Below are positions 1 through 64,000 of a stretch of 64,000 nt of DNA, piece by piece. A program made the position numbers and the translations under genes. Every line of letters starts with the position of its first letter. The first letter of the stretch is position 1. A model generated the notes under the pieces. That model was not told the origin of the DNA and did no database searches. It was given only the letters and a program-made list of their open reading frames with translations. This DNA comes from an uncultured bacterium (GTDB lineage: Bacteria > Oederibacteriota > PGYV01 > CAWJRG01): contig CAWJRG010000010.1 in NCBI GenBank assembly GCA_963845185.1, positions 96,001 to 160,000 on the forward strand. The letters are read 5' to 3'.

Positions 1-435
1 AAGCGCCGGCAGCGCAGCCGGCACGCCATCAATGACAGAATCTCTTTTTTTTGTTTCTTTCTTGTGTTTTTCCCAGAAATCCCTGACCTGCCAGTCCTTT
101 GATAGGCCTTTTTTATCGCCGAATACATGCGGGTGCCTTGTTATAAGCTTGCTGTTTATGCCTCGCAGGACATCATCAATTGAAAAATAATTCCTTTCGT
201 TTGCTATCTGCGCGTGAAAAACCACCTGTAGTAATATATCGCCTAGCTCTTCCTTTAAATTTTTTTTGTCTTTTTTGTTTATCGCCTCTATTGCCTCGTA
301 TGTTTCTTCCAGGAGATACGACATAATGCTTTCATGCGTCTGTTTTCTGTCCCACGGGCAGCCTTTTTTTCCTCTCAATTTTTTCATTATATCGACAAGC
401 TTTGAAAATTCCTCTTGTTTAATATTATTTTCCAA
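1..435 (-). CDS. mazG: Nucleoside triphosphate pyrophosphohydrolase MazG (runs off the window start)
   Basis: Not in the ORF track. Manual translation from a TTG at 435 (GGAG upstream) gives ..KLRGKKGCPWDRKQTHESI..LLEETYEAIEAI..EELGDILLQVVFHAQIA..KLITRHPHVFGD, the hallmark MazG motifs. Confidence 0.92.
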   Translation of the reverse strand, partial: MENNIKQEEFSKLVDIMKKLRGKKGCPWDRKQTHESIMSYLLEETYEAIEAINKKDKKNLKEELGDILLQVVFHAQIANERNYFSIDDVLRGINSKLITRHPHVFGDKKGLSKDWQVRDFWEKHKKETKKRDSVIDGVPAALPAL

Positions 436-2614
436 TTTTTATCTCCCCAGGCGTATAGGTTACATTCAAAATTGCTGTAAAAACCAGTATTATGATATTG
501 AATATAATTGTTCCTGTCACTCCCAATACCGGTAAAAGAAAAACTCCAAACAAGAGCCCTGCAATCGCCCCGCCTGTCAAATCCATGCTGTAAAGCATAC
601 TTATCTCGGTATTATCTATTGCCAGGTTAAAAGTAAGCCCGGCGACCAAACCTGCCATAATTATCAAAAGTACCAATACTCCGTTTCCCGCATTGCCTGT
701 TGCGGAGCAAACAGCAAAATACACGGCCGAAAGCAGATTTAATATGATAGCCGCGATCGCCACGGTTCTTATTTTAATCTTTTCAAACCTGTAGCCTGCA
801 GCGCCGCCTATTATACAGCCCAGCATAAAAAACGCGAATATCATGCCTATGTATTTATAAATATAGCCGTAAAAACTCTGGAATATAAAAATAAGAAGGA
901 GCTCGATAATCATCGCGCTTGCTCCGATTGCAGTCATCGAAAAATACGGTACCGGGTTATCGGTTATTTGTTTAAGCCTAAAAGTATTTGCAATGGCAAA
1001 AGCCAAGATAAAAAGTATCACTGCCATTTTCAGCGGGTTGTTTCCCCGTCGAAACATCAGGACATCGTTCCTTAAAAATGCAAAATACGCCTCGGGTTTC
1101 AATATGCTGTTGCTTATGCCATGCTGTTTTTTTATTATATTCATTAAAGCCGCTTGTTTTTCATTATTCAGCCTGTCTTCAATGTACCTCCTGTTCAAAA
1201 CAGGGACATCAACGCCTTCTTTTTTCATGTTCGCGAGCATTTGCCCAGCTGAAATCCTAATCTCGTCATTCGAGCATATAAATATTATATTATCACCCGG
1301 CACCAGAAATATATTTTTAAAAACTTTTATTGCGGCATTATAAACCGCAGATAGCGTCGATGCGAGCGCAGGGTTTAAGTAGTTTTCCGCAGCCGCCATA
1401 TAAAAAATCACTTCACCGCCCTTGCCAAGCCTGGAATTTAAGCCATTAAAAAACTCTGATGTATAATACCTGTTTGAGTATATTGTGCTCGGCAGGCTAA
1501 GATTAAGGATTATGGTATCGTATTTTTCAGGCGGGTTTAGTTTTAAAAAATAAACAGGGTCGCCGAAAATATTTTTTATTTTTTTACCGGTTTTGATCCC
1601 GCTTTCAAATTGTGTTTGCATGGCTTCGCCAGCGTATTCGTCAGCCTCAATATTTGTTATTTGTTCTACGCTCTTATACCTGGACAGCTCGCTTAGCATG
1701 CCGGCAAATCCCGCGTTTACGTTCAGTACGCTGCTGTTCTTGTCATGCGTAAGGCACGCCCAGCCAGTTATTTCGGAATATTTTACATCCGGTACCATGT
1801 ATGTAATCATACCGTTTTCAAACACATAATAGACATTGTTTCTTTTACATATTGTGAGCTTTGTTGTGGGGTATTCCTTATTATATATTACTTCATATTT
1901 TGCAAACCCTGCGTTCAGGCTGGCGATATCGGTCTTTTCCATAAAACCCGCAACTATGAAACCAAGGTAAAAAAGCAGGCCTATTACAACAACCGGTATG
2001 ATTATCCTGCCTTCGTTTCCCTTTTCCTTGAATAATATATATATGGAAACGATATCCAGCACGCCCAGCCAGTAAATAACCTGAAAATTCCCCCATCTTT
2101 CGGACAGGAATAAGGTAAATATAATGCCGGCGATCATGGCGCCTAATGCCTCGATTATATACATGAACTTAGCCTGTTTTTTGATGTTTTCCCTGCGCAA
2201 TATCTCGCCTGCTGTCGAAAAAGTTAGGGTCAGTATCATGCCTGCAGGTGATGCCGTGGCTATTATTATAAGTATCGCGCTCCAAATATTTAAAAGCATT
2301 TCAGGCTGTATGCCAAGCAGCAGTTTTATATACCTGATTAAAATCACAACCGCCGGTATTAAAAACGCCGATATCACCGGCATTATTGCCAGGGCAATCT
2401 TTAAAAATGAAAGGTTTTTTTTTCTGAAAAACCCGGAGAATATAAAGCTTCCGCCAAAGGCGCCTGCAAAAAGCCATATCGCGAGTATTGCGCCAAGTAT
2501 AAGTTCGTTTGCGTAAACCTGGCTTATTATTTCCCTGTAAAAAACCACCTGGGACAATAGGGCTGCCAAGCCGTTTAAAAAAATTATAATTATGATTTTA
2601 TAAAATATGTTCAT
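425..2614 (-). CDS. Fused membrane / spermidine-synthase-like (SAM-dependent fold) protein
   Basis: N- and C-terminal TM bundles (Y..EALGA, YSMDLTGG) around a central SpeE-like domain (YDTIIL, NRYYTSEFF, LGKGG). Confidence 0.7.
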   Translation of the reverse strand: MNIFYKIIIIIFLNGLAALLSQVVFYREIISQVYANELILGAILAIWLFAGAFGGSFIFSGFFRKKNLSFLKIALAIMPVISAFLIPAVVILIRYIKLLLGIQPEMLLNIWSAILIIIATASPAGMILTLTFSTAGEILRRENIKKQAKFMYIIEALGAMIAGIIFTLFLSERWGNFQVIYWLGVLDIVSIYILFKEKGNEGRIIIPVVVIGLLFYLGFIVAGFMEKTDIASLNAGFAKYEVIYNKEYPTTKLTICKRNNVYYVFENGMITYMVPDVKYSEITGWACLTHDKNSSVLNVNAGFAGMLSELSRYKSVEQITNIEADEYAGEAMQTQFESGIKTGKKIKNIFGDPVYFLKLNPPEKYDTIILNLSLPSTIYSNRYYTSEFFNGLNSRLGKGGEVIFYMAAAENYLNPALASTLSAVYNAAIKVFKNIFLVPGDNIIFICSNDEIRISAGQMLANMKKEGVDVPVLNRRYIEDRLNNEKQAALMNIIKKQHGISNSILKPEAYFAFLRNDVLMFRRGNNPLKMAVILFILAFAIANTFRLKQITDNPVPYFSMTAIGASAMIIELLLIFIFQSFYGYIYKYIGMIFAFFMLGCIIGGAAGYRFEKIKIRTVAIAAIILNLLSAVYFAVCSATGNAGNGVLVLLIIMAGLVAGLTFNLAIDNTEISMLYSMDLTGGAIAGLLFGVFLLPVLGVTGTIIFNIIILVFTAILNVTYTPGEIKIGK

Positions 2615-2647
2615 GTATTCCCTCGTTTAGATGCAGAGTGATATAAT

Positions 2648-3094
2648 TCATGTTCTAACTGAAGTTGGGGGATTTCTATCCGGATAGAAAATTTTCTTGT
2701 TTATAAACTTTTTATATGCCCTGTAAAAGAAAAAATACCCAAATGGCCTTATGTTATTTGCGAACTGGTCCGGTATCATGTGGGCAAGGTATGCTATCGT
2801 GAATACTATGGCAAACGTGTAATTATTCAGGAAAAAAGCGGCAATCCACGCGATAATAATAAATTCATAACAGTGAAAAATCAGGTATAATTTAACAAAA
2901 TCGCCCTTATAGGATTTTATAAACAGGTCTTTAAAATCAAACTTTTTTTCTTCTCTGATGTAATCAAATACATGATCAAAGTCAATAAGCACGCCCAAAG
3001 CAAGGCTCATCAGGAAATAAAGCCATGAATGGGTAAAAAAAAGGATTCCCCCGCTTACGGGCAGTGCAATTGCCATGTGATGCTCAAGTTTCAT
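2648..3094 (-). CDS. Small membrane protein, putative metal-dependent hydrolase (YdjM-like)
   Basis: Hydrophobic 148 aa with the HH, IDFDH, FH.YE and HMIPD His/Asp pattern. Confidence 0.55.
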   Translation of the reverse strand: MKLEHHMAIALPVSGGILFFTHSWLYFLMSLALGVLIDFDHVFDYIREEKKFDFKDLFIKSYKGDFVKLYLIFHCYEFIIIAWIAAFFLNNYTFAIVFTIAYLAHMIPDQFANNIRPFGYFFFYRAYKKFINKKIFYPDRNPPTSVRT

Positions 3095-3103
3095 TTGCTT
3101 TTT

Positions 3104-4486
3104 CTATTTAAGCTTTTTTATCAATACCGCAGCTTGTGCCAGCTGGTTTTTGACTGATTTTGGGGAAGTCGAGCCTGATGTGGCTTTTGCATTCAGCGAC
3201 ACCGCAGGTTCCATGACTCCATATATGTCTTTTTCAAAAAGTTTTGAGAATTTTTTGAATTCATACAGGAACATGTCTGAAAACTGCCTTTTCCCGACCA
3301 GGCAAAAAGAAACTATATTCCCTGTTATTTCATGAGCCTGCCTGAAAGGCACGCCTTTTTTTACAAGGTAATCTGCTATGTCAACTGCGTACATAAAGGA
3401 ATCCTTTGCCTGCAGCATCATTTTTTCCTTTTTTAATTTTATATTTGCCAGCAATTTGCTAAAAATGTGCAGCGAGCTTTTTATTTCGTTTATACTTTTG
3501 AAAAGCAAGGGTTTGTCTTCCTGCATGTCTTTATTGTAGGCAAGCGGAAGTGCCTTTAGCATGGTCAGTGCAGCTATAAGGTTGCCGTAAAAAACGCCTG
3601 TCTTGCCCCTGATGAGCTCGGCTATATCCGGATTTTTCTTATGCGGCATTATAGAAGAGCCTGTGGCAAAAGCATCGTCAATTTCGATAAACCCGAACTC
3701 GCTTGAGTTGAAAATGATTATCTCCTCGCAAAAACGGGACAGGTGCATTGCTGCCAGGGACGCGAAATACAGGAAGTCAAGCAGGAAATCCCTGTCCGAA
3801 ACCGCGTCCATGCTGTTTTTTGAAATTTTTGCAAAGCCAAGCAGCCTTGCCGTATATTCCCTGTCGAGTTTATAGTTTACACCCGCGAGCGCGCCAGAAC
3901 CCAGCGGCATCGAGTCCGTCATTTTTTCCGTGAATTCGAGCATCTCATAATCCCTGGCGAACATAAAAAAATAGCTCATCAGCCACTGCGCAGCTGATAC
4001 AACCTGCGCATGCTGCATATGCGTGTAAGACGGCATCCAGATGCTCACGTTCTTCTTTGCCAATGCAACTATTGCAGATAAAACTTCCTTCAGGTTATTT
4101 TTTACAGCCTTTATTTCTTCTTTCAGATAAAGGCGAGTATCAGTCGCAACAAGGTCGTTCCTGCTCCTTGCCGTATGTATTTTTTTGCCAGTGTCTTTGG
4201 CAACCTTCACAAGCTCGCCTTCAACCGCTGAATGCACGTCCTCATATTTTGAAAAATCGATTTTTTTCTCGCTTTTCAGCACCTTTTTGAGTCCTGCGCT
4301 TATAATCGCCAGTTCTTTCGCACTTATGATCCCTGCTTTCGCCAGCGTCTTCGCATGCGCCATGCCTGTAAGTACGTCGTATTTAAAAAGGCACCTATCA
4401 AATGAAATGGAAGCGTTAAAAGCTTCCGCGTCTTTATCCATCTCTTTTTTAAACCTTCCTTGCCAGACTTTTTTGTCTTTAGGCAT
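3104..4486 (-). CDS. argH: Argininosuccinate lyase
   Basis: WQGRF, HTARSRND, TGSSIMPHKKNPD, YNKDMQEDK. Confidence 0.97.
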   Translation of the reverse strand: MPKDKKVWQGRFKKEMDKDAEAFNASISFDRCLFKYDVLTGMAHAKTLAKAGIISAKELAIISAGLKKVLKSEKKIDFSKYEDVHSAVEGELVKVAKDTGKKIHTARSRNDLVATDTRLYLKEEIKAVKNNLKEVLSAIVALAKKNVSIWMPSYTHMQHAQVVSAAQWLMSYFFMFARDYEMLEFTEKMTDSMPLGSGALAGVNYKLDREYTARLLGFAKISKNSMDAVSDRDFLLDFLYFASLAAMHLSRFCEEIIIFNSSEFGFIEIDDAFATGSSIMPHKKNPDIAELIRGKTGVFYGNLIAALTMLKALPLAYNKDMQEDKPLLFKSINEIKSSLHIFSKLLANIKLKKEKMMLQAKDSFMYAVDIADYLVKKGVPFRQAHEITGNIVSFCLVGKRQFSDMFLYEFKKFSKLFEKDIYGVMEPAVSLNAKATSGSTSPKSVKNQLAQAAVLIKKLK

Positions 4487-4496
4487 ATTGCACCGC

Positions 4497-5711
4497 CTAT
4501 TTTTTCTTTTTATTTTTTACCTGATTGTAAATTTTCATTTGCAGGCCGAAGAGATTGATGAAGCCCTCTGCGTCCTTTTGCGAATAAACCTTGTCATTTT
4601 CAAAAGTCGCGTAATCCTGGCTGTACATGGAAAAAGGCGAGCTTTTCCCCGCCGGGAAAACATTGCCCTTAAAAAGTTTCAGCTTTACATCGCCTGTAAC
4701 CATCTCCTGCGTCTTGTCGATAAAAGCCGACAGCGCCTCGCGCAAAGGCGAGTACCACATGCCGTTATAAATCAGTTCGCCGAATTTTAACGCGACCTGC
4801 TGTTTGTAGTGCCTTGTCTCGCGGTCAAGTACTATTTCCTCAAGCTCCCTGTGTGCCGTATACAATAAAGTGCCTCCCGGCGTCTCATAAACCCCGCGGG
4901 ACTTTATACCCACGAGCCTGTTTTCAACCATATCGGCATAACCTATGGCGTGCAAAGCCCCTGTTTTATTCAGCGCTGCCATTAAATCAATCGGTTTTAA
5001 TTTTTTGCCGTTTACTGCGAAAGGTATCCCTTCCTTAAAGCTTATTGTCACATATTCCTCGGTATCCGGCGCCTTTTTTATTGTGTTTATCTTGCTTAAG
5101 ATATCCTCGGGCGGCTCATTTGCCGGATCCTCGAGTATCCCGCCCTCATGAGAAATGTGCAAAAGATTATCGTCTTCCGAATAAGGCTTTTCTTTAGTGA
5201 CAGACACTTCAATATTATGCGCCTTCGCGTACTCTATTTCCTCTGTCCTGGATTTTATGTCCCACTCCCTCCATGGAGCGATAATTTTCAGGTCAGGCGC
5301 CAGCGCTTTATACGTTAATTCAAACCTAACCTGGTCATTGCCCTTGCCCGTAGCGCCATGGCAAACGGCGTCTGCTTTTTCTTTCCTAGCTATATCGACC
5401 TGCGCTTTTGCGATTAATGGCCTTGCTATGGACGTGCCCATAAGGTACTTGTCCTCATAAACGGCACCGGACTTTATCATCGGGTAAATGAAGTCCGTGA
5501 TAAATTCCTGCTTTACATCGGCTACGTACGCCTTGTCAGCGCCGCTTTTTAAAGCTTTTTCCTGCACTTTGTCAAAATCACCGGCCTGGCCAACGTCAAC
5601 CGCGCAGGCAATAACCTTGCATTTATAATTCTCCTTGAGCCACGGCACTATGACCGAGGTGTCAAGCCCGCCTGAATAGGCGAGAACAACCTTTTTTATG
5701 TTTTTATCCAT
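4497..5711 (-). CDS. argG: Argininosuccinate synthase
   Basis: [43 protein letters not shown]. Confidence 0.98.
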
Positions 5712-5723
5712 TTTTGTTCTCCT

Positions 5724-5825
5724 TAGAGTCCGTTGATTTTGCCGAGCGTCAACAGCGAAGGCAAAATTTTACGGAATCTTATACCCGCTCAAGTCCGAGG
5801 CCTTCAGGCCGAGGACAAGTGGTAC
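5724..5825. repeat. Composite hairpin repeat, copy 1 (long hairpin plus GTCC-GA..GA-GGAC hairpin)
   Basis: Homologous to 26654-26737, 48467-48566 and 54241-54339. Confidence 0.7.
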
Positions 5826-5860
5826 TATGTTATCATTTATTATTCAATCCAAAATTCTTA

Positions 5861-5895
5861 CACTTCGCACTCATCACTTAACACTTAACACGCAT
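5861..5895. repeat. Degenerate 7-bp tandem repeat array
   Basis: cacttcg cactcat cacttaa cacttaa cacgcat. Confidence 0.6.
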
Positions 5896-5898
5896 ATA

Positions 5899-6837
5899 TC
5901 ATCTGTTCATTAGCAATGCCAAAATTCCCTTTTGCGCATGCAGCCTGTTTTCCGCCTGATCAAAAACAACGGAATTCGGCCCATCCATGACTTCATCTGT
6001 GATTTCCTCGCCCCTGTGTGCAGGCAGGCAATGCATTATTATGCAGTCATGTTTTGCTTTTTTGATAAGAGACATATTTACCTGGTATTTTTCAAATTCC
6101 TTTTTCCTAGCTGTTGCTTCCCCTTCCATGCCCATACTTGCCCAGACATCAGTATATATAACATCTGCGTCTTTCACTGCCTCTTCGGCATTGTCGGTAA
6201 TTATTAATTTTACCTTGTTCTGTCCGGCTATTGCTTTTGCTTTTTCAACAACACTTTTATCCGGCATGTATTTTGCCGGAGACCCGACCATTAGGTTCAT
6301 TTCCATTTTTGGCGCGGCAAAAAGCCATGAATTGCACACGTTGTTGCCGTCGCCGACATACGCCACGGTCAAACCCTGTAAAATTTTCTTCTTGTCTTTT
6401 ATAGTCATAAGGTCTGATATTATCTGGCACGGATGCGAAAAATCCGTAAGCCCGTTAATAACCGGTACTGTGGCGTTTTCAGCCAGCGTTACGACTTCCT
6501 TATGCTCAAATGTCCTTATCATTATGCCATCCACATACCTAGACAGCACCTTTGCCGTATCTGATATTGTCTCTCCCCTGCCGAGTTGTAATTCGCCCGC
6601 GCCCATATAAAGCGCCGCGCCTCCAAGCTGGAACATGGCTATTTCAAAAGAAACCCTTGTACGTGTCGATGGTTTCCTAAAAATCATGGCAAGCGCCTTG
6701 CCGAGCAGCGGTACAAAAAGTTCCTTTTTCTTGTGTTTTGCCCTTATCATGTCCGCGACGTTCAAAATAAGCTCTATTTCCTCTTTTGTCAGGTCCTCTA
6801 TTGAAATTATATCCTTCTTGCTGAGTTTCGTAATCAT
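5899..6837 (-). CDS. argF: Ornithine carbamoyltransferase
   Basis: STRTR, HPCQ, YTDVWASMG, HCLP motifs. Start moved to the ATG at 6837, which follows GGAGG. Confidence 0.96.
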   Translation of the reverse strand: MITKLSKKDIISIEDLTKEEIELILNVADMIRAKHKKKELFVPLLGKALAMIFRKPSTRTRVSFEIAMFQLGGAALYMGAGELQLGRGETISDTAKVLSRYVDGIMIRTFEHKEVVTLAENATVPVINGLTDFSHPCQIISDLMTIKDKKKILQGLTVAYVGDGNNVCNSWLFAAPKMEMNLMVGSPAKYMPDKSVVEKAKAIAGQNKVKLIITDNAEEAVKDADVIYTDVWASMGMEGEATARKKEFEKYQVNMSLIKKAKHDCIIMHCLPAHRGEEITDEVMDGPNSVVFDQAENRLHAQKGILALLMNR

Positions 6838-6911
6838 CTTAAAATCCTCCATTCGGTATTCGGCATTTGTTATTTCAATCCAAATCCAAAATTTAAATTT
6901 TTTTTATTCCG

Positions 6912-8078
6912 CTATTTCAATATTTCCGCAAGTATTCTTACGGCTTTTATAATGTCTTCCTTTTTTAAGACAAGAGGCGGCACAATCCTTATCAGGTTGG
7001 GTTTAGGGCTATTTAAAAGAAGGCCCTTTTTTAGAGCTTCTTTTACAACCCCATCGGCTGTGCCTTTCAGTTCTATGCCTATAAGAAAACCTTTGCCCCT
7101 TATTTCTTTTATTTTATCCGATTTTATCTTTTTCAACTCGTTAATAAAATATTTCCCTTTTTCTTCCACACTTTTGAGGAATCCGGCATTAGAAATTTTT
7201 TTAATCACTACATTTCCGGCTGCACATGCCACTGGGTTTCCTCCTAAAGTCGTGCCGTGGTCTCCTAGTGAAAAAATATCCTCGAATTTTTTTGATACAA
7301 TTACAGCAGAAAGCGGGAACCCGCCGCCCAGCCCCTTGCCTATTGTCATAATATCGGGTGTAACTCCAAATCCCTGATAAGCAAAAAGACTGCCCGTCCT
7401 GCCTAATCCGGTCTGTATTTCGTCAAAAATCAGAATTACTTTTTTGTCAACGCATAGTTTGCGCAATTGTTTTAAGAATGTCTTATCTGCTACATATACC
7501 CCGCCTTCGGCCTGTATAGGCTCTATAAGCACAGCAACGGTTTTGGAATCGATTTTCTTTTTTGCGTCTTTGATGTTGTTAAATTCAGCATAAACAAACC
7601 CCGGTGATAACGGCTTTAGGAATTTATGAAATTTTTCCTGAGCCGTGGCAGTCAGGGCTGCTATGGTCCTGCCGTGAAAAGAGTTATAAAATGTAATTAT
7701 TTTATACGCGCCTTTTTTATTCAGTATTCCCCACTTCCTCGCGAGTTTTATTGCCACCTCGTTTGCCTCAGCGCCTGAATTGACGTAATAAACCTGGGTT
7801 CCGAAGGTTTTCTTAACCAGTTGCTTTGTCAGCCCTGTTTGGTGTTCATTATAAAACAAGCGCGAAATATGGATATATTTATCCACCTGTTTTTTTACCG
7901 CCTTATTGATATCAGGGTCGTTATAGCCCAGGACATTGACCGCTACCCCGGCAAGCAAATCAATATATTGTTTGCCATTGCTGTCCGCAAGAATTGCGCC
8001 TTTGCCTTTTTCCGGTTTCATGTCGTAAACTTTTACTGTATTATCCAGTCCTTTTTGCATTTTTTCTTCCTCTTTCAT
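6912..8078 (-). CDS. argD: Acetylornithine aminotransferase
   Basis: NSGAEANE, FHGRT, DEIQTGLGRTG, GKGLGGG, HGTT; lies within the arg cluster. Confidence 0.92.
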   Translation of the reverse strand: MKEEEKMQKGLDNTVKVYDMKPEKGKGAILADSNGKQYIDLLAGVAVNVLGYNDPDINKAVKKQVDKYIHISRLFYNEHQTGLTKQLVKKTFGTQVYYVNSGAEANEVAIKLARKWGILNKKGAYKIITFYNSFHGRTIAALTATAQEKFHKFLKPLSPGFVYAEFNNIKDAKKKIDSKTVAVLIEPIQAEGGVYVADKTFLKQLRKLCVDKKVILIFDEIQTGLGRTGSLFAYQGFGVTPDIMTIGKGLGGGFPLSAVIVSKKFEDIFSLGDHGTTLGGNPVACAAGNVVIKKISNAGFLKSVEEKGKYFINELKKIKSDKIKEIRGKGFLIGIELKGTADGVVKEALKKGLLLNSPKPNLIRIVPPLVLKKEDIIKAVRILAEILK

Positions 8079-8112
8079 TTTCAGTTTTTCGTGCGTACAT
8101 CTAATCTTGTAT

Positions 8113-8961
8113 TTACTTTATTATTTCCGTACCTATGCCTTCCTTTGTAAATATTTCAAGCAGTAAAGAATGTTCTATCCTTCCGTTTATGATATGCACT
8201 TTTTTTACTCCTGCCTCCACAGCCTTCTTGGCCGATAAAATTTTCGGCAGCATCCCTCCTGTAATCTGTCCTGATTTTATGTGCTTGCTTATGTCTTTTA
8301 TTTTTATTGTTTGCACGTATTTGCCTTTTATCTTTACGCCGTCTGTGTCTGTCACGTAAATTAATTTATCCGCTTTTACGGCTATAGCAACTTCAGCAGC
8401 AGCCGTATCAGCATTAATATTGTAGCCGTTGCCTTGCTCATCGACGCCTATAGGCGCGATAACCGGTACAAAATTCTTGCTGTCAAGCGTCTCCAGAATT
8501 TCCGTGTTCACCTTCTTGACTTCTCCGACAAATCCAATATCTATTTTCCCGTACTTTTTCTTTTGAGCAAGCAGCAGGTTCCCGTCTTTGCCCGACATGC
8601 CTATTGCCTTAAGCCCGTGCGAATTTATGTTCTTCACTATTTCCTTGTTTACCTTGCCCGTCAATACCATTTCAACTATTTCCAGCGTTTCCTTGTCGGT
8701 CACCCTGTGACCATGGACGAAAACCGGCTTCTTGCCGAGTTTTTCTATGAGCTTATTTATATCGTCGCCTCCGCCGTGCACTATTATAAGCTTTACACCG
8801 ACGTATTTTAAAAGGGCTATATCTCCAACAAACGGCTCTTTGAATTTATTATCCGTCATCGCGCTGCCGCCATACTTAATCACAAAAGTAGCACCGGTGA
8901 AGTTCTTTATGTACGGCAAAGCCTCTATAAGTACCCTTGCCTTTTGTATATATTGTTCCAT
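8113..8961 (-). CDS. argB: Acetylglutamate kinase
   Basis: EALPYI, VIKYGG, VHGGG, NINAD, GGMLPK. Start placed at the ATG at 8961, which follows GGAG. Confidence 0.96.
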   Translation of the reverse strand: MEQYIQKARVLIEALPYIKNFTGATFVIKYGGSAMTDNKFKEPFVGDIALLKYVGVKLIIVHGGGDDINKLIEKLGKKPVFVHGHRVTDKETLEIVEMVLTGKVNKEIVKNINSHGLKAIGMSGKDGNLLLAQKKKYGKIDIGFVGEVKKVNTEILETLDSKNFVPVIAPIGVDEQGNGYNINADTAAAEVAIAVKADKLIYVTDTDGVKIKGKYVQTIKIKDISKHIKSGQITGGMLPKILSAKKAVEAGVKKVHIINGRIEHSLLLEIFTKEGIGTEIIK

Positions 8962-9180
8962 GTCATTCTCCCTAGCTGTCGTTTGTTTTGTCAAGCTTAC
9001 TGCGCAAGTTAAAACTACTCCGAAGCGGTATTAAAACTGTTGTAAAAATATTATATCGGTTTAAACAGCCTAATCTTTAGCAGTTGCTACGGCTGCTCTT
9101 TCAATATTCAAATGGCTTTTCCAATAAAAAGTCATATTTCGTAGGCCAAAACCTCCGGATTTAAAAGAAAAAGTGAATAA

Positions 9181-9210
9181 AGTATATCATAATTTAGTCT
9201 TATTTTTCAA
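9181..9210 (-). promoter_or_regulatory. Putative sigma70 promoter of the arg operon
   Basis: TTGAAA-N18-TATACT with extended TG, flanked by the inverted pair GTGAATAA/TTATTCAC. Confidence 0.45.
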
Positions 9211-9299
9211 TATTATTCACACATTATTCGTTTTTAATTGAAAATTTAGTATTTCCCATTTCAAATAATTAGGTCATTGTAAAGTAACCTAAAAATTCC

Positions 9300-9328
9300 T
9301 TGACTTAAAATTTCATTAATGATATTAT
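9300..9328 (+). promoter_or_regulatory. Sigma70 promoter upstream of 6S RNA
   Basis: TTGACT-N17-TATTAT with extended TG. Confidence 0.65.
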
Positions 9329-9375
9329 CCAAACGGATGAATGTTATTAGATATTAAAGCACAGGAAAAAACTAA

Positions 9376-9557
9376 AAAATCCCTGCTGTGCCCGTGTAGA
9401 AGCAAACGTTTTGGCCCAACACTTTTTTGAACGGGAGCTGGGCTTATATGTGGTGTGCATGCCTCATAACGAGGAAGCCTAAAACATATAACAAGGCACC
9501 CACCTGTTTGGAAAGGGCCCAAAATAATGCTTCCCACGGCACTTGGCGGGGTTATTT
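9376..9557 (+). ncRNA. ssrS: 6S RNA
   Basis: About 180-nt rod with pairing ends (CCCTGCTGTGCCCGTG / CACGGCACTTGGCGGGG), the GGGAGC and GGCACCCACCTG motifs typical of Bacillus-type 6S, and a position upstream of rny. Confidence 0.85.
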
Positions 9558-9778
9558 CTATAATGGACGGAGAGAGATAACTTGATAAAAATGACAATAT
9601 TATATATAAAAAATCTAAACTATCCGGATTTAACAGTGGGGAGGCCCATATATTTTCATCCAGCCTCGAAACCTGGAAACACCGCTGTTAAAAATATGAT
9701 ATATTGTCATTTCAATTCTCTATTATCCTAACCTCTCCCCTCTGTTAGTAGAATTAAAATTTACCAGAGGAGGCTACC

Positions 9779-11335
9779 ATGCTTTCAATTATTATCACCG
9801 CGTTAATAGCCGTGGCAGCAGGCATTGCTATAGGTTTCTTTTTGAGGAAAATTATCTCCGAGTCAAGGATTGCCAGCGCCAAGGTTTACGCAACCCAGAT
9901 TGTGGAAAACGCAAAAAAAGAAGCCCAGGCATTTAAAAAAGAAGCCGAACTTGAGGCAAGGGATAAGACTTTAAAAGCCCAGGCTGATTTTGAGGCAAAG
10001 ACTAGAGAGGAGCGGGCTGAGCTTGCCAACCTTGAAAAACGCCTGCGACAGAGGGAAGATAACCTTGAAAAGAAAGTCGAAGTGCTTGACAAAAAAGAAA
10101 AGGATATTAATGTAAAGGAAAAAGAGCTTATTGAGTCTGACAAAAAAATCAAGAAACAGGACGAAGAGTTAAACCGCCTCATTGCCGAGCAGAGGCAGAA
10201 ACTCGAAAAAATCTCGGGCCTTTCCGCGGAAGCGGCAAAAGCCGAGCTTGTAAACTCAATGATCAACGACGCCCGCCAGGAATCCCTTCTAACAATCAAA
10301 AAAATTGAGGATGAAACCAAGGAAAACGCCGACAAAAAAGCACGCGAAATTATCACTACCGCCATACAGCGCGTGGCAGCCGATCATTCGTCGGAAGTTA
10401 CTGTTTCCGTCGTTGCCCTGCCGAACGATGAAATGAAAGGCAGAATTATCGGCCGTGAAGGCAGAAACATCAAAACTCTTGAAACTCTCACCGGTGTGGA
10501 CTTCATAATCGACGATACTCCTGAAGCTGTAACCGTATCCGCTTTTGACCCCATCAGGCGCGAAATAGCCAGGCTCTCGCTTGAAAAATTGATAGCGGAC
10601 GGCAGGATACATCCCGGCAGGATTGAGGAAGTCGTGCAAAAAACCCAATCAGAAATGGATATTAAAATAAAAGAACTCGGCGACCAGGCCGCAATGGATT
10701 CAGGCATAGCCAACATACACCCTGAGCTGATAAAACTTTTGGGAAAACTTCATTACAGGACAAGCTACGGCCAGAATGTCTTGAAGCATTCCCTTGAAGT
10801 CTCGTTTTTAGCGTCTATAATGGCCTCGGAACTCGGGATAGACCCTGCGATAGCAAAAAGGGCCGGGCTCCTACACGATATAGGCAAGGCAATAGACCAC
10901 GAAGTCGAAGGCACCCACGTGCAGCTCGGCATAGATGCGGCTAAAAAATACGGCGAGTCGGATAAGGTGCTGCATGCCATAGAGGCGCACCACGGAGATA
11001 AACAGGCTACTACTATCGAAGCCGTACTTGTGCAGGCAGCAGATGCGATATCCGCAGCAAGGCCCGGCGCGCGACGCGAGACAATCGAAAATTATATAAA
11101 ACGCCTTGAAAAACTTGAAGGCATAGCGTCCTCTTTCGAAGGCGTACAGAAAACCTTTGCCATACAGGCCGGCCGGGAAATCAGGATACTTGTTATACCC
11201 GAATCAATTGACGACATTAAAGCTTTCCAGCTTTCAAAGGATATAGCCAAAAAAATTGAGGCCGAGCTTGAATACCCCGGCCAAATAAAAGTAACTGTTA
11301 TAAGGGAAGTACGTTCCGTCGAATACGCAAAATAA
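9779..11335 (+). CDS. rny: Ribonuclease Y
   Basis: N-terminal TM, coiled coil, KH ([13 protein letters not shown]), HD domain ([19 protein letters not shown]). Confidence 0.98.
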
Positions 11336-11375
11336 ATTGGTTTTAATTTTTATTTTCAGGTTTTCGAGGTAAAAA

Positions 11376-12176
11376 ATGTTGAACGTTTTATTCATAGGCG
11401 ACATAATTGCCAGGCCAGGAAGAAAAGCTGTCAAATCCATCCTTTCGGAGTTATTGACAAAAAAAGAAATTGATTTTGTCATAGCAAACGGCGAAAATGC
11501 CGCCGGCGGCAACGGAATAACAAAAGAAACTTTCGACGAGCTTATAGCCTGCAATATCGACGTAATAACCGGCGGCAATCATATATGGGATAAAAAAGAG
11601 GTCTTTTCCTTTATTCAGGACGAACCCCGGCTTATAAGGCCGGCTAATTATCCCGCCAATAACCCGGGCAGCGGTTATGGCATATATGGCGTGAAACGGC
11701 CCGGAAAAAAAATAAAAATCGGCGTAATAAACGTCGTAGGCAGGGTTTTCATGCCTCCGGCTGATGACCCTTTCAGGGCAGCCGAAAATCTGGCTGCAGA
11801 AATAAAAAAACAAACAAATGTAATTTTTATCGATATGCATGCCGAGGCAACCTCGGAAAAGCAGGCTATGGGTTTTTATCTGGACGGCAGGGTTACCGCG
11901 GTAATAGGCACGCACACACATGTCCAGACATCCGACGAAAGGATTTTGCAGGGCGGTACCGGTTATATAACAGACGCCGGTATGACCGGGCCTTTTGATT
12001 CGGTTATAGGAATGAAAAAGGAAATAATACTAAAAAGATTTTTGAGCCTTATGCCGGAAAGGTTCGAGCCTGCCGAGGACGATATACGCATGAATGCCGT
12101 ATTGTTTTCAGTCGATGAATCTTCCGGCAAGACACTAAAAGTGGAAAGACTAGACCTCAAATATGAAGACCGATAA
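11376..12176 (+). CDS. ymdB: YmdB-family (TIGR00282-type) metallophosphoesterase
   Basis: GDI, NGENAAGG, GNHIWD, HAEATSEK, GTHTHVQT; directly after rny. Confidence 0.93.
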   Translation: MLNVLFIGDIIARPGRKAVKSILSELLTKKEIDFVIANGENAAGGNGITKETFDELIACNIDVITGGNHIWDKKEVFSFIQDEPRLIRPANYPANNPGSGYGIYGVKRPGKKIKIGVINVVGRVFMPPADDPFRAAENLAAEIKKQTNVIFIDMHAEATSEKQAMGFYLDGRVTAVIGTHTHVQTSDERILQGGTGYITDAGMTGPFDSVIGMKKEIILKRFLSLMPERFEPAEDDIRMNAVLFSVDESSGKTLKVERLDLKYEDR

Positions 12177-14466
12177 GGCTGCTTATCTTTTATTATCTAT
12201 CGCACTTTTTTTTACGGGATTTTTTGTTTATTTAAAAACCCTTTGCCCCACCGTGTATTTCGGGGACTCCGGCGAACTTATTGCCATGATACACACACTC
12301 GGCTTTCCACATCCTACCGGCTTCCCTCTTTATATACTGCTGGGTAAACTATTTTCCTTTGCCCCTTTGGCAAATATTGGTTTCAGGATTAACTTATTAT
12401 CCGCTGTTTTCGGTGCTTTAACTCCCTGCTTTATTTTCCTCTGTCTTTTAATCCTCGCCAAGGACGAGGCTGAACTGCCTTTAAAAATATTACCCGCGTT
12501 TGTCGCGTCCCTAATTTTTATATTCGCTTATACACCATGGTCGCAGGCTGCCGCGGCAAGAATATACACGTTAAACGGCTTTTTCTGTTGCCTGTCCTTT
12601 TTCTTATTTTTGTATTATCTCGAAATAAAAGACGACTTCAGGTTTCTTTGCCTCCTGGCTCTTGCGACCGGACTGGGTTTTGGACTTCATTTAAGCTTCA
12701 TTTTGCAGTCTGCTGTGCTGTGGGCTTACCTGCTTATAAAAAAATTCCAGGAGGTAAAAAAACATGCGGCATGGCTGGTGTTTTTTTTCGCAACGGGTTT
12801 GTCTGTTTATCTTTACCTTACTATCCGTGGCTCCTCCGACATAATGCTGCAGTGGCAGCGTTTGAGCTCATTTAAGGATTTCTTCGACTACATCACCCAA
12901 AAAAATTATAAAAGAAAAATGTTTACCCGCAACAGCGCGGCTTATTCTACATACTTTTCTTATCTCAAAACCGTTATTCTCAGGGAATTCTCTGTCCTGG
13001 GTTTTGCAGTTTTTATAGCCGGAATCATTATTGCGGCAGTAAAAAAATTCAAATATACCTTCCTTTTCGTCTTGCTTTATCTGTTAAATATAATCCTGCT
13101 GGCTGTTTATGGGGAATACGCAGACATGAAGCTTGCTTTCAGGTATTTTATCCCGTCTTATCTTGTGGCTGTCTTTTTCATTTTTATCGCCCTGTCTTTT
13201 TTTAATCACGCGGCTAAAAATAAAATTACGTCGCTATCCGCGATTGCAGCCCTGGCGCTGTTAACAATAGTTTTAATGATTAAAGCAAACTATTATTGCA
13301 ACGATAAGTCTTTTGATTACATCGCTTATTATTATCCATATAACATTTTAAAAAGTACGGGCGAGAAAGCGTATCTTTTTACAAACGGCGACAATCAAAT
13401 TTACCCCTTTGCTTACATAAGATTCGTCGAAGAAAGGGCTAAAGACCTCGTCATATTCGACTATTCCAATACTATTTTTAAGGATGATACGGTATTGCGT
13501 AAAGAAACCAGAAGCGATAATACTAACGATAATGTGCTTGCCTGTTTTAACAAAAAATTTGAGCCTGTTTTTCTGACCACAATGGCTCCTGCACCGGCTT
13601 TTTTTCAGGCATCGTCAGGCCTTGTTTATAAAGCCTCTCAAAAGGAACTGCCTGATATTTTATATCCATGGCAGCTCTTTTCACTGAAAGGCATAATTTG
13701 GGATAAAGTATTCAACGAATTCGAGGAAAGAGAAGTTGTTGGAAACTACCTGTTTAGGCTTGGCTGGTATTATAAAGCTCTTGGTAAACAGGCTGTGTAC
13801 TCTTACCTGCTGGAAAAAGCAATTGAAGTGGCTTATGATTCTTTGCCGGTTATAGGCAACGTGGCAGTTTCTTATGTGGAAGATAAGGATTTTAGCGCCG
13901 GTAAAGCCCTTTTCGAGAAAGCCCTGCTGTTATCCCCTGAAAATGAAATTATACTTTTTAACCTGGCCGGACTGCATGCTTCCATGGGCGATTTCAGCAC
14001 CGCTGCCGATTATTATAACAGGGTCGTTGAAATTGACCCTGCCAATTCTCAGGCAAAAGAATATCTGTTAAAGGCTGTACAAATGATCCATCAACTGCAG
14101 TCCCAGCAGGCAGTTACAGAATATTCAAATAAAAACTTTAGCGAAGGTGTAGCCCTGTTAAACGCAAAAAAGTACCTGGCAGCCATAGGTTCCTTCGAAC
14201 GCGACATAACGCAGAATCCCAAACTGGCCAGGTCTTACTTCAATATAGGCCTTTGCTATTCCTATCTTAAGCAGATAAACAAAGCCGTCCCCTATTACGA
14301 AAAAGCCCTTTTGATTGAACCAAAAAATATAAATACACTTAACAATTTGGGTTTATGCTACGGAATGTTAAAACAAAACAAAAAAGCAAAAGAGTTTTTT
14401 ACTGAGTCCCTGGAAATTGACCCCAACCAGCCGAGGATAAAGGATATACTTTCCAAAATAAAATAA
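12163..14466 (+). CDS. DUF2723 (TMEM260-like GT-C glycosyltransferase) membrane protein with C-terminal TPRs
   Basis: GDSGEL..TLGFPHPTGFPLY motif, many TMs, GDN motif, TPR helices. Confidence 0.82.
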   Translation: MKTDKAAYLLLSIALFFTGFFVYLKTLCPTVYFGDSGELIAMIHTLGFPHPTGFPLYILLGKLFSFAPLANIGFRINLLSAVFGALTPCFIFLCLLILAKDEAELPLKILPAFVASLIFIFAYTPWSQAAAARIYTLNGFFCCLSFFLFLYYLEIKDDFRFLCLLALATGLGFGLHLSFILQSAVLWAYLLIKKFQEVKKHAAWLVFFFATGLSVYLYLTIRGSSDIMLQWQRLSSFKDFFDYITQKNYKRKMFTRNSAAYSTYFSYLKTVILREFSVLGFAVFIAGIIIAAVKKFKYTFLFVLLYLLNIILLAVYGEYADMKLAFRYFIPSYLVAVFFIFIALSFFNHAAKNKITSLSAIAALALLTIVLMIKANYYCNDKSFDYIAYYYPYNILKSTGEKAYLFTNGDNQIYPFAYIRFVEERAKDLVIFDYSNTIFKDDTVLRKETRSDNTNDNVLACFNKKFEPVFLTTMAPAPAFFQASSGLVYKASQKELPDILYPWQLFSLKGIIWDKVFNEFEEREVVGNYLFRLGWYYKALGKQAVYSYLLEKAIEVAYDSLPVIGNVAVSYVEDKDFSAGKALFEKALLLSPENEIILFNLAGLHASMGDFSTAADYYNRVVEIDPANSQAKEYLLKAVQMIHQLQSQQAVTEYSNKNFSEGVALLNAKKYLAAIGSFERDITQNPKLARSYFNIGLCYSYLKQINKAVPYYEKALLIEPKNINTLNNLGLCYGMLKQNKKAKEFFTESLEIDPNQPRIKDILSKIK

Positions 14467-14552
14467 ATTTCCCGTCTTGCGCAAAATCAGTATTATTTCC
14501 GGCTTCTAAACCAGCCATTCGATGTTGGCATGGTTAGAATCTGCATTGCCTA

Positions 14553-16157
14553 TTATTCTAAAGAACCTATTTCTTCAATTTCTTCCTGATGTATTTTTTC
14601 TTCTTCGCTTGCTAAGAAAATCTTACTTTTTCCTGGTAGTAATAATGCAACAGGTATAGTTATAAGCATAATAATTCCTCCAATTATAAAAGCGTCTTGA
14701 AACGATAAAACAGAGGCCGCCAACGAAATATTTTTTACAGCCAGATATTTTGATATTAATGCTGACTGTGAGTAAGAAAATCCAAGATTATGAATATGAT
14801 AGGCAAAATTCCTTACGCCGCTATTAAATATTGGCGTCCCGCTTCCAAATAGATCACCGACAACTGAAAGATGATAGTGAGACCTATTTGAGAGAACCGT
14901 GCCAAAAATGGCAATTCCGATTGTTCCGCCCACCTGTTGAATTATGCTGTTCATCGAAGAAGCCATGCTGATTTTGTCTTTAGGCACCGAATTCATTATC
15001 GCGGTCATAATAGGTGCCAGAATTAGCACTACTCCAAAACTTCTGATGATTGTCGGTTGTATAAGTCCCCACTGGCTTGTATTTATATCAACACAGCTGT
15101 ATTCAAACATAAAATACGCGGTGATTAGCAGGCCGCATACCGACATAAATCTGGATGAGAATTTATCCCCAAGGCTGTACAAAGCTGGAACGAATACCGC
15201 CATCGCCAGTGAACCTGGAAGTAATAACAGGCCGCTTTGCATGGCACTGAATCCCATCTCCTGCTGGACAAAAAGCGGTATTAAAAACATTCCACCATAA
15301 AGCCCTACAGAACGGGCTGCGGTTATTATTAAACATGATGAAAACACGGGTATTTTAAACAGCTTCAAATCCATTATTTGATAATCTATGTTTGTTTCAA
15401 CCAGTATAAATCCAATAAAACTTATTATTGCGGTTATTGCGCAGGAAATAATAAATGTAGATGTCCATCCTGTTTTTTCACCTTTTGATAGTCCCAATAA
15501 TATTGATACTAGGAATAATGAAAGAAACAAAAAACCCCAAATATCAAACAGCCTCTTTATAATCGTTTGTGGCTCATCATTTTTAAGAAGTTCTATAGCC
15601 GCCACAAACACAATGATTCCAATTGGCAAATTGACAAGAAAAATGGAACGCCAGCCAAAGACATTTGTAAGATAACCGCCTAATGTCGGACCTGAAGCCG
15701 GGCCTAATAATGCTCCCATTCCGTAAATTCCCATTGCTTTTCCGCGTTCTTTTACCGGAAAAGCATCGGTTATCATTGCAAGCCCTATTGGAATTAATGC
15801 TCCACCACCAAGCGCCTGGATAACGCGCGATAGTATTAATGCTGGCAAATTCCATGATATACTGCAAAGTAATGATCCGACTGTAAATAATAAGAGAGCA
15901 ATAAGGTAGACGTTTTTATATCCCATTCTGTCTTTTAGCCATGCGGTTAGTGGCATTAATACCGCAAAAGCAAGCATATAACCGGTAATTACCCATTCTA
16001 TATCATCTACACCCGAGCCAAAATCAGCCATTATTGCCGGTATGGATACATTTACAACGCTGCTGTCAATTGCAGCCATTAGTGTGCCTACCATAACAAT
16101 TCCAACAACATTCCACTTATAATTTTGTGAATGCTGTTCTTGTTTAATCCTTTGCAT
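14553..16157 (-). CDS. emrB: DHA2 (EmrB/QacA) MFS efflux permease
   Basis: DSSVVNVSIP, WVITGYML, GPTLGG, WRSIFLVNLPIG. Confidence 0.88.
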   Translation of the reverse strand: MQRIKQEQHSQNYKWNVVGIVMVGTLMAAIDSSVVNVSIPAIMADFGSGVDDIEWVITGYMLAFAVLMPLTAWLKDRMGYKNVYLIALLLFTVGSLLCSISWNLPALILSRVIQALGGGALIPIGLAMITDAFPVKERGKAMGIYGMGALLGPASGPTLGGYLTNVFGWRSIFLVNLPIGIIVFVAAIELLKNDEPQTIIKRLFDIWGFLFLSLFLVSILLGLSKGEKTGWTSTFIISCAITAIISFIGFILVETNIDYQIMDLKLFKIPVFSSCLIITAARSVGLYGGMFLIPLFVQQEMGFSAMQSGLLLLPGSLAMAVFVPALYSLGDKFSSRFMSVCGLLITAYFMFEYSCVDINTSQWGLIQPTIIRSFGVVLILAPIMTAIMNSVPKDKISMASSMNSIIQQVGGTIGIAIFGTVLSNRSHYHLSVVGDLFGSGTPIFNSGVRNFAYHIHNLGFSYSQSALISKYLAVKNISLAASVLSFQDAFIIGGIIMLITIPVALLLPGKSKIFLASEEEKIHQEEIEEIGSLE

Positions 16158-16181
16158 TTAATTCACCAGCAATTTTTGTGA

Positions 16182-17021
16182 TTATCTAACTTTTATTTTT
16201 ATTTTGGCTGATTGCCCCACTCGAAGTACGTGTCCTGTAGATGAAATAAGCTCAATTTTTATCGGTATGCGCTGCTCAACTTTAATGAAATTTCCAGAAG
16301 CATTATCTGAAGGGATAATAGCAAAAACAGATGCCGTTGCATTACGAACATCTATAACTTTGCCTTCTAAGACTCCTCCATCATCCATAAACACCTTTAC
16401 TGGCTGACCGATTTTTATAATTGGAATTGATTTTTCATTTACATTTGCAGAAATCCATGCGTTCTCTATGTCGGCGAGTGTTGCAATGACTTGATTTGTT
16501 TCAACCACATTACCAACTTCTGCTGTCTTTTGTATTATTATTCCATCAACAAGACTTTTGATATATGTCCTGTCAAGTGCAATCTGTGCAAGTTTAAAAT
16601 CCATTTCAGCGGTTACAGCATCGGAAAACAATCTATCAAATTGCTGTTTACTAATTCCCTGCGCTGCAAGTAAAGCTTTTGCTCTTTTCAAATCTGTTGC
16701 TGTAAGTTTGGCTTTTGTTTTTGCTTTCTCATACTGTGCCTGCGCTATGCCGTGGTCAAGTTCTACAAGAATTGAATCTTTTGCTATTTTATCGCCTTCT
16801 TTAAATTTAACTGCAATTATTTGTCCGTTTGCGCCAAGATTTGCTACACGAACAATATTTGAGTCAACTCGTGCATCCTCAGTTGAAATATATGGCATAA
16901 TGTTGAGAAACCAAAAAATGAAACCAGCCCCAAATAAAATGATTATAATTGTAATCGAGATTACAGCATTTCGTGTTTCCCACCAATTTTTTCGTTTATT
17001 TACGTTTTCTTTTCTTTCCAT
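16182..17021 (-). CDS. emrA: EmrA/HlyD-family membrane fusion protein
   Basis: STEDARV and NASGNFIKVEQRIPIKI motifs; N-terminal TM. Confidence 0.85.
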   Translation of the reverse strand: MERKENVNKRKNWWETRNAVISITIIIILFGAGFIFWFLNIMPYISTEDARVDSNIVRVANLGANGQIIAVKFKEGDKIAKDSILVELDHGIAQAQYEKAKTKAKLTATDLKRAKALLAAQGISKQQFDRLFSDAVTAEMDFKLAQIALDRTYIKSLVDGIIIQKTAEVGNVVETNQVIATLADIENAWISANVNEKSIPIIKIGQPVKVFMDDGGVLEGKVIDVRNATASVFAIIPSDNASGNFIKVEQRIPIKIELISSTGHVLRVGQSAKIKIKVR

Positions 17022-17183
17022 TTTTGTTCTCCTTTTTTAGACGTTTCCCAGTATATTTCCACAACGATTCCCACAACAATATTTCTAATTGCAAATAAAT
17101 CTCGCTTATTATTATCGCGATTGTTTTTTGAAACGCGTATTTTTTCATAAGGCTTTTAACTGATTTTGTTTATCTAATGTATT

Positions 17184-17639
17184 TCAAATAATTTCATTAA
17201 TAATTTTCTTTAATTTTTCAAAAGAAATTAAGATGTTTTTCAATTCATCAATATTGGTTTTACTTATAACAGCTGACAAAATCTCATTTCTCAGCTCTTT
17301 TCCGCGCTTATATGAATGTAATAAAGATATTTTAACTTTTCTTCTGTTATTTAATATAATTTCTTTTGAGACAATTCCCATTTTTACAAGACTATCAACT
17401 ATTTTTGAGACTGTGCCTTTTGACAGCTCAACTTTTTTACCAAGTTCGCCTAATGACAATGTTCCGCTTCGGTTTAATTCCATCAGTACAACAAGCTGAG
17501 GAGGCCTTAACCCAAATTTCTCCGCTTTTCTAAATATCAATAATTGAAATCTATTTTGCAAATAATGCAGGGTAGTATGTATTTTGAACATGTAATGATT
17601 TACATCATCCTCAGCCAGCACTTCCCTATTCTTCTTCAT
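17184..17639 (-). CDS. MarR-family transcriptional regulator
   Basis: wHTH (LSLGELGKKVELSKGTVSKIVDSL..NRR); upstream of emrAB. Confidence 0.85.
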   Translation of the reverse strand: MKKNREVLAEDDVNHYMFKIHTTLHYLQNRFQLLIFRKAEKFGLRPPQLVVLMELNRSGTLSLGELGKKVELSKGTVSKIVDSLVKMGIVSKEIILNNRRKVKISLLHSYKRGKELRNEILSAVISKTNIDELKNILISFEKLKKIINEII

Positions 17640-17665
17640 TTTTCACCTCTAATTATGTAGTCTTT

Positions 17666-17721
17666 TGTTTCTATTCAAACTGTTTCAATAGAAACATATC
17701 ATATGATTTAATCAATGTCAA
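17666..17721 (-). promoter_or_regulatory. Sigma70 promoter overlapped by a palindromic putative MarR operator
   Basis: TTGACA(17721-17716)-N17-TATGTT; palindrome TGTTTCTATTCAAAC-T-GTTTCAATAGAAACA at 17666-17696. Confidence 0.7.
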
Positions 17722-17766
17722 GTTGAAATTTCAAAATAATGCGTGTACTCATATTTATATAAATAC

Positions 17767-17799
17767 AGGGGCAGAGTTATTTTATCCCTGCCCCTTTTT
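17767..17799. terminator. Intrinsic terminator-like hairpin
   Basis: AGGGGCAG..CTGCCCCT followed by a T tract. Confidence 0.5.
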
Positions 17800-18029
17800 C
17801 GTGCCTTAATACGCTCTTAAAACCCAAAATTCAATCGTAAATGAAAACATTTGGGGCAAGAGGCCTTTTTGTTTGCCAACCTGCCCCTTTTCGCCTGTAG
17901 AAACAAATCAGATTTGGAATGGTTTTTTAAGGGTAAATCTGATAATCCTTGAAGTGGTTCTGTTGTTTGACGTTAGAGAATGGCTGGCATTAGTATTACA
18001 TACAAATTGCCAATATTATAATCCTATCA

Positions 18030-18611
18030 CTACATATTTATCAGCTTTATAAAACCTTTCCTTATCATCATTACGGCAATTGCAGCCAGTAACAACGCCA
18101 TAATCCTTGACAGAGCGCCGGCGCCGGCTTTGCCCATTATTTTTATTACCCCGCCTGAAAAAGAAAAAATAAGCGCTGCAAACGAGACATTCAGGATTAC
18201 TGATATTATTGTTGCCGGCACTCCGTATTGGTCGACAATAATAAGGCATGTAGTAAGCACTGCCGGGCCCACTATAAGCGGGGTTCCAAGTGGTACTGCT
18301 CCAAGCTCTTCAGGCGCAATGCCTTTTTGTTTTCCCGGCTGGATAAGGTCCATAATCGCGATGCAGAACAATATGGCACCTCCCGCCACCATAAAATCAC
18401 CTACTGTTATACCGAGTATCGAAAACAGCCATTTTCCTACAAGTATAAAAACGAGAGCCAGCGATATTGCGGTCCATAAAGACTGGAATATTGCTTTTCT
18501 TCTTTCTTTCGCGCTCAATTTGTTCGTTAGGGAAATAAAAAGCGGCAGCACGCCTATGGCATCCACTGCCACAAAAACCGGTATAAAAGCCAGTAATATA
18601 TTTTTTATCAT
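18030..18611 (-). CDS. marC: MarC-family membrane protein
   Basis: PVFVAVDAIG, AGGAILF, VPLGTPLIVGP, RIMALLLAAIAV. Confidence 0.9.
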   Translation of the reverse strand: MIKNILLAFIPVFVAVDAIGVLPLFISLTNKLSAKERRKAIFQSLWTAISLALVFILVGKWLFSILGITVGDFMVAGGAILFCIAIMDLIQPGKQKGIAPEELGAVPLGTPLIVGPAVLTTCLIIVDQYGVPATIISVILNVSFAALIFSFSGGVIKIMGKAGAGALSRIMALLLAAIAVMMIRKGFIKLINM

Positions 18612-18661
18612 GTAAATTTCCTCCTATACAATTTTTTATATTATCTTTTTGCTTTTCTTAA

Positions 18662-20983
18662 TTATTTTTCGCCTATATATTCCATGCTGTCAACATATAT
18701 ATACGCATCGCTTGCTTCTTTATCCTTTGCCTCTGCAACTACAAGTTTAACACTGTGCCGTCCAGCCGCAAGCTTTTCTTTACGGTACAACTGGGCACGG
18801 TAAATTGTTTTTGCGTGGTATGTGCCAATTGTCCCCTGTTTGACATTATCAATATAAATATCTGCCTTGCCGCAGTTTGGGCCAATCCTTCCGGTAATAA
18901 TTACACCTGTGCCGTTGAATGCAAATTCCATTGTTGCGCCTGCTGCATTGCTCTTGTGCACGCCGCGGCAAAAATCCATCCAGTTCCCATCCTCGTTTTC
19001 CCATGTTCCGGTATATTTAATACTGCTATCTTTATCATCGTATTTGACTGCCACAACAGGCGTAGATTCGTCAATCTTTTCTATTTTTAAATCCTTAAAG
19101 CAAACTCCTGTGTAATTGCAGCCCAAAGCAGCCTGGCCCGAACCATACGTTGAATCCATTGTTTGCGCGACCTGCGTTCCGTCAATATATGCCGTAATTG
19201 TGTTTTCATTCATAGCTACGCTAATCTTGTGCCATTTATCCGGCGCAAACACCGGTATTGTTCCCGAAGCAAAATCAAATATTTCTCCAAATAGGCATTT
19301 CCTGAAAACCCATCCGCCTCCTGACGAAAGCTTTATCTGGTAACCTGATGGCCCTGTGTCCGAATCCCTGTCGTGCAGGACTCCCCTGCCTGATATCAAT
19401 GCCTCACCATTATTGCCCAAAAGCACGTCAACACTTGCTTTATAATTTACCCATCTCTGGTCGCCTATCAAAGTATAAGGGTCTCGCTTTGACTGCTTTC
19501 CCCACCATTCTATTGGAGGCACAGTTATTGCCTGTTGCAGGCATGTGTTGCCGTTTACATCAACTGTTTCAAACGCACCAGCCTGGTCATAAAAATATTT
19601 CGGCGGTTTGTCCTGCTCATAATAGGAAAAATCATCTGCGTAAGGAAGGTTTAAAGCTTTGTCATCTGGAATTTTATATCCTGCGCCGCCTTTTTTCTGG
19701 CCAATTGTTGTTGTCAGCGAATATATGGCCTGCGGCTGTGCTGCTATTGTGAATTTTCCTTTTGCAGGCACAATGTCTTTTATTTTTATAAACTGTTCTT
19801 TTCCCGTTGTCCTCCAGACGTGCAAAACTCCCTGCGACAACTTAGCGCCGATATTAAAAACATAATCTCTTGCGCTGCTGCTGTTATTTATTATGATGAC
19901 ACTGTAATCATTTGTATCAGGGCTGCGCAGCGTAAGGTAATACTCATTTTCCGAGGCAGAGCCGCAGCCACTGTCCAAAAATCTCCAGCCCGGTTTTGCG
20001 AACTGCGTAAAATGGGCTGTCATCCAGAGCGACGGGTGCACAGTATAATGCCCCGACCATGGCGTATTCGCTGTCAATATGCCCTTGCAATTGTATTTTA
20101 TGCTGTCATACACGCAGTCAAGCCCTGGCTGAAAAAGCAACCTTGTCATTTTCCCGTCAACATACTGTTTTGCGTTATTCACGGCTACAAGCATCAGGCG
20201 TTTCCATATCCCGCGCATCGGCGTGTCTGCCTCATCATTATATAGAGGCAGGCCGCTTGACTGTGCCGCAGCCGTGCTGTCAGTCGTATAATGGCAGTTT
20301 ATTGCTTTCAAGGATTTCTTCAATCCCTCGTCATTTTCCAGCATGTCCGCAATGTCCCAATTCAGTCCGTCCCTTGCCACAAGGCTTACATAAGAATACC
20401 CGCCTGAGTCAAGTGCCGGCCTTAATATATTCACGGCCCAGTCCCTGTCAAACGCACCTTCGTTCTCATCAGGGCTCAAGTAATCAAGAGGCGTCTTGTT
20501 TTGCGCCATTGCGCTTAAATAGCCGAGATAATACTTTTTCTTTGCGTCTTCGGAAAGCGATGCCCAAAAAGGCATTCCCCACCGCCCAGCCGCAAACTTT
20601 ATTTCCAGATTGCGGCTTTTTGCCTGGCTGCAAATCCAAAAATTAACTCCTCTTGCAACAGGCACTTCGTCTTCAGAGCGCTGGGTGCATGGCTCAGTGC
20701 CGCTTGAAGTGTTCGAGTCAGAACCTATTTCATTTTTTACTATGGTGAAGCCTGCCCCGAAATCCGGCTTAAATAAAAGGTCCAGTATTTCCTGCTGCTG
20801 TTTTTTTGGATAGTCCCGAAGGAGTTTTGACGTGCCGCTGCTGTTTACCATGCCTATGCCTTCGAAAACGCGGCCGCCAGAATTCCCGTCAATATTCACG
20901 GTTGTCGTAGCACCAAGGCCTGGAATTAAAAACATTGCCAGCGCTGATATTGTGATAAACCCCTTTAATATTTTATTTTCCAC
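18662..20983 (-). CDS. Secreted glycoside hydrolase, GH59 galactosylceramidase-like, with lectin/CBM-like C-terminal domains
   Basis: Signal peptide; GRVFEGIG, SKLLRDYP, KNEIGSD..SSGTEP, ANTPWSGHY, AHFTQFAKPGW. Confidence 0.8.
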   Translation of the reverse strand: MENKILKGFITISALAMFLIPGLGATTTVNIDGNSGGRVFEGIGMVNSSGTSKLLRDYPKKQQQEILDLLFKPDFGAGFTIVKNEIGSDSNTSSGTEPCTQRSEDEVPVARGVNFWICSQAKSRNLEIKFAAGRWGMPFWASLSEDAKKKYYLGYLSAMAQNKTPLDYLSPDENEGAFDRDWAVNILRPALDSGGYSYVSLVARDGLNWDIADMLENDEGLKKSLKAINCHYTTDSTAAAQSSGLPLYNDEADTPMRGIWKRLMLVAVNNAKQYVDGKMTRLLFQPGLDCVYDSIKYNCKGILTANTPWSGHYTVHPSLWMTAHFTQFAKPGWRFLDSGCGSASENEYYLTLRSPDTNDYSVIIINNSSSARDYVFNIGAKLSQGVLHVWRTTGKEQFIKIKDIVPAKGKFTIAAQPQAIYSLTTTIGQKKGGAGYKIPDDKALNLPYADDFSYYEQDKPPKYFYDQAGAFETVDVNGNTCLQQAITVPPIEWWGKQSKRDPYTLIGDQRWVNYKASVDVLLGNNGEALISGRGVLHDRDSDTGPSGYQIKLSSGGGWVFRKCLFGEIFDFASGTIPVFAPDKWHKISVAMNENTITAYIDGTQVAQTMDSTYGSGQAALGCNYTGVCFKDLKIEKIDESTPVVAVKYDDKDSSIKYTGTWENEDGNWMDFCRGVHKSNAAGATMEFAFNGTGVIITGRIGPNCGKADIYIDNVKQGTIGTYHAKTIYRAQLYRKEKLAAGRHSVKLVVAEAKDKEASDAYIYVDSMEYIGEK

Positions 20984-21028
20984 ACAAATTCCTTTCCTGT
21001 TTCGTATTATATGTAATCTGCTGTATTA

Positions 21029-21697
21029 TTAATGAAATTTTTCTATTATAATAGGCTCTGATGGATTTGAATTGTCTATTGCGATATCCGCAAGACTCAC
21101 GGGATTAACCCTGTCCAGGTATATCTTCTGCCCGGGTATGTATCTTTTCATATATCTTCCCCTTACCTTATCCGCATCCCCAAAAAGTTGCAGGTCCCTT
21201 TTCACTGCGCGATCGAGCACGGTGGAAAAATCAACATCCAGCCAGATTTTATAGTCCCAGAAACCCTGCAGTTCCAGCCGCATAAGGAAAACACCATCAA
21301 AAATTAGGATACAATTTTCAGGAGCAATTTTGAATTTTTCATGAATTACTTTTTCGATTTTGAAATCATAAACAGCCGTTATGTATTTATTGCCTCCTCC
21401 CGGTCCCAGCGGTTTGAGTAATTTATTTATAATAGCGTCATAGTTAAAAGATTTCAGATAGTACCCTTCGGGCGAATCTTTTCCCATTTCATACCTGGTT
21501 TTTGCCGGATTGTGGAAACCGTCAATCGACGCCCGTATCACGTTTTTGTTTTTGCTTTGTATGCATTGTCCTAATTCTTCAGCAAACATGGTTTTGCCTG
21601 CGCAATCTACGCCGTCAACGGCAACTCTTATAACATGATTGCTTTGAATTTTTATTATTCTGCTGGAAATTTCTTCCAGCATCTCAAATCTTTTCAT
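21029..21697 (-). CDS. Uridine-kinase-like P-loop nucleoside kinase
   Basis: VAVDGVDCAGKT Walker A, IDGFH, DGVFL. Start placed at the second ATG by RBS spacing. Confidence 0.75.
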   Translation of the reverse strand: MKRFEMLEEISSRIIKIQSNHVIRVAVDGVDCAGKTMFAEELGQCIQSKNKNVIRASIDGFHNPAKTRYEMGKDSPEGYYLKSFNYDAIINKLLKPLGPGGGNKYITAVYDFKIEKVIHEKFKIAPENCILIFDGVFLMRLELQGFWDYKIWLDVDFSTVLDRAVKRDLQLFGDADKVRGRYMKRYIPGQKIYLDRVNPVSLADIAIDNSNPSEPIIIEKFH

Positions 21698-21717
21698 AAT
21701 CATCTCCTTTGGATTTT

Positions 21718-21745
21718 ATTATATGTAAATATAATATGCCGTCAA
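21718..21745 (-). promoter_or_regulatory. Putative sigma70 promoter
   Basis: TTGACG-N16-TATAAT just upstream of the RBS. Confidence 0.5.
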
Positions 21746-21857
21746 TACAAACTTGGGATTTAGGGTTGCCTGCCAGGGGTTCTCCCCTCAACAAAGGGGA
21801 AACTAAGTGGTTTGCGGTGCGGGTAAGGGGGGGTATTTTAACCAGTATGGTATATTT

Positions 21858-24800
21858 TTAATGGATTATGAATATTATGCCTGTCAATAATATATTGGAA
21901 TTTAATTTGATTACGTAATAATACACTCCCGGCGATACCAGGCCTCCGTATGAATTCCTGCCGTTCCAGTACACATTTGGCGTTTGTCCCGTCAATGAAA
22001 TTACCAGCTCGCCTGATATTGTGTAAATCTGTATGTCTGCGCCTATTGGCAGGTTGATGATTTTCAACTCCCTTCCTGCTGCTTTATTGAGATTAAACGG
22101 GTTGGGGTAAACAATAATATCGCCGTTTGCGTAAGGCGTGGGGGTTATTGTTATTGTAGGCGATATTGTTGAAGTGGGTGTTATGCTTGGCGTGGGTGTT
22201 TGTGTCAGAGTAATTGTATCGGTCGGTGAAATTGTGTAAGTCGGTGTCCCTGTAAATGTTTCTGTTATGGTTAATGTTGCTGTATCAGTATCCGTAATTG
22301 TAAAGGTCGGCGTTATGGTATAAGTCGCTGTGTTTGTACTTGTCGTTGTAAACGTAGGCGTTGATGTGCTTGTATTTGTTTCTGTCGCCGTAGGTGTGGC
22401 GGTTTTAGTTATGGTTTCCGTTGGCGTAGCCGTTGCCGATGAAGTCGGCGTAGGGCTTGCGCATGCGCCGAATTCTTCGATTCTGTTATTCCAATCATCT
22501 GCAACATATACGTTTCCGCTGCTGTCCACTGCTATTCCTTCAGGAGAACTAAACTGCCCGTTGCCGTTTCCAGTACTACCCCACTGGGTAATATATGTTC
22601 CTGTACTGCTGAATTCCTGGATTCTGCTATTTCCCCAGTCTACAACATAGACGTTTCCAGTGCTATCTACTGCCACTCCAGAAGGCCCATTAAACTGACC
22701 GGGGCTGTTTCCATAACTGCCCCATTGTGTTATATAAGTGCCTGTACTGCTGAATTCCTGCATCCTATTATTCAAATGGTCTGAAACGTAAACATTCCCG
22801 CTGCTATCTACTGCTATTCCTCCAGGCCCATTAAACTGCCCGTTGCCGCTTCCTAAATTTCCCCATTGTGTAATATATGCGCCTGCGCTATTGAATTCCT
22901 GGATCCTGTTATTACCCGTGTCTGCCACATACACGTTCCCGCTGCTGTCTACTGCTATTCCATAAGGTTGATTAAACTGCCCGTTACTGCAAGACGGACA
23001 TATTCCTAAACTACCCCATTGCGTTATATATGTGCCTGTACTGCTAAATTCTTGGATTCTGTCAGTGCCAGTATCTGCAACATAAACATCCCCACTGCTG
23101 TTTACTGCTATTCCTGAAGGACCAGAAAACTGGCCATTGCCGCTTCCGGCACCACCCCATTTGGTTATATATGTGCCCGTACTGCTAAATTCTTGGATTC
23201 TGTAATTAGAAGTATCCGTTACATACACATTCCCGCTGCTGTTTACTGCTATTCCATAAAGACCTTGAAACTGCCCATTGCCGGTTCCATTACTGCCCCA
23301 TGCAGTAATAAAACAAGACGTAGGCCCGGATGTTAAGGTGGCAGTATATGTCGGCGTAATCGTGAACGTGTTTGTAGGCGACACTGCAGGCGTTGGCGTC
23401 AAAGTCGGCGTCTCTGTTGGCGTATTAGTGCTTATTTCAGTTGCCGTGGCACTCAGCACGGTGCATGTGACGCTCGCTGTAGGTGTGCTTGTTCCGGTTG
23501 ACGTAGCAATAAGCACGGTGCACGTGGCACTCGTAGTCACCGTCGGGCTTGTGCACGCGCCGAATTCTTCTATTCTGTCATTACCCTCGTCGACAACATA
23601 AACGTCCCCGCTGCTGTCTACTGCTACTGCTTCAGGAAAAGAAAATTGCCCGTTGCCGGTTCCGGTACTACCCCATTGTGTTATATATGTGCCTGTGCTG
23701 CTGAATTCCTGTATCCTGTTATTGCCGTATTCCGAAACATACACGTTTCCGCTGCTGTCTACTGCTATTCCCCAGGGATAATTAAACTGCCCGGGATTGC
23801 TTCCGGTACTACCCCATTGTGTTATATATGTGCCTGTACTGCTGAATTCCTGGATTCTGTTATTATCAGTATCGGGAACATACACGTCCCCGCTGCTGTT
23901 TACTGCTATTCCCCATGGATTCCAAAACTGCCCGTTGCCGTTTCCAAAATTGCCCCATTGCGTTATGTATGTGCCTGTACTATTAAATTCTTCGATTCTG
24001 CTATTGCCTTGGTCCACGACATACACGTTTCCGCTGCTGTCTATTGCCACTCCATGAGGAGCATTTAACTGCCCGTTGCCAGCTCCATAACTTCCCCATT
24101 GTGCTATATACGTGCCTGTGCTGCTGAATTCCTGTATCCTGTTGCTCCATACGTCTGTAACATACACGTTTCCGCTGCTGTCCACTGCTATTCCTTGAGG
24201 ATTTAAAAACTGCCCATTACCGCTTCCATTACTTCCCCATTGCGTGATATATGCGCCTGTACTGCTGAATTCCTGGATTCTGTTATTATACAAATCTACA
24301 ACATACACATTTCCGCTGTTATCTATTGCTATTCCATAAGGATCATCAAACTGCCCGTTGCCTGCGGTTGCTCCACAACATCCATAACTGCCCCATTGCG
24401 TTATATAACACGGCGTTGGCCCTGAAACCAGAGTGGCAGTATATGTCGGTGTAATCGTTGATGTGTTTGTAGGCGACAGGAAAGGCGTCGGCGTGCTTGT
24501 AGGCGTGAGACATAATACCATGATCCACGGTCCCATTGAGGTTATTGGGCAAGTTATGGAACTATCGGGCGACGATTCAACATTATAAGAATCACCGAAT
24601 TCAACTGGGCACGGTGCGACAGGCGCAGCGGCTCCCGGTCCTCCCCCGCTTTTATCACCGTAATTTATTGTTATCTGTCCTGTATTCGCCGCAAGATTAC
24701 TCACCTCTACTATTATATCCTGTCCGCTTACGTTTTCGCTTATAATTGAACCGCTGTTCACAACAACCGTAAAATATCCGGGGTCGGTTGGCACAATGCT

Positions 24801-26495
24801 TGGCGGGCTCCATCCGGCGCGAAGGGTTATTTTCAGCGTTCCGTACCCTGGCGAACTCGCCCATGTTGTCGGCCCTGAAGTATAAGTAAACACAAGCGTA
24901 TTGCCCGTGCTTCCCGAATAAACAAATGTTGGATTTACAACAGCGCTCCCCTCGCCTGTACATACTGTGATAGTTTGGGTTGGGGTGCAGGTAAAAGTCA
25001 ATGTTGCAGTACTGGAAAAAGTGGGTGTTATTGTCGGAATTTGCATTATCACAGATCCGCATGTTACAGGGGTGGCGGTTATTAACCCAAAAATCGCGTC
25101 TATCCCGCTTGCCTGCTCGTAAAAACTCACGGTTCCCGTTCCGATACAGTTATATACCCATGTGAATTGCAGGCCTGTTCCCGGCATTATAGCTGCGCTT
25201 GCAGGATTTGGCCCGCTCGCCAGGGACACGCTTGACGCATCACCCTCGGCAATGGCTGAAGCCTGCACATTGCTTGCCGTATTGCCGCCGATATTGCTTA
25301 CACTTATTATAACGGTTATGTTTTGCCCCACGCTTACAGGGCTTGCCAATGATGTGCAATTTATTACCAGGTTCGCCATAGGCGGTTGTATCGTCACAAC
25401 ATTGCTCGAGCATAAAGTCGAAACATTTGCCCCGCTGTTCGCGTCAGTTCCCTGCGCACCCCCGCTGAAAGTTTTATTACCCATCCCTGTCGCTGTATAT
25501 ATCCATGTAAAAGCAGTTGCCGAACCGCCGAATATGGCTGCGGAAGCAGGCGATGGCCCGGCAACTATGACCACGTTTCCGGTTCCTGATAAATTGAAGG
25601 GGAAAGGCATCACGATGATTGCGGCAGCCTGCCCGATATTTGTCACGGTCATTATCACGGTTATCATCCCGTTGATACTTACAGGGTCAGGCATCGCGTC
25701 AATCCCGCAAATCAAAGAAGCAGGATACTGGATTGTAACCATATTGCTTGTCGGTGTATTGCCCGTTATTGTCATCCCGCTGTTCGCGTCCGTTCCTGAT
25801 GCGCTTGCCGTGCAAATTATATTCCCTGCGCCGCCAGCCGAATAAGTCCATGTAAAATATGCCACGGTTGAGCCTGTTATTGTCTGGCACGAAGGGCTTG
25901 AAATTAATACTGCATTGCCTATACCCGTTATAGCAGGGTTTGAAGCGCACACGTTATTTGCGTTTGTCTGGCCCGTATTTGTTACGGTCATTATCAATGT
26001 TATATACTGCCCGATGCTGGCCATGGAAGGCATCGCGGATAAACCTGCAGCCAGGCTCGCAGGGGTTTGTGCAGTTACTGTTGCTGTCGCAGGCTGGGAG
26101 CAAACAGTGCTGCAATCCAAAACCGATATATAAATACTTCCGGCACAGGTCGCGGTATAAACCCATGAAAATGTCCCGCTGTTCCCTGCTGTTATTGTCA
26201 AGCTGGCAGGAGAAGGGGACGTTAACATAATTGTGCAGCCGGTGCCGCTCACGATGGGTGGATTGGGCGTTACGGAATCCGCATCCTGGTCTCCGGTATT
26301 TGTTACGGTATTTATTAAGGTAAAATCCTGCCCCAAAGAAACCACGGAAGGCACTGCGCTTACGTCTGATTGCAGGACAGGCAGGGCAAAGGCGGGAGAA
26401 TATATGAAAACAGGCAGAAAAAAAATAATAAAATGCAATAATTTTTTTATTCTTATCCCCTGTAATTTTTTGGAATTTAAGGCGTACCCGAACAT
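21858..26495 (-). CDS. Large secreted protein: Ig/CARDB-like repeats, two 6-bladed NHL beta-propellers, Thr/Pro linkers, FlgD-Ig/T9SS-like C-terminal domain
   Basis: Signal peptide; 12 copies of GQF..P.GIAVDSSGNVYV.D..N.RIQEFSSTGTYITQWG; TPT tracts; C-terminal VYPNPF..IYTISGELV..WNGRN..GVYYY. Confidence 0.85.
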   Translation of the reverse strand: MFGYALNSKKLQGIRIKKLLHFIIFFLPVFIYSPAFALPVLQSDVSAVPSVVSLGQDFTLINTVTNTGDQDADSVTPNPPIVSGTGCTIMLTSPSPASLTITAGNSGTFSWVYTATCAGSIYISVLDCSTVCSQPATATVTAQTPASLAAGLSAMPSMASIGQYITLIMTVTNTGQTNANNVCASNPAITGIGNAVLISSPSCQTITGSTVAYFTWTYSAGGAGNIICTASASGTDANSGMTITGNTPTSNMVTIQYPASLICGIDAMPDPVSINGMITVIMTVTNIGQAAAIIVMPFPFNLSGTGNVVIVAGPSPASAAIFGGSATAFTWIYTATGMGNKTFSGGAQGTDANSGANVSTLCSSNVVTIQPPMANLVINCTSLASPVSVGQNITVIISVSNIGGNTASNVQASAIAEGDASSVSLASGPNPASAAIMPGTGLQFTWVYNCIGTGTVSFYEQASGIDAIFGLITATPVTCGSVIMQIPTITPTFSSTATLTFTCTPTQTITVCTGEGSAVVNPTFVYSGSTGNTLVFTYTSGPTTWASSPGYGTLKITLRAGWSPPSIVPTDPGYFTVVVNSGSIISENVSGQDIIVEVSNLAANTGQITINYGDKSGGGPGAAAPVAPCPVEFGDSYNVESSPDSSITCPITSMGPWIMVLCLTPTSTPTPFLSPTNTSTITPTYTATLVSGPTPCYITQWGSYGCCGATAGNGQFDDPYGIAIDNSGNVYVVDLYNNRIQEFSSTGAYITQWGSNGSGNGQFLNPQGIAVDSSGNVYVTDVWSNRIQEFSSTGTYIAQWGSYGAGNGQLNAPHGVAIDSSGNVYVVDQGNSRIEEFNSTGTYITQWGNFGNGNGQFWNPWGIAVNSSGDVYVPDTDNNRIQEFSSTGTYITQWGSTGSNPGQFNYPWGIAVDSSGNVYVSEYGNNRIQEFSSTGTYITQWGSTGTGNGQFSFPEAVAVDSSGDVYVVDEGNDRIEEFGACTSPTVTTSATCTVLIATSTGTSTPTASVTCTVLSATATEISTNTPTETPTLTPTPAVSPTNTFTITPTYTATLTSGPTSCFITAWGSNGTGNGQFQGLYGIAVNSSGNVYVTDTSNYRIQEFSSTGTYITKWGGAGSGNGQFSGPSGIAVNSSGDVYVADTGTDRIQEFSSTGTYITQWGSLGICPSCSNGQFNQPYGIAVDSSGNVYVADTGNNRIQEFNSAGAYITQWGNLGSGNGQFNGPGGIAVDSSGNVYVSDHLNNRMQEFSSTGTYITQWGSYGNSPGQFNGPSGVAVDSTGNVYVVDWGNSRIQEFSSTGTYITQWGSTGNGNGQFSSPEGIAVDSSGNVYVADDWNNRIEEFGACASPTPTSSATATPTETITKTATPTATETNTSTSTPTFTTTSTNTATYTITPTFTITDTDTATLTITETFTGTPTYTISPTDTITLTQTPTPSITPTSTISPTITITPTPYANGDIIVYPNPFNLNKAAGRELKIINLPIGADIQIYTISGELVISLTGQTPNVYWNGRNSYGGLVSPGVYYYVIKLNSNILLTGIIFIIH
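22470..24410 (-). repeat. Coding tandem repeats (~141-bp NHL unit, two blocks of 6)
   Basis: Recurring actgctgaattcctggattctgtta / ctgctgtctactgctattcc units, in frame within the CDS. Confidence 0.85.
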
Positions 26496-26653
26496 TCCTT
26501 TTAACCTCCCTTAGTCAAATAGTCCTGTGGACTATTTGACGGGTAGTCTCCATAAGTCATTTAGTAAAAACTACCCTGAGTTTACTTTGCCAAGACGTCA
26601 ACAGGCAATAAAAAGCATTCATTACTCCATGCTTCGCATGGACTTGACAGAGT

Positions 26654-26737
26654 AATGATTTTGCTTCGCTGTTGACGCTTGCAAAATCAAACTCTGTCAA
26701 GCCGCTCCAGTCCCGAGCCTGCGAGGGACAAGAGGTG
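26654..26737. repeat. Composite hairpin repeat, copy 2
   Basis: 26655-26690 is the reverse-complement homolog of 5733-5768, followed by GTCCC-GA-GC..GC-GA-GGGAC. Confidence 0.6.
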
Positions 26738-26810
26738 TTAGCCCGTTTATCTTATTGGCTCTTGCACCCATTCCGTTCCGAAGGGCAAGCGGCATTAATC
26801 TTATATCTTA

Positions 26811-26839
26811 AGTATATCCCCTGTTTGCGGCTTTGTCAA
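26811..26839 (-). promoter_or_regulatory. Near-consensus sigma70 promoter for the NHL protein gene
   Basis: TTGACA-N17-TATACT. Confidence 0.7.
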
Positions 26840-27357
26840 TTGCGGCTGCACGCGCCTCAAATTGAAACCTCCATGTGCCAGTCGTTTCCCATGTACCAGT
26901 CCCCTGAGCCAATCACTTTGTTCCGGACAGGATCCGGTATAGAAAAGGCAATTCCGGTACATGGCCTTAAACCCGATTATTATGAATGGTTTGGCGTACC
27001 ATGAACCCGAACAACAGTGAATGGTTTCCTATACGGTTTTTAACTCAAATCCGGCTATTTTCCCTTTATCCTGAGCTTGTCGGAGGGCAAAATGTGGATA
27101 ATATGGGATTTCCATAAAACTCACCCCCTAAATAAGAGGGCTGGGGTTTGAACTTCCTCATGACAGCGTCCGTAAACCCCAAAATATCCGCAATTTATGC
27201 ACTGTGCATAAATTTTTTTCCGCGTCGACCTCCCAACCGACCGATTTTACCTATAATCGGTAAATTTGCTCCTGTGCTGGCTTTCCAATTCCCGGAAACG
27301 GAAGTTTCATGTAAAAACGCCCAAATCCCCTTTATTGCCTTTGTTAAATGGGTTATT

Positions 27358-27385
27358 GTAGAGACACGCCATGGCGTGTCTCTAC
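27358..27385. repeat. GTAG-type REP palindrome
   Basis: Perfect 28-bp palindrome GTAGAGACACGCCATGGCGTGTCTCTAC directly after a stop codon. Confidence 0.75.
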
Positions 27386-27386
27386 C

Positions 27387-27599
27387 TTATTTCTCATTTT
27401 GTTTTTCCAGTTCCTTCAGCAGCGATACTCTCGAATAAGCCGCCACCAGAAAAGGCACCAGGTAATTGCAGAATATCCTGAACAAATCTGTTTTTGTAAA
27501 AGACAGGCTGAAGATATGGCTCCCCTGGTTAATAAGGCTTAATATGCTCCCTACCACAAGCGCTGTCAAAAGCGGCTTTGTGAAGCTCCCCGCCTTCAT
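27387..27599 (-). CDS. Small membrane protein, NrtS-like
   Basis: TALVVGSILSLINQG..NYLVPFLV pattern; ATGA overlap with the upstream gene. Confidence 0.65.
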   Translation of the reverse strand: MKAGSFTKPLLTALVVGSILSLINQGSHIFSLSFTKTDLFRIFCNYLVPFLVAAYSRVSLLKELEKQNEK

Positions 27600-28999
27600 C
27601 GCTGCACTAAATTTTTCCCAAACTTAAGCAGTTCCTGTACTCTTTTATCAGTCGGCGCCTCGGAATATATTCGCAAAAGCGGCTCTGTGCCCGAGAACCT
27701 GAACAGCAGCCACTCGTTGCCGCCGAGTATGCATTTTATACCGTCAAGCAGATTTACTTTTATTATTTTTTTTCCGAGTATGCTGCCTTTTTTCCTGATG
27801 GCAGCAACCTTTGCCATTATTTTTTTTCTGTCTTTTTCCTTAAACCCGGTGTCAATTCTGTCGTATTTGTAAGTGCCGTATGTTGCGTCAATGTTATCCA
27901 TTATATCCGTTATTTTTTTGCCTTCCTTCACTATAAATTCCACAAACAGCAGGTTGCTTAATATCCCGTCGCGTTCCGGCACATAATATCCGAAGCCTAT
28001 GCCGCCGCTTTCCTCTCCGCCTATTGTATTTTTGTCTTTTATCAGGAAATCCGCGATATTCTTAAACCCGACAGGCGTTTCCACGACCTTCAGCCCGTTT
28101 ATTTTTGCTATTTTATCCAGCAGGAAAGTGCCTGATATGGTCCTTGCAAAAGTCGGCTTCATATTCTTGTTCCTGATATGGTGCAGCAGGTGGAAAACAA
28201 GCACCTTGTGCGGCGTTATGTATTCTCCATCGTTGTCTATTGCTGCCATCCTGTCCCCGTCGCCGTCTATCGCGATGCCAACATCCGCCTTTTCTTCTTT
28301 TACGATGCTGATAAGGTCAAGCAGGTTTTTCTTTATCGGCTCCGGGTTGATTTTTCCGAATAAAGGATCCCTATAGTTGTGGATTACGTAAAGGTTTTCA
28401 TAATACCCCAGAATTTCTTCCATATAGCCTTTACCCGACCCGTACATGTTGTCAAGTACGATTTTAATACCGCTCTTTCGTATTGCATTTATATCTACAA
28501 ACTTCCTTATCAATTCTATATATTCCTTGTCGAGATTTATTTTTTTTATTTTGCCGTTCGCCTGCTTTATTTTCCGTTTGTCTGACAGAAGTTTTTCTAT
28601 TCTACCGGATTCTTGCGAAGATATTCCTGCGCCGTATTTATTCTTGATTTTGAATCCGTTGTAAACATACGGGTTATGGCTTGATGTTATCATGATGCCG
28701 CTGTTAAGCTTTAATCTTTTTACGCCGAACGATACAATCGGCGTGGGCACTGCTTTATCAAAAAGCTGGATATAAAAACCATAGTTTTTCAGCCTTTCTG
28801 CAACAAACTCCGCGTATTTTTCCGATAAGAACCTGAAATCATATCCAACTGCGATTTTCGGCTTTTTATCCGTTTTTAAAACATACTTTGCGTACGCATC
28901 CGTCACTTTTGCCAGGTTCGCGAAGGTAAATTCCTCGCCTATTTTTGCGCGCCATCCGTCTGTGCCGAACTTTATCGGGTTTCCCGGCATATTATGCAT
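27596..28999 (-). CDS. Phosphoglucomutase/phosphomannomutase
   Basis: FGTDGWR, TSSHNP, DGDGDR, GEESGG, RFSGTEP. Confidence 0.93.
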   Translation of the reverse strand: MHNMPGNPIKFGTDGWRAKIGEEFTFANLAKVTDAYAKYVLKTDKKPKIAVGYDFRFLSEKYAEFVAERLKNYGFYIQLFDKAVPTPIVSFGVKRLKLNSGIMITSSHNPYVYNGFKIKNKYGAGISSQESGRIEKLLSDKRKIKQANGKIKKINLDKEYIELIRKFVDINAIRKSGIKIVLDNMYGSGKGYMEEILGYYENLYVIHNYRDPLFGKINPEPIKKNLLDLISIVKEEKADVGIAIDGDGDRMAAIDNDGEYITPHKVLVFHLLHHIRNKNMKPTFARTISGTFLLDKIAKINGLKVVETPVGFKNIADFLIKDKNTIGGEESGGIGFGYYVPERDGILSNLLFVEFIVKEGKKITDIMDNIDATYGTYKYDRIDTGFKEKDRKKIMAKVAAIRKKGSILGKKIIKVNLLDGIKCILGGNEWLLFRFSGTEPLLRIYSEAPTDKRVQELLKFGKNLVQR

Positions 29000-29000
29000 A

Positions 29001-30065
29001 TTATATCGCCTCGAATCTGCTGTAATTGGTGATTTTCGTGTAATCCCCTACAACCGAATTGTGCAGGACGACATTTGCCTGTATTTCGCAGTTATTGCCT
29101 ATTATGCAGTTCTTTATGGTCACGTTTTCGCCTATTTTCACGCTGTCCCATATTATGCTTCTTTCGATGCAGCAGTTTTTGCCTACTTCGCAGTGGTTGC
29201 CGATTATGGTCAGCGGGCTGAAAGTACCCCTTTCTATCCTGCAAAAATCCCCTATTATTATCGGTCCCCTGAAAAACGTGCCGATTGAAATATTTGTCTT
29301 TTTGCCGACCCTGACATTCCATCTTAAAATTCTTGTTGGAATTGACGGCAGCAGTTTTGACCGCTGCTCGAGCACATCAAAATTCGCCTGCATGTATTTT
29401 TCCAGTGTACCTATATCCAGCCAGTAAGAGTCGGACTTGTAAGCCATTACTTTTTCATTGTTTTTCAGTATTTCGGGAAAAACCCCGCGTTCGAGCGAAT
29501 AATTTTTGCCCTGCGGTATATATACAAGTATTTTCCTGTTAAAAACGTATATTCCGGCGTTTATCCACCTTGTCTTTACTTCGGCCCAGTTTGGTTTTTC
29601 AAGGAATTTGCTTATCCTGTTTCCGTGGTCGGTTTCCACAAGCCCGTATGATGTCGGGTCATCAACCTCGTTCAGGTATATTGTGGCCATGGCGCTGTTC
29701 TTCCTGTGGACTTCCATCATTTTTTTCAGGTTCACGTCCGTCAGGATGTCCCCGTTCATTACTATAAAATCGCCGGCAAGCAGCATCTCGGCATTTTTGA
29801 CAGCCCCACCGGTTCCTAGGGGCTGGTCCTCTATTACATACCTTATATTCATTCCGTACTTTTTCCCCGTTCCTATAATGTGCTTTATCCTGTCCGGTAA
29901 ATAGCAGACGCTTAATATGACCTCCTTTACTTTGTACTTTTTAAGCAGCTTAAGCTGGTACTCAAAAAAGTGCTTATTGGCAATCGGTACCATGCTTTTT
30001 AATGAATTCATCGTTAAAGGCCTCAGCCTTGTTCCTTCGCCTCCCAGTAATATCAATGCTTTCAT
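29001..30065 (-). CDS. NDP-sugar pyrophosphorylase (mannose-1-phosphate guanylyltransferase-like) with LbH domain
   Basis: LLGGEGTRLRPLT, PLGTGG, NGD, FLEKP, INAGIY, WLDIG, hexapeptide tail. Start at 30065 after GGAGG. Confidence 0.88.
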   Translation of the reverse strand: MKALILLGGEGTRLRPLTMNSLKSMVPIANKHFFEYQLKLLKKYKVKEVILSVCYLPDRIKHIIGTGKKYGMNIRYVIEDQPLGTGGAVKNAEMLLAGDFIVMNGDILTDVNLKKMMEVHRKNSAMATIYLNEVDDPTSYGLVETDHGNRISKFLEKPNWAEVKTRWINAGIYVFNRKILVYIPQGKNYSLERGVFPEILKNNEKVMAYKSDSYWLDIGTLEKYMQANFDVLEQRSKLLPSIPTRILRWNVRVGKKTNISIGTFFRGPIIIGDFCRIERGTFSPLTIIGNHCEVGKNCCIERSIIWDSVKIGENVTIKNCIIGNNCEIQANVVLHNSVVGDYTKITNYSRFEAI

Positions 30066-30097
30066 CTTTGCCTCCATTTTTGTAACAGCCTTTTAAT

Positions 30098-30155
30098 GTA
30101 GAGACGTAGCGTTGCTGCGTCTCGTTTTTAAGACGTTCCGCCGGAACGTCTCTAC
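30098..30155. repeat. Inverted pair of GTAG REPs (REPIN-like)
   Basis: GTAGAGACGTAGCGTTGCTGCGTCTC ... AGACGTTCCGCCGGAACGTCTCTAC. Confidence 0.75.
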
Positions 30156-31072
30156 TTTAATTTTAAAAAATATTCGTAAGTTTTTCTTATGCCTTCTTCA
30201 AGCTTTACCTTTGGTTTCCATCCGAGCATTCTTGTTGCCTTTTTGGCGTCAAGGTAATTCGCCAATAAATCACCTTCTCTGAAAGGCCCGGGTACAGCAG
30301 CCTCATCATAACCTGTAACCTTTTGTATCGCTTTGTAAAGCTGGTTTACGTCTGTTTTAACGCCTGTACCTATGTTAAAAGCTTCGTTGTCGCCTTTTGT
30401 CAAAGCTATGACATTTGCAGCTGCTACATCCCCTGCAAAAACATAATCCCTAATGCATTTTCCTCCGCCGAATATCATCGGCTTTTCGTTTTTCATTATC
30501 TTTTTTATGAATATGGCCACAACTCCCGCTTCGCCGTGCGGTATCTGCCTGGGGCCGTATACATTGCTGTATCTTAATATCGTGTACTTTAACCCGAACT
30601 GCGCGGTATAAAACTTGACATAATGCTCCCCTGCAACCTTGCTGATACCGTATGGGTTTTCCGGTTGAAGCGGGTTGTTTTCATGCGCGGGAAGTTTTAC
30701 GCTGCCGCCATATACCGTGCCTCCGCTTGAAATGAATATAAACTTTTTAATTTTATTTTCTCTTGCCGCCTCAAGCAGGTTTAAAGTTCCGTTTATGTTG
30801 TTTTCCGCGTCCCATACCGGGTTTTTTACTGAGTCAGGCACGCTTATCTGCGCCGCATGGTGGTTGATGACGTCTATTTTTTCTTTTTTTATTATATCCC
30901 TTATTTTTTTGTCGCGAATGTCTATTTTGTAAAACCGCGCGGCCTTGTTTATATTCTTTTTATTTCCCATAACAAGATTGTCAACTATTATAACCCTGTG
31001 CCCTGCTTCAATAAATGCGTCTGCGACATTTGAGCCTATAAATCCGGCCCCGCCTGTTACTAATATATTCAT
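30152..31072 (-). CDS. NAD-dependent epimerase (UDP-glucose 4-epimerase-like)
   Basis: TGGAGFIG, HHAAQ, YGISK, RYSNVYGPRQ, RDYV. Confidence 0.9.
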   Translation of the reverse strand: MNILVTGGAGFIGSNVADAFIEAGHRVIIVDNLVMGNKKNINKAARFYKIDIRDKKIRDIIKKEKIDVINHHAAQISVPDSVKNPVWDAENNINGTLNLLEAARENKIKKFIFISSGGTVYGGSVKLPAHENNPLQPENPYGISKVAGEHYVKFYTAQFGLKYTILRYSNVYGPRQIPHGEAGVVAIFIKKIMKNEKPMIFGGGKCIRDYVFAGDVAAANVIALTKGDNEAFNIGTGVKTDVNQLYKAIQKVTGYDEAAVPGPFREGDLLANYLDAKKATRMLGWKPKVKLEEGIRKTYEYFLKLK

Positions 31073-31084
31073 GTTAACCTCCAG

Positions 31085-32485
31085 TTAATAAGCAGTAGTA
31101 TGATGAAATACATCAAGCACTGTCTTGATGATAATTTTCATATCAAACCATAACGTCCAGTTTTCAATATAATATAAGTCATATTTTACCCGTTCTTCAA
31201 GTGAAGTATCTCCGCGCAGCCCATTTACTGCTGCCCATCCACTCATGCCTGCCTTAACCTTGTGCCTTTCCATGTAGCGCGGTATTATTTCCTTAAATTT
31301 GTTGACAAAATGCGGCCTTTCCGGCCTCGGCCCAACTATGCTCATTTCTCCTATCAGTACGTTTATCAACTGAGGCAGCTCGTCAATGCTTGTCTTCCTT
31401 AGAAACGCTCCGATTCTTGTCCTTCTCGGGTCGTCTGCCTTTGCCCATATAGGCCCTGTCTTTTCTTCCGCATCAATCTTCATTGTCCTGAATTTCCATA
31501 CTAGAAAAATCCTGTTGTTTCTGCTTACCCTTTCCTGCCTGAAAAACACAGGCCCGGTCGAAGTCAGCTTGATTATTATTGCTATAACAAGAAAAAACAC
31601 CGAAAGTATTAATAGCCCAAGAGTTGAAAAAACAATATCGCAAAACCTTTTAATGAACCTGTTTGTCATTCTGTCAAGCGGGAGTTCTTTTATTGCAAAT
31701 ACAGGTATGCCGTGAAGTTCGTCGTAGTCTATGTTTTTGGTAACAATGCTCAATACATCCGAGGCTATCATGAACTTCACGCCTTCATTTTCAATTATTA
31801 TGTCCGCTATCTCCTGCCTGTTGTAATTGGTGAGACCTATAAATACCTCATCCACTTTTTCTTTTGTTATTATTTTCCCGGTATCTTTTATTTTACCTAA
31901 AACACGCACGTCGCCTATTTTTTTCCCTGATTTTTGCTTATTGTCAACAAGCCCAACCACCTTGTAACCCGAGCCCGGCGACCTTTTTATGCGGTCAATC
32001 AAAATTCTTGATATTTCAGTGTTCCCCAATACAAGGACCCGCTGTACTATTATTTCCTTTTTTCTCAGTGTTTTGAACAATGCCCTGTATGAAAGCCTCC
32101 ATATTCCCATTATGATAACTCCAAGCACCCACAGGTAAGCAATCACTATGCGCGAATATGAAAATTTTCTTACCATAAAAGTGGAAGACATAAGGATTAT
32201 CACGCTTGCGGTTACGGCTGAAAACACCCCAAAAAACTCGTCAAGCCTTGATGCGCCCCTGTCCTGCCTGTAAAGACCGGCATAATTAAAAGCAAGCAGG
32301 TAAACAAGGACAATAACAGGCAATGGATAAATGTAATATTTTAAAAGCGGTATTCCCTGCGTTACCGGTATCATTTTTGCGTAAAATCTCAGGTAATAGG
32401 CAAGCAGGATGACCCCCGCAATCAATATTATATCGCCCATGATAAGCGCAGCTCTCAGAATTCTTTGCAAATTTTTTTTATCCAT
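31085..32485 (-). CDS. Undecaprenyl-phosphate glucose phosphotransferase (WcaJ-like)
   Basis: N-terminal TMs; KFRTM, DELPQL, MSIVGPRPER, YDLYYIENW. Confidence 0.9.
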   Translation of the reverse strand: MDKKNLQRILRAALIMGDIILIAGVILLAYYLRFYAKMIPVTQGIPLLKYYIYPLPVIVLVYLLAFNYAGLYRQDRGASRLDEFFGVFSAVTASVIILMSSTFMVRKFSYSRIVIAYLWVLGVIIMGIWRLSYRALFKTLRKKEIIVQRVLVLGNTEISRILIDRIKRSPGSGYKVVGLVDNKQKSGKKIGDVRVLGKIKDTGKIITKEKVDEVFIGLTNYNRQEIADIIIENEGVKFMIASDVLSIVTKNIDYDELHGIPVFAIKELPLDRMTNRFIKRFCDIVFSTLGLLILSVFFLVIAIIIKLTSTGPVFFRQERVSRNNRIFLVWKFRTMKIDAEEKTGPIWAKADDPRRTRIGAFLRKTSIDELPQLINVLIGEMSIVGPRPERPHFVNKFKEIIPRYMERHKVKAGMSGWAAVNGLRGDTSLEERVKYDLYYIENWTLWFDMKIIIKTVLDVFHHTTAY

Positions 32486-32496
32486 TATTCCCTTTT

Positions 32497-33603
32497 TTAT
32501 CTGTTATTGACTTTATGCTCTGCCAGGAATTCCTTTACTTTATTTTTAAAATTTTCTTTTGAAAATTTTGCCGCATTATCAATCATATCTTTTAAATCAT
32601 AACTCTTATTCTTGATTTTCTCAAGTTTTTTAATAAAACCTTCTTCCGTACCGTCAAAAAATTCTCCTGTAATACCCTCTTTAACAATTTCAAGCGCGCC
32701 GCCTGCAAAAAATGCAAGAACCGGCGTTCCGCATGCCTGCGCTTCTACCATGGTTATCCCAAAGTCTTCCTCTCCGGGGAATATAAACGCCTTCGCGCGC
32801 CTGTAATAATCCCTTATTTCCTCATCAGTTTTATAACCTGCCATTTCAATATTGCCGTATTTTATCAACTTCTTCAATTTTTTAAGCATCGGGCCTGTTC
32901 CCGCTATTATAAGTTTTTCGTTCTGTAATTTATTGAAAAGGTTGATTGCAAAATCAACTTTTTTATACTCAGTTAGCGCGCTTACCATTAAAAAAAAATT
33001 TTCCTTTTTTGCCTGAGGGCTGCCGGGATTGTAAAAATCCGTGTCAACCGGCGGGTATATAACCTGGGCATCCCTGCCGTAGTGTTTTTTAATCCTTTCT
33101 TTGACATTTTCAGAGTTAGCTATAAAATAATTCACCCGGCCTGACGATTCGATATCCCATGTTCTTAAATAGGGCATAATCTTTGAGATTAAAAAAAATT
33201 TTATCCTGCCGCTTTTTCCCGGGGAAAAATACTGGTCGAACTGCTCCCATGCATATCTCATAGGCGTATGACAGTAGCAGGCATGAAAAGCGCCTTTAGC
33301 CGGTATTGCGCCCTTTGCAACGCAGTGGCTTGAAGATATTATAAAGTCGTATGTTTTTAAATTAAACCTTTCAACTGCAAAAGGAAAAACCGGCAGTAAA
33401 TTCCTGTAATATTTATAAATACCTGGAAACCTTTGCAAAAAGGAAGTCCTTATTTTGTGGGATTTTATTATTTCCGATATTTTTTTGCTGTCACAAATCA
33501 GTGTGTAAATATCCGCTTCGGGGAACATACCGCATAGGGCCTCAAGCACCTTTTCGCCGCCCCTCATTCCTGTGAGCCAGTCGTGTATTATCGCTGTTTT
33601 CAA
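32497..33603 (-). CDS. GT4 glycosyltransferase
   Basis: HDWL..RGGEKV, CHTPMRY, EDFGI..VEAQACGTPV. Confidence 0.92.
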   Translation of the reverse strand: MKTAIIHDWLTGMRGGEKVLEALCGMFPEADIYTLICDSKKISEIIKSHKIRTSFLQRFPGIYKYYRNLLPVFPFAVERFNLKTYDFIISSSHCVAKGAIPAKGAFHACYCHTPMRYAWEQFDQYFSPGKSGRIKFFLISKIMPYLRTWDIESSGRVNYFIANSENVKERIKKHYGRDAQVIYPPVDTDFYNPGSPQAKKENFFLMVSALTEYKKVDFAINLFNKLQNEKLIIAGTGPMLKKLKKLIKYGNIEMAGYKTDEEIRDYYRRAKAFIFPGEEDFGITMVEAQACGTPVLAFFAGGALEIVKEGITGEFFDGTEEGFIKKLEKIKNKSYDLKDMIDNAAKFSKENFKNKVKEFLAEHKVNNR

Positions 33604-34685
33604 CTTTTACCGCCTTTTTCGAGTATCTCGTCAATTACAGCGTTGACTTCCTCCGGCGTTATTTGCTTCATGCAGATATTGTTTTTGCATTTTAAAAATT
33701 TCCTGTAATGCACGGTGCCCGGCTCGTAGCACGGCGAACAGTCAATCGCCTTAAAAATATTATAAACGTTCTTCCCTTTTGCCCCGAATATTTCCGGCGA
33801 TGACGGCCCAAAAATACCTATTGTCCTTATTCCCATCGCTGACACTATGTGCACCGGGCCTGTATCGCCTCCTACAAAAACGTCCATAAGCGACGCGTAA
33901 TGCATAAATTCCTTTATTGGCGTTATTATAAATTTTGCATTGGGCTTTGCTTTTTTTATCTGTTCTGTTACGTCGCCGTCTGTTTCCCCGCCGAAAATAT
34001 ATACGTCGTTTCCTTTTTTCTCGAGTATGTCTGCAAGCCTGATGAAATTTTCCACAGGCCATCTTTTTGTAGGCATCACGGTTCCCGGGTTTTTCCCGCC
34101 TCCCGGAAAAACGCCAATTTTTATCCTCTTTCCTTCAATCGTGTATTTTTCATCTCCAGCATCCGGCCTTTCGATATATGTGTAATCATCCGCTATCTTG
34201 AAACCCAGCTTGTCAATTATGCTCAGGTAACGCTCAACCTCGTGTATCTTCGGGTCATATTCAAACTTGCTTGTTAAAAAAATCCCCTCGCCTTTCCAGT
34301 TAAAGCCTGCCCTGTACCTGGCTCCGGCGAATAATATGAAAAGGTTTGATATCAGGTCTCTGTGAAAATTTATTATCAGGTCGTATTTTTCAGCCCTTAA
34401 CTCCGACAATACCTTTAAAACTCCTCCTATGTCCCTGAAATCGATGATATATTTTTTCTTTATGTACGGTATTGCGTCGACTACATCCTTCACCCAGGGG
34501 TTGCATAAAAAATGCACTTCCTTGCCTTCGTTGTATAATGCCCTTAATGAAGGCGTTATTTGTATTATGTCGCCCATGCAGCATAGTTTTACCACAAGCA
34601 CTTTCTTGATGTTTTCCCTGGTAAAAAATGCTTGCTTTACAAAATCTATCCTGTTTAAAAATTTCACAAAAAAATCTTTGAGCAT
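33600..34685 (-). CDS. GT9 (LPS heptosyltransferase-like) glycosyltransferase
   Basis: MGDII, HEV, KRWP, DTGPVH. Start at 34685 (TAATG overlap). Confidence 0.88.
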   Translation of the reverse strand: MLKDFFVKFLNRIDFVKQAFFTRENIKKVLVVKLCCMGDIIQITPSLRALYNEGKEVHFLCNPWVKDVVDAIPYIKKKYIIDFRDIGGVLKVLSELRAEKYDLIINFHRDLISNLFILFAGARYRAGFNWKGEGIFLTSKFEYDPKIHEVERYLSIIDKLGFKIADDYTYIERPDAGDEKYTIEGKRIKIGVFPGGGKNPGTVMPTKRWPVENFIRLADILEKKGNDVYIFGGETDGDVTEQIKKAKPNAKFIITPIKEFMHYASLMDVFVGGDTGPVHIVSAMGIRTIGIFGPSSPEIFGAKGKNVYNIFKAIDCSPCYEPGTVHYRKFLKCKNNICMKQITPEEVNAVIDEILEKGGKS

Positions 34686-35821
34686 TAAAACCACCTTTTT
34701 AATTTGTCGTACACTTCCTCAACCGTGATAATATCCATGCATACATGGCTTTTTTGGTTGCAATCCGGGAGCTCGCACGGCCCGCAATCTGTTTCCCTGC
34801 TTAACGCTATAAAATTTTCCTTTTTTACTTTTGGCTCCCATCTTTTGTAATTCAGGGTATTTCCGTATATTACCAGGCACTTGACTCCCGAATAAGCCGC
34901 AAAATGCTGTATTGACGAATCATTTCCTAGAAAAATATCCGTTTTTTTAATGAGTGCCAGCAATTCGCCGAACCCCATTCCTATGATGCTTATTATATTT
35001 TCGCCGAAAATAAATTGATCCTCATATTTTTTTTCCGCCTCGCTGCCGGTAACAAAAATCTTTGTGTTTTCATGTTCTACCGCTATCAGCTGGATTAATT
35101 CGCTGTACCTGGATAAAGGCCACATTTTTGCTTTTGAACCTGCAAATGGGTGGACTAGTATTATTTTATCACAGCCTGCAGATTTTTGCCGCAGGAACTC
35201 ATCGATACTCTTTTTATTTTCTTCCGTAACGAAAAAATCGAATTTTAAATCTTCGGTGGTCGGTGGCTCGCCGATTAATTTTAAATTTTTATCTATCTCG
35301 TGTTCTTCCCTGTCGTAATCCTTTTTGTAGTCGAGCAAAAATCCTCCGCCCGCGCAGCCGTAACCGCATATTTTTTTTGCGCCCGACAAAAACAGGAAAA
35401 ATATATTCCTTATATCTCCCCTTAACTCAAAAGCAAGGTCTATTTTTTCATTTTTTAATTCCCTGATTGCTCCAAGAACTTCCGGAATTTTTATTTTTTT
35501 GCCTTTATAAAACCAGCTTGATTCAAGGCTGAAAACCTTTTTAACATACGGGTTATTTTCGAGCAGGAACCTTGAAGCCTTTGCCGTAAGCGCGCATATT
35601 TCGGTTCCGGGGTATTTTTTTGCGAGTTTTTCAAAAAAAGGCAGTGTTTGTATCACATCGCCCATCTGGTCAATCCTCATTACAAGAATTTTCTTTATTG
35701 TATTTTCATTGGAGAATAATCTTCGGAAGAGTTTCAGCGGCGCGAATATAATGTAACCCATAATATCTATCAGCCGCATAAGAATTCTTTTATATCTTTT
35801 CTTAAAAACGTATCTGCCCAT
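34685..35821 (-). CDS. GT9 (LPS heptosyltransferase-like) glycosyltransferase
   Basis: RIDQMGDV, HEI, VHPFAG..KMWP, GNDSSIQH. Confidence 0.88.
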   Translation of the reverse strand: MGRYVFKKRYKRILMRLIDIMGYIIFAPLKLFRRLFSNENTIKKILVMRIDQMGDVIQTLPFFEKLAKKYPGTEICALTAKASRFLLENNPYVKKVFSLESSWFYKGKKIKIPEVLGAIRELKNEKIDLAFELRGDIRNIFFLFLSGAKKICGYGCAGGGFLLDYKKDYDREEHEIDKNLKLIGEPPTTEDLKFDFFVTEENKKSIDEFLRQKSAGCDKIILVHPFAGSKAKMWPLSRYSELIQLIAVEHENTKIFVTGSEAEKKYEDQFIFGENIISIIGMGFGELLALIKKTDIFLGNDSSIQHFAAYSGVKCLVIYGNTLNYKRWEPKVKKENFIALSRETDCGPCELPDCNQKSHVCMDIITVEEVYDKLKRWF

Positions 35822-38205
35822 TTATTTTTTCTTTGCTTTACCCATGTTTATTCCCAGCGCTATCTTTACGACCTCATCCATGTCCTTGACAAAGTAAAAT
35901 TTGATGTCTTTCTTCACATAATCAGGCAGCTCGTCAAAATCTTTTTTGTTGTAATAAGGGATTATTATTTCTTTTATGCCGTTCCTGTGCGCAGCAAGAG
36001 TTTTTTCCTTTAAGCCTCCTATGGGCAGTACCCTGCCGCGCAGCGTGATTTCCCCGGTCATCGCAAGGCTCTTCTTTACTGGCCTGCCGCTGAATGCTGA
36101 AATTATGGCCGTAGCAATGGTGATCCCGGCTGACGGCCCGTCTTTTGGTATGGCGCCCTCAGGCACATGAATATGTATGTCGGTTTTTGCGAATTCGTCT
36201 TCCTTAATTCCGAGCCTTCTCGCCTTGGCACGCGTGTAACTTAAGGCGGCCTGCGCCGATTCTTTCATTACATCCCCGAGTTTGCCGGTCAACAGCAACT
36301 GTCCCTTGCCCTTAACTATGCTGACCTCGATTATCAGCACATCCCCGCCGAATTCGGTCCATGCAATGCCTGTCGTTATCCCTATGTCATTGACGTCCTT
36401 TGTCGGCATATCGAGGAATTTTGGCGCCCCCAGGTAAAAAGAAACATTGTCTTTATTAATGGCTTTCTTTGTGAATTTGCTGTTTTCCCTGACTTTTTCT
36501 TTTGCTATTTTCCTGCATATTGTTTTTATCTCGCGTTCCAGGCCCCTGACCCCTGCTTCCCTTGTATAATTCTGGACAATAATCATGAGCGCGTTATCGT
36601 CAAATAATACGTCCTTTTCCGTTAGGCCGTGAAATTTTGTCTGCTTGGGTATTATGAATTTTTCCGCAATTTTTATTTTTTCCAGTTCTGTATAGCTGTT
36701 GATCTCTATTATCTCCATCCTGTCCTGAAGCGGCAGGGGTATGCCGTAAAGGGTATTTGCCGTTGTTATAAACATGACGTCAGAAAGGTCAAATTCAACG
36801 TCAAGATAATGGTCCATAAACGTGTTGTTTTGCTCGGGTCCAGGACTTCAAGCAGGGCAGCCGCAGGGTCGCCCCTGAAATCCGCTGCCATTTTGTCGAC
36901 CTCGTCCATTAAAAATACCGGATTTTTTGTTTTTGCCTTTCTTATTGACTGTATTATCCTGCCCGGAAGCGCGCCTATATATGTCCGCCTGTGCCCCCTT
37001 ATTTCAGCCTCGTCCCTGACCCCGCCCAGCGACAGCCGGACGAAATTCCTGCCCAATGCCCTCGCGATTGATTTTGCAAGCGAAGTTTTGCCTACACCGG
37101 GCGGACCGACAAAACAGATTATCGGCACCTGCATTTTTTCTTTTACGAGTTTTTTTACAGCCAGGTATTCCAGTATCCTCTCCTTGACTTTGTCAAGCCC
37201 GTAATGGTCTTCTTCAAGTACTTCTTTGACTTTATCTATGTCTATTTTGTCTTTTGTTTTTTTGTCCCACGGAATGTCTATGAGCCAATCCAGGTATGTC
37301 CTGATTACCGTTGCTTCGGCGGACATCGGCATCATTTTTTCCATCCTGGAAAGCTCTTCCAGGGCTTTTTCCTCGGCTTCTTTCGACATATGCGCGGCTT
37401 TTATTTTTTTCTTTAAATCCGCCATTTCGTTATAGGAACTGTCAGCTTTCCCAAGCTCCTTCTGTATCGCTTTTAACTGCTCCGAGAGGTAATATTCTTT
37501 TTGCGACTTTTCAAGCTGGCCCTGCACCTTGCCCTGTATTGATTTTTCTATTTCAAGTATTTCATTTTCCCTCTGCAGGATTGCCGAAAGTTTTTGCAGC
37601 CTGAATTTCACGGATGTCATGGTTAAAAGTTCCTGCTTTTCCTCGTGCTTTAAAGGTATCTGTGCCGCTATTATATCCGCCACCCTGCCCGGCTGGTCTA
37701 TCTCTACAACAGACATCATGGTTTCAGGCGGTATCCTTTTGTTTAAATTGATGTACTTTTCAAATTCATCGAGCACAAACCTGCGCATGGCCTCGATTTC
37801 CTTGTCTTTTTCTTCAGTCTCTGTGACTTCTTCCACCAAAACTTCAAAATAAGGGTCTTCCTGTGTGTACTCATTTATTTTTACCCTGGTTAACCCTTCA
37901 ACAAGAATCCTTATTGCGCCGTCCGGCAGTTTCAATATCTGGAGTATTTCGGACAACGTGCCCATTTCGTAAATTTCATCTTTCGCAGGCTCATCAATCT
38001 TTGAGTTTTTCTGCGCGACTAAAAATATAATCCTGTCTTTGCCCATGGCCGCTTCAAGTGATTTTATGGATTTTTCCCTGCCGACAAACAAAGGTATTAC
38101 CATGTTCGGGAAAACAACAAGGTCCCTCAGCGGTAAAAGAGGTATCCTGTAACTTTTAGGCGGCTTCTCTGGCTGCTGGTCTGTTTTTATTGTTTCATCT
38201 GCCAT
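35822..38205 (-). pseudogene. lon: ATP-dependent Lon protease split by a 1-nt deletion near 36836 (true pseudogene or assembly error)
   Basis: The 5' ORF has the Lon N-domain, GPPGVGKT and DEVDK; the 3' ORF has PKDGPSAG and GGLKEK. Adding one base restores [14 protein letters not shown]. Confidence 0.88.
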
Positions 38206-38217
38206 AATGGGTAACCC

Positions 38218-39426
38218 TCATGCTGTTTTATTTTTGATTATTGCTTCCATTTTGTCTTTCGTGCCTTTGACGATTTCCTCGTCGATAATGACCTCGTTTA
38301 TGTCCTTGCTGGACGGTATTTCGTACATAATATCGAGCATAATCGCCTCGATTATCGCCCTCAGGCCTCTTGCGCCGACTCCTTTTTCAATGGCAGCGCC
38401 TGCCACTGCCTTTTTCGCATTATCGGTAAATACCAGTTTCACGCCCTCGAGGTCGAGTATCTTTTTATACTGCTTGAGTATTGAATTTTTAGGCTTGTCC
38501 AGTATGTTTATCAGGTCGTTTTCCGTAAGCTCGGAAAGCGCCGTCACAATAGGCAACCTGCCGATAAACTCCGGTATCATGCCGTATTTTATCAGGTCCA
38601 CAGGCAGCGTCTCTGCGAGTATCTCATATTTTTCCGATTCTCTTTTTTCGTCTTCGTTTTTGTACCCGTAAACTTTTTTCCGTATACGCTTCGCCACTAT
38701 CTTGTCGAGTCCGACAAAAGCGCCCCCGGTAATAAACAGGATATTTTTTGTGTTTATCTTAATATATTCCTGGTACGGATGTTTCCTTCCGCCCTTTGGC
38801 GGCACATTTGCCGTTGTACCCTCGATAATTTTCAGAAGCGCCTGCTGCACCCCTTCGCCCGAAACATCCCTTGTTATTGACACATTCTCGCCTTTTTTTG
38901 CTATCTTGTCTATCTCGTCTATGTAAACAATGCCCCTCTCTGCCCTGGCCACGTCAAAATTGCAGTTTTCAAGCAGCCTCAGCAGGATATTCTCCACATC
39001 CTCGCCAACATATCCGGCTTCGGTCAGAGTGGTGGCGTCTGATATCGCGAAAGGCACGCGCAGGATCCGCGCCAGCGTCTCAGCCAGCAAAGTCTTGCCT
39101 GACCCGGTCGGCCCCACGAGAAGTATGTTGCTTTTCTGAAGCTCGACATCGTCGGCCCTTGGGTTGAGTATTCTTTTATAGTGGTTGTAGACTGCTACGG
39201 AAAGTACTTTTTTTGCTTTTTCCTGTGATATCACGTACTCGTCTAGTATCTTCTTAATCTCTTTCGGCGGAGGCAGGTCCTTTAAATCATTACCAGCGAA
39301 CTGTGCGTCCGCCTGCGTCATTTTATAAAAAGCATCTATGCATTCATCGCATATGGCGGCATTGTCGCCTATTATAAGCCTTCCTATTTCTTTCTCTTTT
39401 TTGCCGCAAAAATGGCATTTGTTCAT
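38218..39426 (-). CDS. clpX: ATP-dependent Clp protease ATPase subunit ClpX
   Basis: C4 Zn domain, [33 protein letters not shown]. Confidence 0.97.
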
Positions 39427-39496
39427 ATTTCCTCCTCAAAATCCGATATGTAAAAAATGACAAGTTTATATATTATGATAAGAGCCTTCTAGTGAA

Positions 39497-40090
39497 TTAC
39501 TTTATTTCCTTCTTGCTCTCAATAACTTCATCAACTATGCCGTATACTTTGGCTTCTTCGGCGCTCATATAATAATCCCTGTCCGTGTCTTTTTCTATTT
39601 TTTTTAAGGTCTGCCCTGTATGTTTTGACAGTATCTTATTCAGCTGTTCCCGAAGTTTTACTATTTCTTTCGCGTGTATGTCAATATCGGAAGCCTGACC
39701 CTGCACTCCTCCCATGGGCTGGTGAATCAGGATTCTGGAATTAGGCAGCGCAAATCTTCTCCCCTTTGTTCCCGCAGCCATCAGAAGGGCGGCCATGCTC
39801 GCGGCCTGGCCCACGCATATCGTGCTGACCGGTGCCTTTATGTACTGAATGGTGTCATAGATAGCCATGCCTGCCGTAACCATTCCGCCCGGGCTGTTTA
39901 TATAAATTGCTATTTCTTTTTTTGAATCCTCGCCTTCCAAAAATAAAAGCTGCGCTATCGCGACATTGGCTACGTCATCGTCAATGGTCTCGCCTATAAA
40001 AACTATGCGTTCCTTAAGCAGGCGCGAATATATGTCATAAGACCTCTCGCCCCTGTCGCTTTGCTCAACAACAAAAGGAATCAGACTCAT
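39497..40090 (-). CDS. clpP: Clp protease proteolytic subunit
   Basis: [32 protein letters not shown]. Confidence 0.98.
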
Positions 40091-40112
40091 TAATACACCT
40101 CCGTATTTGTTT

Positions 40113-41390
40113 TTAACCGCTTATTTCAATCATCCTGTCTATTACCCTGTCTTCCTGCAGTTTTGCCTTCAATGCTTCCCAGTCGCCTTTTGCTTTTGCC
40201 TGTTTTATCATTGCATCAGTGTCCTGCCCGTTTTCCGTGGCTATCCTTTTGATTTCGTTCTCTACATCCTCATCCTTGATGTTTATGTTTTCTTTCTCAG
40301 CTATTTTCCTTAATATGTATATCAGCCTTATATTGTCTTCGGCCTGTTTTCTACTTGTTTTCCTTAACTCATCCAGTTTCATGCCTGCTTTTTCAATGGT
40401 TAAACCCTGCTGTTTTAAATATTCCTCATACCTGTATACTATGTTTTGAATTTCCTGTTCCACAAGTCCATCGGGTATTTCAAAATTATTTGCCTCAAGA
40501 AGCTTTTTGGTTATCTGTCCGACTGTAAAATCCTTGGCTTCTTCCGCGGCCTGTTTTGCCAGAGCCTGCTTTACCGTATTTTTAAACTCTTCGACTGTGC
40601 TGTATTTGCCGATGCTTTTTACAAATTCGTCGTTTAATTCCGGTAAATCAAGGATTTTTATATTTTTTACCTTAACTTTAAAAAGAGCTTTTTTGCCCGC
40701 AAATTTTTTATTCTGGTAATCTGGGGGGAATGCTATATCAATATCCTTTTCCTGCCCGAGTTTCATGCCTTTAATTTTTTCCTCTAAGTCGCCAACGGAA
40801 GTTTTTGACCCTATGCGTATAATCTGGTTGTCGGCCGCCAGCTCCGGCTGCGCCGAATTATCCACAAACCCAACAAGGCTGACTCCTACATAATCACCGT
40901 CTTTTACTTCATCCCTGTCCGCGTCTTTCAGGGTACCCCTGTACTGCCTTATCTTGTTGATTTCCCTGTCAATATCTGCGTCTTTTACTTCAACAGCCTT
41001 TTTACCCTTTATTTTAAAATTTTTATAATCGCCGATTTCAAACTCGGGGTTAATTTCTAAAATTATTTTATAACTGATGCTGTTTTCCCTGCTGTCTTCA
41101 TATTTTACGTCCCGCAGTGCCGGATAAGTAACTGCGTGCAGGTCCAGTTCTTTTATAACCTGCGAATATGTTGACGGTACGACTTCCTTCAGGACATCTT
41201 CCTTAATTGCTTCCTTAAATTGTGTCTTTATTACATCGCCCGGGACTTTGCCTTTTCTGAAACCGTCAATTCTTGCGTTGTTTTTATATTTTTCAAATAC
41301 TTTATCCTCGGCTTCTTTCACTTCTTTTTCTTCGACTATAACGCTTATAACTTTTTTGCAGTTCTTTTCGTCCTTTACTTCGTATTTCAT
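40113..41390 (-). CDS. tig: Trigger factor
   Basis: [12 protein letters not shown]-like domain, position upstream of clpP. Confidence 0.95.
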
Positions 41391-41437
41391 TTGTATTCTC
41401 CTGTTTTTCCCGGTTTCCGGTTCACTTTTATTCGGTT

Positions 41438-41513
41438 TGGCGCGCCTGGAGGGAATCGAACCCCCGGCCCGCAGATTCGAAGTCTGACGCTCTATCCACT
41501 GAGCTACAGGCGC
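41438..41513 (-). tRNA. tRNA-Arg(UCG)
   Basis: Cloverleaf GCGCCTG..CT-TCG-AA..TTCGATT..CAGGCGC-G-CCA. Confidence 0.93.
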
Positions 41514-41540
41514 TTTTTATGTCCCGCCATATAATATCTT

Positions 41541-41625
41541 TGGTGCGAGGAGAGGGACTTGAACCCCCACCCCTTACGGGACCAGATCCTAAGTCTGGCG
41601 TGTCTGCCAATTTCACCATCCTCGC
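41541..41625 (-). tRNA. tRNA-Leu(UAG)
   Basis: Cloverleaf with long variable arm, anticodon loop CT-TAG-GA, encoded CCA. Confidence 0.95.
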
Positions 41626-41634
41626 AAAAAACAA

Positions 41635-41725
41635 GTCAAATGTTGAATGTTAAAAGTTTAAAGTTAATAACTTGTTTATTGTATTTAATTTTTAACATTA
41701 ACCTTTAAACGCGAAACTTTCAACT
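41635..41725. repeat. Two opposed degenerate 7-bp tandem arrays
   Basis: gtcaaat gttgaat gttaaaa gtttaaa gttaata ... tttaatt tttaaca ttaacct ttaaacg cgaaact ttcaact. Confidence 0.5.
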
Positions 41726-41726
41726 G

Positions 41727-42995
41727 CTATTTTATATTCAATTTTACATTATTTTTCGAATATTTCCATACATTTATAACCTTATTTCTTACTTTTTTCC
41801 CTTCGAGGAATTCCGCTATGTTATCTCCTGTTCCCGCATAATTAAGCTGAAAAATTGTTTTCTGGCCGTAAAATTCCTTCTCTGCTAATTCATTTAATCC
41901 AGGTAAATTATTTATATAAGCCTTTATCAGTTCCGTCTCTTCCTTGCCGGTATCTGCCAATTCTACTATAACCGCCCTGCCGCTGCCCGTAATATTATCG
42001 CGGAAAAAACTTATGTTTTGTATTGAGCTTTCAGCCGCCTTCATCAAGACTGCCTGAATGCTTTTTATAAGGAATTTGTTTTCTACCGAATTTAAAATAT
42101 TTTCAGAAAAATCCATTACGCCGATATTTTTGCCCGACGCCGATTCAACCACCGTGCCGCTCAATTGTATTTTACCTTCCTTGTCCGGATTTGTTTCCTT
42201 TAAAATTTGTAAATCTGCGCTTACAATTACATCGTAATCACCCATGCTTGCCGCGTCTTTTGTGCTGAAAACGGCTTTGCCTACGGAATAATCCATGGAA
42301 TACATGTTTTTAAAAACGCTTTGCGCCAAATCCTTGTACTCGTCAGGGGTTTTCAAATCAATCAGCACATTTAATTTGTCGCTGTTTATATTCGAACTGT
42401 CCCATCCCGCCGGAGGTTGTTTTTGATTTATTTTTTGTTTTTTGCCCCCGCCAAACATATTGCCCTGAAAAATTTCAATTTTATTTCCGTCTTTAATTAC
42501 CTGCGCCATGCCCTTATAAGTTTCCAGTACAGTATCGTTGATGCTGAAAATGCCATTTTTAAAAACTATGTCTCCCTGCCTAGTTTTTACTTTGACATTT
42601 TCGTTTGCTTTCATGGATTTTCCAGTCTCAGCCCAGATCCTGCCTTTTACAAGATTTAAGGTTGTTTCGCTGCCTGTAATTTTTTCCATTTCAATCCTGC
42701 TTGCTTCACCAACCCTTATGTCAATGCCGTTATTAAAAAGTATTGAGCATCCGCTTTTTTTGCCGGTTCTTATATATGTCCCCTGGCAAACCTGAATTCT
42801 CCCGCTGTTGTTTGGCACGGCCTTTTCGCCCAGCGAATACACATTACCTTTTATATAATAAATCCTCGCGCAGTTTGTGTTGGCAACAGAATCATCCGCA
42901 ATAACAGCACTGCCCGATATAAATACGGCGAATAAAATTACCATAAAAATAAATATTGGTTTTCCCGATGGTATTCCCATACATTTACTGCACAT
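41727..42995 (-). CDS. Exported FecR-domain protein (start uncertain)
   Basis: Hydrophobic N-terminus; IRTGKKSGCSILF..IRVGEASRI..LNLVKGRIW FecR-like pattern. Confidence 0.6.
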   Translation of the reverse strand: MCSKCMGIPSGKPIFIFMVILFAVFISGSAVIADDSVANTNCARIYYIKGNVYSLGEKAVPNNSGRIQVCQGTYIRTGKKSGCSILFNNGIDIRVGEASRIEMEKITGSETTLNLVKGRIWAETGKSMKANENVKVKTRQGDIVFKNGIFSINDTVLETYKGMAQVIKDGNKIEIFQGNMFGGGKKQKINQKQPPAGWDSSNINSDKLNVLIDLKTPDEYKDLAQSVFKNMYSMDYSVGKAVFSTKDAASMGDYDVIVSADLQILKETNPDKEGKIQLSGTVVESASGKNIGVMDFSENILNSVENKFLIKSIQAVLMKAAESSIQNISFFRDNITGSGRAVIVELADTGKEETELIKAYINNLPGLNELAEKEFYGQKTIFQLNYAGTGDNIAEFLEGKKVRNKVINVWKYSKNNVKLNIK

Positions 42996-44841
42996 ATTCT
43001 GTCGCCTCGTATACTGTAATATTTTTTTCCTTGCCTTTTATTTTTATATCCTTATATTCCTTTGCCCTGACATTGTCCTTTACCACGTTGTATGTTTCCT
43101 CGCTCATAAGTATTTCGGTATTCAGCTCTTTATTCAGGCTCTCAAGCCTGGAAGCAAGGTTCACGGTATCGCCTATTACGGTATATTCCATCCTGCGGAT
43201 TGAGCCCATATTGCCTGCTATTGCCTCTCCTGTATTTATACCCATTCCTATGGCAAGAGTCGGCCTTCCCTGCTTTTTCCATTTCTCGTTCAGCTCGTTT
43301 AATTTGCCCTTCATCATAAAAGCAGTCCTTACGGCGCACAGGGCATGGTCTTTGTAAAAAACAGGCGCGCCGAACACGGCCATGACCGCGTCTCCCATGA
43401 ATTTATCCAGTGTGCCACGGTTTTTAAAAATTATGTCGGTCATGGCTGAAAGAAACTCATTTAAAATTTTTACCACTTCTTCCGGCGGCAATTTTTCGGA
43501 CATGGACGTGAATCCCCTTATGTCTGAAAAAAGCACGGTCAGCTCCTGTTTTTCCCCACCAAGCTTTATTTCGCTCCTCCTCAGCATTTCATTGACTATT
43601 GCCTCGGAAACATATTTGGAAAACATGCTTTTTATCTCGTGCTTTTCCCGTTCTTCTACTCCGACTTTATATGCGCTTATGCTGAGGTAACAGAATAATA
43701 TTGTGGCTATCGGATTCACAAAATTAATGATGTAACTATGGCTGGTAAATAAGTAAACTGCTGCGGACGCGTACATGGCTATTTCCGCGAAAGCCACAAT
43801 AAGCCCCTGCCACGACTTTATGCCGAATATAGCAAAGCTCGTCAGGACTCCTATAGCAAGCAACAGTATAAATCCGGTAAAATCGCCCATATCTTTCAGG
43901 TAAATGCCGTTATAAATCGTATTGATGGCGTTGGCGTGTACCTCTACGCCCGGCATCATAAAAGTCGTTTGTTCAATTACTTTTTTGGTATGGAAAGGCG
44001 TCAAAAACACGTCATGTAATTCCTCGGACGTGGCGCCCACAAGCACAATTTTATTTTTAAATACTTCCTTTTGCGTTTTATTGCCATAGTACACGTCGTA
44101 AAAGGAAACTGTTTTAAAAGTCCCCGGGAACCCCGCGTAATTAATTATCATCTGATCGCCCTGGGTTAAGGGTATTTTGAATTTTCCCCATGATAATTGG
44201 TTCCCCTTTATTTTTAATTTGTTTTTATCCAGGCCATAATATTTCCCCAGCAGGCTTAATCCGAACGAAACATACCTTTTATCATTGTAATCCAAAAAAA
44301 CATAACTGTTTCTTATAGAAGAGTCCTCGTCCTCCGCGTGGTGTATTATACCCATGCCGTAAGCGTTGTTTTTAAGCTCATCTATCGGGAACAAAGGCGT
44401 GGTTTTGGCGTACCTTTTCCCCACCTCATAGGAAAAACCCGCGTCCAGTATGACATTGCCTGCTTTCCTTATTGCAGTTGCGAATGCCTTGTCTTCTTTA
44501 GGATTTTTTTCCGTGACTTCGGAAAAAAATAAATCAAACCCTATTGCCTTTGCGCCCCACTTTTTAAGGTTGTCGATTACTTTCGCGTAATAGCTCCTTG
44601 GCCACGCCCACCTTTCGGGCATGTGCCTTAGCGAATCATCGTCTATAGCGACGATTACCAGCGGAGCCGTAGGCTCAATCTGCCCCCTGATATTGAACCT
44701 CCAGTCAATGCTGCTTTTTTCCAGCCCTTTAAGCAGCCCCGTGGACGATATTACGGCGCATAATAAAGTGGCCAAAGTTCCTATGATTAAAATTTTTTTT
44801 CTGTGAAAATTTTTTCCTGCTGTTTTGTTTTTTTTCGCCAC
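42985..44841 (-). CDS. CHASE2-domain class III adenylate cyclase
   Basis: IVAIDD..WAWPRS, VLVGAT, PGVEVHAN, three TMs; FSDIRGFT, DKFMGDA, YTVIGDTVNLASRLE. Confidence 0.93.
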   Translation of the reverse strand: MAKKNKTAGKNFHRKKILIIGTLATLLCAVISSTGLLKGLEKSSIDWRFNIRGQIEPTAPLVIVAIDDDSLRHMPERWAWPRSYYAKVIDNLKKWGAKAIGFDLFFSEVTEKNPKEDKAFATAIRKAGNVILDAGFSYEVGKRYAKTTPLFPIDELKNNAYGMGIIHHAEDEDSSIRNSYVFLDYNDKRYVSFGLSLLGKYYGLDKNKLKIKGNQLSWGKFKIPLTQGDQMIINYAGFPGTFKTVSFYDVYYGNKTQKEVFKNKIVLVGATSEELHDVFLTPFHTKKVIEQTTFMMPGVEVHANAINTIYNGIYLKDMGDFTGFILLLAIGVLTSFAIFGIKSWQGLIVAFAEIAMYASAAVYLFTSHSYIINFVNPIATILFCYLSISAYKVGVEEREKHEIKSMFSKYVSEAIVNEMLRRSEIKLGGEKQELTVLFSDIRGFTSMSEKLPPEEVVKILNEFLSAMTDIIFKNRGTLDKFMGDAVMAVFGAPVFYKDHALCAVRTAFMMKGKLNELNEKWKKQGRPTLAIGMGINTGEAIAGNMGSIRRMEYTVIGDTVNLASRLESLNKELNTEILMSEETYNVVKDNVRAKEYKDIKIKGKEKNITVYEATEYVQ

Positions 44842-44869
44842 GAAATCTCCTGAAAAATATCAAAAGGGA

Positions 44870-44945
44870 TGGTGGGTGATACAGGAGTCGAACCTGTGAC
44901 CAACTGATTAAGAGTCAGCTGCTCTGCCAACTGAGCTAATCACCC
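44870..44945 (-). tRNA. tRNA-Lys(CUU)
   Basis: Cloverleaf GGGTGAT..CT-CTT-AA..TTCGACT..ATCACCC-A-CCA. Confidence 0.95.
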
Positions 44946-45066
44946 TTTTTCCTGTTTTATCTTTAATTTGCGCATTCAGGCTCATTATTTATACAATAAT
45001 TTAAGGCTTTTATCAATAAAGATTTAACTGCGGATATTTGGATTTTACTGATATATAAAATATATA

Positions 45067-45086
45067 GGGCAGGTCTTTGCCTGCCC
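45067..45086 (-). terminator. Putative intrinsic terminator
   Basis: GGGCAGGC-AAAG-ACCTGCCC followed by an A/T tract, downstream of the 45147 gene. Confidence 0.5.
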
Positions 45087-45146
45087 CATATTTGCTTTCT
45101 ATAATTATCATGCTGTGGCTAACTTTAATGTGCTAAATAATCAAAA

Positions 45147-46094
45147 TTAAAACAATTTATCGTCTTTTTTATTGCCTTTGCCTTTTTTCTTCGCCGGCTT
45201 GGCTTTAAAACCCGGCATTACAGGTTTCTGTTTTTTGCTGTTTTTGCCGAACTTTCCATATGCTTTATTATTATATTGGTTTGCTGCCATTCCTGGCTGT
45301 TGCCCCTGAGCCATCCCGAGCTTTTGGCCCTGAACCATCCCGGGCTGCTGCCCTTGAACATTGCCGGACTGCTGGCTCTGAACCATGCCGGGATGCTGGG
45401 CTATGCCTTGTGCCTGTACAACTCCTGCACCCGGATTACCCTGGTGCATGCCATTTGCGTTAAAATTTGCCGGTTGAGCAGGCGGAGGTGCTCCAAAAGA
45501 CCTTGTATAATTAGTTGGAACAGCGTGTGCTCTATTAAAAGCCTGCGTAACAGCAGCGCTTGGAGCGTAAGTAGTTTCTTTTTGCATTGCCTGGAAACCA
45601 ACCCTTGCGTTCGAATTTTGCGGCTGCGGAAAGTTTGAAGGCATGGTTGTCTCATTGCCGTGAAACTGGTATGAGGCCGTCACCCCGCCATTGACATCAT
45701 ATGACGACCAGTTACCCGACAGGTATCCCGCCCTGTAATAACCCGAATACATTACTGCGCCGCTGGGATAATAATATCTGCAGCCGCCATCCCTTATGCC
45801 GTTTGAATAATATGTTTCTGCGAATAAAACGCCCGGCTGGGAATAAACCCTGACCGGGCCGTTAATTACCACGCCCTCTTTTATGCATACGCCGTCTGCC
45901 CCGAATGTCCAGATAGCGACAGGCTCAGCCGCACTGTAAAACACATATCTGTTGTCGTAAACCCTCATTGTATAATAGTCAGGTACTGCCGTAACAGGCG
46001 GCGTATATGCCTCTTGTGTTTCATAAAATGTACAGGAAGGTATTAACGCTAAACACATAGTAATTACAAGCAGTGCTAAAAAGATTTTTTTCAT
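45147..46094 (-). CDS. Putative lipoprotein with MORN-variant/YwqK-like repeats and a Gln/Gly-rich, Lys-ended tail
   Basis: Signal ending IPSC; GIRDG..RYYYPSG..YRAGYLSGNW; QGQQPGM repeats. Confidence 0.6.
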   Translation of the reverse strand: MKKIFLALLVITMCLALIPSCTFYETQEAYTPPVTAVPDYYTMRVYDNRYVFYSAAEPVAIWTFGADGVCIKEGVVINGPVRVYSQPGVLFAETYYSNGIRDGGCRYYYPSGAVMYSGYYRAGYLSGNWSSYDVNGGVTASYQFHGNETTMPSNFPQPQNSNARVGFQAMQKETTYAPSAAVTQAFNRAHAVPTNYTRSFGAPPPAQPANFNANGMHQGNPGAGVVQAQGIAQHPGMVQSQQSGNVQGQQPGMVQGQKLGMAQGQQPGMAANQYNNKAYGKFGKNSKKQKPVMPGFKAKPAKKKGKGNKKDDKLF

Positions 46095-46270
46095 TTCATT
46101 GCCTCCTTTTATAATTTTCTGTAATATACCATATTTTATTTTTTTTTACAATGTACTTCATAAAAGGGGCAGACCCTAAGGGGGGAAATTGGAGGGGAAT
46201 GGGATAAAGGCCTGCCCCGGTTTTTCATTATCTATAAACTTCTTTTGTCTCTTATTTTTCAATTATTAAA

Positions 46271-46300
46271 TTAGACGTTAATTAAATAAAAAAAGTTGCA
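46271..46300 (-). promoter_or_regulatory. ECF-sigma-type promoter
   Basis: TGCAAC-N17-CGTCTAA. Confidence 0.5.
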
Positions 46301-46313
46301 TTTTTTTTACAGT

Positions 46314-47051
46314 TTACACTTTTATTCTGTCTCTTACTTTCTGCCACGCCTTAAAAAAAAGAAAACTTCCCGGCGCGTCTTCTTCCATATCCATGAACAT
46401 CTTAATGGGCATTGAAAACGACAGCAGGTCTGGGTCTATCTCAGACCTGGCACTGACGTCAAGTACGCCTATTACTGCCTTTGGCTTTCCTTTTTTCGCT
46501 TGCATATACGGCAGCAGGCATACGCTGTGGCAGCCTGCACCAAAAGGCACTATTACATTATCATTTTTCGGGTGCCTGTAATTCGCCAGCACAGTCAGCG
46601 CAGAAAGCTGGTCGGGGTTTGCGTAAAAGACCACCAGCACTATGTTATCCTTTGAAAGGTCAGCTTCTTTTAATGGTTTAAACACCACGTACTCAAAAGG
46701 TATTTTTGTAACCGGTAAAGTTTTGAAAGCCTTCTTCGCTACTTCCGGGTTTTTCTTGTAATGCTCTCCCTGCCTGTAACCCTCTCCCCTTCCTGTGGAC
46801 AGGAAATATTCAATGCCTCCGGGAAAGCCCTCATAGCTTCCCAAGCCCAGGCCCGTGCCTCCGCCGGTACAGCCTTTTGTGGCGCTGCTGAAAACCGCTG
46901 TTTTTCCTTTTGCCGCCTGCGTAAGCATTGTTATCGCGCATCCCCACTTGCTTTCTTTATACTCAAGAGCATCTGCGGGCTTCTGGTTTGTAAATATTAT
47001 AGCTATCGGTTCATACCTGAGTTTTATTTCTTTTGCAATAATGCTGTCCAT
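46314..47051 (-). CDS. DUF169-family protein
   Basis: EPIAI, GC.GG..GLG, NPDQLSAL, PFGAGCHS, DVSAR. Start placed at MDSII (47051). Confidence 0.75.
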   Translation of the reverse strand: MDSIIAKEIKLRYEPIAIIFTNQKPADALEYKESKWGCAITMLTQAAKGKTAVFSSATKGCTGGGTGLGLGSYEGFPGGIEYFLSTGRGEGYRQGEHYKKNPEVAKKAFKTLPVTKIPFEYVVFKPLKEADLSKDNIVLVVFYANPDQLSALTVLANYRHPKNDNVIVPFGAGCHSVCLLPYMQAKKGKPKAVIGVLDVSARSEIDPDLLSFSMPIKMFMDMEEDAPGSFLFFKAWQKVRDRIKV

Positions 47052-47119
47052 GTTTTTCCCCTTTCTTATTGATGTTTTAGCAAATATTTCCCACCATAAA
47101 ACGGAGCCCCTGTCCATCA

Positions 47120-47245
47120 TGGCGCGCCCGGAGAGATTTGGTCACCTCGCGAAACGCTCCTGCGTTTCGCTCCTCGACCCCCTCACTTGCTGACGCTATC
47201 CCGCTTTTCACCCTTTCAGGGTGCGCTCGTTCGTTTCAAATCTCT
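47120..47245 (-). repeat. tRNA-Arg 3'-end duplicate with a structured insert
   Basis: CAAATCTCTCCGGGCGCG-CCA copy; AGAGATTTG/CAAATCTCT closing stem. Confidence 0.7.
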
Positions 47246-47299
47246 TTTGCTGATAATTAATTTATTTTGTTTCCAATTTGCAATTTCTTCTGTTTTATG

Positions 47300-47373
47300 C
47301 GCGCCCGGAGAGATTTGAACTCCCGACCCACGGATTAGAAATCCGTTGCTCTATCCAACTGAGCTACGGGCGC
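47300..47373 (-). tRNA. tRNA-Arg(UCU), CCA not encoded
   Basis: Cloverleaf GCGCCCG..TT-TCT-AA..TTCAAAT..CGGGCGC-G. Confidence 0.94.
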
Positions 47374-47466
47374 ATATGTGATTTTGAATATTGGAATTAA
47401 GGTTGCGAAACTAAAACCGGCAAGCTAAAGCAGTATTTAATAATCAACTTTATGTATTATTACTTT

Positions 47467-48453
47467 TTATTGGCCCCACCAGACATCATTTTTCCAGCTG
47501 TCCGACGAATCATAACCTGCTATAACCCACATTTTGCCGTTAAATAATAAACTTGCGTGCCCTTGTCTTGAACTGAAAGACGCGTTTGTTGTTGACCGTG
47601 TCCAGGTTGCGCCGTCTGAAGAATACCAGATATCGTTATAAAGGGACCCCCCAAGGTGTTCCCCTCCTATTATCCACATTTGACCATTATATACCAGGCT
47701 CGTATGGTACTCTCTCGGGCTAAAAGCCGCGTTTCCTGTGGCGCATGACCAGTTCATGCCGTTTGAAGAATACCAGACATCATTTGTGTCTCCATTACCA
47801 TCAACATTTATCCCGGCCATAACCCACATCATATTATTATAAAAAACACTTGTGTGCCCCATCCTTGCGCTGAATGCCGCGTTTGTTGTCGCGCATGTCC
47901 AGTCTGCTCCGTCTGTTGATTTCCAGACTTCATTTCCTCCGGAAGACCCTCCTATGACCCACATTGCATTGTTGCATGACAGACTTGTATGCCCTGTCCT
48001 CGGGCTAAAAGCCGCGGTTCCAGTAACATATGTCCAATTTGCTCCGTCTGTTGACTGCCACACGTCATTTAAATTATCCCATCCGCCGCCAGAAGGATAT
48101 GCTCCTGCTATGACCCACATTGCATTATTATACACAATGCCGGTATGGCCGCTTCTCTGGCTGAATGCCCCTGCAGTTATGGTGCATCCTGTCCAGTTTA
48201 TTCCGTCACTAGAAAACCATACATCATTGTCTGCCGCAGCCGGCAATGTATTGCCTTCATATCCGCCCATAACCCACATTTCATTATTGTATACCACGCT
48301 TGCGAATTCATTCCTTGGGCTGAATGCCGCCGCTGATGTTGCCTGTGTCCATTGAGAGCCCGCGGCAGGAGAAGGTGCCGACGGGCTGCTTTTTTTCTTG
48401 CATGAATAAAACAGTACCGTTGCTAAAAGAATTAAAATTATTATTTTTTTCAT
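47467..48453 (-). CDS. Lipoprotein with Kelch-like beta-propeller repeats
   Basis: Lipobox FYSC; six AFS.R..H.S.VYN..MWV.GG..ND.W.S.DG..W repeats. Confidence 0.8.
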   Translation of the reverse strand: MKKIIILILLATVLFYSCKKKSSPSAPSPAAGSQWTQATSAAAFSPRNEFASVVYNNEMWVMGGYEGNTLPAAADNDVWFSSDGINWTGCTITAGAFSQRSGHTGIVYNNAMWVIAGAYPSGGGWDNLNDVWQSTDGANWTYVTGTAAFSPRTGHTSLSCNNAMWVIGGSSGGNEVWKSTDGADWTCATTNAAFSARMGHTSVFYNNMMWVMAGINVDGNGDTNDVWYSSNGMNWSCATGNAAFSPREYHTSLVYNGQMWIIGGEHLGGSLYNDIWYSSDGATWTRSTTNASFSSRQGHASLLFNGKMWVIAGYDSSDSWKNDVWWGQ

Positions 48454-48466
48454 TTAAAAATCCTCC

Positions 48467-48566
48467 TATGTCGATGTTTTTAAGACAAACCCGCAGGGTG
48501 CAGTCGAAAATTACATCGACATATACCCGATCCAGTCCGAGGCATTAGCCGAAGACGAGCGGTATA
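48467..48566. repeat. Composite hairpin repeat, copy 3
   Basis: TATGTCGATGT..ACATCGACATA hairpin plus TATACC..GTCC-GA-GGC-ATTA-GCC-GA-AGAC..GGTATA. Confidence 0.7.
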
Positions 48567-48597
48567 ATTTTTCGAAATAAATTTTTTATTCCCACAA

Positions 48598-48625
48598 ATT
48601 ATACCCTATTGCGCTTTTTCGTCAA
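48598..48625 (-). promoter_or_regulatory. Putative sigma70 promoter
   Basis: TTGACG-N16-TATAAT. Confidence 0.55.
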
Positions 48626-48832
48626 GGTAAAATGTCATCTGGACCTTTCTGTCATCGTTGGTTTAAATTACTGCTGTTTCCGGAAAAATCGCAAAGGTGT
48701 ATCCTTCAGTCCCACAAACCTACTGTCTACAAAAGTCAATGAATTTGTTAAAATTTCTTATTCATTTCTGATTTATGCTTCATCTTTGCCATATTTTGAT
48801 TATAAAACTCTTAACCAAAATAGCCAATGTTT

Positions 48833-48898
48833 TGATTATCATTTAATCATTTATCCAAATAGTGATTAAATTTTAATCAATTGTTTAAAAAATAATCG
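48833..48898. promoter_or_regulatory. Putative enhancer dyads TGATTA-N5-TAATCA
   Basis: Perfect dyads at 48833-48849 and 48863-48879; degenerate copy at 48882-48898. Confidence 0.65.
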
Positions 48899-48920
48899 AT
48901 ATTTATAAGATTTTCAATTG

Positions 48921-48937
48921 TTGGCACGGGGTTTGCT
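48921..48937 (+). promoter_or_regulatory. Sigma54 -24/-12 promoter
   Basis: TTGGCACGGGGTTTGCT (GG-N10-GC). Confidence 0.85.
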
Positions 48938-49022
48938 AATATATCGTATGCAATAAAAAGTAATCGAAGATGACATGAGATATTACCTCTCCGGTTGCTA
49001 AAAAAATAAAAGGAGAAGAAAA

Positions 49023-49802
49023 ATGAAAACCCAGAGAAATGTAATGAGCAAGGTAACAAGAACGTGTTTTGTGCTTGTGTTTTCGTTGTTTGTTGTTATT
49101 TCATTATTTGCTACACCTACGACAGTGGACTGGACCCCGTGTACAACTTCCATTGAACCTTTTTTAAAGGGTCATATTGACAATGACATGTATACGCGAG
49201 ACACAAGCGCGCTTCCTGTGGACTATGGGTTCCTGGTCGGCATACTGCCGTTTAGCATGGTTCAGGCAGAGATAGGCTATGACACGCTTCTGCCTGTTTT
49301 TTCACCGCAGACATTCAAAGACTCCAATTATTTTAATGGTAAAATCGGAACTCCGGAAAACAGTTTATTGCCAGTAGGTATTTCAGTCGGAATATTCAAT
49401 GTAGGCATCGACACAAATGTAACAAATTATAATGTCGTACATGCTGAAATAGGAAAAACATTTGATTATGTCGGCAACATTTGCGTCGGCGGATATACAG
49501 GCAACGACAAGCTTCTTATAAATGACAACGGCAAGGTTGACAATTCAGGTTTTATGGCAAGCTGGACATCGCCCCAATTTTCAAAATTCAATATTATCGC
49601 GGATTACATGAGCGGCAATAATGCGCTTTCAGCAGGAGGTGTGGCAGTAACGGCATATTTAGCCGATAACGTAGGTATTATAATCGGGCCGGTATTCCCT
49701 CTTTCAAAACAGTTTGCAGGCAATTCAAAAGTTCTAATGACGTTTCAGCTTGACGCGGATTTTGACCTGGTTCCGCCAGCGCCTGCGCCGGCAACAAAGT
49801 AA
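49023..49802 (+). CDS. Exported hypothetical protein, possibly an outer-membrane beta-barrel
   Basis: Signal peptide, alternating beta-strand pattern, first gene of the sigma54 operon. Confidence 0.6.
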   Translation: MKTQRNVMSKVTRTCFVLVFSLFVVISLFATPTTVDWTPCTTSIEPFLKGHIDNDMYTRDTSALPVDYGFLVGILPFSMVQAEIGYDTLLPVFSPQTFKDSNYFNGKIGTPENSLLPVGISVGIFNVGIDTNVTNYNVVHAEIGKTFDYVGNICVGGYTGNDKLLINDNGKVDNSGFMASWTSPQFSKFNIIADYMSGNNALSAGGVAVTAYLADNVGIIIGPVFPLSKQFAGNSKVLMTFQLDADFDLVPPAPAPATK

Positions 49803-49862
49803 GTAGCATTATGATACCATTCCACAGTTTAGCCGGAACAAAAATTTTCAGGAGGTGCTCAA

Positions 49863-51761
49863 ATGGCTAACAATGATTCTCGGGTAAAGATTGTCCCGAC
49901 GCTCGGTTTGATGGGAGCTGCCATGAACGCCATGGCATTGATTGCTCCCGGGGCTTTTTTATGGATAACATACCAGCTCCAGTCAGCAGCCACGGACCCA
50001 AGCGGCGCGTCAGCTGCTCTGGATATGTGGCCGGGCATACTTGTCGCCCTGGTCCTTGCTTTTTTGACAGCCTTTTCATACGCTGCGCTGGCAAGGATAT
50101 ATCCCGAGGCCGGTTTTGCGAGCTGCGTGTACTTTGCGGAGAAAGCTTTCCTTGACTCAAGAAAAGAAAAACGCGCAGGCCCAACTTCCCTTGCCAGGAT
50201 TTCAAAACTGGTGACCGGCTGGGCCGCGCACCTGTTCTACTGGGTCTATCCCGGCGTCATGGTGGCAATGATGGCGACCATGATAGGTTACATTTACACT
50301 TCCTTTACCGGGCATACGTTTTCCAACACGACCCTTACAGTAATAGGCGTAATATTTGCCTTTGTGGTCGGATATATCGCATATAAAGGCGTAACCGGAT
50401 CCACATTGACGAATATCTGGATCAATATAATACAGTGGGTCGCGCTTGTGGTTTTCAGCGTGCTTGCAATATGGTACAGGATAGCAAACCCGGAACATGC
50501 GACAAACTGGGCTTTTTCCGGAGGCTTCGATATAGTCCGGCTTCACAGCATAAAAGCAGTTCTTGTCCAGGCCACAATAGCCATATTAATACTTGTGGGT
50601 TTTGAAAGCGCGACTGCCATGTCTGCTGAAACAAAACAACCTGAAAAAAACATACCAAAGGCCATTATTATTGCCCTTTTTGTCCAGGGCCTGCTGGCTT
50701 ATCTTTTCGAATACTTTGCCGCAAACCTGGTTGTCAGCGAAAAACTTACAGGCACGGTCACGACCGCCGCGACTGCTACGGTTGCGGCAGTGACAAAGAC
50801 AGTCACAGGCATGGACGCGATGGTGGCTTCGGCTGCGCCAATAGGCGACATGAGCAAGCTGATAGGCGACCACCTTCTTGGCGGCATTGGCACAGGGTTA
50901 ATGATAACCATGGCAATCACGGTCGCAATTGCCATAATTGGAACTACCTTAAGCTGCATGAATACTGCTGTGCGCGTCACGAATGGTATGGCAACCGACA
51001 GGGAACTTCCGGATTTCTTAAGTTTTCTGCATCCTGACAACAAGACACCGCATACGACCATCTGGCTTCTTGTTGTCGTATCCTGCGTGATCGCCGCAAT
51101 AGGAGTGCAGTCTGTTGTGGGCCTGACCGGCATTACCCTTGCCTCGAACTTCGGCACCTTTGTCCTGTATGGTCTTGTGTGCGTGTGGACAATAATCGCT
51201 TTCAAGGACAGAAAAGATTTCAATATCTTCAGGCACGGAATTGTCCCCGGCCTTGGCCTAGTTTTAAACGTCCTGATGTTGGCAGGTATTATTTACCTGA
51301 ACCTGACCGGCACTGCGGATAATAAAACAGAAGCGAGAATATGTTTTTACATTGCCGGTGGTTTCGCGCTTGTAAGTTTCCTGTATGTGATGGTAACAAC
51401 CGTGAAAAAGAACTACTCCATGAAGATGATATCGGCAATGATACGGCCTGAAAAGTTTGGGATACTCTTAGCCGTGTTAAAGGATGAAGCCCTTGTTCAG
51501 GGTATGACAGTCACTAAGGTAAAGGGTTTTGGCCGCACATACGGCAAAATAGACCCTGTTAAGGATACCAGCACCAAGATAAGGCTGCTCCCCAAGACCC
51601 GCGTCGATATCGTTGTTAATGACTGGGATGTCCCCCACATCCTTGACATAATGAAAGAAGTGTTAAAGACCGGTAAAGCGGGTGACGGAAAAATATTCGT
51701 GCTTGACGCCATGGAAGCCTTGAGAGTGTCCACAGGTGAAACCGGCGTCAATGCCGTATAA
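49863..51761 (+). CDS. APC-family amino acid permease fused to a C-terminal PII domain
   Basis: About 12 TMs with IAPGAF, VGFESA..ETKQP, TPH; from 51420 MKMISAMIRPEK..KGFGR..TGKAGDGKIFV..RVSTGE. Confidence 0.88.
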   Translation: MANNDSRVKIVPTLGLMGAAMNAMALIAPGAFLWITYQLQSAATDPSGASAALDMWPGILVALVLAFLTAFSYAALARIYPEAGFASCVYFAEKAFLDSRKEKRAGPTSLARISKLVTGWAAHLFYWVYPGVMVAMMATMIGYIYTSFTGHTFSNTTLTVIGVIFAFVVGYIAYKGVTGSTLTNIWINIIQWVALVVFSVLAIWYRIANPEHATNWAFSGGFDIVRLHSIKAVLVQATIAILILVGFESATAMSAETKQPEKNIPKAIIIALFVQGLLAYLFEYFAANLVVSEKLTGTVTTAATATVAAVTKTVTGMDAMVASAAPIGDMSKLIGDHLLGGIGTGLMITMAITVAIAIIGTTLSCMNTAVRVTNGMATDRELPDFLSFLHPDNKTPHTTIWLLVVVSCVIAAIGVQSVVGLTGITLASNFGTFVLYGLVCVWTIIAFKDRKDFNIFRHGIVPGLGLVLNVLMLAGIIYLNLTGTADNKTEARICFYIAGGFALVSFLYVMVTTVKKNYSMKMISAMIRPEKFGILLAVLKDEALVQGMTVTKVKGFGRTYGKIDPVKDTSTKIRLLPKTRVDIVVNDWDVPHILDIMKEVLKTGKAGDGKIFVLDAMEALRVSTGETGVNAV

Positions 51762-51776
51762 AAAAGGAGGAATACC

Positions 51777-52118
51777 ATGAAAAGAATAGAAGCGATAGTG
51801 AGGCCTGAAAAAACCGACGATGTAATAAACGCCCTGGATGATATCGGACATCCGGGCATGATGATAAGCGAAATCGAAGGTTACGGGAAACAGCATGGCA
51901 GAGAAGACAAAGTACTGGGCAAGAAATACCATGTGGACCTTATCACCAAAACCCGCATAGAGATAATAGTAAAAGACAGCGAAGTAAAAAAGATTGCAAA
52001 TGCCATACGGGATGCGTCGTTTACAGGCGGTATCGGCGACGGGAAAATCTTTATTTACCCCGTTGATGACGTCTTACGGGTAAGGACAGGAGAAAAAGGA
52101 GAAGCTGCTATTTACTAA
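51777..52118 (+). CDS. glnB: PII nitrogen regulatory protein (GlnB/GlnK family)
   Basis: AIVRPEK, GYGKQ, Tyr51, TGGIGDGKIF, RVRTGE. Confidence 0.85.
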   Translation: MKRIEAIVRPEKTDDVINALDDIGHPGMMISEIEGYGKQHGREDKVLGKKYHVDLITKTRIEIIVKDSEVKKIANAIRDASFTGGIGDGKIFIYPVDDVLRVRTGEKGEAAIY

Positions 52119-52151
52119 TAAATCTCTTTAATACAATTTACTTCAAAAAAT

Positions 52152-52236
52152 GAAAAGGTATCCTGCCCTTTTCGTTTTATCCGTCTCCAGCAGGTTTTTG
52201 ACCACGGGATGCGTCGGAAGCCGCATCCCGTTTTTT
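52152..52236 (+). ncRNA. Candidate 3'-UTR sRNA ending in an intrinsic terminator, copy 1
   Basis: Homolog of 54343-54430; core complementary to the amtB RBS; CGGGATGCG/CGCATCCCG followed by T6. Confidence 0.6.
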
Positions 52237-52278
52237 ACTTCTTTAATCGCTGTCTGGAGATTTATTCAGGCTTAAAAT

Positions 52279-52325
52279 TGATTATTTTTTAATCATTAAT
52301 AGTTTATTTGGCTATTTTTTGACCA
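52279..52325. promoter_or_regulatory. Putative enhancer dyads upstream of amtB
   Basis: TGATTA-TTTTT-TAATCA (52279) and TGGCTA-TTTTT-TGACCA (52309), 30 bp apart. Confidence 0.6.
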
Positions 52326-52397
52326 TATTTATGGGATCAAACTATTGCCAAATACGATTTCCCCTTTAAAACATTGTATTTTTAAAGCATATGCCGT

Positions 52398-52414
52398 TTG
52401 GCATGTCTATTGCT
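52398..52414 (+). promoter_or_regulatory. Sigma54 -24/-12 promoter of amtB-glnK
   Basis: TTGGCATGTCTATTGCT (GG-N10-GC). Confidence 0.82.
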
Positions 52415-52549
52415 CTGTAAGATTATGTATTTTATAAATTATAAAAATGAAAGGAGGCTTTTATACAGGCAAAGGAAAACTGCTTAAAATTGATTTTGAT
52501 ACTGTGCTTCCAAAAGCAAAATAAAACTATAGAAAGGAGACGGATTAAG

Positions 52550-53881
52550 ATGAAAAAATTATTATTATTGTTGGTTGTTTTTTCCGCAATGGCAGGCGTC
52601 CTGCTTGCCGACAATACCCCTGTTGCAGCTGCTGCTTCGCCTGTCCTGAAGGTTGATTCCGGCGACACAGCATGGGTGCTCATTTCTTCCGCGCTGGTGC
52701 TTCTCATGACAGCGCCGGGCCTTGCGCTCTTCTACGGCGGCCTCGTCCGCCGCAAAAACATGCTCAGCGTACTTATGCAGTGCATGATAATGCTCGGGCT
52801 CGTAAGCGTGCAGTGGGTAATCTACGGTTACTCGCTTGCTTTCCACCCGGGCAGTGGTTTCTGGGGCGGTTTTGGCTGGTCTTTTTTAAAGGGGGTGGGT
52901 TTTACGCCTAACGCCGATTATGCCCCTACAATTCCCCACCAGGCTTTCATGATATTCCAGGCAATGTTCGCTGTTATCACCCCCGCGCTTATTATAGGCG
53001 CTTTCGCGGAAAGGATGAAGTTTTCCGCGTTTTTGCTTTTCAGCCTTGTATGGGCCACTTTTGTTTATGACCCTGTCGCTCACTGGGTATGGGGAACCGG
53101 CGGCTGGCTGAAAAACCTCGGCACGCTTGATTTTGCCGGCGGCACTGTGGTGCATATAAATGCCGGCATAGCCGCACTTGCTTCCGCGCTTGTGATAGGC
53201 AGGAGAAAATATTATGACAATAAACCCACTCCACCGCATAACATGGCGTTTTCGGTAACCGGCGCCGCGCTTTTGTGGTTCGGTTGGTTCGGCTTTAACG
53301 CAGGCAGCGCCCTGCAGGCAAACGGGCTCGCGACCAGCGCCTTTGTCGTGACAAACACTGCCACGGCAATGGCTGCGCTGACATGGGCGTTTCTCGATAA
53401 AATTTTCAACGGCAAATCCACTGTGCTCGGCACAATATCCGGCGCTGTCGCAGGGCTTGTCGCAATAACCCCCGCGTCCGGTTTCGTCGATGTCCTGGGC
53501 GCGCTTGCAATAGGAATACTTGTAAGTATATTCTGCTTTTCTGCGGTAAGCTTCCTCAAGCCGAAATTAGGCTATGATGATGCGCTTGACGCTTTCGGTG
53601 TGCACTGTGTAGGCGGCGTGGTTGGCGCTCTGGCAACCGGCTTATTCGCGACTATAGTGATCAATCCGGCAGGCGCAAACGGCCTCTTCTACGGCAACCC
53701 GAAACAATTTTTAATACAGCTTGCTGCCGTGGGCGTAACGCTCGTGTATTCTTTTGTCGGGACAATCGTTATATTAAAACTTATAGATGTGACGATTGGC
53801 ATCAGGGCCGGCGAAAAAGAAGAAGTCATAGGACTTGATTTGACCCAGCACCATGAAAATGCCTATACTCTGATAGAATAA
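52550..53881 (+). CDS. amtB: Ammonium transporter
   Basis: GDTAW, PGLALFYGG, DFAGGTVVH, WFGWFGFN, DDALDAFGVH. ATG at 52550 follows AGGAG. Confidence 0.97.
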   Translation: MKKLLLLLVVFSAMAGVLLADNTPVAAAASPVLKVDSGDTAWVLISSALVLLMTAPGLALFYGGLVRRKNMLSVLMQCMIMLGLVSVQWVIYGYSLAFHPGSGFWGGFGWSFLKGVGFTPNADYAPTIPHQAFMIFQAMFAVITPALIIGAFAERMKFSAFLLFSLVWATFVYDPVAHWVWGTGGWLKNLGTLDFAGGTVVHINAGIAALASALVIGRRKYYDNKPTPPHNMAFSVTGAALLWFGWFGFNAGSALQANGLATSAFVVTNTATAMAALTWAFLDKIFNGKSTVLGTISGAVAGLVAITPASGFVDVLGALAIGILVSIFCFSAVSFLKPKLGYDDALDAFGVHCVGGVVGALATGLFATIVINPAGANGLFYGNPKQFLIQLAAVGVTLVYSFVGTIVILKLIDVTIGIRAGEKEEVIGLDLTQHHENAYTLIE

Positions 53882-53898
53882 AGAAAGGAGCTGACAAC

Positions 53899-54240
53899 AT
53901 GAAACTAATAATCGCGATAATCCAGCCGAGCAGGCTGGAAGAAGTTAAACAGGAACTCTACAAGGCGGAAGTAAACCTGCTGTCTGTAAATGAAGTCCTT
54001 GGCCACGGCAGGCAAAAAGGCATAACCGAGGTTTACAGGGGCATAAAAGAATCAGGCAACCTGCTGCATAAAATACGGCTCGAGATAGCCGTGAACGACA
54101 ATTTTGTCGAGCCGACCGTGAAAGCGATAATGAAAGGCGCGCAGACAGGAGAAACAGGCGACGGCAAGATTTTCGTTCTGCCGCTTGAAGATTGCATAAG
54201 GATAAGGACAGGAGAAAAAGGAAAAGTAGCTATAGGCTAA
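53899..54240 (+). CDS. glnK: PII protein GlnK
   Basis: GHGRQKG..YRG, TGETGDGKIFV, RIRTGE; adjacent to amtB. Confidence 0.9.
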   Translation: MKLIIAIIQPSRLEEVKQELYKAEVNLLSVNEVLGHGRQKGITEVYRGIKESGNLLHKIRLEIAVNDNFVEPTVKAIMKGAQTGETGDGKIFVLPLEDCIRIRTGEKGKVAIG

Positions 54241-54339
54241 TTCTGCTGTTTTCCAGACGAACCCATCAGGGTGAGTCCTGGAATTACAGCGAATTGTACC
54301 CTATCAAGTCCGAGACCTTAAGTCGAGGACAAGTGGTAT
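54241..54339. repeat. Composite hairpin repeat, copy 4
   Basis: GCTGT..GAC-GA-ACCC..GGGT-GA-GTC..ACAGC hairpin plus TACC..GTCC-GA-GAC-CTTAA-GTC-GA-GGAC..GGTA. Confidence 0.7.
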
Positions 54340-54342
54340 TAC

Positions 54343-54430
54343 CGGAAAGGCTTCCTGCCCTTTTCGTTTTATACGTCTCCGCAGGAATTGACCACAGGAT
54401 GCGGCGCAAGCCGCATCCTGCTTTTTATTT
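54343..54430 (+). ncRNA. Candidate 3'-UTR sRNA ending in an intrinsic terminator, copy 2
   Basis: Homolog of 52152-52236 with a compensatory stem change; CAGGATGCGG/CCGCATCCTG followed by a T tract. Confidence 0.6.
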
Positions 54431-54508
54431 TTCGAATATGCCGACTTTGCCAAAGCCGTCAGTGACATAGACCATACAGCCCTGAAAACGGTTATGAACT
54501 GCGCGGCC

Positions 54509-56842
54509 TTATTTGACTTCCTTCTCTATCCGGTTATATAGATTCATCAGCTTTGGCTCATTGCCGAAAGCAGCCATGCCGGTCTTAAGCACGGCCATGG
54601 CCTTGTCCTTCTGTTTCAGCTTATAGTAGGTATCCGCGATATACGCGTCTATCTCAGCGCTGTCGCCCGCTTCTTTTGTTTTTTGAAAATATTCCAGTGC
54701 TTCCTCAAAGTCTTCTTTTTTATAATCATACATTCCTATTTTCTTATAAATATCTGCCGTCCTGTAACGGCATTCAAGCAGGAAATCAAACAAATCCATT
54801 GCCCTTATGTATTTGCCGGTATCCAACAATGCGCCTGCCTGTTTGAACATTTCCCAGTATTGCGCCTGTGCATCCGCGTTTCCGATATTATCTGTATATT
54901 GCTGCAGGCTGGCTTTATTCGGGCTGCCGAATTTTATCGCATTTTCAAGCATTTTTTTTGCTATGATCCGCAGATTGTTGTGAAGGTATATCATCCCCAA
55001 GTTTTCGTATGCCACCCAGAGATTTCCCTCTTCCTTTATGATTTTTATCAGGTATTTCATTTGATTGTCTTCGTCGTTGAGCGCTTTGTAAGCAAGAGAC
55101 AAATCGTAATATATATCCGCCCTGTAGCGGTTCTCCGGGAAAAGCAAAGAATACTCAAGGCACCTTATTCCCTGCATATATTTTTTCTGGTTAAGGCACA
55201 CAATTGCCTGCTTTGCAAGTTTCTTGCTGTAGTTTGAAATTATGACCCTGTCGTAGGGGTTGTTCACCTCGAATATGCCGCGGTATGAGTATTCCCTGAA
55301 AATATAATCGGGCATTGCCCCGTTTTCCGGCATGATTTTATATAGCAAGCCCTTTCCCATAAAATTGCATTTCACAGGATAGCTCGCCAAATACATGGAG
55401 TCGTCGTGCGCAAAATAAAGATTTTTGTTGCCGCAGTATTTGTTGATTATATTGCTTATGTTCATTGGCATATTGTCCGGATCCAGACTGATCTGGCCGT
55501 ATTTATCAATAAAATCTTTAATGCCCCATTTGTTTTTGAGGTTATGCAGCATAAAAACATCAATATTATTCGCCTTGTGTTCTATCATCCGCTCGTAGCT
55601 GATGGGCATAACAAAATCACCCTCGGCTATATAAAAGCTGTGCGGCTCCAGGGTCATAAGCGCGTTGTTCCCGAAATCATAAGTAATATAATTATATCTG
55701 TTGTAGTTTGCCCTGAAATGCCCGGCCCCCGAATACAATATTGCCACTGCAAGAACAATTGCAAAAAAATATCCGTATATTCTCTTATCAAGGATATTCA
55801 TGGTATGGAATATTCCCGCCAGGATAAAAATAAAAAGGATATATTGCGATGGGATCAGGAAATTTTTCATTACCCAGATACTGTCTGAATTGGTTTTGTT
55901 GAAAAAAACAACCATAAACACCGTGATAAAAAAAGCACTTAAGTAAAAAACCGGGATTTTCCTGTTTTTCCTGAATAAAATATAACCGCCGATAAATGCC
56001 AGGACCCATAAAAACGAGAAATCATCTAAAAAAAGCCTTAAAAATTCTTTTGCCTGGTCCGCAAAGAGCTGCAATGAAAGCGTCTCATCGTTGTTGTATA
56101 TGTTTCTTAATATGGTCCACCAAAAACTTTCCCACGTGTTTGCCTTTGCCATGAAAATAAAAACCCCGTCCTGACTGGACCTTATGGGCAGGTAAATATA
56201 TGGGCTTACCCCTATCGCAAACAACAATAACAACCAGGCCGTATTTTTGCGGTTGATTTTTCCCCTGTATCTGTAGAAAAAATATCCGAATACCGGCAGT
56301 AATATTATCATGCTCGGCCAGTGGTTGGCAAGCGAAAGTCCGTAAATAAAGGCCATCATGTAAAGGTGCTTAATGCTGAATTTCTCGAAAAGCCGCGTGC
56401 CCATAAATATCATTATCGCGAAAAACAAGAGATTAAGTATGTATATGCCGCCTTTTGCGTCTATTGCCTGGTTCCAGAAAACATATGAAAAGGCAAGGAT
56501 AAAAACCCCTGAATAACCTGCTGTTTTATTCCCAAATCCGAAAAAATTATTTGCAATTTGCCCGGCAATAAAATAAGAGAGCAATAAAACCAGCATGGCC
56601 AGGAACACGGAAAACGAGCTGACCCTGAATGCAGGCGAGCCCACAGGCAGTAAAGAAAATACCTTGCCAGCGAGCGAAAAAAGCGGATAGCCGGGCGGGT
56701 GATTTATTCCAAGGGTATAAGCGGACGTTGAAATTTCCGGCGAATCGTCGCTTTTAAACGCAGGAGACATTGTATAAAGATAAACCTGGGATATGGCAAG
56801 CAGGCATATTAACAATATTGTATAGTTTACATATTTTTTCAT
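54509..56842 (-). CDS. DUF2723 (TMEM260-like) membrane glycosyltransferase with C-terminal TPRs (paralog of 12163..14466)
   Basis: DDSPEI..TLGINHPPGYPLF, LANH, YLPIRS, EGD, TPR helices. Confidence 0.82.
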   Translation of the reverse strand: MKKYVNYTILLICLLAISQVYLYTMSPAFKSDDSPEISTSAYTLGINHPPGYPLFSLAGKVFSLLPVGSPAFRVSSFSVFLAMLVLLLSYFIAGQIANNFFGFGNKTAGYSGVFILAFSYVFWNQAIDAKGGIYILNLLFFAIMIFMGTRLFEKFSIKHLYMMAFIYGLSLANHWPSMIILLPVFGYFFYRYRGKINRKNTAWLLLLFAIGVSPYIYLPIRSSQDGVFIFMAKANTWESFWWTILRNIYNNDETLSLQLFADQAKEFLRLFLDDFSFLWVLAFIGGYILFRKNRKIPVFYLSAFFITVFMVVFFNKTNSDSIWVMKNFLIPSQYILFIFILAGIFHTMNILDKRIYGYFFAIVLAVAILYSGAGHFRANYNRYNYITYDFGNNALMTLEPHSFYIAEGDFVMPISYERMIEHKANNIDVFMLHNLKNKWGIKDFIDKYGQISLDPDNMPMNISNIINKYCGNKNLYFAHDDSMYLASYPVKCNFMGKGLLYKIMPENGAMPDYIFREYSYRGIFEVNNPYDRVIISNYSKKLAKQAIVCLNQKKYMQGIRCLEYSLLFPENRYRADIYYDLSLAYKALNDEDNQMKYLIKIIKEEGNLWVAYENLGMIYLHNNLRIIAKKMLENAIKFGSPNKASLQQYTDNIGNADAQAQYWEMFKQAGALLDTGKYIRAMDLFDFLLECRYRTADIYKKIGMYDYKKEDFEEALEYFQKTKEAGDSAEIDAYIADTYYKLKQKDKAMAVLKTGMAAFGNEPKLMNLYNRIEKEVK

Positions 56843-56990
56843 TTTTCAACCTCTTGCTGCAATTTTAACACGAAGGCGGGTTTTTTTTCATTAAAATTTT
56901 AGCCGGATAAGAAATTAGGTTGGCAGCATTCAGGAAGCATCACAAATCCACGTGCAAATGCGTGGAACTCCGCCCTCCGGGTTTGGATTT

Positions 56991-58502
56991 TTATCTTACA
57001 GATTTTTTTGTGATAACCCTTATTATCCTTGATATTATTTTGATTAATCCTTCTACGTTCCATTTCCAGTCAAAAGGCCTGAGCTTGCGCAGCAAATACA
57101 TTGGCCTAAGCAGCAATTTCATATAAGCCTGTCTTCTCAATTCCTTTAACTGCTCAGCGGTGAGCGCCTCTGTCCGCGAGACCGGCTCCTCGGACAGCGG
57201 AAAATATTTTGACCAGTCCTTTGTAATAAGTAAATTGTTCTTTTCGTAATATTCATACATTTCCGTGTTTGGAAACGGCGTCGAAAAACAAATCTGGGTA
57301 TAAAAAGGGTCTATTTTTTTTATAAATTTTACTGACTCTTCTATTGTTTCTTTTGTCTCGCCCGGCAGGCCTATTATCACCAGTCCGTAAAACATCACGC
57401 CCAACTCATGGCACCACTTCGCTACTTTCCTGATGTCGTCCAGGCTGACTCCCTTTTTTATGCTTTTTAATATTTCCTCCGACCCTGTTTCTATGCCTAT
57501 GGCTATTTCCTTCATGCCTGCTTTTTTCATAAGCTTCATCGTATCGTAATTCACAAGGTTTGCCCTTGTGCAGCACACCCACTCAAGGCTGTCGAGTTTT
57601 TCGTCTATCATTGCCTGTGCTATTTTTTCAGTCCTGCCTGACAAAAGCGAGATTGTGTCGTCAAAAAACAGGAATGACTTTATCCTGAATCTTTCCTTTA
57701 AATATTTTATTTCATTTATTACATTTTCCACGCTCCTCACCCTGTATTTGCTCTTGCCGAAAGCGCAAAATGTACACATAAACGGGCATCCCCGAGATGT
57801 CTGCACGAGCGCAAACGGCGGCGACAGCACGCCTGTGTGGTATACGTTGAGGTTCGGCAGCAAATGGTACGCGGGAAAAGGTATTTCATCAAGGTTGGTT
57901 ATGGGCTGCGGGCAGTCAGTAGTTATTACTTGTTTATTTTTATAAAAGGAAATACCTGCAATACCACCGAGAAAATCAAGCTCATCAGCTCCTTTGCAGC
58001 CTTCCGGGTCAACTGCGCATTCTTTCCCTGCCAGACCCTTTTCTTTTTTGTACTCTAGTATCTTTTTCATTAATTCCGCTGTAACTGCTTCCGGCTCTAC
58101 GTTTAGAAACACGTCCACTTTTTCATTCTTAAGTATTTCATCCCTTATAAACGGCGTGTCCCCAATTATCTTGTTCCTCAATATGGTTATCGCGCCTGCG
58201 TCTTTCGCGTAATTTAATACCTTGATGTCTTCCTTATATGTATCAAAGCCAGCCCTTATAAAAACAACGTCAGGCCCAAATTCGTTTATTGCGTTTTCAA
58301 TTGCCAAAAACTTCATGTCAAATCCGTTCGCGTCTATCAGTTTTATCTCAAAATCAGGGTTTTTCTCAAGCATTGCCGCAGTATATAACAATGAAAGCGG
58401 CGGGTAGACAGAACCAATATCCTTGTGCTCAAACCTCTCTTCCCTGACCACCGGGTATCCGTCAACTCTGGGAGGGTTAACTAACAATATTCTCAGTTTC
58501 AT
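56991..58502 (-). CDS. B12-binding-domain radical SAM protein
   Basis: LLVNPP, PPLSL, SRGCPFMCTFC, DD, GIETG, IGLPGET. Confidence 0.9.
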   Translation of the reverse strand: MKLRILLVNPPRVDGYPVVREERFEHKDIGSVYPPLSLLYTAAMLEKNPDFEIKLIDANGFDMKFLAIENAINEFGPDVVFIRAGFDTYKEDIKVLNYAKDAGAITILRNKIIGDTPFIRDEILKNEKVDVFLNVEPEAVTAELMKKILEYKKEKGLAGKECAVDPEGCKGADELDFLGGIAGISFYKNKQVITTDCPQPITNLDEIPFPAYHLLPNLNVYHTGVLSPPFALVQTSRGCPFMCTFCAFGKSKYRVRSVENVINEIKYLKERFRIKSFLFFDDTISLLSGRTEKIAQAMIDEKLDSLEWVCCTRANLVNYDTMKLMKKAGMKEIAIGIETGSEEILKSIKKGVSLDDIRKVAKWCHELGVMFYGLVIIGLPGETKETIEESVKFIKKIDPFYTQICFSTPFPNTEMYEYYEKNNLLITKDWSKYFPLSEEPVSRTEALTAEQLKELRRQAYMKLLLRPMYLLRKLRPFDWKWNVEGLIKIISRIIRVITKKSVR

Positions 58503-58610
58503 TTTTTCCTTTCATGTTGTTGTTTCAATTCTTAGTCTGATTACATTATACATTAAAACAGCTTTATTTTTAAAGTGTTTCTTGCCAAATTCGTGCAATT
58601 CAATCTGCCT

Positions 58611-59144
58611 TCACCTTCGCTGGCGGCGGCTCGAGCCGGAATCGCCTGTATTCATAATATATCTTTTATATGGCCCGAGCAAATCGTTTATATGCTTTTC
58701 TTTTCCGCTGTCAAGGAACACGGCGCCGCACTCATCGCAGATATCAACCTGCATCTGGCCTATTTTTTTCGAAGGCATTTTCTTTCCGCAAAAAGGGCAT
58801 ATCAAAAAAGGCGGCTTTTCCCTTTTCTCAAAATACGGAGGAGTGACGTGGTCCCTTTCAAGCTCGCCTGTCTCAATCTTTTTTGGGTCCATGGCCTGCA
58901 TTTTCATTAGTATCTCTTTTTTATATGCAGTACCTTCACACTCGGCGCAGTGAAGGATCTCGTATTTCCCCATTTTTGCCGGGTATATGGAAAGCTTGCA
59001 TATGGGACAATTAGTGAGTTTTTGGCCGATCCCGGCAGGCTCGGCAGCTGCCGCAAGGACATGCCTGCAGTTCGGGCAGAATTTTTCCTCTCCAATAAGT
59101 TCGTTATCGCACCTCGGGCACCTGCTTAATCCATGGCCTGTCAT
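58611..59144 (-). CDS. Multi-zinc-ribbon (zf-TFIIB-like) protein
   Basis: Six CxxC motifs; VDICDECGAVFLDSG. Confidence 0.7.
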   Translation of the reverse strand: MTGHGLSRCPRCDNELIGEEKFCPNCRHVLAAAAEPAGIGQKLTNCPICKLSIYPAKMGKYEILHCAECEGTAYKKEILMKMQAMDPKKIETGELERDHVTPPYFEKREKPPFLICPFCGKKMPSKKIGQMQVDICDECGAVFLDSGKEKHINDLLGPYKRYIMNTGDSGSSRRQRR

Positions 59145-59254
59145 AAACCCACCCGCTTTATATTTACTCCGATTTTTAAACTTTCAGGCATTTTTCACCA
59201 ATAATTTATTAGCATTTTCAATTAGGGTCCCCTGTGTTTCCCCATATCACTTGC

Positions 59255-60049
59255 TTAACCTTTATCCGGCACAAGCTCGCTTTTCAAAATCCTGAAGAAT
59301 TCCTCACGCGCTTCTTTTTCTATCCATGGTGTATGCCCGCAATTTTTTAAAAGCATGAATTTAAAATTTTTTAAGGCTCCTGATAACGGCTTTTCCACAC
59401 CCTCTGCCGGATGCGGATCATATGTCCCGTGAATGGCAACAACCGGGCAATTGACTTTTTTTACCGCATCCATAAGATTGCCGTCGCTGCGCATCCTTTC
59501 CGCTTCTTTCCATACACTGCTGTATATTTTAGCGTTTATCTCTGTCTTTTCGTTTTCATCTTCTATGGGCCTGTATACATCTGCTTTTGACATGAGCTCG
59601 CCTATCCTTATAAATATCTTATCCTTATTCCTCGCGGCCTTTTTTTCCATGGCATCCATAAGAAAATTAATCTCGTCTATCTCTCTTGTACTCAAACGTT
59701 TCATCCTCAACGCCTGGATTCCTCTCGCGTAACGCTCCTCAAAAGGCCCGCTGGATACAAGTATTATTTTTTTGACAAGCAAAGGGTTTCGCGACGCAAA
59801 TATCATTGACAGCCATGCACCCCAGGAATAGCCGATAAGGGTTATTGGAGGCGTGGAATTTTTTTCGATTATAAGCTTAAGTTCTTCTGCCTGCCCGGCC
59901 ACAGACAAGGCTGTCTGAAAAGGTTCCAGTACGCCGGTTTTTTTCGACAGCATACGCGCCACAGGCGCCATTTCACCGGCTGCGCCCGGCCCTCCGTGAA
60001 TAACCGCGACATTGTAGGGAGCATTTCCATATTTTCTAGGATTCTGCAT
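59255..60049 (-). CDS. Alpha/beta hydrolase
   Basis: HGGPG, GYSWG, HG.YD, CGH.PW.E. Start placed at MQNPR (60049). Confidence 0.85.
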   Translation of the reverse strand: MQNPRKYGNAPYNVAVIHGGPGAAGEMAPVARMLSKKTGVLEPFQTALSVAGQAEELKLIIEKNSTPPITLIGYSWGAWLSMIFASRNPLLVKKIILVSSGPFEERYARGIQALRMKRLSTREIDEINFLMDAMEKKAARNKDKIFIRIGELMSKADVYRPIEDENEKTEINAKIYSSVWKEAERMRSDGNLMDAVKKVNCPVVAIHGTYDPHPAEGVEKPLSGALKNFKFMLLKNCGHTPWIEKEAREEFFRILKSELVPDKG

Positions 60050-60155
60050 ATATTCCCTCACATGCAATAGATAGAACAACAGCTGACTAAGTTTACCTTG
60101 CCTTATGACTTATATTATAATCCACTTTACATCAATATTATAACTATTTTATTTA

Positions 60156-61295
60156 TTAATATTGATAAATTTGTGTCCATGTATTTCTGTCATCGTTATC
60201 ATCTGTGCCGAGTTCTCCCCAGCCATTAAATCCGGTTGCCCACAGGCTCCCGTCGCTTTTTAACGCCAGGCTGTGATAACCCCCTCCAGCTATCGCGCGC
60301 ACCCTGGTCAGTACTTTTGTAAATGTATTCCTGCCGTCATTGTCTCCTGTGCCAAGCTGCCCGTCATCATTCTTGCCCGTGTCCCACAGGCTCCCGTCGT
60401 TTTTCAGGGCCAAGCTGTGATATAATCCTCCTGCCAATATCTCTCTTACTCCAGACAATACCTGCACAAATTTATTACTATCTTCGTTGTTACCCGTGCC
60501 TAGCTCGCCTTCATCATTCCTCCCCGCTACCCACAAACTTCCGTCGCTTTTTAAAACCAGGCTGTCCCATTCGCCTGCCGCTGTCATGCTTACTCCTGTC
60601 ATTACCTGCACAAATTTATTCCTATTTTTATTGCCTCGGGCCCAGCCACGTCCGTAATAATTATTATACCCTGTTACCAATAAACTTCCATCGTTTTTCA
60701 AGGCAAGGCTGTAATCGCCGCTCCCTGCTATCGCGCTAACCCCGGTCAGTACTTTTGTGAATATATATCTGTCATTGTCATCCCCTGTCCCAAGCTGTCC
60801 ATAATAATTTTTACCCGCAGCCCACAGGCTGCCGTCACTTTTCAGCGCCAGGCTGTGATATTCGCCTGCCGCTATTGCAATAACACCTGTCAGTACTTTA
60901 ATAAATTTATTCCTGTCCGTATTATTGCCTATGCCGAAATTGCCCCAGCTGTTATCCCCGGTCGCCCATAGACTTCCGTCTTTCTTTAAGGCCAAGCTAA
61001 ACCATCCTCCGCATGCCATCGCGGTTACATCTGTCAGTACTTTGACAAATGTATTCCTGTGATCGTTATTATCCCCTGTTCCAAGCTGGCCGTCGTCATT
61101 TTTTCCTGCTGCCCATAGACTGCCGTCTTTCTTCAGCGCCAGGCTGTGGTACAACCCTGCAGCTATTTTTATAGCTGTAAAAGGGGCTTTTTTTTCGGTA
61201 ACCTTATCCCCGGATAATTCCGCCGTTTTTATAGTTTTGCCACATATAAAAAACAAAGCTAAAATTATTGCCAGCATGACTGTAATTTTTTTCAT
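60156..61295 (-). CDS. Exported RCC1/BLIP-II repeat beta-propeller protein
   Basis: Signal peptide; seven AG.YHSLALK.DGSLW..G.N..GQLG.G repeats. Confidence 0.88.
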   Translation of the reverse strand: MKKITVMLAIILALFFICGKTIKTAELSGDKVTEKKAPFTAIKIAAGLYHSLALKKDGSLWAAGKNDDGQLGTGDNNDHRNTFVKVLTDVTAMACGGWFSLALKKDGSLWATGDNSWGNFGIGNNTDRNKFIKVLTGVIAIAAGEYHSLALKSDGSLWAAGKNYYGQLGTGDDNDRYIFTKVLTGVSAIAGSGDYSLALKNDGSLLVTGYNNYYGRGWARGNKNRNKFVQVMTGVSMTAAGEWDSLVLKSDGSLWVAGRNDEGELGTGNNEDSNKFVQVLSGVREILAGGLYHSLALKNDGSLWDTGKNDDGQLGTGDNDGRNTFTKVLTRVRAIAGGGYHSLALKSDGSLWATGFNGWGELGTDDNDDRNTWTQIYQY

Positions 61296-61387
61296 TTTCT
61301 TTCCCCGGGGATAAATTTTTAATCTTTTAAAAATATAATATTTATTTTAAAAACTTTAATTTATAAAAATAAACCCAAACACCGCGA

Positions 61388-64000
61388 TTATTTTTTCTTT
61401 TCCTTCTTATTTATTTGTTGAACAGTAGTTTCCCCTGCTTCTGCAAGTTCTTTTATAACATCTTTTACTTCCTGCATATGCTTGCGGTTCTCAAAAACAG
61501 ACATCAGGCTGTATGCGCAGGGTATAACAAAAAGAGTAAGCATTGTCGAGAATATAACCCCGCCTATTACGACGATTGCCATTGGTACCCTTGTTTCCGC
61601 TCCGTGACCTACGGCAAGCGCGGATGGTATTGCGGCTGCTACTGTAGCTGTGGATGTCATAATAATCGGCCTTAACCTGATGGGACATGCGTTCAGAAGC
61701 GCTTCCTTCAGGCTCATGCCTGCTTCCCTGCGCTGGTTGGTGAAATCAACAAGCAAAATTGAATTCTTTTTCACTATGCCCATTAGCAGTATTATACCTA
61801 TCGCGCTGTATAAGTTAAGGGTCTTGCCTGAAACAGTAAGCGCCACAATGGCGCCGGATACGGAAAAAGGCAGGGCAAGCAATACAATAACCGGATGAAG
61901 AAAGCTGTTGAACTGCGAGCCGAGCACCATGTACGCCACAAATATTCCCAGTATAAGGGCAATTCCAAGGCTGGTGAAAGCTTCATTGAAAGTCTGCGAA
62001 CCTCCGGTAAAAGATATCCTGTAACCTTCTGGTAATTTTTTCGCCAACTCCTGCACGGCTTTCATTGCCTCTCCCTGCGAACTGCCCGGCGCGATATTTG
62101 CGAACATCCTTATTGCCCTTTCCCGGTTTTCCCTTGTTATGGAAAACACGGCTGGATTGACCTCGACTTTCGCGACATCAGACAGCTTCACAAGGTCCCC
62201 CTGCATGTTCCTGATCCATTGTTTATTTAAAAATTCAACGGCATTTCTCTTGTTGTCTTCCAGCTCCACTTCGACATAATATCTTTTGCCGTTCTTTGTC
62301 CATTTTGCCACCTGATATTCGCCGAAAAGGTAATTGATTGTATTACCTATATTGGCCACGGTTACTCCGTGCGCTGCTGCTTTTTTCATGTCAGGGACAA
62401 CAACAGCCTCCAGAGCGCCTTTCTTATAATCCGTATCCGCGTCCACCATTGTCCCTGTCTTTTCCATATCGTTTTTCATTGATGCTGCAATATCCGCCAG
62501 CTTATCCCAGTCCTCTCCTATTAAAACGAATTCAACCGGGGATCCCCTTTTTGCTGTGAACCCCGCAAGGGAATTGTCAAACATGCTTACCACCAGAACA
62601 CCAGGAATCTTTTTTATATCCTGCCTCATGGCGTTCATGATTTCCCCCTGTTTCATCCGCCTGTGCAGCTTTTTATCTATGGGCCTGTCCATTAATTGCT
62701 TCAGTGTTACGGACATCATCCCGCCACCCATCCATAAGTACGAATAATAACCCACAACATCCGGCCTTTCAGATATTATTTTCTCAGCTTTTTTCATGAC
62801 TTCGTCGGTAAATTCTATTGATGTACCGACAGGAGTCTGTATCCTGACCATTACAAGGGACTGGTCCTGCGAAGGCACAAATTCCTTTTTTACAACAGTA
62901 AATAAAAACAATGATACCGCGAATAGCGTGAATGCCGTGATAATAACTTTCCATCTGTTGCCAAAGCACCATGTCAGCGCTTTTACATACCATTTCCTGA
63001 ATCCGTCCATAAAAACATCCATAAACGGCTTTTTACCGGTCTCATGGTGCGATGGCAGGTATTGAGAACAGAACATCGGGGTTATTGTTAGCGCGCCGAG
63101 TAGCGATATAGCCACAGCCGACGATATTGTTATGCCAAACTGGAAAAAATACCTTCCAACAACCCCTTGCATAAATAGTACCGGTACAAAAATAGCCAGG
63201 ATTGCCAGAGTGGCTGCCAGCGCAGCGAATGTTATCTCCTTTGAGCCTTTTATGGCCGCGCCTATGCGCGTTTCGCCTCCCTCCCTGTGCCTTGATATAT
63301 TCTCCAGCACCATTATGGCGTCATCTACAACTATGCCTATGACAAGCGACAATCCGAGAAAAGTAAATGTATTCAGGGTAAAACCGCATAATTTAATCAC
63401 AAACAATGCGCCGAAAAGCGACATAGGTATGGTTAAAAATATGTTTACAGCCGAAATAAACGAGCCGAGGAACAGCCAGCATACAAGTGCCGTTAGCACC
63501 ATAGATATTATAAGCACAAACCTCATGTCGCTTGCGTTATCCTCGATAAACCTGGTAGTGTCGAATCTCACGGCTAATTTTAAGCCTTTGGGCATGTATT
63601 TCTGAATATCATCCACTCTTTTTTTTATGGCATGCGCCACTTCGACTGCGTTTACACCCGGTTGTTTGACTATGCCGAGCCCGACGGCAAACTGGCCGTT
63701 TGCCCTGCTGATATTTACATTATCCTGCAGCCCGTCCTCTTCCCTTGATATATCGCGCAGGAATATTTTGTTCCATATCGGAGCCCCGCCCCTGTTTGGT
63801 ATGGTTATTTCTTCGAATTGCTTTGTGCTGGTAGCTTCGCCCGGCACGCGTATTGTTATCTGCTTTTCCCCCGTGTCTATAAAACCCGCAGGCACTTCCT
63901 GGTGTTCCTGTGTTACGGCTGATACAACGTCGTTTGCTGTTATCTCTTTTTTTTGCATTTTGTCCGGGTCCAGCCATATACGGAAAGCCGGCGCAAGATA
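61388..64000 (-). CDS. RND efflux permease subunit (AcrB/AcrD/AcrF family), 5' end outside the window
   Basis: IGIVVDDAI..ENI, GIVKKNSIL, RLRPIIMT; the frame stays open to 64000 (..FRIWLDP..). Confidence 0.93.
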   Translation of the reverse strand, partial: YLAPAFRIWLDPDKMQKKEITANDVVSAVTQEHQEVPAGFIDTGEKQITIRVPGEATSTKQFEEITIPNRGGAPIWNKIFLRDISREEDGLQDNVNISRANGQFAVGLGIVKQPGVNAVEVAHAIKKRVDDIQKYMPKGLKLAVRFDTTRFIEDNASDMRFVLIISMVLTALVCWLFLGSFISAVNIFLTIPMSLFGALFVIKLCGFTLNTFTFLGLSLVIGIVVDDAIMVLENISRHREGGETRIGAAIKGSKEITFAALAATLAILAIFVPVLFMQGVVGRYFFQFGITISSAVAISLLGALTITPMFCSQYLPSHHETGKKPFMDVFMDGFRKWYVKALTWCFGNRWKVIITAFTLFAVSLFLFTVVKKEFVPSQDQSLVMVRIQTPVGTSIEFTDEVMKKAEKIISERPDVVGYYSYLWMGGGMMSVTLKQLMDRPIDKKLHRRMKQGEIMNAMRQDIKKIPGVLVVSMFDNSLAGFTAKRGSPVEFVLIGEDWDKLADIAASMKNDMEKTGTMVDADTDYKKGALEAVVVPDMKKAAAHGVTVANIGNTINYLFGEYQVAKWTKNGKRYYVEVELEDNKRNAVEFLNKQWIRNMQGDLVKLSDVAKVEVNPAVFSITRENRERAIRMFANIAPGSSQGEAMKAVQELAKKLPEGYRISFTGGSQTFNEAFTSLGIALILGIFVAYMVLGSQFNSFLHPVIVLLALPFSVSGAIVALTVSGKTLNLYSAIGIILLMGIVKKNSILLVDFTNQRREAGMSLKEALLNACPIRLRPIIMTSTATVAAAIPSALAVGHGAETRVPMAIVVIGGVIFSTMLTLFVIPCAYSLMSVFENRKHMQEVKDVIKELAEAGETTVQQINKKEKKK

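Follow-up and report, generated by a model that had tools for sequence, protein, structure and literature searches.

A duplicated 3'UTR element behind PII genes, complementary to amtB start sites, as a candidate base-pairing RNA in an uncultured bacterium

The ammonium transporter AmtB is controlled at two levels, namely transcription (by NtrC/sigma-54 and similar regulators) and plugging of the channel by GlnK. An antisense RNA to glnA was reportedly described in Clostridium acetobutylicum by Fierro-Monti, Reid and Woods in 1992; this RNA is reported to resemble the element studied here in being short, in lying just downstream of a nitrogen gene and in complementing the ribosome-binding region of a nitrogen gene, but to be transcribed against the direction of its neighbour glnA, which is also its target. 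The Streptomyces RNA s-SodF is said to pair with the 5' end of its target mRNA. s-SodF is processed from the sodF 3'UTR (PMC3919588), and, similar to what is proposed below, the 3'UTR RNA of one isoform gene acts on the message of a second gene with an equivalent function. It concerns nickel-controlled superoxide dismutases that are regulated inversely, whereas the operons considered here are apparently co-induced. NarS, derived from the narK 3'UTR, appears under a title with the term "mRNA crossregulation" (PMC7038943). The 3'UTR RNA of a transporter operon cross-regulates a transporter mRNA of the same pathway, which is the likeness to our case, but NarS is enterobacterial, associated with Hfq and RNase E, concerned with nitrate/nitrite and not ammonium, and unrelated in sequence.

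GlnZ is an sRNA derived from the glnA 3'UTR of Enterobacteriaceae (PMC9731577; bioRxiv 10.1101/2022.04.01.486790). It is described as the 3' end of an mRNA of the NtrC/sigma-54 nitrogen-limitation response, with the terminator of its parent in common, which base-pairs with other mRNAs of nitrogen and carbon metabolism; these features are shared with the element. In contrast, the parent of GlnZ is glnA and its targets include sucA, while here the parent is a PII/glnK gene and the putative targets are amtB starts; besides, the lineage is unrelated, there are two copies, and there is no Rfam or sequence match. We considered membership of GlnZ and rejected it: the elements follow PII genes and do not lie in a glnA 3'UTR, and Hfq (Pfam PF17209, E 0.01 or better) was not found in the 99.4%-complete host genome, while 5 of 14 control genomes gave a match. 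Our literature search returned no paper on an RNA that blocks amtB translation, and a term search of a 2022 review of 3'-end-derived sRNAs gave no mention of amtB, glnK or ammonium.

Anatomy and setting of the element

The window, i.e. the whole stretch of 64,000 nucleotides that was analysed, contains two copies of an element of about 85 nt, located and reading as in the original prediction, at the ends of two operons with sigma-54-type promoters (Table 1). The core of 23 nt, CCCTTTTCGTTTTAT(C/A)CGTCTCC, was found at two sites in the window with at most three mismatches (none in 100 shuffles), and a core extended to 27 nt was found at two sites in the whole genome of 3.5 Mb under the same limit (none for the reversed control). 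With just these two copies, both behind PII genes of sigma-54 operons, a high-copy generic repeat is ruled out, and a REP-like repeat was rejected in the same way. The copies are about 85% alike, compared with a residue identity of 39% (44 of 112) for the preceding PII proteins; their cores differ at one of 27 positions and their flanks are unalignable.

Table 1. Coordinates of genes, promoters and element parts in the window
Feature	Position	Strand	Remark
Sigma-54-type promoter, operon 1 (TGGCACGGGGTTTGC)	48922..48936	+	0 mismatches to TGGCAC-N5-TTGC; pattern match only
Operon 1 first gene, 259 aa	49023..49802	+	Without Pfam family
APC amino-acid permease with fused C-terminal PII domain	49863..51761	+	Pfam AA_permease_2 residues 55-480, P-II 520-626
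Free PII gene 1, operon 1 last gene	51777..52118	+	Pfam P-II, E 1.4e-28
Element copy 1	52150..52237	+	Behind free PII gene 1
Copy 1 P1	52150-52158 with 52167-52175	+	
Copy 1 P2	52162-52166 with 52190-52194	+	
Copy 1 anti-start-site core	52166-52188	+	
Copy 1 invariant linker TTGACCAC	52198-52205	+	
Copy 1 terminator stem	52204-52231	+	Then U tract
Sigma-54-type promoter, amtB1-glnK operon (TGGCATGTCTATTGC)	52399..52413	+	1 mismatch to pattern
amtB1 ribosome-binding site and AUG (GGAGACGGATTAAGATGAAAA), in-window target	52536..52556	+	Pairing computed with both copies
amtB1 ammonium transporter, 443 aa	52550..53881	+	Pfam Ammonium_transp, E 1.6e-128
Free PII gene 2 (glnK-like), after amtB1	53899..54240	+	Pfam P-II, E 3.8e-27
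Element copy 2	54343..54430	+	Behind free PII gene 2
Copy 2 P1	54343-54350 with 54359-54366	+	
Copy 2 P2	54352-54358 with 54381-54387	+	
Copy 2 core	54358-54380	+	
Copy 2 terminator stem	54395-54420	+	Then U tract

For the helices, which may make up the pseudoknot or switch suggested in the original prediction, it turned out that P1 and P2 can both form in all of the known copies (4 of 4), with a linker of zero length between them in one copy. The 5' domain alone folds no better than shuffles (z -0.8 and -1.2), and the element of the host family (f1) is known from four copies in two organisms, which are too few for covariation statistics. The base of the terminator stem carries the compensatory change described earlier (CGGG/CCCG versus CAGG/CCTG), and the metagenome relative has CCGG/CCGG at this place. 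The seed of the element includes the stretch CCGUCUCC.

The element is co-oriented with the upstream gene in every case, with the terminator at its end, and no convincing sigma-70-like promoter was called directly upstream of either copy. A location downstream of a coding gene, in the same orientation and with a shared terminator, is that of 3'UTR-derived sRNAs, and it recurs in the metagenome relative (L042) and in the sister family f10. We also considered a riboswitch or attenuator and rejected it: there is no same-strand gene 3' of copy 2, whose neighbour (54509-56842, minus strand) is convergent, and a sigma-54-type promoter intervenes between copy 1 and amtB1, as had been predicted (match at 52399 with one mismatch). 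The original prediction had also spoken of "both free PII genes", but the host genome actually contains four free PII genes and one fused PII domain, among which the element is restricted to the two free genes of the window. A second transporter gene, amtB2, belongs to a glnA-amtB2-glnK operon 112 kb distant (start region at 36322-36345 of contig C10), whose terminators are plain and lack the element. rpoN was found in the host genome, and judging from the promoter patterns, the three operons appear to be induced jointly.

Rfam 15 gave no family match at the gathering threshold in the region or at the loci of the relatives, in line with the earlier statement that no family was recognised. In E-value mode, the best results were antisense_SR1 (26.9 bits against a threshold of 45, on the minus strand and carried by the terminator) and BjrC1505 (23.4 bits against 50). 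A covariance model built from the four copies recovered the two copies of the host with E about 1e-19, and gave nothing convincing in 98 other genomes of the phylum (best E 0.0013). Among the candidates discarded, a blastn search with copy 1 in the 24 genomes of the class returned only short matches, which on inspection were coding or unrelated; a pattern scan of genome contigs returned one match that lay in coding sequence of an unrelated MAG and was taken as chance; and three of the four loci of the metagenome scan (L043-L045) showed an unrelated terminator after another gene.

Complementarity to the amtB start regions

The core of copy 1 (52169-52188) pairs with the start region of amtB1 by 20 base pairs, i.e. 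18 Watson-Crick and two G-U pairs, in which the first 10 are contiguous Watson-Crick pairs and one U is bulged (-27.7 kcal/mol). This pairing had been claimed before and was reproduced exactly; however, the strongest partner is the paralog amtB2, which lies outside the window. There, copy 1 forms 22 contiguous pairs (19 Watson-Crick and three G-U; -36.0 kcal/mol), which cover the Shine-Dalgarno sequence and the AUG and continue for another 7 nt. Copy 2 reaches -29.3 kcal/mol with the amtB2 start region and -22.8 kcal/mol with amtB1 (18 pairs with an internal loop), the latter being the weakest of the four combinations. When the costs of unfolding are included, the cofold gains of the four element-amtB pairs are -21.2, -15.5, -13.2 and -11.0 kcal/mol, compared with -2.7 to -9.8 kcal/mol for four other start regions of the locus.

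On the genome scale, we scanned duplexes of the 23-nt core on both strands, which gave about 41,000 seeded sites. With self-antisense matches set aside, the amtB2 start was the best match of either copy, while amtB1 stood 10th in the list of copy 1, two self-antisense matches included. Among 2841 crude start regions of the host genome that bear a Shine-Dalgarno sequence, amtB2 and amtB1 took ranks 1 and 2 for copy 1, and ranks 1 and 9 for copy 2. The expectation that amtB would rank at the top was therefore borne out, and the element shares with 3'UTR-derived sRNAs a conserved single-stranded seed that complements the start of its target with genome-scale specificity. As the paralogs amtB1 and amtB2 have similar start regions, their two top ranks should not be counted as separate events. 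Other high-scoring start regions of the host genome show no nitrogen link.

None of 50 shuffled cores reached -36.0 kcal/mol (mean best -27.2, sd 1.7, minimum -31.2), whereas 33 of the 50 reached as their best match the -26.4 kcal/mol that amtB1 alone has in this comparison, so that the energy of the amtB1 pairing is unexceptional. What is exceptional is the identity of the genes matched and the strength of the amtB2 pairing. If the full 52-nt 5' part is used as query, amtB1 falls to about rank 2385 of 27,166 seeded sites, in a list dominated by long imperfect duplexes, so that plain duplex energies for this query are uninformative.

Elements in relatives

The sole true homologue from metagenomes (L042) is syntenic, has an amtB 91% identical to that of the host and contains both copies of the element. 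TGGCA-N6-TTGC sites occur upstream of the orthologous amtB in L042 and also in L048, L049 and L053. Copy 2 of L042 has diverged in sequence, yet it retains P1, P2 and the terminator, and its core is an 18-bp complement, all Watson-Crick, of the amtB2-type start GAGGCGGAUAAGAUGAAA; three G-U positions have thus become Watson-Crick pairs. If seed and target co-evolve, the amtB2 start of this organism, for which the contigs of a single DNA run leave 6270-6437 uncovered, is expected to read GAGGCGGAUAAGAUGAAAGG(CG), matching the diverged copy.

In family f10 of the same order, five genomes carry an element of different sequence after the orthologous glnK. In four of them (G016, G017, G018 and G023) it is a hairpin before the terminator, CUCAC[UUCC(C)UCCCCGA...]GUGAG, directly behind the gene, while in G019 the sequence UCCUCCCCG lies in the terminator loop. 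These loops pair with the amtB starts of their own genomes, (U)UUCGGGGAGGAA, with longest Watson-Crick runs of 14, 13, 12, 10 and 9 nt; among 5910 non-cognate pairs, runs of at least 10 nt occurred 38 times and runs of at least 12 nt twice. The 11-mer TCGGGGAGGAA occurs three times in G018 (at each of its two amtB starts and on the strand complementary to the element), three times in G016 and six times in G017, and at gene starts of these three genomes it is found only for amtB; in G023 it is also at the start of a 497-aa PtsI-like gene. In G022, neither a B-type amtB (with this query) nor the element was found. The change of seed together with the ribosome-binding site, which the original prediction had put forward for relatives, is seen both in f10 and in copy 2 of L042. 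The elements of f1 and f10 are unalignable and, according to the tree, amtB2 is not an orthologue of the paralog targeted in f10, so both common descent and convergence are possible.

We used the longest Watson-Crick run in place of the duplex-energy matrix, where GC-rich terminators and starts swamp the signal. In the phylum-wide matrix of cognate and non-cognate energies, f10 reached z of about -1.3 to -1.7, while the host copies were at the top (z -5.1 and -3.8). Masking paired bases before matching was of no use, as the MFE fold pairs part of the loops. RNAalifold misaligned an indel in the four f10 elements, and the CUCAC/GUGAG stem, being invariant, offers no covariation evidence in either direction. 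Families f3, f5, f7 and f9 of the class showed no cognate excess.

A proposed brake on ammonium uptake and alternative explanations

With a probability of roughly 0.6, we propose that the element is a new base-pairing RNA borne on the 3'UTR, which represses translation of amtB; the complementarity supports the earlier interpretation as translational feedback on ammonium uptake. Forming the 3' end of both the permease-PII and the amtB1-glnK operon, each a nitrogen operon of the sigma-54 type, it would accumulate as an RNA of about 85 nt, whose 5' end would be set either by processing of the 3'UTR or by a start of its own. This RNA would consist of two parts, a P2 stem (5-7 bp) presenting a loop of 21-23 nt and a Rho-independent terminator. 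The loop is predicted to pair over the Shine-Dalgarno sequence and AUG of both amtB mRNAs, most strongly with amtB2 and more weakly with amtB1, and because amtB2 is encoded 112 kb away, the RNA would have to act in trans. Covering both signals would probably block 30S binding and lower AmtB synthesis, i.e. repress rather than activate. Nitrogen limitation would then switch on amtB together with its own repressor, an incoherent feed-forward or negative-feedback brake on ammonium uptake. If this is true, one glnK transcript would supply two brakes on ammonium uptake, a protein that plugs the channels and an RNA tail that stops the making of new ones. It is also an unusually clean target prediction from sequence in an uncultured lineage, as two families with unalignable seeds each match their own amtB start, and with Hfq apparently absent, one has to ask by what means RNAs of this kind would function in these bacteria.

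A wider generalization is tentative, and we would sooner bet against it. The hairpins of glnK/PII 3'UTRs might form a lineage-wide module that is independent of a chaperone, in which the architecture (a loop of about 20 nt on a short stem, followed by a terminator, directly behind the amtB-linked glnK) is fixed and the loop tracks the amtB ribosome-binding site of each genome. In that case amtB paralogs would communicate via the 3' ends of their mRNAs, and the conserved hairpins of f9 and f17 would belong to the module as well.

An action in cis only is unlikely, though it is the alternative that survives best. The 3'UTR would fold back on the amtB1 start of the same mRNA, or of an mRNA reading through from operon 1, and tune the AmtB:GlnK ratio or stability with no separate sRNA. 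Such folding is conceivable as copy 2 shares a predicted transcript with amtB1, copy 1 lies on the same strand 360 nt upstream of the amtB1 start, and the operon with the element has, in G017 and G018, an amtB that likewise carries the complementary motif. However, the best partner of both copies is in a different operon, the only strictly cis pair (copy 2 with amtB1) is the weakest, and a strong terminator and a promoter stand between copy 1 and amtB1. Action in trans is forced in G016 and G023, where the motif is missing from the amtB that shares an operon with the element and is present only at the amtB start of the other operon.

Slightly less probable still is that glnK 3'UTRs of the phylum typically have such a hairpin for 3'-end stability or protein binding, and that its amtB match is a by-product of a C/U-rich loop. 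A conserved hairpin is also present in the glnK 3'UTR of family f17; its stems covary, and its invariant loop, UGGACCCCCAU, matches the called amtB start in G049 only, over 10 nt. In family f9, another C/U-rich loop is conserved, whose match is no more than a generic anti-Shine-Dalgarno one of about 7 nt, and shuffled C/U-rich cores find about -27 kcal/mol at some start region. Against this, the f1 match of 22 bp takes in the spacer and the AUG as well as the first codons, and the f10 match extends upstream of the Shine-Dalgarno sequence (UUUCGGGG); a generic anti-Shine-Dalgarno loop accounts for neither. The top two of the 2841 ranks and an 11-mer that in G016 to G018 is all but confined to amtB starts also fit direct targeting of amtB better than a by-product.

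We consider it improbable that the element is a decaying relic, in which a 5' fragment of amtB was duplicated in inverted form beside the terminators, copied again and left without function. It is true that the minus strand of the core resembles a degenerate amtB start (GGAGACGGATAAAACGAAAAGG, with ACG replacing ATG) and that the 5' arm of P1 (ATGAAAAGG) equals the first 9 nt of amtB2. The core is, however, conserved far above the neighbouring coding sequence and the flanks, both between the copies and between the two organisms; the changes in copy 2 of L042 improve Watson-Crick pairing and keep all helices; and f10 has an unalignable analogue at the equivalent position. Finally, a small protein is very improbable, for although three of the four copies open with an ATG that starts a frame, of 40 codons for copy 1 and of 22 for copy 2 of L042, copy 2 of the host lacks a start codon (CCGGAAAGG), all copies lack a Shine-Dalgarno sequence, the peptide of L042 copy 2 is unrelated and the frames traverse the terminator hairpin.

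A duplicated block behind the PII genes

The window carries two nitrogen operons in the same orientation (table), and the genome has an rpoN gene. As the original prediction stated, one element of about 85 nt closes each of these sigma-54-type operons, lying behind a free gene for the nitrogen-sensor protein PII. The permease-PII fusion of operon 1 also occurs in L042, a closely related metagenome locus, and in two genomes (G017 and G018) of the sister family f10.

Features of the window and of L041, the locus around the paralog amtB2 (contig C10)
Feature	Position	Remarks
6S RNA	window 9377-9556	Rfam, 111 bits
Sigma-54-type promoter, operon 1	window 48922	TGGCACGGGGTTTGC; exact pattern match
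First gene, operon 1		259 aa; without Pfam family
Amino-acid permease (APC-type) with C-terminal PII domain, operon 1	window 49863-51761	one 632-aa protein
Free PII gene, operon 1	window 51777-52118	
Element copy 1	window 52150-52237	end of operon 1
Sigma-54-type promoter, operon 2	window 52399	one mismatch to pattern
amtB1, operon 2	window 52550-53881	ammonium transporter
Second free PII gene, operon 2	window 53899-54240	
Element copy 2	window 54343-54430	end of operon 2
GAF/AAA+/HTH sigma-54 activator gene	L041 2121-4247	divergent
Sigma-54-type promoter before glnA-amtB2	L041 about 4486-4500	TGGCATACCGATTGC
Promoter and leader before glnA	L041 about 4486-4757	leader of 260 nt
Glutamine synthetase, two ORFs	L041 4758-5135 and 5381-6202	N-terminal and catalytic domains (4758-6202 overall)
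glnA-amtB2 spacer	L041 6203-6335	C10:36203-36335

The 23-nt core (the part antisense to the start site) occurs at two sites of the window, against no match in 100 shuffles, and a 27-nt core with at most 3 mismatches has 2 matches in the entire 3.5-Mb genome, both behind PII genes, which speaks against a high-copy generic repeat. By blastn of the genome, no other convincing copy was found. The copies are about 85% alike across about 85 nt and differ at 1 position of the 27-nt core, while the preceding PII proteins have 44 of 112 residues in common and the spacers from the stop codon (31 nt and about 100 nt) are unalignable, which argues for a discrete block under its own constraint rather than the tail of a recent gene duplication. 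The original prediction recognised no known family, and the Rfam search likewise gave none at threshold; a covariance model run on 99 genomes of the phylum returned nothing besides the two own copies.

An exact-pattern scan of metagenome contigs gave 4 loci. Only L042, which is syntenic and has an amtB 91% identical to ours, is a genuine homologue, the three others being unrelated; the sole pattern match among GTDB genome contigs was judged a chance hit. In L042, copy 1 is nearly identical to ours and the amtB1 start region is identical, while copy 2 has diverged. A strong GC hairpin precedes L042 copy 1 and could itself terminate transcription.

All 4 known copies (2 own, 2 in L042) are able to form three helices, namely P1 (8-10 bp, AUGAAAAGG with CCUUUUCGU), P2 (5-7 bp, CCUGC with GCAGG) and a terminator stem (9-11 bp) followed by a U tract, with an invariant linker UGACCAC between P2 and the terminator. 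The 21-23 nt loop enclosed by P2 opens with the 3' arm of P1, so that the two helices would either combine into an H-type pseudoknot or represent alternative folds. The core had been proposed to be looped out by P2 with such a pseudoknot or switch pairing; both helices are indeed formable in every copy, but their simultaneous formation is doubtful in L042 copy 2, because zero nucleotides separate the arms there. In this copy P1 reads AUGAAAGGCG paired with CGCCUUUCAU and the base of the terminator CCGG/CCGG, changes that preserve pairing, although four sequences of two organisms are too few for statistics. Folding of the whole element beats shuffles (z -4.6 and -4.8), and since the 5' domain alone gives only -0.8 and -1.2, the folding signal derives from the terminator.

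Pairing with the two amtB starts

The duplex originally described between copy 1 (52169-52188) and amtB1 (52536-52556) was reproduced exactly, with 20 pairs (18 Watson-Crick, 2 G-U), one bulged U and -27.7 kcal/mol, and spans the Shine-Dalgarno sequence and the AUG. Between copy 2 and amtB1 there are 18 pairs and an internal loop (-22.8 kcal/mol). We scanned the 23-nt core on both genome strands (about 41,000 seeded sites), and it turned out that the best site for both copies, their own antisense aside, lies outside the window at C10:36322-36345 (AGGAGGCGGATAAGATGAAAAGGA), in the start region of amtB2. That gene (438 aa, Pfam E 1.1e-128) codes for a second ammonium transporter and belongs to a glnA-amtB2-PII operon located 112 kb upstream. 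At this site copy 1 forms 22 contiguous pairs (19 Watson-Crick, 3 G-U), at -36.0 kcal/mol for the core and -37.3 when the query is lengthened; a scan using all 52 nt of the 5' part gave no useful information.

Among 2841 crude start regions bearing a Shine-Dalgarno sequence, amtB2 ranked 1 for both copies (-36.0 for copy 1, -29.3 for copy 2). The in-window amtB1, which had been expected at the top, ranked 2 for copy 1 (-26.4) and 9 for copy 2 (-21.6). As a control, the best energy of each of 50 shuffled cores was taken over the same regions (mean -27.2, sd 1.7, minimum -31.2). None of them attained -36.0, 9 attained -29.3 and 33 attained -26.4, so that the amtB1 pairing taken alone is energetically unexceptional. 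What is exceptional is the amtB2 pairing, and also that the first two places go to the only two amtB genes of the genome; these ranks are not independent events, because the two starts resemble each other. Once intramolecular unfolding is counted, cofolding gains -21.2, -15.5, -13.2 and -11.0 kcal/mol in the four pairs of an element copy and an amtB start, and -2.7 to -9.8 with four other start regions of the locus. Besides, the core of L042 copy 2, CGCCUUUCAUCUUAUCCGCCUC, is an all-Watson-Crick complement of the amtB2-type start GAGGCGGAUAAGAUGAAA, assuming that the amtB2 of that organism resembles ours.

Related designs across the phylum

The amtB-glnK loci were gathered from 24 genomes of the class, glnK being the PII gene next to amtB. 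In four f10 genomes (G016, G017, G018, G023) a hairpin CUCAC[UUCC(C)UCCCCGA(A/U)A...]GUGAG, then a terminator, directly follows the stop codon of the glnK behind the orthologous (A-clade) amtB; in G019, also of f10, UCCUCCCCG sits in the terminator loop. The amtB starts of these five genomes bear an extended motif that is unusual, (U)UUCGGGGAGGAA. Between glnK 3'UTR and same-genome amtB start, the longest run of uninterrupted Watson-Crick pairs is 14 nt in G017, 13 in G018, 12 in G016, 10 in G023, 9 in G019 and 10 in the present genome, against runs of at least 10 nt 38 times and at least 12 nt twice in 5910 cross-family control pairs. For instance, ...CCCCGAU faces AUCGGGG in G023, and ...CCCCGAAA faces UUUCGGGG in G017 and G018. 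The f10 seeds are unlike those of our own family f1, yet match their own amtB starts over 9-14 nt, the co-variation that was to be sought in relatives.

In the whole G018 genome the 11-mer TCGGGGAGGAA has 3 sites, two amtB starts and the antisense of the element, and in G016 and G017 its only gene-start occurrences are amtB. In G023 it also lies at the start of a 497-aa PtsI-like gene (phosphotransferase enzyme I; L081, G023:C34:7867), which could be a further target. A search of G022 found no B-type amtB with the query used, and no such element. Of the amtB genes in G016 and G023, only the one outside the element-bearing operon carries the motif, so the element would have to act in trans in these genomes, as on amtB2 in ours. 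No alignment can be made between the f1 and f10 elements, and in the tree amtB2 falls into the A clade rather than that of the f10 targets; the two elements may share descent, with turnover of the seed, or have arisen by convergence.

In the f10 relatives L066-L070, a conserved structured leader stands about 350 nt upstream of amtB-B, behind a glutamine-synthetase gene whose product ends in ...PTYADLLFKL. It consists of an extended perfect hairpin followed by CCCTTCTACTTCGACGCCGAC...GGCCCCGGGGTGCCGACGCCCCGGGGCCGCTAA and by ...AGCAGAAGGTCCAGAGCGCCCTGTCGGAAGGGC. It has no Rfam match at gathering threshold and is a candidate novel leader RNA.

Families f3, f5, f7 and f9 had no cognate excess of the match between glnK 3'UTR and amtB start. 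A conserved hairpin with a C/U-rich loop (AAGCUUCUCCUGCUUCACUGCC) stands behind both glnK genes in f9 (L057, L058, L071, L072), and this loop has only a generic 7-nt anti-Shine-Dalgarno match to amtB starts. In f17, of another class (L102, L103, L111, L112), a conserved glnK-3'UTR hairpin without Rfam match precedes a terminator (5 copies in 4 genomes); its stems covary (GGGCGUGC/GCAUGCCC vs CCGGGAUGA/UCAUCCCGG) around a near-invariant loop UGGACCCCCAU, which matches a called amtB start in G049 only (10 nt), other genomic sites of the loop complement not being gene starts. Judged from these sequences, C-rich-loop hairpins after glnK are common in the phylum, but an amtB match can be demonstrated only for f1, some of f10 and a single f17 genome. 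In another genome (G002, L073), units of about 12 nt (GAAAACTGAAAG-like) are repeated in a long tandem array directly behind the glnK stop codon.

Proposed action and the amtB2 locus

We consider it somewhat probable (about 0.6) that the element is an RNA repressing AmtB translation by start-site pairing. It is hard to see what a duplex over the Shine-Dalgarno sequence, AUG and first codons would do other than keep the 30S subunit away, so repression would be expected. The RNA may be released from the operon mRNA by cleavage or arise from a start of its own. Because all three operons have sigma-54-type promoters by pattern, it would be produced together with its targets and so put a brake on AmtB production when nitrogen is limiting. 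GlnK plugs AmtB, and the RNA brake would run parallel to this. The observation behind the original prediction is confirmed, and its interpretation is supported by computation and extended to amtB2.

A base-pairing sRNA carried on an mRNA 3' end is a familiar kind. The closest examples are GlnZ from glnA (PMC9731577), NarS from narK (PMC7038943) and s-SodF from sodF (PMC3919588). Unusual here are the two copies on different operons, the seed turnover between families and the apparently Hfq-less host, no Hfq gene having been found in the genome. In the literature covered, mostly outside subscription journals, we found no report of a glnK/PII 3'UTR RNA or of an RNA targeting the amtB ribosome-binding site; a 2022 review of 3'-end-derived sRNAs leaves amtB, glnK and ammonium unmentioned, and in the passages covered, a Pseudomonas stutzeri study reports only that Hfq eCLIP gives a peak in the 5'UTR of amtB.

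At the amtB2 locus, the sigma-54 activator gene adjoins the glnA-amtB2 promoter, and the glnA leader holds an ORF of 28 codons whose Shine-Dalgarno sequence is strong (GGAGGTGAAAAATG). The two glutamine synthetase domains lie in different frames, which suggests a single-base frameshift near 5095 or an assembly error. The glnA-amtB2 spacer contains a terminator and two further GC hairpins, and no obvious promoter. It also has GGTCAA twice, complementary to UUGACC of the element's invariant linker, and these sites are a possible second contact for the element.
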